Part shown: in pieces, positions 1 to 37,421 of the stretch
How positions within the stretch are numbered: the stretch's first letter is position 1
Layout: each line of letters opens with the position of its first letter
IMG/VR virus record: IMGVR_UViG_3300017747_001665
Coordinates: 1 to 37,421 of that record
DNA: 37,421 nucleotides
Origin: a virus
Taxonomy: Duplodnaviria; Caudoviricetes
Strand: one strand, 5' to 3'
Position numbers and translations under genes: made by a program
Notes under the pieces: generated by a model
The model's input: only the letters and a program-made list of their open reading frames with translations
Databases searched by the model: none
What the model was told of the DNA's origin: nothing

Positions 1-123
1 CATGATTACCGCAACGAAAAGTAGTAGACCTATCCAGTTGTTCATTTATCACTCCCAATCCAAAACGCGCACCAAACGGGCTGCGCTAACGTGGATAAAA
101 TCGCCTTTCGCATTGTGCCAGCC
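1..123. repeat. Direct terminal repeat, left copy (probably circular assembly overlap)
   Basis: Bases 1-123 (catgattacc...tgccagcc) are identical to 37299-37421. Minus-strand ORFs continue across the junction. Confidence 0.9.
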
Positions 124-234
124 GTTGCTGCATGGATAGGCGGTCACTTTCTCTTGCGTCTTCCTAATCCGAATCAGCACAGGCTTAGGCTTGTATTGTG
201 GTTTGATTTCAAATACTGCGTTAGGGTTTATCAT
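49..234 (-). CDS. Hypothetical phage protein (61 aa)
   Basis: Part of a tightly packed leftward run of small ORFs. Confidence 0.6.
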   Translation of the reverse strand: MINPNAVFEIKPQYKPKPVLIRIRKTQEKVTAYPCSNGWHNAKGDFIHVSAARLVRVLDWE

Positions 235-235
235 T

Positions 236-418
236 TTATTCCACTCTCAATACCGAAACAGGCGAATCAACATCAACAATCTCCATGTCATCAGGCAGCG
301 CGTTGTGTCGCTCTAGGTCTGCTCTGACGTCGTATGTGCAGCGCAGCTTTGTCGGCAACTGCATGTGCGTTAGGGTGAACTCTTCGATTGCTTGGTTTAG
401 ATGGTGCTTGATGTTCAT
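236..418 (-). CDS. Hypothetical phage protein (60 aa)
   Basis: Start overlaps the upstream stop (ATGA); GGAG RBS upstream. Confidence 0.6.
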   Translation of the reverse strand: MNIKHHLNQAIEEFTLTHMQLPTKLRCTYDVRADLERHNALPDDMEIVDVDSPVSVLRVE

Positions 419-747
419 AACTTAGCTCCAATTTCTGCGGCTGCTCTGACTATTGCGCGGCGGGTTGCGGCGTATGGGCAAGATGCGTCATTTGCAGCCC
501 ACAGAACATCTGCTTTAGACAGTAATCCAAGTTTTACTGCCAATCTAAACGCATCGCCATCATCAGTTAGCGGAGACCAAACATCGGCTAACAGTTCAAA
601 AAAGCCATCTTCTTCGCCGCCTGCATTTCTGCGCTGCATGCTTTCATAGGTAAACTCTGTTTCTTCCACGTATTCGTAGTCAAAGAGTCCAGCAGCCTTG
701 GCCGCCAACTCAAGCAACTCTTTATCTGTGCGCTGTGTCATTTGCAC
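415..747 (-). CDS. Hypothetical phage protein (110 aa)
   Basis: Motifs 'WSPLTDDGDAFRLAVKL' and 'ATRRAIVRAAAEIG' are typical of a common proteobacterial phage early-gene family; coupled to neighbours. Confidence 0.7.
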   Translation of the reverse strand: MQMTQRTDKELLELAAKAAGLFDYEYVEETEFTYESMQRRNAGGEEDGFFELLADVWSPLTDDGDAFRLAVKLGLLSKADVLWAANDASCPYAATRRAIVRAAAEIGAKL

Positions 748-965
748 CTCTCAATCGAATCGAATCTAACCTGCGCCAAAGCGAATATCTCCGCCACTTT
801 AAACTTCTCCTGGCGACGCGCTAACTCTGCGTTTTCTTCATAGGTCATCTGCTCGTCAAACCGAAACCGTGACTGCTCGCAAACCCATTCGGTTGCAGTG
901 TGCAGCTCTAGCTTGTTTGTGGATTGGATAACCATCGCTCTTGCGGGTAATAGCCAGTTGCTCAT
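738..965 (-). CDS. Hypothetical phage protein (75 aa)
   Basis: ATGA overlap with the upstream ORF; lies in the same operon. Confidence 0.6.
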   Translation of the reverse strand: MSNWLLPARAMVIQSTNKLELHTATEWVCEQSRFRFDEQMTYEENAELARRQEKFKVAEIFALAQVRFDSIERCK

Positions 966-1123
966 GCAAAATACCCCGCTTTAGCAACCATAACCAAAAC
1001 AACAGCCCAACAAATTGCAGCAACAGCCAGCCATTTGATAGCACCTGAGCCGTCTTGATACTCAGCATCTTCATCAGTGCGGCGGTGTGGTGCGTAGTCG
1101 ATTAATGGTGTTTCGTTTTTCAT
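962..1123 (-). CDS. Small membrane protein (C-terminal TM helix)
   Basis: Likely start MKNETP at 1123 after AAGGA; hydrophobic segment WLAVAAICWAVVLVMVA. Confidence 0.6.
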   Translation of the reverse strand: MKNETPLIDYAPHRRTDEDAEYQDGSGAIKWLAVAAICWAVVLVMVAKAGYFA

Positions 1124-1205
1124 CAGTTCGTCCTTGCGTGTCCTTTGGCTTGTATAATCAATGTAGTTCATATGCACCTCGAAAAGTGCCAGACAGCTTA
1201 CTTGG

Positions 1206-1529
1206 CTATTTGTTTAGGCTCTGCACGTATTGCAGGGTGCTGGTTAGTTGGTCGATGTTTAAAAACTCTTGGCAATGCGTAAACTCATGGTCTCTAAAGC
1301 GAGTCACTGACGATGATGCGCTTGACAGTTGTAGCCACAACCAATCGCTGCCGCCATTACTCGCATTAAAAGCCTCAACCTCAAACATCAACTGCGCTAA
1401 GACGTCAAACCATGCGATTGTGCGACCTTTCGCGGCTAGTGATTGCCACTGCTGGCGTTTGGTTGGTGACAGACGACGAAACGACCTGTCTGCAATTCCG
1501 ATTTTGTTGCATAGGTCTTTTTGTTTCAT
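1206..1529 (-). CDS. Putative HTH DNA-binding protein (107 aa)
   Basis: N-terminus MKQKDLCNKIGIADRSFRR is HTH-like; GGAG RBS. Confidence 0.55.
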   Translation of the reverse strand: MKQKDLCNKIGIADRSFRRLSPTKRQQWQSLAAKGRTIAWFDVLAQLMFEVEAFNASNGGSDWLWLQLSSASSSVTRFRDHEFTHCQEFLNIDQLTSTLQYVQSLNK

Positions 1530-1545
1530 TTTTCTCTCCGGCTTG

Positions 1546-1788
1546 TTAAATCAAGGAAACATCTAAAGCCAACATATCATCAAGGAGAATCTGCGATTGC
1601 AAAAACTCAACTGATTTTTCAAGATTGCAGCGCAAGTAATAATACTCTTCAAACCAGCATTCCGAACAAAGCATATAGACGGCAGCGCGGCATTCAACAA
1701 AATCCGGAATGTCATCAAGCTCGACTTTTTTCGCGTTAATTTGGGTAAGCTTTAAAAGCAGTGCGCTCAGCTTTTCTTGATTGTTCAT
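1546..1788 (-). CDS. Hypothetical protein (80 aa), first gene after a strong early promoter
   Basis: GGAG RBS; directly downstream of the promoter at 1836-1864. Confidence 0.6.
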   Translation of the reverse strand: MNNQEKLSALLLKLTQINAKKVELDDIPDFVECRAAVYMLCSECWFEEYYYLRCNLEKSVEFLQSQILLDDMLALDVSLI

Positions 1789-1835
1789 TTTTCATCTCCA
1801 CATTGTGCGACACCATGCCGCTGCTCATGTGACTT

Positions 1836-1864
1836 AATATAGTGCGGCCATTTCTGGCCGTCAA
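1836..1864 (-). promoter_or_regulatory. Sigma70-like leftward promoter with palindrome in the spacer
   Basis: Minus strand reads TTGACG-17 nt-TATATT with an AT-rich UP region; inverted repeat cggcca-tttc-tggccg at 1845-1860. Confidence 0.7.
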
Positions 1865-1894
1865 TATTATTTTCAATTATTTTTTCACGGGTAC

Positions 1895-1915
1895 AAAAAA
1901 GGCGCCTAAGCGCCC
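1895..1915 (-). terminator. Intrinsic terminator
   Basis: Minus strand reads ggcgc-ttag-gcgcc followed by TTTTTT, at the end of the ORF ending at 1906. Confidence 0.65.
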
Positions 1916-2199
1916 GATTCATTCAAATAACTAATCCGCGCCTCAATGCTCTGAATCGCCTCTTTCAAATCCTGCAACTCATCCTTAGCGCCTCGCTTGC
2001 CAGCTGCAAGTAATTTCTTCACGCCGTGGTCAATCTCAGGAGAGCCAGTTGGAAACGCATTAAGCACCCTGTAAACGTCTACAACACATTTTCCGCTGCC
2101 GTACTTGCCAATGATGGTGCGGTCGTATTTGTTGGCTTGTGGTGCTGCTGGCTTCGTTTGCTGCTTGTGTTCTTCTCTTTGTTCGTCGTAGTGGCTCAT
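1906..2199 (-). CDS. DUF3310/SaV-like phage protein
   Basis: Motif 'DVYRVL...HGVKKLLAAGKRGAKDELQDLKEAIQSI'; likely start MSHYDE at 2199. Confidence 0.6.
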   Translation of the reverse strand: MSHYDEQREEHKQQTKPAAPQANKYDRTIIGKYGSGKCVVDVYRVLNAFPTGSPEIDHGVKKLLAAGKRGAKDELQDLKEAIQSIEARISYLNESGA

Positions 2200-2243
2200 G
2201 GTTGAATCCCTTTTGGTGTATAGAATTTCTTTATGGTCAGGCA

Positions 2244-2816
2244 TCACAAATACCTTACCCTCAAAGCGCCTGCTACGCGACTGTCACTTTGCAAGTCAGC
2301 AAGCTGGCAAGCTAGCTCGTGCTTGCACTTTTTCCAAGCTAAATGAGCCTCATTTGGGCAGTCAAAGTAGCCTATATTTACTCTTTTCCCGCTAATTGGG
2401 TTACTGCATCTGGCCTCAAACTTGCCCCTGAATTTATTAAAGTTAACACCAATGGGCCACTCCCCCCTTCGCTTTCTGCAATCTAAGGTAAATAAATTAA
2501 CTGAAGCATCTACAAATGCGCAATTTTCAACAGAGTAAACCTTGTTTCCGCGATTGATAATATCTTTGTCTAGCTCTTTTCCCTGCCAGTCCTGAGTTTC
2601 CATCCATGCTTTGAAATTTCTAAAACTATGCCACTCTTCGGCAACAGAGCAACCAGTGTATGTCGGGCTATCTCTGTGAAGCTTATCACTGTAGCACCTC
2701 ATCATCATGTGGTACCATCTGTCGTAAAAAGCGCAGCGAATAAACTCTCCACGGATTCCTCTGTGCGCGCGTTCCGCGTCGTTTACTCCGATGCCATAAA
2801 CTAACTTTTTAGCCAT
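2244..2816 (-). CDS. HNH-like (DKD variant) / AP2-like domain protein, copy A
   Basis: Motifs W..M..RCY, PTY.GCSV..EW..F.NF..W, LDKDI....K.YS...C.FV...N, and C-terminal PIGV...KF.A.C....IGYF...EAH. Paralogue of 13129-13725. Start at 2816 or 2828. Confidence 0.75.
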   Translation of the reverse strand: MAKKLVYGIGVNDAERAHRGIRGEFIRCAFYDRWYHMMMRCYSDKLHRDSPTYTGCSVAEEWHSFRNFKAWMETQDWQGKELDKDIINRGNKVYSVENCAFVDASVNLFTLDCRKRRGEWPIGVNFNKFRGKFEARCSNPISGKRVNIGYFDCPNEAHLAWKKCKHELACQLADLQSDSRVAGALRVRYL

Positions 2817-2835
2817 TTTTATCACCATAAAATTA

Positions 2836-2950
2836 AACCCTGATTAGTTGAGACGGGCTACGGAAAGCCACCTAATCAGGGTTCAAAGTAGTTCCGTTCT
2901 GTGCTTCAGCTTTTGGCTTGCAATCAGCTTGCGTCTCACGGCTTGCTGAT
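2836..2950 (-). ncRNA. Putative structured ncRNA / leader with two pseudoknot-type pairings, copy A
   Basis: P1 AUCAGC/GCUGAU with loop CGUGAGAC; P2 with CAAAA loop; 12-bp P3 (2883-2872 with 2847-2836) carrying GU, inner stem GGCU/AGCC, loop UUCCGU and bulge CGUCUCAA. UGAGACG pairs with CGUCUCA and ACGGAA pairs with UUCCGU. Same architecture as 12998-13111. Confidence 0.75.
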
Positions 2951-2957
2951 AATAGTT

Positions 2958-2994
2958 ATTTTAACATGGCGGCATATTGATAATCAATGCCGCC
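2958..2994 (-). promoter_or_regulatory. Sigma70-like promoter of cassette A, overlapped by an inverted repeat
   Basis: TTGATT (2987-2982), 18-nt spacer ending in TGT, then TAAAAT (2963-2958). Predicted start is near 2950, the first base of RNA P1. Inverted repeat ggcggcat...atgccgcc at 2968-2994. Confidence 0.55.
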
Positions 2995-3009
2995 GCTTGT
3001 TGTTAGTTG

Positions 3010-3477
3010 TTAGAAATCAGGCAAGCTTGGGTCGAATTGCTGCTGATTATACTGCTGCTGCGGAGCTTGATTATACTGCGACTGCGCTGGCCGTGGCGCT
3101 TGGTTGTAAGCCTGCTGCTGTTGCTGTGACTGCTGTGGCTGCTGTGGCGCTTGCTGCCCTTGCGGTGCGAATACAGCGCCTAACTTGGCATCGAGCAGCT
3201 CAATCGAAAGGCTCAAGCCGTTATTGCCTTGAAACTGGCGAATCTTCAACTTGTCGCCTGACACTTCCACAATCGCACCTTCGACCAATGCTTGTTGGTA
3301 AAACTGCACTTGCGCTGGAGCTTTGGCGAATACTGCGGCTTCGTAGTTCGTCCATGCGTCTGCTTTCGTTTCGCGGTCGTAATACTTAACACCTAAGCGC
3401 AAGCCAAAACCCGTTGATTCGCCTGCCTGGAATTGTGAGGCCGCTTTGTTTAGCTTGCCCGTTACTGTTGTTGACAT
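3010..3477 (-). CDS. ssb: Single-stranded DNA-binding protein
   Basis: OB-fold-like N-terminus (TVTGKL...G..VEVSG), Q/P-rich linker, acidic-Phe C-terminal tip (DPSLPDF); lies in the recombination operon. Confidence 0.75.
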   Translation of the reverse strand: MSTTVTGKLNKAASQFQAGESTGFGLRLGVKYYDRETKADAWTNYEAAVFAKAPAQVQFYQQALVEGAIVEVSGDKLKIRQFQGNNGLSLSIELLDAKLGAVFAPQGQQAPQQPQQSQQQQQAYNQAPRPAQSQYNQAPQQQYNQQQFDPSLPDF

Positions 3478-3514
3478 TTAAAACACTCCATAAGGGCGCT
3501 GAGCGCCCGATTAA

Positions 3515-4108
3515 TTAAAGTTCAAAGTTATCTTCTGATTCGACTACGACAGGTGCTAAAGCCTCAAGCTGTGCAAGCTGCTCTTGTGTTAGCTGACCAG
3601 TCTGTTGGCACTTGGCTATTACTTGTTGAAGTGTCATTTCTCCGTTTTGCATCATACTAGCCATTGTTGGTAAAAATGTAGCAAACTTATCTGCAGGATA
3701 TGGCGGCAATGATGTATCAAGAAAAGCAATGTGCAAAGGTATGCGCTGCTGGCGGTTGATGGCTTCAACAATAACAATACCGCGCTGGTCGATATGCGAC
3801 ATTGCCTTGACTCGAATGCCGCCAACTTCTTTGCCTGCGTACTTAACGGATGGGTCAAAGTGCAGCTTTACTGATTTACCAATCAGATTTTCAGTCTCAG
3901 CGCCCCAACCTGCAGCCAATACACGGCGCATGCCCTTGCTTGGTTTCCATGGGCGGTTGTTGTCGCCGTCAAAGTATACCGAAAGAGGCTGCTCTTTGCT
4001 GTTGGTTAGCACCGCATCACGAATGCGGATAACTAAATCGATGCCCATAATGTCAGTTGCGTTTAGCTGGTCTGACTTGGCTTCAAGCGTTTGCATGAAA
4101 TTGGCCAT
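3515..4108 (-). CDS. Conserved phage protein, candidate ssDNA-annealing/recombination partner
   Basis: Motifs KSDQLNA.D, PWKPSKGMRRVL, GGIRV..MSHI; acidic tail; coupled between the exonuclease and ssb. Start MANF at 4108. Confidence 0.55.
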   Translation of the reverse strand: MANFMQTLEAKSDQLNATDIMGIDLVIRIRDAVLTNSKEQPLSVYFDGDNNRPWKPSKGMRRVLAAGWGAETENLIGKSVKLHFDPSVKYAGKEVGGIRVKAMSHIDQRGIVIVEAINRQQRIPLHIAFLDTSLPPYPADKFATFLPTMASMMQNGEMTLQQVIAKCQQTGQLTQEQLAQLEALAPVVVESEDNFEL

Positions 4109-4953
4109 TAGAAATCCACCCCTAAATCTGGATCTGCCGCCCAATATGGCAGCGCAATATACTCAACATCGCCTGCTGGCATTGGCCATTCGTCGTTTTT
4201 AAGGCACTCTGCATACGTGCTCAGCGCTTCACGGTACAGCTTGCGCCCGTAGTCGAATGATGGCGTATCAAGCACAAAGATTCGGCTAGCGTTTGGCGCG
4301 TCTTTCTCAACTGCTAAGAACTCAAAGCCTTTCAGTTGCTCGCCGGTTGCCCACTCAAAAACATCTGAATAAAACGCCGCTTGTACGTGGTAGCGATAGT
4401 TTGCGACTGACTTGGCAAACTCGCGCAGGTCTTGTGTTGTCTTAAGGTCAACGCTGAGCAGTTCGCGCGTCAGCTTGTCGAACTTACATTTAACAAGAAC
4501 GCCTGTTACTGGATCCGTTGCAAAGCACGCAAGCTCTGTCCATCCTTCCGCGCTGAGTCGTTGCTTGGCGGCATGGTTTAACTGCAGCGCTGCTTGCATG
4601 CCTGTTACTGAATCGGCTTCAGTGCCAGTCAGCACGTTATCAGCGCCGAACTGTTCAACAGCTTGCTTGTAAGCGCTTGTACGGCGGTCTGTTACGTCAC
4701 GCAGCAACATATACTGCTTGGCGAACACTTCAGGCTCAAGGATTGCAGCGTGCGTTGCACTGCCGATAACCATGGCGCGTGTTGGCTCATTTGGTGAGCG
4801 GTAAGCGTAATGCGCCGGACTTCTGGAAACCAAGTCAAGACCTGACTTGCTGATGCCTGCATAAGCATGGTAAGCATCGTTTGGCATGTTCAGAACCATG
4901 CATCCTTGCGCCGCAAGCTCTGGCGTTAATTCTGAGTAATCGATTATTTTCAT
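4108..4953 (-). CDS. RecE/exonuclease VIII-like PD-(D/E)XK nuclease (DUF3799-like)
   Basis: Motifs YH...GISKSGLD..SPAHY, G.A.H..ILEP, KCKFD, DLKTT, Y.YHVQAAFY. Start MKII at 4953 after GGAG. Confidence 0.85.
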   Translation of the reverse strand: MKIIDYSELTPELAAQGCMVLNMPNDAYHAYAGISKSGLDLVSRSPAHYAYRSPNEPTRAMVIGSATHAAILEPEVFAKQYMLLRDVTDRRTSAYKQAVEQFGADNVLTGTEADSVTGMQAALQLNHAAKQRLSAEGWTELACFATDPVTGVLVKCKFDKLTRELLSVDLKTTQDLREFAKSVANYRYHVQAAFYSDVFEWATGEQLKGFEFLAVEKDAPNASRIFVLDTPSFDYGRKLYREALSTYAECLKNDEWPMPAGDVEYIALPYWAADPDLGVDF

Positions 4954-4984
4954 TTCGCTGTCTCCGGTTGTTGTTGACCTCTGC

Positions 4985-5024
4985 AATATAATGCGTATAC
5001 ACTTAGCTTGTCAATACAATGGAG
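4985..5024. promoter_or_regulatory. Divergent promoter region
   Basis: Leftward TTGACA (5014-5009) with TATATT about 18 nt downstream; rightward TACAAT at 5015-5020 followed by GGAG. Confidence 0.5.
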
Positions 5025-5032
5025 CCAATAAA

Positions 5033-5206
5033 ATGCAAATATCGAAAGCGTACAAAGAAATCAGCGACAAGCTGCAAACCGCCAACCTGATGCAGTTAGT
5101 TCGGGAAACAGGCATTGCGTATAACACACTGCTTGCTATAAAGGCAGGCACGGCAAACCCGACCATTGCAACACTTGAGAAGCTGGCTGCAGCACTGGAG
5201 GTCTAG
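5033..5206 (+). CDS. Cro/XRE-like HTH regulator (57 aa)
   Basis: LVRETGIAYNTLLAIKAGTANPTIATLEKLAAAL is a typical XRE-family HTH; first gene of the rightward operon. Confidence 0.75.
   Translation: MQISKAYKEISDKLQTANLMQLVRETGIAYNTLLAIKAGTANPTIATLEKLAAALEV
5095..5119 (+). repeat. 25-bp direct repeat, copy 1
   Basis: gttagttcgggaaacaggcattgcg matches 7017-7041 at 24 of 25 positions. Confidence 0.85.
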
Positions 5207-5207
5207 C

Positions 5208-6671
5208 ATGAGCTTTCAGCTTTATGAAGACCAGCAGGAGTTTATCAGCAAGCTGCGCGAATCACTTAAGGGCGGCGTCAAGTCTGTCCTTGGTGTTGCT
5301 AGCCCTGCTTTTGGCAAGACAGTAATTGCTGCACACATAACACAGCAAGCACGTAATCGGGATCCAAATGCAAGCGTTTGGTTCTTGGTACATCGCAAGA
5401 ACCTATTGCGGCAGACTAGCAAGTCATTCTGGCAGGCTAAGATTGAGCATGGCTTGATTACTAGCGGAAAAATGCGTTCAACTCTGCCAATACAAGTTGG
5501 CACCATCGGCACAGTGCATAGCCGCATGGAGTCACTGCAGCCACCTAAAATCCTTTTTATTGATGAAGCTCATTTATCCAAGGGTAATATGTTCCAAGCT
5601 GTTATCAGTTGGGCGCGTCAATCTGGTGCGATTGTCATTGGGTTGACTGGTACGCCAGTTCGCCTTGATGGTAAGAGCTTAGGAGACTTGTACGAAGTTA
5701 TCATCGAAGCCAAGTCAACCAAGTGGCTAATCGAACAAGGCAGGCTGTCTGAGTATGTAGCATACACGACGCCAGTTAATCCTGACCTGTCATCAGTAAA
5801 GACCATGGCAGGCGATTACAACATCGGCGACTTAGCTGCAGCCATGGATAAGCCGACCATCGTTGGTGATGCCGTTGCGCACTATCAGCGATTAGCTAGC
5901 GGCAAGCGTGCTGTTGTCTACTGCTGCAACGTGGCGCACAGCAAGCACACTGCAGAAGCGTTTAACGCATCCGGCATACCTGCAGCGCATGTTGATGCAA
6001 GCACGACAGAAGCAGAGCTGAAAGAAATCTGTGAAGCGCTTGCTGACCGTCGTGTGTTAGTGCTGGTCAACTGTGAGCTTGTGATCGAGGGCTTCGACTT
6101 ATCTGCTCAGGTTGGGCGCGATGTAACGCTAGAGTGCTGCATCCTGCTGCGTCCTACTCAGTCGGTGGCGCGTTACCTGCAGATGGTCTTTCGTGCGCTT
6201 CGCCGCAAGACGGAGCCAGCGATTATCCTTGACCATGCAGGCTGCATCATTAAGCATGGTTTGCCATGTGAGCAGCGAGAATGGTCGTTGCTTGGCAAGC
6301 CTAAAGGCAAGCGCAAAGCAAGCGACGAACCAGATGTTAATATTCAGCAGTGCAAGCATTGCTATGCCGTTTTTATTCCTGGTCCTGATACTTGCCCTCA
6401 CTGCGGCAAGCCAATCGAAAAGAAAGTACGCAAGATTCAGCAATCAGATGGTGAGCTTGAGCAAATCGACATTGCTGCAGTTCGCAAAGAGCAACGCAAA
6501 GAACAAGGCAGTGCCAGAACATTGCAAGACTTGGTTGCGCTTGGTATGCGTCGTGGGATGGCTAAGGCTTCACAATGGGCGGCTATTACTGCAGCAGCAC
6601 GAGCTGGTCGCAAACCAACTGCAGCAGACTTTAACGAAGCAAGACGTATACAGCAGGAGTTGACGCGATGA
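5208..6671 (+). CDS. SF2 DEAH-box DNA helicase with Zn finger (RadD/YejH-like)
   Basis: Motifs SPAFGKT, DEAH, GLTGTP, EGFD, LRPTQS...YLQM..R, CKHC...CPHC. Start MSFQL at 5208 after GGAGG. Confidence 0.9.
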   Translation: MSFQLYEDQQEFISKLRESLKGGVKSVLGVASPAFGKTVIAAHITQQARNRDPNASVWFLVHRKNLLRQTSKSFWQAKIEHGLITSGKMRSTLPIQVGTIGTVHSRMESLQPPKILFIDEAHLSKGNMFQAVISWARQSGAIVIGLTGTPVRLDGKSLGDLYEVIIEAKSTKWLIEQGRLSEYVAYTTPVNPDLSSVKTMAGDYNIGDLAAAMDKPTIVGDAVAHYQRLASGKRAVVYCCNVAHSKHTAEAFNASGIPAAHVDASTTEAELKEICEALADRRVLVLVNCELVIEGFDLSAQVGRDVTLECCILLRPTQSVARYLQMVFRALRRKTEPAIILDHAGCIIKHGLPCEQREWSLLGKPKGKRKASDEPDVNIQQCKHCYAVFIPGPDTCPHCGKPIEKKVRKIQQSDGELEQIDIAAVRKEQRKEQGSARTLQDLVALGMRRGMAKASQWAAITAAARAGRKPTAADFNEARRIQQELTR

Positions 6672-7021
6672 ACGAAGAAACCAAGCTAATGCGCCTAATC
6701 ATGATTGCGCTGTCTAACAACAACTGCATCTCATGGCGCAACGAAACAGCAGGCGCATACGTAGGCAAGGTGATACACAAGGACGCACAAATAGTTACGC
6801 TAGCAAACGCGCATCTGATGACGTTCGGCCTTGCCGTTGGCAGTGCTGATATTATTGGGATCCACAAACCAACAGGGCGCTTTCTGGCGTTCGAGGTAAA
6901 GACGAAAACAGGCAGGCCAACGAAAGAACAACTTAATTTTATTGAACAGGTAAGAGCAGCTAATGGGATTGCGGGTATTGTACGCAGCACACAAGATGCA
7001 CTAGACTTACTGCCCCGTTAA
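6668..7021 (+). CDS. VRR-NUC domain nuclease (resolvase-like)
   Basis: Motifs WRNETAG, GSADIIG, FLAFEVKT..GR.T.EQ..F, G.AGIVRS. Confidence 0.85.
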   Translation: MNEETKLMRLIMIALSNNNCISWRNETAGAYVGKVIHKDAQIVTLANAHLMTFGLAVGSADIIGIHKPTGRFLAFEVKTKTGRPTKEQLNFIEQVRAANGIAGIVRSTQDALDLLPR

Positions 7022-7041
7022 TTCGGGAAACAGGCATTGCG
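7017..7041 (+). repeat. 25-bp direct repeat, copy 2
   Basis: gttaattcgggaaacaggcattgcg; overlaps the VRR-NUC stop codon and the following intergenic gap. Confidence 0.85.
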
Positions 7042-7071
7042 ATGCCAAAACATACCTTGCGAGGATTTACA

Positions 7072-7293
7072 ATGACACAATGCGATCACAACGGCCACTT
7101 GCGTTACGTGCGCCGAATCTTTAAAAACGGCACGCAGCACTTCGGCGTGCAATGCTCCAAATGCTTGGATATGGTCAAGACCAAGCGCCACGAAAACAAG
7201 CTGTTTATCACGCTTGCTGAGATACCCGCACACAGCACCATCCACGAGTATATCGACCCTGAACTAAACGACAAGCAAGGAGAGCTGTTATGA
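7072..7293 (+). CDS. Small putative Zn-binding protein
   Basis: CDH...H..VQCSKC motif; GAGG RBS; ATGA overlap with the primase gene. Confidence 0.6.
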   Translation: MTQCDHNGHLRYVRRIFKNGTQHFGVQCSKCLDMVKTKRHENKLFITLAEIPAHSTIHEYIDPELNDKQGELL

Positions 7294-9533
7294 GTCAGCT
7301 TTCTATTGCCGATTATGCTAACGCATACACCAGCCGCTACGGTTGGCATCTTGTACCAATTGAGCCGATGCGCAAGTTCCCACAGTCAGCCGATTGGGGC
7401 AATAACGCATTGCACGAGCCAGCCCAAGCGCTTGCATACTGGACTGTAAACCCAAACTGGAACATGGGCGCTGCTCTTGGTCCATCTGGTATGTGCAGCT
7501 TGGATATTGATGACGCTGACGGTTGGGCGCTTATCATGGAGGAGTTCGGCATTCCTGCCAGTGCACTGGACGCATACCCTACTATTCAGGGTCGCGGCAA
7601 GCGCGTGATGTTCAGAGTGCCTGATGGCGTTGTTCTGCCATACTGCAAGGTGAATTGGCCACGCCAAGAAGACCCGAAGAAGCACTTCACAGTCGTTGAG
7701 TTCAGAGCTGCCTGTGATGGCTCTCAGAAGCAAGACGTTTTGCCGCCTTCGATCCACCCGACAACACAGCAACCATATACATGGTTAGTCAAACCACCTA
7801 AGACGCTGGCAGAGTGGCCAACTCCACCAGATTGGTTGCTTGCTATCTGGTCTGCTTGGGAGTCATTTAAGCCGCAACTGCAGCAAGTATGCCCTTGGCT
7901 GCCTAAGCCAGAACGCAAAGCGCTGCCACAACGCACGCAGCAGCCATCTCAAGGTATGCCGGACGTAAGTGGAGAGTATGAGCGCACTTACCCGATAGAG
8001 CAACAGCTAGAGCGTTACGGCTACGTGCGAAAGGGCAAGCGCTACTTGTCACCTCATAGCTCTACTGGATTGGCTGGCGTTCACTTGCTCGACAACGCAC
8101 GCTGTTGGATCCACCATGCAAGCGACCCACTTTGCAGTGAAGAATCAGGCAAGCCTGTTAGCAGTTATGACCTGTTTTGCTACTATGAACACAACGGCGA
8201 CTACTCCAAGGCGTTCAAGGCTGCTGCAGTTGAGATGAACATACAGTTACGCGCACCAGTGCAAGTGCGAGAACATACTGAGCAGCCTGTTGTTCAGTAC
8301 GATGAACAAACGCACGCACCAATGCACTACGACGCAGACCCAAGCGCACCGCTGCCGTTCTGCACTGAAAAGGGCGTTCCTCTGGCGCACATATCAAACC
8401 TGAAAGAGATATGCCGCAGGCTTGGCGTTCAAGTGCGTTACAACGTCATAAGCAAGGAAGAGGAAGTAATCATTCCTAACCAGTCATTCAGCCTAGACAA
8501 CGAGGGCAACGCCTCGCTTGCTTGGCTAGAGTCTGAATGCAGCCTTTTCAAGATGCCAACTGCTAAGCTGCCAGGGTTTGTCACCTACATCGCAGACCAG
8601 AACCAATACAACCCTGTCGCGCAGTGGGTATGCTCTGCGCCATGGGATGGCAAAGACCACTTAGGCGAACTGCTGGCGACTGTGACTATTAAGGACGCAG
8701 CGAACACGAAAGCAGTTGAGTTGAAAGACACCTTGATAAAGCGCTGGATGGTATCAGCTATCGCTGGCGCGTTTAGTCCGAAAGGTGTTAGCGCTTCAGG
8801 TGTTTTGGTGTTTCAGGGAGACCAATACGTCGGCAAGACTAAGTGGTTCAAGTCGCTAGTGCCTGAAGATAAAAACCTGATAAAAGACGGCGTTATTCTC
8901 AAGCCTGATGACCGCGACAGCGTAAAGCAGGCTGTTAGTTTTTGGCTTGTTGAGCTTGGCGAGTTAGATAGTACGTTTAGAAAGTCTGACATTGCAGCGC
9001 TGAAAGCATTCCTAACTAATGACAAGGACGTTTTGCGGAGAGCTTATGCTAGAAAGGAAAGCCAGTACGCACGCCGCACGGTGTTCTTCGGCTCAGTTAA
9101 CCCGAAAGAGTTCTTGCACGACCCGACAGGGAACAGGCGCTATTGGACTATTGAGGTTGCACACCTGAACCACTCGCACAACATCGACATGCAGCAAGTG
9201 TGGGCGCAGGTTTATGAGTTGTGGAAAGCTGGCGCTAGTCACTACCTGACGCCTGATGAGATGGGGCAGTTGAATAATCACAATGAAGATTTTACTGCTT
9301 CGGATCCGATTGAAGAGTCAGTTCAGACTGGTTTTGATTGGAGTTCAAATCAGTCTTATTGGTCATGGAGAACTGCAACTGATGCTTTAAAATCGCTTGG
9401 CTATGAACGGCCATCAAAGGCTGATGTTAACTCTGCAGCTTCGGCTATTCGCAAGTTAAACGGCAATCAAGGCAAAAGGACAAGCAGCGGGAAGCTTCTT
9501 CTCTTGCCGCCGATGGCGATGTTTAGTCAATAA
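7290..9533 (+). CDS. Bifunctional primase-polymerase (PrimPol) fused to VapE-like helicase
   Basis: N-terminal W.LVPI, SLDID, VLPPSIHP.T..PY.W; C-terminal Walker A QGDQYVGKT, VELGELD, RRAY, GSVN, DPTGNRRYW; winged-helix-like tail. Confidence 0.9.
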   Translation: MSQLSIADYANAYTSRYGWHLVPIEPMRKFPQSADWGNNALHEPAQALAYWTVNPNWNMGAALGPSGMCSLDIDDADGWALIMEEFGIPASALDAYPTIQGRGKRVMFRVPDGVVLPYCKVNWPRQEDPKKHFTVVEFRAACDGSQKQDVLPPSIHPTTQQPYTWLVKPPKTLAEWPTPPDWLLAIWSAWESFKPQLQQVCPWLPKPERKALPQRTQQPSQGMPDVSGEYERTYPIEQQLERYGYVRKGKRYLSPHSSTGLAGVHLLDNARCWIHHASDPLCSEESGKPVSSYDLFCYYEHNGDYSKAFKAAAVEMNIQLRAPVQVREHTEQPVVQYDEQTHAPMHYDADPSAPLPFCTEKGVPLAHISNLKEICRRLGVQVRYNVISKEEEVIIPNQSFSLDNEGNASLAWLESECSLFKMPTAKLPGFVTYIADQNQYNPVAQWVCSAPWDGKDHLGELLATVTIKDAANTKAVELKDTLIKRWMVSAIAGAFSPKGVSASGVLVFQGDQYVGKTKWFKSLVPEDKNLIKDGVILKPDDRDSVKQAVSFWLVELGELDSTFRKSDIAALKAFLTNDKDVLRRAYARKESQYARRTVFFGSVNPKEFLHDPTGNRRYWTIEVAHLNHSHNIDMQQVWAQVYELWKAGASHYLTPDEMGQLNNHNEDFTASDPIEESVQTGFDWSSNQSYWSWRTATDALKSLGYERPSKADVNSAASAIRKLNGNQGKRTSSGKLLLLPPMAMFSQ

Positions 9534-9539
9534 TTTCCG

Positions 9540-9564
9540 AGCCAGCTACACGCTGGCTTTTTTT
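9540..9564 (+). terminator. Intrinsic terminator
   Basis: agccagc-tacac-gctggct followed by a T run, after the primase stop. Confidence 0.75.
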
Positions 9565-9567
9565 ATG

Positions 9568-9855
9568 TCAGTTAAATATAAAAAATTTACCTTGACCAGT
9601 TCTTCTGCTCTGTATTCCAAAACCTCTTAATGTCGATGATATTTTGTTTGTAACGTGCTTTGATGGATCAATATTAATTTTTCTTGCTACATCTGTTGCT
9701 GTCATTTTCCCTAAGAGAAGTTTCGATTCAATTGCTGACAATAGTAATTTTTCAATTTCATTTTCTTTTTTCTCCCCACTGCAAATTGCAGGTAAAAGCA
9801 TCCATAAACGACCTTCTTTGTCTTTTTTTATTACTGTATTAACTGATGTGATCAT
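9568..9855 (-). CDS. Stand-alone winged-helix protein paralogous to the primase-helicase C-terminus
   Basis: TATDV...PSK...N..S..LR..G.QSRRTGQGK aligns with the helicase tail TATDA...PSK...N..AS.IR...GNQGKRTSSGK; has its own promoter. Confidence 0.7.
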   Translation of the reverse strand: MITSVNTVIKKDKEGRLWMLLPAICSGEKKENEIEKLLLSAIESKLLLGKMTATDVARKINIDPSKHVTNKISSTLRGFGIQSRRTGQGKFFIFN

Positions 9856-9891
9856 GAAAAACCCCTAGTGAGCATGTGATTAACGTTGTTC

Positions 9892-9920
9892 ATTATGTTC
9901 ACTTAAAGCTGCAAAGTCAA
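9892..9920 (-). promoter_or_regulatory. Sigma70-like promoter for the 95-aa winged-helix gene
   Basis: Minus strand reads TTGACT-17 nt-CATAAT. Confidence 0.6.
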
Positions 9921-9942
9921 ATTTATTTTTTATAATTAATGC

Positions 9943-10225
9943 CCTTCTATGACCTTCTATGACCTTGTGTCTTATAGTCTATTTTTCAGTAACCTATTGA
10001 AAATAAAAGAAAATGACCAAAATGACCAAAATGACCAACTTTTGCCAACTTCTAATAGCGGATCGCGTTTACCTCCCCTAATATGGCTTTAATCATATTT
10101 TATATTTTATATATATAGTTGGTACACTTGGTCATAAATAGGATGCAAGCCAATAACGGCGCGGCTTGCAGGCTTGACCAACTCAAAAAATAGTTGGTCA
10201 TAGTTGGTCATAGTTGGTCATAGTT
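9943..10225. repeat. Putative replication origin with iterons
   Basis: (ccttctatga) x2.5 at 9943-9966; (aaaatgacc) x3 at 10010-10040; AT-rich core near 10095-10117; inverted copies ttggtca at 10128 and (tagttggtca) x3 at 10191-10225; hairpin tgcaagcc...ggcttgca at 10144-10170. Non-coding and next to the primase-helicase. Confidence 0.75.
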
Positions 10226-10244
10226 AAATTTTTGCATTATCCAC

Positions 10245-10272
10245 TTGCACCAATAATCAAATATGCTATATT
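10245..10272 (+). promoter_or_regulatory. Sigma70-like early rightward promoter
   Basis: TTGCAC-16 nt-TATATT with extended -10 TG; followed by hairpin cacagc-acgac-gctgtg and AGGAGG RBS. Confidence 0.65.
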
Positions 10273-10308
10273 CAATTACACAGCACGACGCTGTGACCAG
10301 GAGGAAAA

Positions 10309-10500
10309 ATGAAACCAATCGCAGAACTAATAAAACAATACGGCACGCAAAAAAAGCTTGCTGAGGCTATGGGCGTGAATCAAGGCCAAGTATCTAGCTG
10401 GCTTCGATATGGGGCGCTGGTGGCTGACGATGGCGCTGTGTGGGTAAAGCGGCGTGATGGTGTTGATGGGTTGGGGTTGTTTTTGGAGGGTGAGGAATGA
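10309..10500 (+). CDS. Cro-like HTH protein (63 aa)
   Basis: LIKQYGTQKKLAEAMGVNQGQVSSWL is a Cro-type HTH. Confidence 0.75.
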   Translation: MKPIAELIKQYGTQKKLAEAMGVNQGQVSSWLRYGALVADDGAVWVKRRDGVDGLGLFLEGEE

Positions 10501-10841
10501 TTGAGGCTAAGTTTACGAAAGGACCGTGGGAATGGCGCAAAGACCATCATAACGATGGATATTATGGACTGTACGCCAATGACGAGCCTGTCGTTTATCC
10601 GCAGTGCTGCAATGATGGCGACGATGGTCTAGCGTGGTTTTCTACAGATGAAGATTATTACGGAGAAACCGCATTAAAACAGGCAGACGCTGACCTAATA
10701 TCCTGCGCACCTGAGATGTATGAGATGCTTGAGCAAGTAAGCAAGCTTGTGGATGTGGACGGCATGGAGGCTATTCAGTGGATTATTGATAACTGCCATG
10801 ATGTTGAATCGCTACTCGCAAAAGCTAGAGGTGAGAAATGA
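10497..10841 (+). CDS. Hypothetical phage protein (114 aa)
   Basis: Common phage motif FTKGPW...ADA.LI..APEMYEML...LLAKARGE. Confidence 0.75.
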   Translation: MIEAKFTKGPWEWRKDHHNDGYYGLYANDEPVVYPQCCNDGDDGLAWFSTDEDYYGETALKQADADLISCAPEMYEMLEQVSKLVDVDGMEAIQWIIDNCHDVESLLAKARGEK

Positions 10842-11065
10842 AACGAATGAGCGAAGTTTTTAAGTTGCCAGTAGTGTTGACAGTGGCTGGTGCTACCAGC
10901 AAACAAGTTGAGCGCGTGAATTTGTCGGCACACGCAATAAACCACGTTGACGCGCTGGCTGATGCTTTGGAAGGCCTTTTAAATAGACTTCATTATGAGG
11001 GTTGCGATTTTGCAGATATGGCTGTTGCCGCCACTGCGTTAGAAGCCTATAGAGGTAAAGCATGA
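10838..11065 (+). CDS. Hypothetical phage protein (75 aa)
   Basis: ATGA-coupled on both sides; GAGG RBS. Confidence 0.65.
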   Translation: MKRMSEVFKLPVVLTVAGATSKQVERVNLSAHAINHVDALADALEGLLNRLHYEGCDFADMAVAATALEAYRGKA

Positions 11066-11220
11066 CCGGATTAACCTACCAACTAAAACAAAAAGTCCGC
11101 AACGGCTTTGTGAGGCTTAGTGACTTGCGCCCCAATAGTCGTGAAATCGCGAAACGGATGCTGGCTAATGGGGAATTGTTTGTCGATGGCAAGGGTTATT
11201 TGCGCTTGAATGAAGTTTAA
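11062..11220 (+). CDS. Small hypothetical protein (52 aa, MTGLTYQLK...)
   Basis: Translated by hand; ATGA overlap, GAGG RBS, fills the gap exactly. Confidence 0.6.
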   Translation: MTGLTYQLKQKVRNGFVRLSDLRPNSREIAKRMLANGELFVDGKGYLRLNEV

Positions 11221-11234
11221 TTGGAGATTGGAAG

Positions 11235-11504
11235 ATGAAATTTAATTTATACAGAATGAGCGCATTATCGACCACCAAGTGGTCAACAAAGCCAGATGAC
11301 TTAGAGATTTTCATAGAAATTAACCTGCACATCGGGTTTGAGCATGGTTTTTTCTTTGCCGTTAATGTTGCAAATAAAACTTTCACCAGCAGAAACCCAT
11401 TTTCAGCATTACTTTCGGCGCTTGAGTCAGAGACTGTCGGAATGGCTAAGTATGACAAACTGAAAGAGCGTGTGCGCGATTTAGATTTGTGGAGCAAGTT
11501 ATGA
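11235..11504 (+). CDS. Hypothetical protein (89 aa)
   Basis: GGAG RBS; in operon. Confidence 0.6.
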   Translation: MKFNLYRMSALSTTKWSTKPDDLEIFIEINLHIGFEHGFFFAVNVANKTFTSRNPFSALLSALESETVGMAKYDKLKERVRDLDLWSKL

Positions 11505-11782
11505 GCAGTTTCGACAACTGGCGCTGCACAGACACCGCAGCAGACGAACAAGCCGAGCAAGACGCAAGAGTTGCTGCATTAGCCGAGCAAATCAGGCTAC
11601 AAATGATTATGGCGGATTTTATCGACGAAATCGAGATAAGTGCAAGCTTCAACACAGAATGCTGTCAGGCAATAACCAAGGCGTTTTTGGAGGGGGTTAA
11701 TCCTGCAATCCTACTGCACAACTATGCGCAGGGTTGGTTGGATGCCGAGGCGACTAGGTTGGCTAGGGAGAGATTGAAATGA
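11501..11782 (+). CDS. Hypothetical protein (93 aa)
   Basis: Start MSSF at 11501 with ATGA overlap and GGAG RBS. Confidence 0.6.
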   Translation: MSSFDNWRCTDTAADEQAEQDARVAALAEQIRLQMIMADFIDEIEISASFNTECCQAITKAFLEGVNPAILLHNYAQGWLDAEATRLARERLK

Positions 11783-12699
11783 ACCACGTAGTTTCTTTTT
11801 CAGGCGGCAGAACTAGCGCATATATGGTTTATCTTATTGAGTCAATGCGCAAGTCTGGCGAATGGACTGAGCCAGTTGAATATATTTTTATGGACACTGG
11901 CGCAGAGCATCCGAAGACTTATGAGTTTATTAAAAAGTGCGTTGAGCATTTTGGGATTGAACTTACTTGTTTGCATGGTGACTTCAACCAACCAGTAGGG
12001 ACTGGGCACAGTTACAAAGTTGTTTCAATTGATGACTGTAAGCACGATATGATTAACGGGCCATTCGCGCAGCTTATGAAAAAGTATGGGTTACCAACGG
12101 TCATGAGCGCGTGGTGCACCAGCCGAATGAAAGAAGAGACGCATGACAAATACTGCAACGATAAATACGGCAAAGGAAAGTACACAACATGGCTAGGAAT
12201 CAGAGCGGACGAGCCGCGCAGATTAAGGATTGGCAAAACTCCACACTTGCGCTACATGGCAGAAATAACAGACTTTGAAAAAGAAGATGTATTAGATTTT
12301 TGGAAGGGAATGCCTTTTGATTTGGGGATTCAGGAGCACTTGGGCAATTGCGTGTTCTGCATTAAAAAATCAGTAAACAAACTAGCCTTGGCGGCAAGAG
12401 ATGAGCCAGAATTAGCAGCAGACTGGATTGCGGCAATCGAAGCTGGTAGTGACAGGCTAAATAACCCAATCGAAAAGCAAACAGACGGGCTGTTTGTTGA
12501 GACATATACGCAGCACATTAAAAAAGGCGTTATGTATCGCGGAAGCAATACTATGGAATCAATCATAGCTAAATTCGCTCTACACTCGCGCGAAGAAATC
12601 TATGATTCAATTCGCAGCATGAAGCGCAAAGAGTCAGGTGGATGCACCGAATCTTGCGAGGCTTTCGCATCAGAACAACTAGATTGGGTGGAAGAATGA
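11779..12699 (+). CDS. PAPS-reductase-like adenine nucleotide alpha-hydrolase family protein
   Basis: PP-loop VVSFSGGRTS, FMDTGAEH..TY.F, WCT..MK, GIRADE..R, GNCVFC, CTESCE. Confidence 0.8.
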   Translation: MNHVVSFSGGRTSAYMVYLIESMRKSGEWTEPVEYIFMDTGAEHPKTYEFIKKCVEHFGIELTCLHGDFNQPVGTGHSYKVVSIDDCKHDMINGPFAQLMKKYGLPTVMSAWCTSRMKEETHDKYCNDKYGKGKYTTWLGIRADEPRRLRIGKTPHLRYMAEITDFEKEDVLDFWKGMPFDLGIQEHLGNCVFCIKKSVNKLALAARDEPELAADWIAAIEAGSDRLNNPIEKQTDGLFVETYTQHIKKGVMYRGSNTMESIIAKFALHSREEIYDSIRSMKRKESGGCTESCEAFASEQLDWVEE

Positions 12700-12962
12700 C
12701 AAAACAAACCGCAGTATTAAATCTCTGCTTAGCACGACACATCGCCAGGATAGAAGGTCGCAACGAAGCCATTGCAATCACCAAGGCAGCAAGGCGAATT
12801 CGTGACGAAACAAAAGACAAGGCGCTATACGAGCTGGTCAAGATGTACGCCGGAGATATTGCACCAGCTACGGTTGACGGCAAACGGTTAACTGGTGACA
12901 AGCTCAAGGTTATGTCGGTTGCTAAGCTTGAGAGTGGCATGCGTGAATTTGGTGTTTTATAG
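12696..12962 (+). CDS. Hypothetical protein (88 aa)
   Basis: Start MTKQ at 12696 with ATGA overlap. Confidence 0.6.
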   Translation: MTKQTAVLNLCLARHIARIEGRNEAIAITKAARRIRDETKDKALYELVKMYAGDIAPATVDGKRLTGDKLKVMSVAKLESGMREFGVL

Positions 12963-12963
12963 C

Positions 12964-12991
12964 TTGTGTTTTTAGCCGCGTGATATACAAT
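12964..12991 (+). promoter_or_regulatory. Sigma70-like promoter of cassette B
   Basis: TTGTGT-16 nt-TACAAT; predicted start near 12998, the first base of RNA P1. Confidence 0.5.
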
Positions 12992-12997
12992 AAAGCC

Positions 12998-13111
12998 ATC
13001 AGCTAGGAGTGAAGCCCAAACTGATTGACCGCCAGAAGCGGGATAAACAGGCTAGACGAATAAACCCGTATCAGGTGCCTACTAGCAGGCCGCTTCAACT
13101 GATACGGGTTT
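12998..13111 (+). ncRNA. Putative structured ncRNA / leader with two pseudoknot-type pairings, copy B
   Basis: P1 AUCAG/CUGAU with loop AGUGAAGC; P2 CCGC-CAGAA-GCGG; 13-bp P3 (13062-13074 with 13099-13111) carrying GU, inner stem GCCU/AGGC, loop ACUAGC and bulge CGCUUCAA. UGAAGC pairs with GCUUCA and GCUAG pairs with CUAGC. Confidence 0.75.
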
Positions 13112-13128
13112 TACTTTATGAGGCGAAA

Positions 13129-13725
13129 ATGACTAATAAATTAGTACAAGGTGTTGGGGTAAACGACGTCAGATGCCGCACTAAGTTTGTAGTTGATGGC
13201 GTTATTGTACGCTGTAAAATTTACGAAGCTTGGCGAAGTATGCTTACGCGATGCTACAGTGCGAAATGGGTGAATAAATACCCGACATACTCAGGATGTA
13301 GCGTTTCTGATGATTGGCTGATATTTAGTAACTTCAAGCGCTGGATGGAAAGTCAAGATTGGAAAGGAAAACAGCTTGATAAAGACATTCTTTCTCGTGG
13401 AAATAAGCTTTACAGCCCTGATTATTGCTGTTTTGTTTCTAGTATAACAAACACATTTATGACTGATAGCGGTGCAGTGAGAGGTGAGTGGCCTATTGGC
13501 GTTTCCTACAACAGGGCTAGAAATAAATTTATATCTGAATGCAGCAACCCTTTCACAAAAAAGAAGGAGTATTTAGGTGGCTTCGAAAATGAAATATCTG
13601 CTCATGAAGCGTGGAGAAATAGGAAACATCAGCTAGCATTGCAACTGGCTGATACGCAATCAGACGCTAGAGTGGCGGATGCGTTGAGAGTTAGATACTT
13701 AAATACAACTATTGGAGCTATTTAA
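13129..13725 (+). CDS. HNH-like (DKD variant) / AP2-like domain protein, copy B
   Basis: Same motifs as copy A, roughly half the residues identical by eye. True start is MTNKLV at 13129 after GAGG, matching the paralogue N-terminus. Confidence 0.75.
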   Translation: MTNKLVQGVGVNDVRCRTKFVVDGVIVRCKIYEAWRSMLTRCYSAKWVNKYPTYSGCSVSDDWLIFSNFKRWMESQDWKGKQLDKDILSRGNKLYSPDYCCFVSSITNTFMTDSGAVRGEWPIGVSYNRARNKFISECSNPFTKKKEYLGGFENEISAHEAWRNRKHQLALQLADTQSDARVADALRVRYLNTTIGAI

Positions 13726-13899
13726 ATGCGCACCTACACAATTGCAGCAACAACCAGGACAGGCAATTACATTCAGACTCAAACGAGCGCAACTAGCATG
13801 ACAGGGGCGATTGAAAACTTTATATACGACTTGGCTATCGGTCATGCTACGTTGATGGAAGAGGTTGTTGAGCTGGATATTACGGAGCTTGTTGAATGA
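13726..13899 (+). CDS. Small hypothetical protein (57 aa, MRTYTIAA...)
   Basis: Translated by hand; GGAG RBS; abuts the previous stop. Confidence 0.55.
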   Translation: MRTYTIAATTRTGNYIQTQTSATSMTGAIENFIYDLAIGHATLMEEVVELDITELVE

Positions 13900-14027
13900 G
13901 CGAACAAATAGCATGGGAATCAACAACGATATGCTATAAGAAGTTTATCACTCATTCGCAATATTTAAAGTTCAGCAAAACGGTTCAGTCTTGGTATAAG
14001 CCCTATCGCTGCTCACATTGCAACTAG
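13896..14027 (+). CDS. Small hypothetical protein (43 aa, ends RCSHCN)
   Basis: Translated by hand; ATGA overlap, GGAG RBS, ends at the terminator. Confidence 0.5.
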   Translation: MSEQIAWESTTICYKKFITHSQYLKFSKTVQSWYKPYRCSHCN

Positions 14028-14049
14028 CCGCCTAATAAGCGGCTTTTTT
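14026..14049 (+). terminator. Intrinsic terminator
   Basis: agccgc-ctaataa-gcggct followed by a T run. Confidence 0.75.
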
Positions 14050-14103
14050 CATTCATAAACATGCGCTATACTCATATCGTTTTAACGAATTGGAAACGAT
14101 GCC

Positions 14104-14562
14104 TTGAAAAAGTTTGATAGCGAGTATCAGCCAGCCAATCGACGCACAAGAAACAAATTAACGCTTGTGCTTGAGGCTATTAAAAGCGAAAAGCTTTTAG
14201 GCACTGACGACACAACAAGCCGAGAAGATGCAGAAAAGGCGGTCTTTGCTTACCTGGCTAAAGCTGCTTTTATGCCTACACCTGAGCAAGCTGTTTTATC
14301 TAACACCTGCATGACTGCGCTTCTCAAGAAGGCTTGGCCAGATAGCAAACCGACAAACGAGCCTGTGACTTTCAAGTTTGACAAAGATTTGCCACCAGCA
14401 GAAAACGCAGATGCAATCATGACTTCTGTTGCTTGTGGCGACATAGCGCCTGACATTGGCGCGCTGCTCATCAGCATGATTAAAGACACCATTCAAATCA
14501 GCGAATCGACCGAGCTAATCAAGCGCCTTGATATGCTTGAAGAGGCATTGAAAGCTAAGTAG
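14104..14562 (+). CDS. terS: Putative terminase small subunit
   Basis: N-terminal KF....QP..RR.R.K motif, C-terminal coiled 'ELIKRLDMLEEAL'; first gene of the late region. Size and position fit. Confidence 0.6.
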   Translation: MKKFDSEYQPANRRTRNKLTLVLEAIKSEKLLGTDDTTSREDAEKAVFAYLAKAAFMPTPEQAVLSNTCMTALLKKAWPDSKPTNEPVTFKFDKDLPPAENADAIMTSVACGDIAPDIGALLISMIKDTIQISESTELIKRLDMLEEALKAK

Positions 14563-14588
14563 CTCATAGAAAGCTTAAGCGCCTAAAG

Positions 14589-14617
14589 TTGATACTTACT
14601 AGCAATCCGCGTATAGT
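14589..14617 (+). promoter_or_regulatory. Sigma70-like promoter
   Basis: TTGATA-17 nt-TATAGT; AAGGAG RBS at 14632. Confidence 0.65.
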
Positions 14618-14645
14618 TTGACCATATCACAAAGGAGCTTCAACG

Positions 14646-16379
14646 ATGGCACAACTACCGCAAGGTCAGCGAATCACGCTACCCATTACCGCTACACAAG
14701 GTTACTACTTTTCAACTTCTGGCGCTGCCATCGTGCGGGTTACTCCGAGCAATGGTGGTGCGTTTGTCGTAACGATTGGAACTAACGAGACAGACGTTGG
14801 ATGGTATGGCTTTCCAGCTTCGCTTGAGCTTGTTGCTCAGTCTGGAGTGTTGACGTATAACACTACGCCATCAGCTTTAACTGCGGTTCAACTTGGAGAC
14901 CAAAGGGATAGTGATCCGGTTGATGTTGCTTTAGCGGCAAATGGATTGATTTATGGGGTAAGCGCGCTACAGGGTGCGCTTAATTTTTCAAACGTGGTGC
15001 TTTTTGGCGATTCAATTAGCGCTCAAAATAGCTTCGCAACCCCGACTGGGCTGTCTATGTCCATCGCTGCTGGTGTTGCTACGGTAACAATGCCGAATCA
15101 CCAAATGGCTGCTGGCTGGTCTTTTCGTATAAACAAAACAAATTACAGCCTGATCAATGATACGAACTTCGGCGTATATCAGGTTGCATCCGTCATCAGC
15201 GCGAACCAATTTACGTTTATTGCGCCTGCTGGTGCTGTTGATGGCGCTTATTCTGTTGCAGAAATATGCAACACCAACAAAACGCCATTTAGCGCTTATT
15301 TTAATGCCTATAACAGCATCAATGGCGAGGCGTTTAGGTTGTCGGCAATCTGTGCCAGATCCGGCGATTCCACATTAGAGATGCTGGCTAGGATAGATGA
15401 AATTTCCACTTATGGAGGATATACGGTGTTTGTGCTCGGCGGTACAAATGATGCCATTCGAGCGCAATCACTAGCTGATTCCAAATTGAATATTAGCTTA
15501 ATTGTAAACAAAATTTCGTCATTCGGTTGTCGTGTTGTCATTCTAACAATCCCGCCTGTAAGTTCGGCGGTGCCACTACAGGGAGGTCAGACAGCTACGC
15601 AGAGGGCGCAATGGGTTGCAGAGTACAACGACCACATAAAATCACTAGCGTCATCCGGATCTGTAACTGTAGTTGATATTTATAGCGCACTAGTAGATAA
15701 GACATCAGCAACGGCAAACTTTGTATCTACCATGACTTATGACGGCGTTCACCTGTCGCCGCTGGGATGTGTAACTGTTGCTCCGCTGCTCCAGGCTGCG
15801 CTTAACCAAAGGAAACTACCTAGAGTTTCAAGCAACTTGCAGACCGCAAACCAATTACTGCCAAATCCCCTTTTCATTGGCACTGGTGGTACCGCAAACG
15901 CTGGCATCACTGGCACAATCGCGGCAGGGAAAAGCTGTCAGCGCACAGGTGCGGCAACTGCGGTTGGCAGCTTGGTTGCCAGGTCTGATGGCAACGGTAA
16001 CGCGCAGCAGCTTGTTGTTACCGCCGCTGCTGATGAGCGCATCATTTATGATGAGCCTAGCATTTTAGGCTCTGTATCTGCTGGAGATATTATAAAATTT
16101 TCTACCACAATAAATGCGGTGGCGTGGGCTAACGTAAGAACCATAAGCGTTCAGCTAATTATGACCGTTGGCGGGATAAATTTTATTGCAAACTCAGCGT
16201 TCAATAACCAACCAGGATTTACTACAGCGCCATTTACTGGCGTAACTGGTGACGTTAGATTTTCCACTGAGGCGGTGCCTGTCCCTGCTGGAGTAACTGC
16301 AATATTAACAAGGATTGACACTACGTTTAGCTCAGGCACGACAGTTAGCTATTCAGAAAGTCAGGTTGTGAAACTATAA
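14646..16379 (+). CDS. SGNH/GDSL hydrolase-domain protein 1, probably virion-associated
   Basis: Blocks FGDS, GGTND and DGVH; beta-rich C-terminal domain; N-terminal 107 aa shared with 17308-18915. Confidence 0.8.
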   Translation: MAQLPQGQRITLPITATQGYYFSTSGAAIVRVTPSNGGAFVVTIGTNETDVGWYGFPASLELVAQSGVLTYNTTPSALTAVQLGDQRDSDPVDVALAANGLIYGVSALQGALNFSNVVLFGDSISAQNSFATPTGLSMSIAAGVATVTMPNHQMAAGWSFRINKTNYSLINDTNFGVYQVASVISANQFTFIAPAGAVDGAYSVAEICNTNKTPFSAYFNAYNSINGEAFRLSAICARSGDSTLEMLARIDEISTYGGYTVFVLGGTNDAIRAQSLADSKLNISLIVNKISSFGCRVVILTIPPVSSAVPLQGGQTATQRAQWVAEYNDHIKSLASSGSVTVVDIYSALVDKTSATANFVSTMTYDGVHLSPLGCVTVAPLLQAALNQRKLPRVSSNLQTANQLLPNPLFIGTGGTANAGITGTIAAGKSCQRTGAATAVGSLVARSDGNGNAQQLVVTAAADERIIYDEPSILGSVSAGDIIKFSTTINAVAWANVRTISVQLIMTVGGINFIANSAFNNQPGFTTAPFTGVTGDVRFSTEAVPVPAGVTAILTRIDTTFSSGTTVSYSESQVVKL

Positions 16380-16442
16380 CAAATAACACTCAAACGATGG
16401 CAATCACCATTCAACAAGACAACAAACCAAAAAGGAACTAAA

Positions 16443-16517
16443 ATGACAGGCACAACAACCAAACCGAAAGACAAGAAACCAGAGAATGCAAAGCCTACTA
16501 AGCGCGCACGCAAATAA
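16443..16517 (+). CDS. Basic 24-aa peptide MTGTTTKPKDKKPENAKPTKRARK
   Basis: Translated by hand; AAGGA RBS upstream; overlaps the start of the membrane-protein gene. Confidence 0.5.
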   Translation: MTGTTTKPKDKKPENAKPTKRARK

Positions 16518-16965
16518 CTTCGACATCGCAATGCTTGCTGTGTGGCTGATTGTCAGTTTACGCAACAAGCAAAGCCTGTTGATGTTGTTTTGTTTAGTCG
16601 CTTATCTTTACATCCAAGCCGCAACTGAAACCAACTTTTGCGGCTTTCTTATCACTTCATCAATGTTTTTCATCCTCGCTGCTGTAAATATCAGAATACC
16701 ATCAGAAATCCGTCAAGCATTTGTTTGTTTTGCTCTTGTATACTTAATAGGTGCAGCAGACCAAGCAATGTACTATCATCTTGAAATAGATATGCTTTTT
16801 GACAGGATTCAGCCTTACCTGGTCATGGTCGTTAATGCTTATGTATTAGCTTACTTGGTAAGTCGCGGAGGGCGAGAGGGTGCCAAACATAATGGATTGC
16901 ATATTGCTGCTTTTTGCCGTCGGATATTTAGGCTATCATTGCATAAATCGAGTGGTAAAACTTAA
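16486..16965 (+). CDS. Multi-pass membrane protein (159 aa)
   Basis: Four to five hydrophobic segments and a basic C-terminal tail. Confidence 0.7.
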   Translation: MQSLLSAHANNFDIAMLAVWLIVSLRNKQSLLMLFCLVAYLYIQAATETNFCGFLITSSMFFILAAVNIRIPSEIRQAFVCFALVYLIGAADQAMYYHLEIDMLFDRIQPYLVMVVNAYVLAYLVSRGGREGAKHNGLHIAAFCRRIFRLSLHKSSGKT

Positions 16966-17020
16966 ACGCAACGAGGCAGCGCGTGAACTTAAAGCAACTC
17001 ACAGAAAACATGATACATGA
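16892..17020 (+). CDS. Small single-TM protein (42 aa, MDCILLLFAVGYLGYHCINRVVKLKR...)
   Basis: Translated by hand; GAGG upstream; hydrophobic N-terminus and basic tail; overlaps both neighbours. Confidence 0.4.
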   Translation: MDCILLLFAVGYLGYHCINRVVKLKRNEAARELKATHRKHDT

Positions 17021-17273
17021 CTTGCCGAGCTACCTTGGCAGCTTGCAACACAAGCTTGTTACCGCCGCTGGTGGAACATCTGCAATCTATAACATCCGTG
17101 ATTATCTTCCAGACCCAGTACACGACACGTTTTTAATCATTCAAGCATTCCCATGGATGGACACAATATCCTTCCTTGCTTTGTTTCTTCTGTTTGTCGA
17201 GCGCTGCTTTATTGTGTACGCATGGTATAAGCGCACAAGGCGCGGTGATTACGACGAGGGTAAGCCTGAATGA
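16983..17273 (+). CDS. Membrane protein, candidate holin (96 aa)
   Basis: TM segment ISFLALFLLFVERCFIVYAWY followed by a charged tail; GAGG RBS; no other holin seen in the genome. Confidence 0.5.
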   Translation: MNLKQLTENMIHDLPSYLGSLQHKLVTAAGGTSAIYNIRDYLPDPVHDTFLIIQAFPWMDTISFLALFLLFVERCFIVYAWYKRTRRGDYDEGKPE

Positions 17274-17307
17274 TGTATAATAAACCGAATCAACAAGAGG
17301 ATTTATC

Positions 17308-18915
17308 ATGGCTCAATTAGCACAAGGACAGCGCTTGACGCTGCCAATCACTTCGACACAAGGTTATTACCTATCAACATCAGGCGCTGCAATTGTCAGA
17401 GTTACACCATCAAACGGCGGCGCTTTTGTTGTGACCATTGGTAACAATGAAACGGATGTTGGCTGGTACGGATTCGACGCATCATTAGAGTTGGTTGCGC
17501 AATCTGGCGTGCTTACTTACAACACAACACCTTCAGCGCTGACGGCGATTCAGTTGGGGGATCAGCGTGATAGCGATCCGGTTGATTTGGCTTTGGCGGT
17601 TAATGGGCTTATTTCAGGAGTTTCAGCAGCAAGAGTTATCAAAACAGCAGCTATCGGAGACAGTCGCCTAGCAAACAGTGTTCAAAACCAAACCGCTGGT
17701 GGAATAACTAAGTTGAATTGGTCTAATCAGGGCGTAATCTACTGGCTTAATATGTTTTTAAATCAGCGATTAGATATTAGAGCAGAGAGTGTTTTTGCTG
17801 TTAGCGGGTCTACGACTTCACAGATATTATTGCAAGTGCCAAGCGCAATATCTAGCGGCTGCAAAATCTGCTTTATAAACGGCGGCACTAATGATTTGTC
17901 TGCATCTGGCACCATTGCTACGGCTGATGCAGCATTCAACAACTTAACAAGCGCGGCAGCTCAGTTGGTGGAGGCTGGAATATTGCCAGTGATTGAATGC
18001 GACATGCCAAGGACTGCTGCTAGCTGGACTGCTAACGCCTCAAAATTATCAGCTTATTTAAACAGAAAATTAAGAGTGTGGTGCAAGGAGGTTGGCATCC
18101 CATTTGCTGACTTTGAAGCTAGATACGTCAAGGCTGATGGAGATCCGCAAACAGGTTACAACGTAGCTGATGGTATTCATCAAAGCTGCACAGGTGCGGT
18201 GGTTAGAGCTAACGCATATGCGGCAGCTTTGCAAGATTACCTAACGCCATACACATTAAAAACAGGCACTCCGCTTGATGTTTATGACGCATCATTCTTT
18301 CCATCCGGTAATCTGCTTTCAGTTGGATTAATGCTTGGAACTGGTGGCACAAACACTGGCACTGGCGCGTCAGGCTCAGTATCAACTGGATGGCAAAACC
18401 GCATAGTAAGCGGAACAGGTACGGCTGTTGCAAGTAAAGAGTCGCCTCGGACTGATGGCGCGTTAGGGGACAGGCTTGTAGTTGCTTTGTCTGCGACAAC
18501 AGCTATTACCTACAGACTCAGCCCTGCAAATATAGTAACTACAGGTAAGTTGGTGTCTGGCGATCAGGTTTGTGCGGAAATGGATTTTGAGATTACTGCT
18601 TTAGCTGGCTCAATTGACTATATTAGATTGTTTCTTCAAGACTTTGACGGAGTGACAGCAGGTTCAACAAGCGTTACGGGCAAAGATGTTTTTGCTACAG
18701 GATTAAACCCGCTTCCACTTGTACCGCTGCCAAACAACACAGGCTCAGGAAACTTATACACAACGCTTGCTGGCAGAATTAAAACAGAAGTGGTTGTTAT
18801 TGGGCAGACAATAACATCAACAGAGTTGATTTTAAGGCTTGAGGCTGGCTTGAATGTTGCAGCTAGCTGCACCTTTAAAATTGGCGATGTAGTTATTAGA
18901 AAGCTTGGTAGTTAA
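17308..18915 (+). CDS. SGNH/GDSL hydrolase-domain protein 2, probably virion-associated
   Basis: Blocks IGDS, GGTND and DGIH; first 107 aa are 97/107 identical to protein 1; GAGGA RBS. Confidence 0.8.
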   Translation: MAQLAQGQRLTLPITSTQGYYLSTSGAAIVRVTPSNGGAFVVTIGNNETDVGWYGFDASLELVAQSGVLTYNTTPSALTAIQLGDQRDSDPVDLALAVNGLISGVSAARVIKTAAIGDSRLANSVQNQTAGGITKLNWSNQGVIYWLNMFLNQRLDIRAESVFAVSGSTTSQILLQVPSAISSGCKICFINGGTNDLSASGTIATADAAFNNLTSAAAQLVEAGILPVIECDMPRTAASWTANASKLSAYLNRKLRVWCKEVGIPFADFEARYVKADGDPQTGYNVADGIHQSCTGAVVRANAYAAALQDYLTPYTLKTGTPLDVYDASFFPSGNLLSVGLMLGTGGTNTGTGASGSVSTGWQNRIVSGTGTAVASKESPRTDGALGDRLVVALSATTAITYRLSPANIVTTGKLVSGDQVCAEMDFEITALAGSIDYIRLFLQDFDGVTAGSTSVTGKDVFATGLNPLPLVPLPNNTGSGNLYTTLAGRIKTEVVVIGQTITSTELILRLEAGLNVAASCTFKIGDVVIRKLGS

Positions 18916-20617
18916 AGCAATAAGCAGGGAGAAAAACAACCAATTGCGCCGCCTAACAGCAACAAAGCTAGACCAACTTGAAGCAATGATAGCTGCCAAC
19001 CCTACAGATGGGCGCAGCTACTCAACTGTATTTGGGATTGTCTGCCCGAAAGATGGTCTATTGCATAATCTTGAGTATGCAAACGGCGAATGGCAGCAAA
19101 CAGACAGAAAAGCTGATGTTTATATAGCCAAAAAGCTTGAGCTTGTACTTAGAAGTAACAAACGGTTTATTGCTGTCGTTGGAGGACGCGGGTCTGGGAA
19201 ATCGGTACAAATTGTTGACATCTCCTTGGCAGGAGTTAAGGATTTAGGTGATAAAGTTTACTGCCTGCGGGAGTTCCAAAACTCGCTTGATGACTCTGTT
19301 CACTCACTAATCTCTGACGAGGTTGACCGATTAAACTTTGAAGGGTTCAGCACGCAAAACAACGTCATCAGTCATGAGCATGGCGGCGCGTTTAAGTTTA
19401 AAGGCTTGGCCAGAAATCCCAACAGCATCAAATCAGCAGCAGGCTTCAGGCGCTTTGTGGTTGAGGAGGCGCAGTTCATTTCTGATGAGTCACTAACAGC
19501 ACTCACGCCGACCGCTCGGAAAAAAGCAAAGGCTGGCTTGCCTGCTAGATTTATTGTAGAAACTGATGACGATGAAAACAAAGAGATTGATGACTTAAAT
19601 TCAGTCCAGATGATTTTCATTGCTAACCCTGGCTCAAGTGCTGACCCGTTTTCGCAGCGCTTTATTGTGCCATTTCAGGATGTGCTCGACAGGGATGGCA
19701 TCTATGAAGATGATTTACACCTAATCGTCAGAATGAACTACGACGACAACCCATGGTTTGAGGACTCAGACTTAGACGGTGAGCGCAGATGGTGCTTGGA
19801 AAACACATCAAGAGCTTATTACGATCATGTGTGGGGCGGTCAGTTCAACGACCATGTTGAAGATGCCATCATCATGGCAGAATGGTTTGATGCCTGTGTT
19901 GATTCGCACATCAAACTTAACTGGAAGCCTAAAGGCGCTAAGTTTATTACACACGATCCGGCTGACAGTGGTGATGCCAAGGCAACATGCTATCGACATG
20001 GCAGTTTAATCGTTGATGTTGTCGAAACCTTAACTGGTGACGCCAATAGCGCTTGCGACTTCGCCACTGACTTTGCTACATCAGTCAGTGCCAATCTGTT
20101 TTGTTGGGATGCTCAAGGCGTTGGATTGTCGTTAAGGCGTCAAATTACTGACGCTTTATCAGCTTCTAGCATCCAGTTAGTTGAGTTTTTCGGCTCTGCA
20201 TCTGTTGATAATCCAGAGGGTATCTTTGACGGATATTCAGAAGGTCAGCAGTTCAACCCAAGAATCAACGAGCAATGCTTTGCAAACTTACGTGCACAGA
20301 GATACTGGCAGTTGCGCGAAAGATGCTATCTAACTTGGAGAGCAGTTACACTTGGCGAGTATCACGACCCTGACAAGATGATTAGTTTCAGTAGTGAGAT
20401 AAAAAACCTTGCAGGCTTACGCTCTGAAATGTGTCGTATACCACGAAAGAGAACAGGCAACGGCGTATTCCAAGTGATGAGCAAAGAAGATATGAAATCC
20501 AAGCTTAAAATGAAGTCACCTAACATGACCGACGCCGTAATGATGTCTCTATGTGACTGGCAGCCAGCAACCGTGATAGACTATAGTAACTACACAATAC
20601 CTTCATCGGGATGGTAA
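18905..20617 (+). CDS. terL: Terminase large subunit (PBSX-like)
   Basis: Walker A GGRGSGKS, CLREFQNSL..SVH, Walker B VVEEAQ, NY.DNPWF, nuclease HDPADSGD, C-terminal SPN..DAVMM. Start uncertain (TTG at 18905 or 18944). Confidence 0.9.
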   Translation: MVVKAISREKNNQLRRLTATKLDQLEAMIAANPTDGRSYSTVFGIVCPKDGLLHNLEYANGEWQQTDRKADVYIAKKLELVLRSNKRFIAVVGGRGSGKSVQIVDISLAGVKDLGDKVYCLREFQNSLDDSVHSLISDEVDRLNFEGFSTQNNVISHEHGGAFKFKGLARNPNSIKSAAGFRRFVVEEAQFISDESLTALTPTARKKAKAGLPARFIVETDDDENKEIDDLNSVQMIFIANPGSSADPFSQRFIVPFQDVLDRDGIYEDDLHLIVRMNYDDNPWFEDSDLDGERRWCLENTSRAYYDHVWGGQFNDHVEDAIIMAEWFDACVDSHIKLNWKPKGAKFITHDPADSGDAKATCYRHGSLIVDVVETLTGDANSACDFATDFATSVSANLFCWDAQGVGLSLRRQITDALSASSIQLVEFFGSASVDNPEGIFDGYSEGQQFNPRINEQCFANLRAQRYWQLRERCYLTWRAVTLGEYHDPDKMISFSSEIKNLAGLRSEMCRIPRKRTGNGVFQVMSKEDMKSKLKMKSPNMTDAVMMSLCDWQPATVIDYSNYTIPSSGW

Positions 20618-22713
20618 CAATGAAACGATTTAGCGCGGATAAGTTAAGAGGCTGGCACCAAGCCGCATTGGATGCGTACACTGAAGCGGTTGAGGATGAA
20701 GCGCAGCAAGAGCAACGCTCCAAGATTATCGAAACGAATAGATTTGTTCGTATTCCTGGCGCTCAATGGGAAGGCCAAACATTCTCTGGTACTGACTTAA
20801 AGGACAGGCTTGATAAATACCCTCGCTTTGAAATTAACAAGATTGCACGAGAAGTAAAGCGAATTTCAAGCGAATTCAGAAAGAATCGAATTAACGTAGA
20901 GTTTAAGCCCGCTGATGGCAGAGCATCGCAAGAAATTAGCGACAAGTTAAATCGTCGTTATCGCGCAGACTATCAAGAAAGCAACGGTGATTACGCTGTT
21001 ACCGCTGCGTTTGAGGATGCCATCACTGGCGGCATGGGTGCGTTTAAGCTTTGTGCAGAATACGAGGACGAAAGCGACCCTGAAAACGAAGATATGATCA
21101 TTCGCATCAAGCCAATCTTCGACCCTGCATCATGCTTATTCTTCGACCGCAACAGCAAGGAAATGGACAAGTCCGACGCTGAGTGGATTGCTGAGGCTTT
21201 CAGCATGACCGCTAAGGCGTTTGAGGATGAATTCGGGCGTCAGTGTCAGTCAATCACAACTATCGACACAGGACGCCAGCAGGACTATCAACCAACGTCT
21301 GCCGTTTATCTTTGCCGCATGTACAGCAAGAAACAAGAGCCTGATGAAATCATCAGCTATACAAACCCTTTAACTGGTCAAATGGCTAAGTATTACGCCA
21401 GCGACATTGAAGATATTGAGACAGAACTTGCAGAGAACGGCTTTATCGAAACTGGCAAGCGTCGCAAGACGAAGCGCGATAGAGTTTACTGTGGCTTGAT
21501 GGATGCCGCTGGATGGCTTGATGAGCCTGAGTTGCTGCCGTTTGATTTAATACCAATCGTCGTTGTGTACGGTGAGCGCTGGTATGTTGACGGCGAAGAG
21601 AGGGTGCAAGGTCACGCGACTGTGGCACTGGATGCACAGCGATTAGAGAACTTGATGGTATCAATGCTTGCTGACACTGCCACTTTAGGCAATGAAGGCA
21701 CGCCAGTAATCGACGTTGAGCAAGTTGCAGGACTAGAAAAGTTTTGGGCTGACCGCAACAAGAAGCGCCCCGCATATCTGCCGCTCAAGTCAATCAAGGA
21801 CAAAAACGGCAACATCGTCGCGCCTGCTGCTGTGTCTAGCTACACGCAACCAGCGAACATCAACCCTGCGCTTGCTAACCTGCTTCAGTATACAGGACAG
21901 TCAATCCAGCAGCTAACAGGCTCAGCATCGCTTGACAATATGCCTAGCAACTTAGCGCAGCAGACTGTTAACGACATATTCAGCCGCTCAGACAGCCATA
22001 GCGGCGTTTATATGGATAACCTAAGCTTTGCTATGAAGTATTGCGGCAGGGTATGGTATGGCGCGTGTAAGCTGCTATACGGAAACGAGCGCACTGTGAA
22101 GCTGGTCAGTGAAGATGGTGTTGAGTCATTCGATACCATGTCAGCTTATATCACCGACAAAGAAACAGGCAGAAAGGTTTATACCAATGATTTGTCGATT
22201 GGCCGTTATGTTGTAGCGGTTGATGTTGGTCAAGACTTCACAACGCGCAGAGATGCAACCGTCGCCAAGTTAACGCCAATCCTGCAAGTCATGCCGCCTG
22301 ATAATCCAAACTATCAGGCTATGTTGTCTATGGTTATTGATAACCTTGACGGCGAAGGGCTTGAAGATTTGCGCAAGTACAACCGCAAACAGTTGTTACT
22401 GTCTGGAGTTGCCGAGCCAAAAAATCAGGATGAGCAAAAAATACTTGACGAAGCAGCCGCAGCAGCGCAACAGAACCAACCGCAAGACGGCAATGTGTTA
22501 CTCGCTCAAGCTGAGATGGAAAAGGCTAGAGTGCAAGAAATGAAGGTGATGCTTGACGCTGAAGAGTCATTGCGCGACTACGAATTAAAACGCGCAGAGC
22601 TTGAACTTCGGGCTGCTGAGTTAGGTGTTAACTTGCAACTCAAGGCTGCACAGATTGACAGTATGCGCGTTGATGATCAAGTTAAGGTTGGAAAGGCTTT
22701 ATCTGGAAGGTAA
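20611..22713 (+). CDS. Portal protein (P22 gp1-like)
   Basis: Motifs GAQWEG, YPRFEINKI, DAITGGMG, IP...VYGERWYVDGEERV.GH, DAQRL.NL.VSMLAD; about 700 aa, directly after terL. Confidence 0.92.
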   Translation: MVTMKRFSADKLRGWHQAALDAYTEAVEDEAQQEQRSKIIETNRFVRIPGAQWEGQTFSGTDLKDRLDKYPRFEINKIAREVKRISSEFRKNRINVEFKPADGRASQEISDKLNRRYRADYQESNGDYAVTAAFEDAITGGMGAFKLCAEYEDESDPENEDMIIRIKPIFDPASCLFFDRNSKEMDKSDAEWIAEAFSMTAKAFEDEFGRQCQSITTIDTGRQQDYQPTSAVYLCRMYSKKQEPDEIISYTNPLTGQMAKYYASDIEDIETELAENGFIETGKRRKTKRDRVYCGLMDAAGWLDEPELLPFDLIPIVVVYGERWYVDGEERVQGHATVALDAQRLENLMVSMLADTATLGNEGTPVIDVEQVAGLEKFWADRNKKRPAYLPLKSIKDKNGNIVAPAAVSSYTQPANINPALANLLQYTGQSIQQLTGSASLDNMPSNLAQQTVNDIFSRSDSHSGVYMDNLSFAMKYCGRVWYGACKLLYGNERTVKLVSEDGVESFDTMSAYITDKETGRKVYTNDLSIGRYVVAVDVGQDFTTRRDATVAKLTPILQVMPPDNPNYQAMLSMVIDNLDGEGLEDLRKYNRKQLLLSGVAEPKNQDEQKILDEAAAAAQQNQPQDGNVLLAQAEMEKARVQEMKVMLDAEESLRDYELKRAELELRAAELGVNLQLKAAQIDSMRVDDQVKVGKALSGR

Positions 22714-22720
22714 GAGGCAG

Positions 22721-22742
22721 AGCCACCTTCGGGTGGCTTTTT
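22721..22742 (+). terminator. Intrinsic terminator
   Basis: agccacc-ttcg-ggtggct followed by a T run. Confidence 0.8.
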
Positions 22743-22760
22743 GTTGCAATTGCCAATAAC

Positions 22761-22789
22761 TTGACGCCAAAGATTTGACGCGCCATAAT
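22761..22789 (+). promoter_or_regulatory. Sigma70-like promoter upstream of scaffold/coat
   Basis: TTGACG-17 nt-CATAAT directly after the terminator. Confidence 0.6.
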
Positions 22790-22838
22790 AATGACGGCTT
22801 CCGATAGCCTTATATCGAGTTTATAAAAGGGTTAAAAA

Positions 22839-23678
22839 ATGACTGAACAAGTCGAAGAATTGGTTGATCAAAGTTATTTCACTGGCACCGACGAAGCGGA
22901 GGTTGAGGCTGAACAGATTCAGGAAGAATCAGCAGAGTCCGAAACCGATGAGGAGTTAGAGTTAGTAATTGACGGAGAAGCGGTATCACCAGCCGCAGAC
23001 GAAGACGATGTTGCTTTGCCAGAGGATGCAGCAGATTGGGCCAAAAGCCTACGGCAGAAATATAAAGAGCAGGCGCGTGAACTTGCAGCTTTAAAGAAAG
23101 CGCAACAAGCGGCACCAGTTCAGCATGTCGAGCCAGAACCCGAGTTAGTGTTAGGAAGTGAGCCAACGCTTGAATCGTGCGATTTTGACGAGGACAGGCT
23201 TAAGCAATCACTGAAAGACTACTATAAACGGGAGTCTGAAATTGCACAGAAGAAAGCAGCAAAAGAAGCAGAAGCAGAAGCTTTTAACAAGGAAGCGCAA
23301 GAGAAGCTGATGACATATCAGAAAAACCGAGCAGTCATTGCAAAGCGGGAATCTGATTATCAGCAAGCAGAGGACTTAGTGCAGAGCAAGTTATCAGTAC
23401 CGACGCAAAACGTCATTCTGATGCTGTCTGAACAACCTGAAGCACTTGTATTAGCGCTTGGCAGAAAGCCTGAACTGCTAAACGAATTAGCCAAGTTGCA
23501 GCATGACCCACTGAAGCTGGCAGTAAAAATCGGTGAGCTTAACGCTAAAACTAAGTTCGCCCCGAAAGTTAAGCCGTCGTTTGGCACTGAGCCAAAGACA
23601 AAAGCAGCACCAACAAAACCGCTGAGCGGAGAAGATGCGAAATTTAAGTCGCAATTTCCAAACGGCAAATTTTTATAA
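22839..23678 (+). CDS. Scaffolding protein
   Basis: Acidic N-terminus, helical coiled character, EPTLESCDFDE motif; lies between portal and coat. Confidence 0.8.
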   Translation: MTEQVEELVDQSYFTGTDEAEVEAEQIQEESAESETDEELELVIDGEAVSPAADEDDVALPEDAADWAKSLRQKYKEQARELAALKKAQQAAPVQHVEPEPELVLGSEPTLESCDFDEDRLKQSLKDYYKRESEIAQKKAAKEAEAEAFNKEAQEKLMTYQKNRAVIAKRESDYQQAEDLVQSKLSVPTQNVILMLSEQPEALVLALGRKPELLNELAKLQHDPLKLAVKIGELNAKTKFAPKVKPSFGTEPKTKAAPTKPLSGEDAKFKSQFPNGKFL

Positions 23679-23699
23679 CGACTATCGGAGTCAAATATC

Positions 23700-24980
23700 A
23701 TGCCTAATTTAGTAAATGGTAACGTCAGTCAGATTGTACTGAAAAAGTTTGTTCCAGGCTTTAAATCCACAAACGTACTGTGTAACGCAGTTGACCGCCA
23801 GTTAATCCAAGGCGAGTTAAACCCTAACACAGGCGAAACCGTATTCTTAAAACGTCCTCATCAGTACAAAGCCTTCCGCTCTGCAACTGGTGATTTAACG
23901 TCAACCACAACTAGCAACCTGATTTCAGGCAAAGTAGCTGCAACAGTCAGCAACTACTGCACTGTGTGGGTTGATTACCAACAATTCGAAGAAGCGTTGA
24001 AGTTGAACCAACTTGATCGCATCCTTGAGCCTGCTTACGCTCGCATGTCTACAGAAATCGAGTTAGAGCTTGCCAACTACTTTGTGAAAAATGCCGCTCT
24101 GTCATTAGGCACCGCAGGCACCGCTATCACTAAGTGGTCTGATGTTGCTCAAACTGGCTCTATGTTAACTGACATCGGCGCAATCGGTGGTCGTAAATAT
24201 GCAATCATGGATCCGTGGGCTGCTCAGAACTTAGCTGACAAGCAAGGCGCTTTACAGTCAGGTAACGTCGAACTGATTCGCTCTGCTTGGGAAGATGCGC
24301 AGATTGCTGGCAACTTCGCTGGTGTTCGCGCTCTGATGTCTAACGCTTTAGCAAACCGCACTTCTGGCTCTGCCGCTGGTGCTGCGTCTGTTACTGTGAA
24401 GACCACTCCAACTGTGACTTATGACGCAGTGAAAGACACCATGCAGATGACTGTTGTGTTGACTAGCGCGTCTTTAGCTACCAAAAACGTTGCAGTAGGC
24501 GACCAAGTGCAGTTCAACGCTTCTTTCTGGTTAAACCAGCAAACCAAGCAAGTGTTGTTCCGCAATGGTTCTGCTGTTCCGTTCACTGGCACAGTTACCG
24601 CTGCCGCATCTGCTGTGTCTAACGACATCACTGTTGTATTATCTGGTGCTGGTATCGTTGACGCGACCAATCCACAGTACAACACCATCAGCAAAGCAAT
24701 CACCGCAGGCGACTCAGTGACCATTCTTGGTGCTGCTTCAACTGTGTATAAGCCGAACATCTTCTTCCATGAGTCAGCAGTCGCCATGGGTACAGTTGTT
24801 CTACCTAAACTTCACGGATGGGATAGCTCAGTTTTTGTTGACCCTGACACTGGCTTATCAATGCGCGCAACAATGTCAAGCAACCCGACTACAAACGTTC
24901 AGGCAATTCGCATTGACTTGTTGCCAGCGTTTGCAATCACTAACCCAATGTTCGCAGGCGTTTTCTACGGAAACCCGTAA
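23700..24980 (+). CDS. Major capsid protein (P22 gp5 coat family)
   Basis: N-terminus MPNL..NVSQIVLKKF..GF....VL...VDRQL, KRPHQY, WSDVAQT; C-terminal DLLPAF...NP..G..YGNP resembles Sf6/HK620-type coats. Confidence 0.92.
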   Translation: MPNLVNGNVSQIVLKKFVPGFKSTNVLCNAVDRQLIQGELNPNTGETVFLKRPHQYKAFRSATGDLTSTTTSNLISGKVAATVSNYCTVWVDYQQFEEALKLNQLDRILEPAYARMSTEIELELANYFVKNAALSLGTAGTAITKWSDVAQTGSMLTDIGAIGGRKYAIMDPWAAQNLADKQGALQSGNVELIRSAWEDAQIAGNFAGVRALMSNALANRTSGSAAGAASVTVKTTPTVTYDAVKDTMQMTVVLTSASLATKNVAVGDQVQFNASFWLNQQTKQVLFRNGSAVPFTGTVTAAASAVSNDITVVLSGAGIVDATNPQYNTISKAITAGDSVTILGAASTVYKPNIFFHESAVAMGTVVLPKLHGWDSSVFVDPDTGLSMRATMSSNPTTNVQAIRIDLLPAFAITNPMFAGVFYGNP

Positions 24981-24995
24981 CATGACCAACTAACA

Positions 24996-25022
24996 GAAAG
25001 GGGGCTTCGGCTCCCTTTTTTA
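24996..25022 (+). terminator. Intrinsic terminator
   Basis: GC-rich stem with TTCG loop (ggggc-ttcg-gctcc) followed by a T run, after the coat gene. Confidence 0.75.
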
Positions 25023-25068
25023 TTGGTGCGTAAATGCTATACTATCCAAAACCATTTGGAGCCGCATC

Positions 25069-25767
25069 ATGTGGACAAAAGCCGACGTTATTAACTTTGC
25101 TCTACGAAAAGCTGGTATCAGCTCCAGTATGACCCTAACCAGCGCATCACCTGATATGTATGTTGACGCTCTATCGGACTATGAAGCGTTAGTTGATGAG
25201 CTTGCTACGACGATTAACATTAGACCTTATAAAACATTCCCTGCCGATATTGGCGACTTTACAGGCTTGTCAGACGTTGCAGCTCAAGCGGTTGGCTATC
25301 AGCTTGCTTTGCGCATATGTCCTGATTACCTAATCGAGCCAACACCACGACTTGAATCGTCAGCAATGCAAACGCTTGAATCATTGCGCGTGTCTATGCT
25401 TGAAGTGCCAGAGCTTGAGCGGCGTAATGATATGCCTATCGGTCAGGGCTGGAAGTTTGACTATAGAGACACCTTTTACAGGCAATCAAACGTTGTTGCA
25501 GGCTCTCAGATTGTTGCAGTCGGCGCTGTCGGCACCTACACAGTTAATCTTGACCAAGGTCAGTTGCTTAATGGCGAAACAATCTCTGCTGTTCAGTCTA
25601 GTATCTCAAACTTTGGCGAAATTGAAGCTGTCAGCAATACTGATTATGTAATCACCTATCGCGTTAAGTTTAATGAGCCTGGCGCTGGTCATGTAAAGTT
25701 TGTTATCGCTGGCACAGTATCAACTGTGTTTGTGCAAGTTGTAGATTTTGATGTGCGGGAGGCTTAA
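25069..25767 (+). CDS. Head-tail adaptor (P22 gp4-like) with C-terminal beta-rich extension
   Basis: TKAD.I.FALRKAGI.S..TLT...P....DAL.D.E, LALRICPDY.IEPT, RRNDMP.GQG, then about 90 extra residues. Confidence 0.8.
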   Translation: MWTKADVINFALRKAGISSSMTLTSASPDMYVDALSDYEALVDELATTINIRPYKTFPADIGDFTGLSDVAAQAVGYQLALRICPDYLIEPTPRLESSAMQTLESLRVSMLEVPELERRNDMPIGQGWKFDYRDTFYRQSNVVAGSQIVAVGAVGTYTVNLDQGQLLNGETISAVQSSISNFGEIEAVSNTDYVITYRVKFNEPGAGHVKFVIAGTVSTVFVQVVDFDVREA

Positions 25768-27152
25768 TGCAAATCCCAATTATTAAAGGCGACGCAATCA
25801 GTAACAAGGTTGATTACATAGACTACCTGCCGAAAAACCTAGTCGCAGTGAGTCGCCCAATCATGGGGGCTGATGGCTACCTAATCAGTCATGACGGATT
25901 AACGGCAGTCGGCGTTTCAGGAAATGCAGATGACCGTGGCGCGTTTTACGATGACCGCAGAGACTTGCACGTTCGCGTAATTGGTAACAAGGTTTACCGC
26001 TATCTTTCTGGCGAATTGTTGGAAGTTGGGTTTATATCTGGCACTGGTCAATGCTCTTTTGCGTACAGCTTTAACAATACGTTGATTGTCGGCGGTGGCG
26101 GCGCTTACCTTTACAACGGCGTTGATTTCACGCCAATCACAGACCCAGATTTAGGCACTCCGATTGATGGCGATTGGATTGATGGATATTTCTTCTACAC
26201 TGACGGCGAGTACTTGTTCCACTCGCTAATCAATGATGAATCGCAAGTAGATCCACTACAGTTCGCCACTGCCGAAATCATGCCAGATAAAACCCTTGGC
26301 GTTAAACGCACCACTGACAACCTGATGGCTGTATTTGGTCGGTACAGTATTGAGTATTTCATCAATCAAGGCGCTGAGCAGTTTAAGTTTTCACGCATCA
26401 CACAAAAGACAGTATCAGGAGGCATCTGCGGCACGCACTGCAAAGTGGTGCTGGATGATTTATTCTTTATATTGGGCGGCAGGAAAAACGAGTCACCATC
26501 GTTTCATATCGTCGGCTCCGGTACGCTAAATTGCGTATCAACTCGCAGCGTTGACCAAGTGCTATCAACTTACACTAACAGCGAATTGTCAACCGCTGTT
26601 ATGGAGTCAAGAGTTATTGAGCGAGACAAGCTGATAATGATTCGCTTGCCTCGTCACACTCTTTTGTATAATCACACAATTGCAGAAGCTCTAGGTACTC
26701 AGTTTGCTTGGACTTTGCTTTCCTATGGCACAGGCAGCAGCAAGTGGTTAGGCGTGAACGGCGTCTATGATAACGACGCAAACAGATGGATTTACGGCAG
26801 CACAAGCGGCGCTCTTTACTTTCTGGATGACACAACCGCAGCACAGAATGGAGTGGACACAGAATGGCAATTCGGCACTCCGCTGGTGCCAGCGCAGGCG
26901 ACTAGGCTGTCGAAGGTTGAGCTTAATACTGTGAATGGATTCTCCAGCGATGTGATTGCAGGTCTGTCTGTTTCAATAACCGGAGTCACTAATGGAACAG
27001 AGGTTCACTCGCTATACAGTCGCGCGGGAATCTACGACACTCGCTTGCTATGGCGTAGGATAGGCTACATTCCTAGACAGTTTAGTTTAAACGTTAGAGG
27101 CGTTAGCGCGTCAAAGGTCAACTTTAGCAATCTGGATGTTACTTATGGCTAA
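25767..27152 (+). CDS. Tail hub / DNA stabilisation protein (P22 gp10-like)
   Basis: IPI.KGD.....DYIDYLP.N, F.TAE..PD, FG..SIEYF...G, WRRIG; size and position fit. Confidence 0.88.
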   Translation: MQIPIIKGDAISNKVDYIDYLPKNLVAVSRPIMGADGYLISHDGLTAVGVSGNADDRGAFYDDRRDLHVRVIGNKVYRYLSGELLEVGFISGTGQCSFAYSFNNTLIVGGGGAYLYNGVDFTPITDPDLGTPIDGDWIDGYFFYTDGEYLFHSLINDESQVDPLQFATAEIMPDKTLGVKRTTDNLMAVFGRYSIEYFINQGAEQFKFSRITQKTVSGGICGTHCKVVLDDLFFILGGRKNESPSFHIVGSGTLNCVSTRSVDQVLSTYTNSELSTAVMESRVIERDKLIMIRLPRHTLLYNHTIAEALGTQFAWTLLSYGTGSSKWLGVNGVYDNDANRWIYGSTSGALYFLDDTTAAQNGVDTEWQFGTPLVPAQATRLSKVELNTVNGFSSDVIAGLSVSITGVTNGTEVHSLYSRAGIYDTRLLWRRIGYIPRQFSLNVRGVSASKVNFSNLDVTYG

Positions 27153-27666
27153 CAACAGTCTTGACTATCTACCCACGGAACGAGACATCTACAACGCGAT
27201 GAACAGCGGCAACTGGCCAGCTATCTTCGCAAAGGATTACTCAAGCCAAAAACGGATACAAAACACAACCGTTGACACCTCAGACGCAAACGCAGCGGCG
27301 ATTGTTACGCTGACGGCAGATGTTGAAACGTTGAACACCAATTTAGGCGAACACTTAGGCGACGAATCAGCGCATGGCGTCACAGGTCAAAACGTAGGCA
27401 CGCTAGACTACTGTACCGCATCAACTGGTGGTGTTGTGCTTCTGGCTGCTGCTGTGACCAACGCTGTGGCGTCAACAGTTGCTATTACTGGCGGCCTTGC
27501 TGTTGCGCCTGCAACTTACTCACAAGCGTACACTCAGTTACAAACGGATAAAATAAACGAGCTTTGCACAGACTTAACGCAAGTGGTCAGTGACTTAAAC
27601 GCGACCATCGGCAAGCTTAACTCTTTGCTAGCTGCCAGTCGTACAGCTAAGCAGTTGGCACCATGA
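27145..27666 (+). CDS. Tail needle-like protein (P22 gp26 position)
   Basis: Follows gp10; heptad/coiled segments; start MANN at 27145. Confidence 0.65.
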   Translation: MANNSLDYLPTERDIYNAMNSGNWPAIFAKDYSSQKRIQNTTVDTSDANAAAIVTLTADVETLNTNLGEHLGDESAHGVTGQNVGTLDYCTASTGGVVLLAAAVTNAVASTVAITGGLAVAPATYSQAYTQLQTDKINELCTDLTQVVSDLNATIGKLNSLLAASRTAKQLAP

Positions 27667-28046
27667 TAAGACGCACGACGCCTGATGAGCTAGCGCAACT
27701 GCTTGCGAGTCGCGGCATGAATGCGCCATATCGAGATGAAGCGTTTGTTGTTGAGCAGGGCGCTTATAAAATGCTGGTCGTGCTATTTCCGCTTGATGAC
27801 ACTGCCGCAGAGGTTCACATCTGTTGCCCGCGTGAATACCTGCCAAGATTTAGGAAGATGTGCGAGGAGGCAACAAGGTACATTGCATCGCTGGACATTG
27901 AAACGCTCTACACAACAATTGATGACAGCCTAAGAATTATCATTAACTCAGCCATCAAGCAAGGTTATTCGCCGCACTCTAAATCAGGCAGCTTGGGCGT
28001 ATACGTAAAGCATCTTAATGGTGCTACAATAGACAAAACTGAATGA
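27663..28046 (+). CDS. P22 gp14-like / GNAT-fold virion assembly protein
   Basis: AEVHICC motif; conserved position between needle and ejection genes. Confidence 0.6.
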   Translation: MIRRTTPDELAQLLASRGMNAPYRDEAFVVEQGAYKMLVVLFPLDDTAAEVHICCPREYLPRFRKMCEEATRYIASLDIETLYTTIDDSLRIIINSAIKQGYSPHSKSGSLGVYVKHLNGATIDKTE

Positions 28047-28056
28047 GGGTTTAATT

Positions 28057-28734
28057 ATGGCAGCAGCAGCAGCATTGGCAGGCGGCAGTATCGTTAGCGG
28101 TTTATTTGGCGCTAACTCTGCAAAGAAGGCGGCGCAATCACAAACTGACGCGGCAAAATATGCGTCTGATATTCAGATGCAAATGTTTAATCGTGGCTTG
28201 GAAATGAACGAGCCTTTCCGTCAAGCTGGCATTGGCGGTTTGCAGTCGTTGATTGATATGGGGCGTCAAGAAGATCGGCCTTTTAGCTTCGATTACGGCG
28301 CATATTTCAATTCTCCAGAATACGCAGCTTTATCTGCACAGCAAGAGCAGCAATCACTTGCAAACGCTTCTGCCACTGGCGGGATGCGCTCTGGTAACGC
28401 TAAAGCTGCTTTAGCGACGATTGCGCCACAGCTAGCACAGCAAGGCAGACAAAACGCGATGAGCGATTACAGCCTTAACCAAGCAGCTATGATGGACAGA
28501 TACAATCGTTTACAAGGCATTGTCGGCTTAGGTCTTGGCGTATCACAGCAGGGCGCTTCTCAAGCTGGACAAGTTGGCTCTGCTTTGGCTAACAACGCCA
28601 TGTATGCAGGCAACGCAAACGCAAACAAGTACAACCAATACGGACAACTTGCTCAAGGTGTTCTTGGTAACGCGGGTTCGCTGTATGCGTTTAACCAGAT
28701 GGGCGGCTTTGGCGGTGGCAGAGGGTTAATCTAA
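28057..28734 (+). CDS. DNA ejection protein (P22 gp7-like)
   Basis: Ala/Gly/Gln-rich; Y..SPEY, A.ATGG.RSGN..AALA.IAPQL. Confidence 0.8.
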   Translation: MAAAAALAGGSIVSGLFGANSAKKAAQSQTDAAKYASDIQMQMFNRGLEMNEPFRQAGIGGLQSLIDMGRQEDRPFSFDYGAYFNSPEYAALSAQQEQQSLANASATGGMRSGNAKAALATIAPQLAQQGRQNAMSDYSLNQAAMMDRYNRLQGIVGLGLGVSQQGASQAGQVGSALANNAMYAGNANANKYNQYGQLAQGVLGNAGSLYAFNQMGGFGGGRGLI

Positions 28735-29939
28735 TGGACTTTTTGAACCAGGTTACGCAAGGCGTTGCAGGATTGCAGAACATCCAAGCGAATCAGCAAG
28801 AAATGCAGATGCGACAAGATGAAATGCAGCGCCAACAAAAGAAGCTAGCAGATGAGGCTAAAGCTGCCGAGTATCTTGCGCAGTATCAAGCATCAGAGCA
28901 GGCTGGCACTCCAGACTTTACAACTTTAAACAAAGCAATCCTGTTGTCGCCAACCGCTAGTCAAAACGTGCTGGCTGGTATCGGCATTCAGGACAAGCGC
29001 CAAAAGTCTCAAGCGGCATCAGACGTTGTTAGCTTGTACGCTGCAACTGGAAGCCCTGACAAGTTTAACAAGCTAATCGCTGACCGCATTCAAGCAGTGC
29101 GCGACCGTGGCGGCGACCCTAAAGACAGCATTGAGCTAGCCAACATCTACGAAACACAAGGCGCTGAAGCTGCACGCAAGAGCCTGCAAATGGTTGGTGC
29201 TGCACTGGCTAACGAGGGTTTTGTTAAGGCTGATATGATTGGCTTGGGTGGTGAGAAAAATGGCATGACAGCTTTTCAGCAAGCATCAACAGACCTTCGT
29301 AAGCAAGAGCTTGAATTCGGCAAGGCTCAAAAGGCAACTGAATTGCAGCTTAAAGTTCTTGAAGCACAAATGAGGAAAGAAGATAACGAGTTAAAGAGGC
29401 AGGACTTGCAGTTAAAAATACAAGAGCAACAGCAAAAGCTTGCAGATATGGATAAGCAAAAACTCACATCTGCAAGAGAAAAAGACGCGGAAATGAATCA
29501 GGCTCTTTTTAGTATCGACAACATGATGAATACAGTTGAGCGCGTGCGCCAGTCGCCAAAACTGAATGATGTTGTTGGATCTATTCAAGGCAGGTTTGAT
29601 GCCTATATTGATGATGAGGCTGCCGCAACAATTAGATTAATTGATGGGCTAGGCTCTCAGGCTTTTATGGCAATGGTTCCAAGCTTAAAAGGCATGGGCG
29701 CACTTTCAAACGCTGAGGGTGACAAGCTTGCTGCGTCCCTGCAAAACCTGAGCAGAGTAACTAGCGAGGAGGCATTCAAAGAAAACCTGTCAGAAGTCGA
29801 AAGGTTGATGAACAAATCTAGGGGCTTTATTCTACAGAGATATGGAAAACCTGAAGCGCCTGCTGATGTCCCTGCATCATCTGGAGCTAACCCTAGACAA
29901 CCGCAAGTTATCGAGTGGAGTAGCCTAGATGGACGTTAA
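28734..29939 (+). CDS. DNA ejection protein (gp20 position)
   Basis: Helical, Q-rich; LKGMGALSNAEG.KL motif; synteny. Confidence 0.7.
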   Translation: MDFLNQVTQGVAGLQNIQANQQEMQMRQDEMQRQQKKLADEAKAAEYLAQYQASEQAGTPDFTTLNKAILLSPTASQNVLAGIGIQDKRQKSQAASDVVSLYAATGSPDKFNKLIADRIQAVRDRGGDPKDSIELANIYETQGAEAARKSLQMVGAALANEGFVKADMIGLGGEKNGMTAFQQASTDLRKQELEFGKAQKATELQLKVLEAQMRKEDNELKRQDLQLKIQEQQQKLADMDKQKLTSAREKDAEMNQALFSIDNMMNTVERVRQSPKLNDVVGSIQGRFDAYIDDEAAATIRLIDGLGSQAFMAMVPSLKGMGALSNAEGDKLAASLQNLSRVTSEEAFKENLSEVERLMNKSRGFILQRYGKPEAPADVPASSGANPRQPQVIEWSSLDGR

Positions 29940-32073
29940 ACTACCAAACGGCAAGATAATTAGAGGCGTGCCAGATGGCACAAGCAAAGAAGAAGTAAAG
30001 GCTAAAGCCATTGCTTCAGGCATTGCCACAGAGCAAGACTTTGCAGCTCAATCAGACTTTAATGCTTTAGAGTCTGAGCGCTCATTCTCAGAAAAAGCCG
30101 CAGGCGTTGGCGAGGCTGCTCTGTCTGCTGTCACTTCTACGCTTGCTGAGCCTATCGCTGGCATTGCTGGCCTTGCTAGAACTGCTACGCAAGGCGCTGA
30201 AGCTGGAGCTGATCGCGTTGATGAGATGCGCCAAGCTTTGACTTACCAGCCGCAAACAGAAGCAGGACAAGAATACATTCAAGCCGTTGGTGAATTACCA
30301 GTCATTAAGCAGGCTGGAGAAATAGCTCAAGGCGCTCAATCGTATGCTGGCAGAAAGGCGTATGAGCTAACAGGAAGCTCATTAGTTGCAGCAATCGCTG
30401 AGGGACTACCCGCTGCAACTGGTGCTGCATTAGGCGCTAAAGCACCAGGCGGATTGGCTGCGATGGCTGATAATCAAGCAAACGCCCTAGCTGGTCAAGG
30501 CGCTAGACTGTCAAATGCGGCGCAAGCAGGTATTGACGCAGATAAGCCAATGCCAACAGCAACAACTGATGTAGTTAAAAGTTTGTCACCTGAAAAGATA
30601 CGCGACATTGCAGATGTTGATCCAGAGTTTTTTAAAGCATTGGATAAAATCGGCGTAACTGCTGAGCCATTAACCAGCTACGCAAGCCGCAACCCTCAGT
30701 TTAGAGGTGTTGAGCAAGGGTTGGCAGCTATTCCAGGCTCTGCGTTGGCACCTGCTGAACAAGCTTTTATTAAGGATTTATCAGGCGCAGCTCAAGGCGT
30801 ATTTGAAAAATACGGAGCAGTCAAGGATTCTGCAGGCAAGTCAATGGAGTGGCGCGACGCTTCATTAAAGTCTATCGATGGCTTGGGTCAGGCGGCAGAC
30901 AAGGCTTATGACACCATCGGCGAAATGCTTGATAAACGCCAGCCAGCAAATTCAGTTGAGACTATGCGCTTTTTGGATGAGGTGACGCAGGATTTGCCGC
31001 TGGGTATTGACGATCCAGATGTGCCAGCAGCACTGAAAAAGGCATACCAATCAATTCAACCACGTCAACGTGTAAACCCCGAAACTGAAGCCGTTGAAAT
31101 CATTCCAGCCAACTACGAAAGCATGGACAGGCTACGCAAGAACATCGGCGCAGCAGCTTTCAAGAAGGAGGGTGATTTCAAGGATGCTGACTCTGCAATC
31201 TTAAAGCGTCTTTACGGCTCACTCACTGATGACTTAAACGTCATGGCTGAGGCTCAAGGCGCTGCCGAGCAAGTGAAGCTTGGCAAGGCTTTAGTTGCAC
31301 AGAGAAAGCAGCTAGAAACGCAGATGCAGGAGCTAATCGGAAAAGATTTGCAGAAAGACATCGTGCCAGTCGTTCAGTCTGGAATCAAAGGCCTAGCGAA
31401 AGGCGGATTGCAGAGATACGTTGACACCATGAAGCAAATACCAGATCCAAAAGTCAGGCAAGAGCTTTTAATGACAGCCTTAAACGACACGTTTAGTAAA
31501 ACACTAGCAGGAACAGAGCAGTTCACACCAACTGATTTTATCAAGTGGTATGACAGCACATTGGCAAAACCTACAGTTAGAAACCTGCTAGCTAGAGACA
31601 TGCCAAAAGGAGCAATAAAACGCCTTGACGCATTAGCAACTATCAGTCGCGGTATGGCTGTCGCTAAGTCTGACAAGATAAAAACAGGAGTTGTAAATTC
31701 TCTACTGGATGATAAATCTGGAATGATTCGACGCATGGTTGGCGTAGGCGTTAAGCGGATACCTGTTGCAAATGAGGTTGCATCTGCGCTTGGTGATGTT
31801 CTGGACGGAACGACAAAGCGGTCTGAGTTGGCTGGCAACCTGTTAGCATCTCCAGAGTTTGCGCACGTTATCCGTCAAGGTGTAGCAAAAGGTGTAATGA
31901 CAGGAACCAAAGCAGCCGAGCAAATGCGCAAGGCTGAATCATCGCTAGCCAAGTCCGCTGCATACAAAGCTTGGGCTGACACATTAAGAGACTCAGAGAA
32001 AGCTCAGTTGGCATCAATAGGAATCACATCATTCCTACTAAGTCCACAGCAAGAGCGAGAAAAGAAAGACTAA
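29929..32073 (+). CDS. DNA ejection protein (gp16 position)
   Basis: N-terminal V.LPNG..I..VPDGT motif; large Ala-rich helical protein; synteny. Confidence 0.7.
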   Translation: MDVKLPNGKIIRGVPDGTSKEEVKAKAIASGIATEQDFAAQSDFNALESERSFSEKAAGVGEAALSAVTSTLAEPIAGIAGLARTATQGAEAGADRVDEMRQALTYQPQTEAGQEYIQAVGELPVIKQAGEIAQGAQSYAGRKAYELTGSSLVAAIAEGLPAATGAALGAKAPGGLAAMADNQANALAGQGARLSNAAQAGIDADKPMPTATTDVVKSLSPEKIRDIADVDPEFFKALDKIGVTAEPLTSYASRNPQFRGVEQGLAAIPGSALAPAEQAFIKDLSGAAQGVFEKYGAVKDSAGKSMEWRDASLKSIDGLGQAADKAYDTIGEMLDKRQPANSVETMRFLDEVTQDLPLGIDDPDVPAALKKAYQSIQPRQRVNPETEAVEIIPANYESMDRLRKNIGAAAFKKEGDFKDADSAILKRLYGSLTDDLNVMAEAQGAAEQVKLGKALVAQRKQLETQMQELIGKDLQKDIVPVVQSGIKGLAKGGLQRYVDTMKQIPDPKVRQELLMTALNDTFSKTLAGTEQFTPTDFIKWYDSTLAKPTVRNLLARDMPKGAIKRLDALATISRGMAVAKSDKIKTGVVNSLLDDKSGMIRRMVGVGVKRIPVANEVASALGDVLDGTTKRSELAGNLLASPEFAHVIRQGVAKGVMTGTKAAEQMRKAESSLAKSAAYKAWADTLRDSEKAQLASIGITSFLLSPQQEREKKD

Positions 32074-32078
32074 CAACC

Positions 32079-32103
32079 AGCCGCCAATCAAGGCGGCTTT
32101 TTT
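32079..32103 (+). terminator. Intrinsic terminator
   Basis: agccgcc-aatcaa-ggcggct followed by a T run. Confidence 0.75.
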
Positions 32104-32155
32104 ATTCCCGACGCTGTGTTAAACTATAGGCATCTGAACAATCGAGGCTAACAGC

Positions 32156-33913
32156 ATGAGCTTTACACTTTCCAACCCGTTCCAATACTGGAACAATCCA
32201 AACAACAGCAATCCTGTTGGCCTTGGCAATTTGTATGTGGGATTGCCTGAAGAAGATCCAGTTATAGAAGCCAACCAAGTGCAGGTTTACATTGTAGACG
32301 TTGACGGCAACGACGTAGCTGTTGCTCAACCAATCCAGTTATCTGCCGGAGGTGTTCCGACTTATGGCGGCGTTCCGGTGCAGGTAAAGATTGACGCGCA
32401 AAACGTCAGTATTAAAGTGACAAACTCCATCGGCGCTCAAGTGTTCTATACAAAGAACTACGCGCCTGCATCGGGTGGCGGCAGTGGTGGTGGCGGTTTG
32501 ATTTACGACATCCCGCCGGAGCTACTGACAGTCAACAACACATATTTCAACCCAGAAAACTTTAACTTAACTTTTAGTTATCAGGACGTCGATTCTACTC
32601 AATACGTCAGCTTTCCTTTAGTTGGCACTGCCGTTTACACAGAAGGCGGTGGCGGTGGTGGAAGCGTAGATATTGCAAACGCTGGCGGCACTGGTACGAC
32701 TTTATTAAAAACCATCTCTGCTGATAACTATGAAATCAAGCGCTTAAAGGCTGGCAGTAACGTAACGCTGACTGATGACGGCAACGGCGTAACGATTAAC
32801 GCATCCGGCGGCGGTGGCGGCACAACTACGCTTTCAAACGCTGGCGCAACTGGCTTGCCGTTAGTGTCTGACATTGTTGGTGCTGATTATCCAATCAGAC
32901 GCATCCAAGCAGGCACAAACGTAACTATTACAGATAACGGCACTTACTACACAATCAACTCTTCTGGCGGTGGTGGCGGTGGTGGGATTACGTCATTGCA
33001 AAACGTGAATGATGCTGTGGGTGTTGGCGTCTATAAAGAAACAGTTGCAAACGTTGGCTATTTCCGTCGGCTGCAATCATCTGATGCCAGTATCGCGCTA
33101 ATCTCTGATGTTGATGATATTGACTTTAGCGTTAACGCATTGCCGTACACGAAGATTAACAACGTTACCACGGCTAGACTGTTAGGTCGCTCAACTGCTG
33201 GCGTTGGCGTTGCTGAGATGATCACCATCGGCGCAAACCTAACGCTATCGGCTGGCACGCTATCCGCAACAGCTCCAGCCGTCACAGATGGCGACAAAGG
33301 CGATATTGTTGTTACTGGCTCAGGCTCTACATGGACGTTTGACACAAACGTTGTGACGTCGTTTGCTCGCACTGTATTGGCTAACACATCTGCAAGCTCT
33401 ATGCGCTCAACACTTGACGCACAGCAAGCAGACGCAACGCTTACCGCATTGGCCGCGCTGTCTACGACTGCTAACCAGATGATTTATTCAACTGGCTCAG
33501 ATGCGTTTGCAATGACCGGATTAACAGCGCTTGCTAGAAACTTAATCGCAAGCTCTACAACGTCAAACATGCTCAACCAGCTTGGAATCATTGTCACAAC
33601 TAACGCCAATGGGACGTCTATCAGGTTCCCAACAGCATCTCCAACGTCAGGCATTCAGATTTGCTTTAATACCAACATGACGCTACCAGCGACAAATATC
33701 GCGCTTGGCTCCGGCTTTACAGGTAACGCTTTAACGTGGACATTCCCTCAAGCGTTCAGCGCAACACCGACGTACAGCTTCAGTAATCAGAACGATGACA
33801 ACGTTTTCATTTCTGGCGCAGGCTGCTCCGCAACTGTCGCTGCTGCACGCGGCAAAGCATTTACAACAACTGGCGCGACTACTGTCGTAGCAATGGCAAT
33901 AGGAGTTTATTAA
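32156..33913 (+). CDS. Tail fibre with P22-type head-binding domain
   Basis: N-terminal SNPFQY...G.LYVG....DP....NQVQVY.......V.VAQPI....GG.P.Y.G; poly-Gly linkers separating repeated R.L.AG.NVT.TD.G...TIN modules. Confidence 0.8.
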   Translation: MSFTLSNPFQYWNNPNNSNPVGLGNLYVGLPEEDPVIEANQVQVYIVDVDGNDVAVAQPIQLSAGGVPTYGGVPVQVKIDAQNVSIKVTNSIGAQVFYTKNYAPASGGGSGGGGLIYDIPPELLTVNNTYFNPENFNLTFSYQDVDSTQYVSFPLVGTAVYTEGGGGGGSVDIANAGGTGTTLLKTISADNYEIKRLKAGSNVTLTDDGNGVTINASGGGGGTTTLSNAGATGLPLVSDIVGADYPIRRIQAGTNVTITDNGTYYTINSSGGGGGGGITSLQNVNDAVGVGVYKETVANVGYFRRLQSSDASIALISDVDDIDFSVNALPYTKINNVTTARLLGRSTAGVGVAEMITIGANLTLSAGTLSATAPAVTDGDKGDIVVTGSGSTWTFDTNVVTSFARTVLANTSASSMRSTLDAQQADATLTALAALSTTANQMIYSTGSDAFAMTGLTALARNLIASSTTSNMLNQLGIIVTTNANGTSIRFPTASPTSGIQICFNTNMTLPATNIALGSGFTGNALTWTFPQAFSATPTYSFSNQNDDNVFISGAGCSATVAAARGKAFTTTGATTVVAMAIGVY

Positions 33914-35595
33914 TGGCTAAGGCTAACTTTCCAAACGCGCCGATGAACGGTCAAGACTACGTTGTCAACGGCGTTACGTTTACGTGTTCATTCATTGGCG
34001 GCTCTCCGGTGTTTCAAGCCAAGGCTGGCGGCTATGCAGTTGCTACTAGTGTGGCTCAGGCTCGGACTGTGACATATACTCCAGGTAACACTGGTTTATT
34101 CTTAACTGGCGCAATCACTACAGGCTTAGGCGGTTCATGGTATACGTGGAACCCTGACACTATCGCGCCTGATGATGGCTGCTTGTCGATTCAGGTCACT
34201 GGCGTCCCTGTTGGCCGATGGATTAGGGTGCAGGACGGCTTGTTAGACAGTCGCAGCTTCGGCTATCCGGTCACGGCAGGCGCAGCCACAGCAATGCAAG
34301 CTGCCGCTGCTGCCGCCAACCCTGACTTTGCAACGCGCAACATTCCGTTTGCACTGCCTAAAAACTCAGAGTTGCGGATTGGCGACATTCGCCTTGGTCA
34401 TGGCCCAAACGGTGCGTGGGCTCCCAACAATAACAACCTGATGATTGGTCAGTTTGCTTTCAGTAACAACACTTCAGGCTATGCCAACGTTGCTATTGGG
34501 TATGAGTGTCTTGGCGGTAATACGACTGGCATTAACAACTTAGCAATCGGTGTTTCATCATTGTTTTTCAATCAGACTGGCTCAGACTCCATCGCTATCG
34601 GCGTGGCAGCTTTACGCTCTAACATTGCTGGACGGAATACCGCTGTTGGTCGTAGCGCAGGTGATAACCTTGACTTAGGCACAGGAAACACCTTGTTAGG
34701 CTATAAAGCCTTGCAGCAGACGGAAAGCATAGGGCTAAGCTCTACAGCAAGCTGGAATACCTTTATTGGTGATAACTGCGCATCATTGCTGCGAAGCGGT
34801 GACTATAACGTCGCTATGGGGCGGCAAGCGATGGTTTGTGAGCCTGGTAACGGCGTCGGCTCTAACGCATCATCAAACACGTTTATCGGCTCAGAGTCTG
34901 GAAGAGATACCTTAACATCTCAAGCGTGTTCGGCGCTTGGTCGTTATACGCTGGTTTTGAATCGCTCTGGCGTTGGCCATACTGTTGGCGGCTTCTTCGC
35001 TGGTGGCTCTATCGTGTCCGGTACTGGCTTAACAGCTTTCGGCTATGAAGCTGGCAGGGATTCGACCGTTGGTTTGAATACGTTCATCGGTTATTCGGCT
35101 TGTGCTGGTAACACGACGTTCTCTAACTGCTCATCGTTAGGCGCGTTTACTGCTGTGACTGGCTCAAACCAAGTACAGCTTGGCGACGCGGCGACTACAA
35201 CCTATGTCTATGGCACTGTGCAAAACCGCTCAGATGCGCGAGACAAGGCCGATGTTAGAGATACTGAGCTTGGTCTTGAGTTTATTAATTCTCTCCGTCC
35301 AGTCGATTACAAGTGGGACATGCGCGAGGATTACCGCACAAGCGATAAGCAGAAACTTGCAGACGTTGTGAAAGACGGCAGCAAGAAGCGCAGCAGATAC
35401 CATCATGGATTTATCGCTCAAGAGTTGCCTCAGCATTTTGGCGGCGTTCAGAATCACGCACTGAATGGCGGTGAGGATGTTTTATCAGTTGGTCATGATG
35501 AGTTCATCGCGCCACTTGTTAAGGCGGTTCAAGAACTAACAGTAAGGCTTGAAGCGGCTGAGCGTAAACTTGCAGAGCTAGGGGCGGCAGAATGA
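33913..35595 (+). CDS. Second tail fibre with C-terminal intramolecular chaperone (peptidase S74-like)
   Basis: N.A.G...L beta-roll repeats; SDARDK..V....LGL.FIN.LRPV.YKW, HHGFIAQE, APLVKAVQEL. Confidence 0.85.
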   Translation: MAKANFPNAPMNGQDYVVNGVTFTCSFIGGSPVFQAKAGGYAVATSVAQARTVTYTPGNTGLFLTGAITTGLGGSWYTWNPDTIAPDDGCLSIQVTGVPVGRWIRVQDGLLDSRSFGYPVTAGAATAMQAAAAAANPDFATRNIPFALPKNSELRIGDIRLGHGPNGAWAPNNNNLMIGQFAFSNNTSGYANVAIGYECLGGNTTGINNLAIGVSSLFFNQTGSDSIAIGVAALRSNIAGRNTAVGRSAGDNLDLGTGNTLLGYKALQQTESIGLSSTASWNTFIGDNCASLLRSGDYNVAMGRQAMVCEPGNGVGSNASSNTFIGSESGRDTLTSQACSALGRYTLVLNRSGVGHTVGGFFAGGSIVSGTGLTAFGYEAGRDSTVGLNTFIGYSACAGNTTFSNCSSLGAFTAVTGSNQVQLGDAATTTYVYGTVQNRSDARDKADVRDTELGLEFINSLRPVDYKWDMREDYRTSDKQKLADVVKDGSKKRSRYHHGFIAQELPQHFGGVQNHALNGGEDVLSVGHDEFIAPLVKAVQELTVRLEAAERKLAELGAAE

Positions 35596-36053
35596 AAAAA
35601 GGGCTAGTTGCAGTAGTTGGCGTTGCGGCAGCTTCTACGCTAGCCGTTTTCGTTCCGAACTTTGAGGGCGTTGTACTTAAAGGCTACAAAGACCCAGTTG
35701 GCATTGTTACCGCTTGCGCTGGCCATACAGCAACGGCGGTTCTTGGCAAGCCTTACACCAAGGAAGAGTGCGCCGAGTTGCTTGAGCGTGATTTAGTGCA
35801 TCATGCGAAGGGTGTTATGTCTTGCGTCAAAGTGCCAATGTCAGCAGGTCAGAAAGCTGCGTTTGTCAGCTTTGCGTATAACGTCGGCGTGCGCAGGTTT
35901 TGCGAGTCAACAATGGCGCGAAAGCTAAACCAGCAAGATTACGCTGGAGCCTGTCGAGAACTAAGTAGGTGGACAACCGCAAGAGGGATTCAGCTTAACG
36001 GTTTAGTCAAGCGAAGAGCTGCGGAGCGTGCGTTATGCGAATCTGGCATATAA
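35592..36053 (+). CDS. Endolysin, GH24 lysozyme with SAR-like N-terminus
   Basis: Catalytic FEG....GY.D.VG..T.C.GHT, A.VSFAYNVG, GLVKRR..ER.LC; N-terminal weakly hydrophobic GLVAVVGVAAASTLAVFV. Confidence 0.9.
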   Translation: MKKGLVAVVGVAAASTLAVFVPNFEGVVLKGYKDPVGIVTACAGHTATAVLGKPYTKEECAELLERDLVHHAKGVMSCVKVPMSAGQKAAFVSFAYNVGVRRFCESTMARKLNQQDYAGACRELSRWTTARGIQLNGLVKRRAAERALCESGI

Positions 36054-36523
36054 TTTATTTAGCGTGCCTGCTGTCTGCGTTTGCCGGCGGCTGGTACGTT
36101 AACGGATCAAGATGGGAATCTAAACACTTATCGCTGCAAGCTGATTATGCACAGCAACAACAAAAGGCATCATCTGACGCACTAACAAAGCAACAAAGAC
36201 TAATTAAGGAGATGGACAATGTACGTCAAGCGGCAATACAGATTAAAAAAGAGCATGATCGCAATATCGCTGACAGCCGCATTGCTTCTGAACGGTTGCG
36301 CGTCGAACTCGATAGAATCAAAGCCTTGCCAGTCGTTGACAGTGCCAGCTCTATCTCAGAACGCGCAAATGCCGCAACCGACAGGCTATTGCTTGCCAAC
36401 TTGCTTGGAGAATCTGACCAACGAGCGGGAGCTTATGCTGAAGAGGCTGACAGACTCAGAGTTGCATTGAGTGCTTGCAACTCTGAATATGAGGCGGTTA
36501 GGTTGACGGCTGGAGGTGGCTAG
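36035..36523 (+). CDS. Rz: i-spanin (Rz-like)
   Basis: N-terminal TM, coiled periplasmic part, C-terminal AD......AC...Y; follows the endolysin. Confidence 0.8.
   Translation: MRIWHIIYLACLLSAFAGGWYVNGSRWESKHLSLQADYAQQQQKASSDALTKQQRLIKEMDNVRQAAIQIKKEHDRNIADSRIASERLRVELDRIKALPVVDSASSISERANAATDRLLLANLLGESDQRAGAYAEEADRLRVALSACNSEYEAVRLTAGGG
36255..36470 (+). CDS. Rz1: o-spanin lipoprotein (Rz1-like), embedded in Rz
   Basis: Start MIAISLTAALLLNGC with lipobox LNGC; Pro/Cys-rich; alternative frame inside Rz. Confidence 0.8.
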   Translation: MIAISLTAALLLNGCASNSIESKPCQSLTVPALSQNAQMPQPTGYCLPTCLENLTNERELMLKRLTDSELH

Positions 36524-36574
36524 TCTATTATTGCCTTAACAAGCTCTCCACTTGTTGACCGTGTCCCAACTTTT

Positions 36575-36603
36575 GCCCTAGTTAATCGCTAGGGCTTTTT
36601 TTT
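36575..36603 (+). terminator. Late-operon terminator
   Basis: gccctag-ttaatcg-ctagggc followed by T8; overlaps the 3' end of the convergent gene. Confidence 0.7.
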
Positions 36604-36880
36604 CGCGCATAATCCGCTTGCGATAGTAGTAGGTGTTAACGCTAATCCCAACCTTCGCGCACGCTTCTGGTATTGAGTGGTCGCCAAGTGCAATCATACT
36701 CTGAACCAATCGGACAGGCTTGAAGTCATTCGCATCTAATTTCTTTGTCGCCTCCCTTGTTAAACCCATTCTCTTTTTAACTGATTTCACGTAGTCAGGT
36801 GAGCAATCAGCAATGCAAGCAATGTCGCTGATGGTGTACTTGACAGAGCCAGTAAGCAGCGCAGCAATGTTTTTGTGCAT
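36578..36880 (-). CDS. Protein with two HTH-like segments (100 aa)
   Basis: TISDIACIADCSPDYVKSVK and SIPEACAKVGISVNTYYYR. Confidence 0.65.
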   Translation of the reverse strand: MHKNIAALLTGSVKYTISDIACIADCSPDYVKSVKKRMGLTREATKKLDANDFKPVRLVQSMIALGDHSIPEACAKVGISVNTYYYRKRIMREKKALAIN

Positions 36881-37026
36881 GCCTTTTTCTTTACGACAAC
36901 TTTGTTTTCTTTCAGTATCCGCGATATTGTGCGCGGAGTTGTGTCGAACTTATCTGCAATCGCACGCAGTGACAGGTCACTGTATAGCTGCACAATTAGC
37001 GGTATATCTTCAATTGCTGGAGTCAT
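36787..37026 (-). CDS. Small HTH protein
   Basis: LSLRAIADKFDTTPRTISRILK; ATGA-coupled; its tail overlaps the next gene by 94 nt. Confidence 0.6.
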   Translation of the reverse strand: MTPAIEDIPLIVQLYSDLSLRAIADKFDTTPRTISRILKENKVVVKKKACTKTLLRCLLALSSTPSATLLALLIAHLTT

Positions 37027-37223
37027 CTTGTAATCCTGTAGTAATCTTCTGTTGATAGCCTAACACTTCTGCACGACTCGTAAACGGTAAACCCAAGCTT
37101 GACCAAGTGAGCCACCATTGAAGCCCTTTGCTCCATTGTGGGCTTGATTGGCTTTTTCTTTTCAGCCCTAAGCTTTGCAAAGTTTATTTTTGTGAAGCTA
37201 GGGATTGAGTCGATTGGGTTCAT
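37023..37223 (-). CDS. Hypothetical protein (66 aa)
   Basis: Abuts the upstream stop; possible HTH in GFTVYESCRSVRLS. Confidence 0.55.
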   Translation of the reverse strand: MNPIDSIPSFTKINFAKLRAEKKKPIKPTMEQRASMVAHLVKLGFTVYESCRSVRLSTEDYYRITR

Positions 37224-37343
37224 TCAAAACCCCTTATCAGTCGGAATAACGCCGCGTCTGCACTTCGGCGTATTGTGCAAAGCTGCGATAATTAGCGGCA
37301 TGATTACCGCAACGAAAAGTAGTAGACCTATCCAGTTGTTCAT
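37224..37343 (-). CDS. Small membrane protein (39 aa, MNNWIGLLLFVAVIMPLIIAAL...)
   Basis: Translated by hand; starts inside the terminal repeat and links both ends of the window into one operon. Confidence 0.55.
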   Translation of the reverse strand: MNNWIGLLLFVAVIMPLIIAALHNTPKCRRGVIPTDKGF

Positions 37344-37421
37344 TTATCACTCCCAATCCAAAACGCGCACCAAACGGGCTGCGCTAACGTGGATAAAATC
37401 GCCTTTCGCATTGTGCCAGCC
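37299..37421. repeat. Direct terminal repeat, right copy
   Basis: Identical to bases 1-123. Confidence 0.9.

Follow-up and report, generated by a model that had tools for sequence, protein, structure and literature searches.

The DNA analysed here (the window, 37,421 nt) is a complete phage record of 37.4 kb with direct terminal repeats, and codes for portal, capsid, terminase, primase, helicase, exonuclease VIII, ssb and endolysin. Neither a tyrosine integrase nor a serine recombinase could be detected in the window, so a role in lysogen immunity of the P4 type is unsupported. Two cassettes, A and B, each have the order predicted promoter, leader RNA, predicted terminator, ribosome-binding site (RBS) and gene (Table 1). 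The promoter of cassette B was not called by a stricter promoter scan. A PAPS-reductase-like gene (PHROG 33262; 11779-12699) lies upstream of cassette B, and in another phage (L183) an RNA copy and endonuclease lie downstream of the same gene. Elsewhere in the window, 14646-16379 and 17308-18915 are paralogous large ORFs with near-identical N-terminal parts of ~105 aa and different remainders, which by motif we take to be GDSL/SGNH-like; they are possibly alternative tail or host-interaction proteins.

Table 1. Features of the two cassettes, in window positions
Feature	Position	Strand	Details
Cassette A predicted sigma-70 promoter	2958..2987	-	-35 TTGATT, 18 nt, extended -10 TG-N-TAAAAT
RNA copy A	2950 to 2836	-	upstream of ORF 2816-2244
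Copy A P1 hairpin	2923..2950	-	8-nt loop 2940-2933 with box a1 (2938-2933), C4-type a1 loop
Copy A P2 hairpin	2908..2918	-	CAAAA loop; resembles CAAAA hairpin of IsrK/seqA
Copy A box b1	2892..2897	-	single-stranded linker, complementary to P3 apical loop
Copy A P3	2836..2884	-	C4-like hairpin, predicted intrinsic terminator
Copy A P3 parts		-	outer stem, GU, 4-bp inner stem, loop b' 2865-2860, bulge with a' 2854-2849
Copy A U-tract after P3	2830..2837	-	6 U in 8 nt
Cassette A ribosome-binding core GGTG	2823..2826	-	6 nt before likely start at 2816
Putative homing endonuclease A, HNH-like/AP2	2244..2816	-	about 190 aa; further in-frame ATG upstream at 2828
Cassette B predicted promoter	12964..12991	+	weak -35 TTGTGT, -10 TACAAT at 12986-12991
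RNA copy B	12998..13117	+	upstream of ORF 13129-13725 (RNA also given as 12998-13111); a1 loop 13008-13015, b1 13051-13055, P3 and U-tract
Putative homing endonuclease B, HNH-like/AP2	13129..13725	+	198 aa, 54% identical to A

Both ORFs match PHROG 953, HNH endonuclease (E 7e-79 for A and 3.7e-86 for B), and protein A matches Pfam AP2 at E 6.8e-5, which is below the curated cut-off. Structure prediction (mean pLDDT 85.6) places an AP2 fold at the C terminus (Z 6.6, rmsd 2.0, 56 aligned), and AP2 was the sole kind of match above E 0.001 in a Foldseek search of the PDB. No solved relative of the protein was found by sequence, and the ESM Atlas gave leads under 0.9 only. In the N-terminal domain, a D-K-D and an N are invariant but no His is, and the structural match to PacI is weak (Z 4.0, rmsd 4.2, 88 aligned). 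Because the N-terminal domain has no invariant His, nuclease activity is assigned from the family annotation, and we refer to proteins A and B as putative HNH-AP2 homing endonucleases. The protein also matches Barbaviruses, in 115 Rheinheimera phage records. Judged by architecture, the two proteins share the domain arrangement of the IPA-HNH homing endonucleases, which are described as having a divergent N-terminal HNH-like domain and a C-terminal AP2 domain and as being abundant in Barbaviruses (PMC10448857); a search of the main text of that paper turned up no promoter, hairpin or terminator.

A covarying family of leader RNAs

The minimum-energy fold of copy A consists of P1, P2 and P3, the last with a 4-bp inner stem, a 6-nt loop and an 8-nt bulge, in agreement with the fold that an earlier note on this DNA had drawn for it. 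The note did not say that copy A reads on the minus strand. It has the two copies fold identically; in the unconstrained minimum-energy structure of copy B, however, the 5′ half folds differently. Single-sequence stability is modest (z -1.84 for A and -2.75 for B), and the case for the RNA therefore rests on comparison.

In 19 of 19 members, box b′ in the P3 apical loop and box a′ in its 3′ bulge are complementary to the upstream boxes b1 and a1; both long-range complements claimed for the window are present as written. Measured sequence by sequence, the a pairing has 6-7 bp and the b pairing 5-7 bp in all 19, and the complementarity between a1 and the P3 bulge is found in 21/21 members. In an alignment of 18 sequences, 92% of cells pair, as against 27-51% in slid controls, a favourable comparison in that the structure was drawn from the same 18 sequences. 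Changes on both sides are seen in 27 of the 39 pairs, which bears out the covariation that had been claimed, P3 included. The second pairing reaches only 74% in this alignment because its register shifts.

The boxes fall into distinct types. There are seven different a boxes, each complementary to its own partner at 6/6 positions, and none of the 42 crossed pairs is perfect; the a and b boxes reassort into 10 combinations among the 21 members. Both boxes of copy B differ from those of copy A, and the a pairing is worth -9.0 and -6.3 kcal/mol for the cognate partners and about -1 for the crossed ones. The two copies, earlier described as orthogonal, are thus cross-incompatible at the RNA-RNA level, a result that concerns this one two-copy genome, since single copies were found in each of the other 20 positive records among the 36.

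The signals around the RNA are equally regular. The best -10 match (offsets 4-11) sits 6-7 nt before P1 in 19/19 members, with 5 or 6 of 6 consensus matches in 18 of them; the box is present in both cassettes, with a gap of 7 nt in copy A and 6 nt in copy B in place of the 7-8 nt given previously. In 21/21 members, the 8 nt after P3 include 5-7 U, and the RBS core comes 9-12 nt after the P3 stem, again in 21/21, so that the U-rich run just before the RBS is general. The U-tracts are interrupted in the strict family defined below, and, to judge from their sequence, may terminate weakly. Neither a conserved strand-exchange antiterminator nor an RBS-sequestering helix was found in the 21 members. 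A leader open in frame with the ORF was considered as a conserved feature and rejected, as it occurs in only 3 of 21 members, all B-type.

Protein searches gathered 13, 79 and 80 loci. A covariance model of homologue leaders, proposed in the earlier note and built here from 18 members, found strong matches 14 times in 100 sources and not once in a further 96. A gene-independent pattern for P3 found 15 viral loci (8 of them on contigs already seen, and two pairs encoding identical proteins), a pattern for the 5′ half found 38, of which the two that match the model were already known, and searches of related phages contributed L241, L274 and L272. The family is now known from 21 phage loci. In GTDB genomes the P3 pattern gave 39 matches, and none of the 38 scored with the RNA model matched it (L214, which overlaps L213, was left out). 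BLASTN against cultured phages gave nothing relevant for copies A, B, L025 and L103. With L098 it led to Pseudoalteromonas phage Pq0, whose leader is a reduced form (41.4 bits) that keeps the a pairing, and with L029 to Pseudomonas phage AH02, which has a longer form before an unrelated ORF; in Aeromonas phage vB_AsaM-56, a single loop-loop form precedes the homologue by eye.

An Rfam scan of the whole window gave no match at gathering score, and at E up to 10 both copies gave chance-level matches only; on 20 related loci it found only tRNAs and one int-alpA. We could find no description of this RNA family in the open-licence PMC and bioRxiv literature. The leaders form a genuine RNA family that covaries, is coupled to HNH-AP2 genes and is uncatalogued in Rfam.

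Association with the gene and movement of the cassette

Approached from the RNA, the association is close: all 15 loci of the P3 pattern are directly upstream of an HNH-AP2 gene, and such a gene follows in 17 of the 18 loci found from the RNA side. The exception is L272, where the RNA precedes a 72-aa ORF without a PHROG match. This RNA copy is without the endonuclease, and an ABC-ATPase/acetyltransferase-like gene (PHROG 11143; L272:274-1326, minus strand) lies two ORFs downstream of it. From the side of the gene the link is loose, because most homologues lack the RNA. A terminator-like hairpin is present in 28 of 145 distinct homologue leaders, comprising 12 of the strict form (the window's two included), 1 reduced, 12 longer and 3 without boxes, and absent from 117. 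The two complementarities beat shuffled upstream sequence (p <= 0.05) in 11 of the 12 longer forms and in 17 of the 28 hairpin leaders overall. In a quick, weakly supported protein tree, all but one of the 12 strict-form rows group together, in a weak cluster of 18 rows. Reduced- or longer-leader cassettes adjoin tRNA genes in L087, L103 and L114.

Downstream of ssb, the window and L098 have the cassette, which L232, L236, L239 and L242 lack at this site. In L241, a cassette (756-1910) has a duplicate of the first 22 ssb codons on one side and an intact, diverged ssb on the other, an arrangement that is likely a trace of insertion at the ssb 5′ end. A hairpin after ssb in the window (2968-2993, minus strand) overlaps the -35 box of cassette A; the empty-site relatives have a shorter GC hairpin in its place. 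At site B (window 13129-13725, L176/L036 and L184), three phages have common flanks and RNAs differing by 1 nt before ORFs that are 45-54% identical, which means that the RNA does not track a cognate protein. The DNA similarity of the site B ORF to L184 stops mid-gene, at about 13412, suggesting domain swapping.

These observations bear on the proposal of an RNA-protein module, in which the HNH-AP2 protein would be bound by the terminated RNA serving as its antitoxin, scaffold or guide, options that had been offered in the earlier note. The layout of promoter, RNA, terminator and gene would suit such a module, as would the predominance of the HNH-AP2 family behind the RNA. Against it, near-identical RNAs before such different proteins, together with the many homologues that are without the RNA, make an antitoxin or guide unlikely; L272 and phage AH02 have such leaders before other ORFs; the variable boxes pair inside the RNA, and tandem units are absent; and the protein has, in its predicted structure, an AP2 DNA-binding domain of its own. 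We consider an RNA-protein module quite improbable. Two known systems of this kind were rejected individually. Type III toxin-antitoxin loci consist of tandem pseudoknot repeats and a cognate RNase toxin; the present loci have one unit each, an HNH-like/AP2 protein and divergent proteins behind one RNA type. OMEGA/HEARO RNAs have a variable guide outside the scaffold and an IscB-type RuvC/HNH protein; here there is no Rfam match, the variable boxes pair internally and the protein is a 190-aa HNH-AP2 protein.

Relation to C4/CI and other regulatory RNAs

The earlier note had named the P1 C4 and P4 CI antisense RNAs as an analogy and did not recognize the RNA as either; the analogy was right, and closer than was judged. 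C4/CI RNAs are processed by RNase P. The present RNA shares with P4 seqA/CI and the P1/P7 C4 systems (RF01695, RF01394) a promoter-proximal a1 hairpin, whose loop is 8 nt long and closed by two G-C pairs in all of them. Compared by eye, the present a1 loops are identical or 7/8 identical to c4-a1b1 rows (PMC2864571 supplement), and the loop of copy A has 7 of 8 nt in common with P4. Also shared with P4/C4 are the CAAAA hairpin, a single-stranded b1 and exchangeable specificity boxes, and with C4/CI the stalked hairpin with b′ in its loop and a′ in the 3′ bulge.

The differences concern arrangement and context. The P4 control leader has a -10 box, the CAAAA hairpin, the a1 loop, b1 and a terminator (Rfam isrK), and continues into C4/CI with its b′ loop and a′ bulge and then a2 and b2 at the RBS. 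Compared with about 350 nt in P4, the present RNA has a length of about 120 nt, and its CAAAA hairpin comes after a1 and ahead of b1 rather than before a1, giving the order a1, CAAAA, b1 and C4-like terminator where IsrK/seqA has CAAAA, a1, b1 and its own terminator. There is no separate seqA terminator, and the C4-like hairpin itself carries the U-tract. In the strict family, 2 unpaired nt replace the tetraloop side arm that C4 has 5′ of the b′ stem. There are no downstream a2/b2 targets such as P4 and the other C4 systems have; in a search of 200 nt downstream in 19 members, the best matches were near shuffled levels. Unlike P4 and P1 C4, the present RNA stands before an HNH-AP2 gene, and no integrase was detected in its phage. 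The RF01695 model scores the P4 control at 74.9 bits and does not match copies A or B even at E up to 10, and there is likewise no match to isrK RF01394 even at E up to 10. By analogy, then, the present RNA would work like a C4/CI module, but it falls outside the C4 family.

Precedents for the action of such parts come in both polarities. As described in PMC4825925, CI acting in trans on seqA/seqC causes termination, and short IsrK activates its read-through transcript in trans; PMC3632133 gives the same opposition of CI termination and short IsrK activation. Gifsy-1 IsrK resembles the present system, according to the account in PMC4825925, in having a short terminated RNA and a read-through mRNA from one promoter, the short form working in trans on its own operon; unlike the present RNA, it activates translation and is described there without an internal a′/b′ partner. 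In the guanidine-IV riboswitch, a 5′ hairpin loop pairs, as here, with a loop inside the terminator, and this kissing loop hinders completion of the terminator (PMC11611296); as presented in that source, it has one kissing interaction and a ligand, whereas the present RNA has two variable pairings and no known ligand. Finally, expression of T-even homing endonuclease genes is limited by simple terminators (mobE, segF) or RBS hairpins, another case of RNA structure restraining the expression of mobile endonucleases; as described in PMC2988022, those elements are tied to late promoters and do not have bipartite long-range pairing.

Static fold or switch

Both long-range pairings covary, and the question is whether they form a static double pseudoknot, as was originally proposed, or alternate with the terminator. 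Geometry was parsed in 20 members, with boxes chosen by eye. Overall, b1 lies 0-11 nt from the stem base (the 11-nt value is probably a mis-parse of L114) and b′ 15-38 bp above it; the strict form has 5-9 nt and 15-18 bp, the longer relatives 0-11 nt and 21-38 bp, and the linker does not grow with the P3 stem. In L029, L121 and L056, a linker of 0 nt (or about 2 without extension of the b helix) stands against 21-23 bp. A helix rises about 2.8 Å per bp, and a linker spans about 6 Å per nt. A 0-nt linker thus faces about 60 Å, so that in these three the b pairing excludes the closed stem in one molecule and can only be transient or form between molecules. For the strict family, coexistence of both pairings with a closed P3 is borderline, and a static fold might just be possible there. 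Because the second pairing cannot coexist with the P3 stem in the longer relatives, the element is likely a switch, and the double pseudoknot with all helices formed at once is geometrically excluded in several of them.

That the RNA regulates read-through into the gene is, in our judgement, very probable, and an attenuator, one of the functions suggested earlier, fits. The specific reading that we favour, at about even chances of being correct, is a self-limiting transcription attenuator built from C4/CI-type parts between the predicted promoter and the RBS. Transcription is predicted to start at P1. As P3 emerges, its b′ loop and a′ bulge would pair in cis with b1 and a1 and hinder, sterically or topologically, the zipping of the long P3 stem, and the polymerase would read through, so that the endonuclease and any co-transcribed downstream genes would be made early. 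When P3 closes instead, transcription is predicted to stop at the U-tract, releasing a short RNA (about 120 nt) that may be trimmed within the AU-rich linker. In the last and weakest step, accumulated small RNAs may bind a1/b1 of new transcripts in trans, block cis pairing and enforce termination, as P4 CI does on seqA. Expression would come in an early pulse and then be shut off, in a manner specific for each a/b type.

A simpler, fairly unlikely version dispenses with the trans action of the released RNA: the two pairings would race terminator closure in cis, and the fraction of read-through would be fixed, or adjusted by a protein or ligand acting at the conserved CARAA/ACAG elements. The whole of the structural evidence is compatible with this cis-only kinetic attenuator, no trans targets were found, and the guanidine-IV riboswitch (PMC11611296) and the T-even homing endonuclease genes damped by terminators (PMC2988022) provide precedents. 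It leaves unexplained, however, the variation of the boxes into many types and their reassortment, the difference of the window's two copies in both boxes, and the match of the parts to a trans-acting antisense system. Cross-incompatibility of A and B is what trans action would favour; diversification of the boxes could also be neutral compensatory drift.

The polarity might also be reversed, with cis pairing locking the gene OFF and the short RNA activating in trans, as short IsrK does in the account of PMC4825925. This would suit the strict family, in which the pairings might coexist with P3; in the longer relatives, the b pairing cannot coexist with a closed terminator, and there is no RBS-sequestering structure for a trans RNA to open. 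We regard reversed polarity as improbable. A very improbable alternative makes the element a trans-acting small RNA whose targets are other transcripts, of phage or host, and the endonuclease gene a passenger. In its favour, the analysis predicts a discrete terminated RNA, and C4/CI RNAs act in trans; against it, the only joint a and b match of copy A within the window is the element itself. The shorter boxes of copy B match many places in the window, possibly by chance.

The least likely reading, to the point of being almost negligible, is a self-cleaving ribozyme with two pseudoknots, another of the functions raised at the outset. Twister and HDV-type ribozymes have two long-range pairings, as does the present RNA. 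Against this, Rfam yields no ribozyme match at any E up to 10, the architecture varies freely among relatives, and the RNA ends in a terminator-type U-tract. Catalogued self-cleaving ribozymes were rejected, as no consensus match occurs in the window or related loci.

The leaders add an uncatalogued, strongly covarying phage RNA family with links to the C4/CI/IsrK systems, which have so far been known from temperate-phage immunity regions. If the self-limiting attenuator is correct, a mobile endonuclease would time its own expression with RNA alone, independently of the phage programme. We suggest, more tentatively and with some doubt, that one 120-nt unit might serve as leader, antiterminator, terminator and trans repressor, an RNA-only timer that is also a self/non-self code. 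Its two exchangeable 6-nt boxes would then let each cassette silence its own type only, a co-infecting phage with other boxes would keep firing its nuclease, and a C4/CI immunity module would have been recast for homing-endonuclease competition between phages. Being short and occurring naturally in orthogonal a/b types, the unit lends itself to compact tests of steric or topological antitermination, and the types offer a ready set of small-RNA-controlled terminators; related forms are available in the cultured phages Pq0, vB_AsaM-56 and AH02.

Leaders of another kind occur on other HNH-AP2 homologues. An int-alpA-type leader is present at L001:1406-1470 and L097:1411-1476 (Rfam RF02996 match in two), and its loop looks by eye to be complementary to repeats at the RBS; similar leaders were seen by eye in L058, L053, L084, L089, L110, L125, L139, L167 and L231. 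The leader class "none" (94/123) accordingly overstates leaderless genes, the pattern having under-called int-alpA-like leaders. From its sequence, the int-alpA-type leader appears to be a second RNA control system on the HNH-AP2 gene family.
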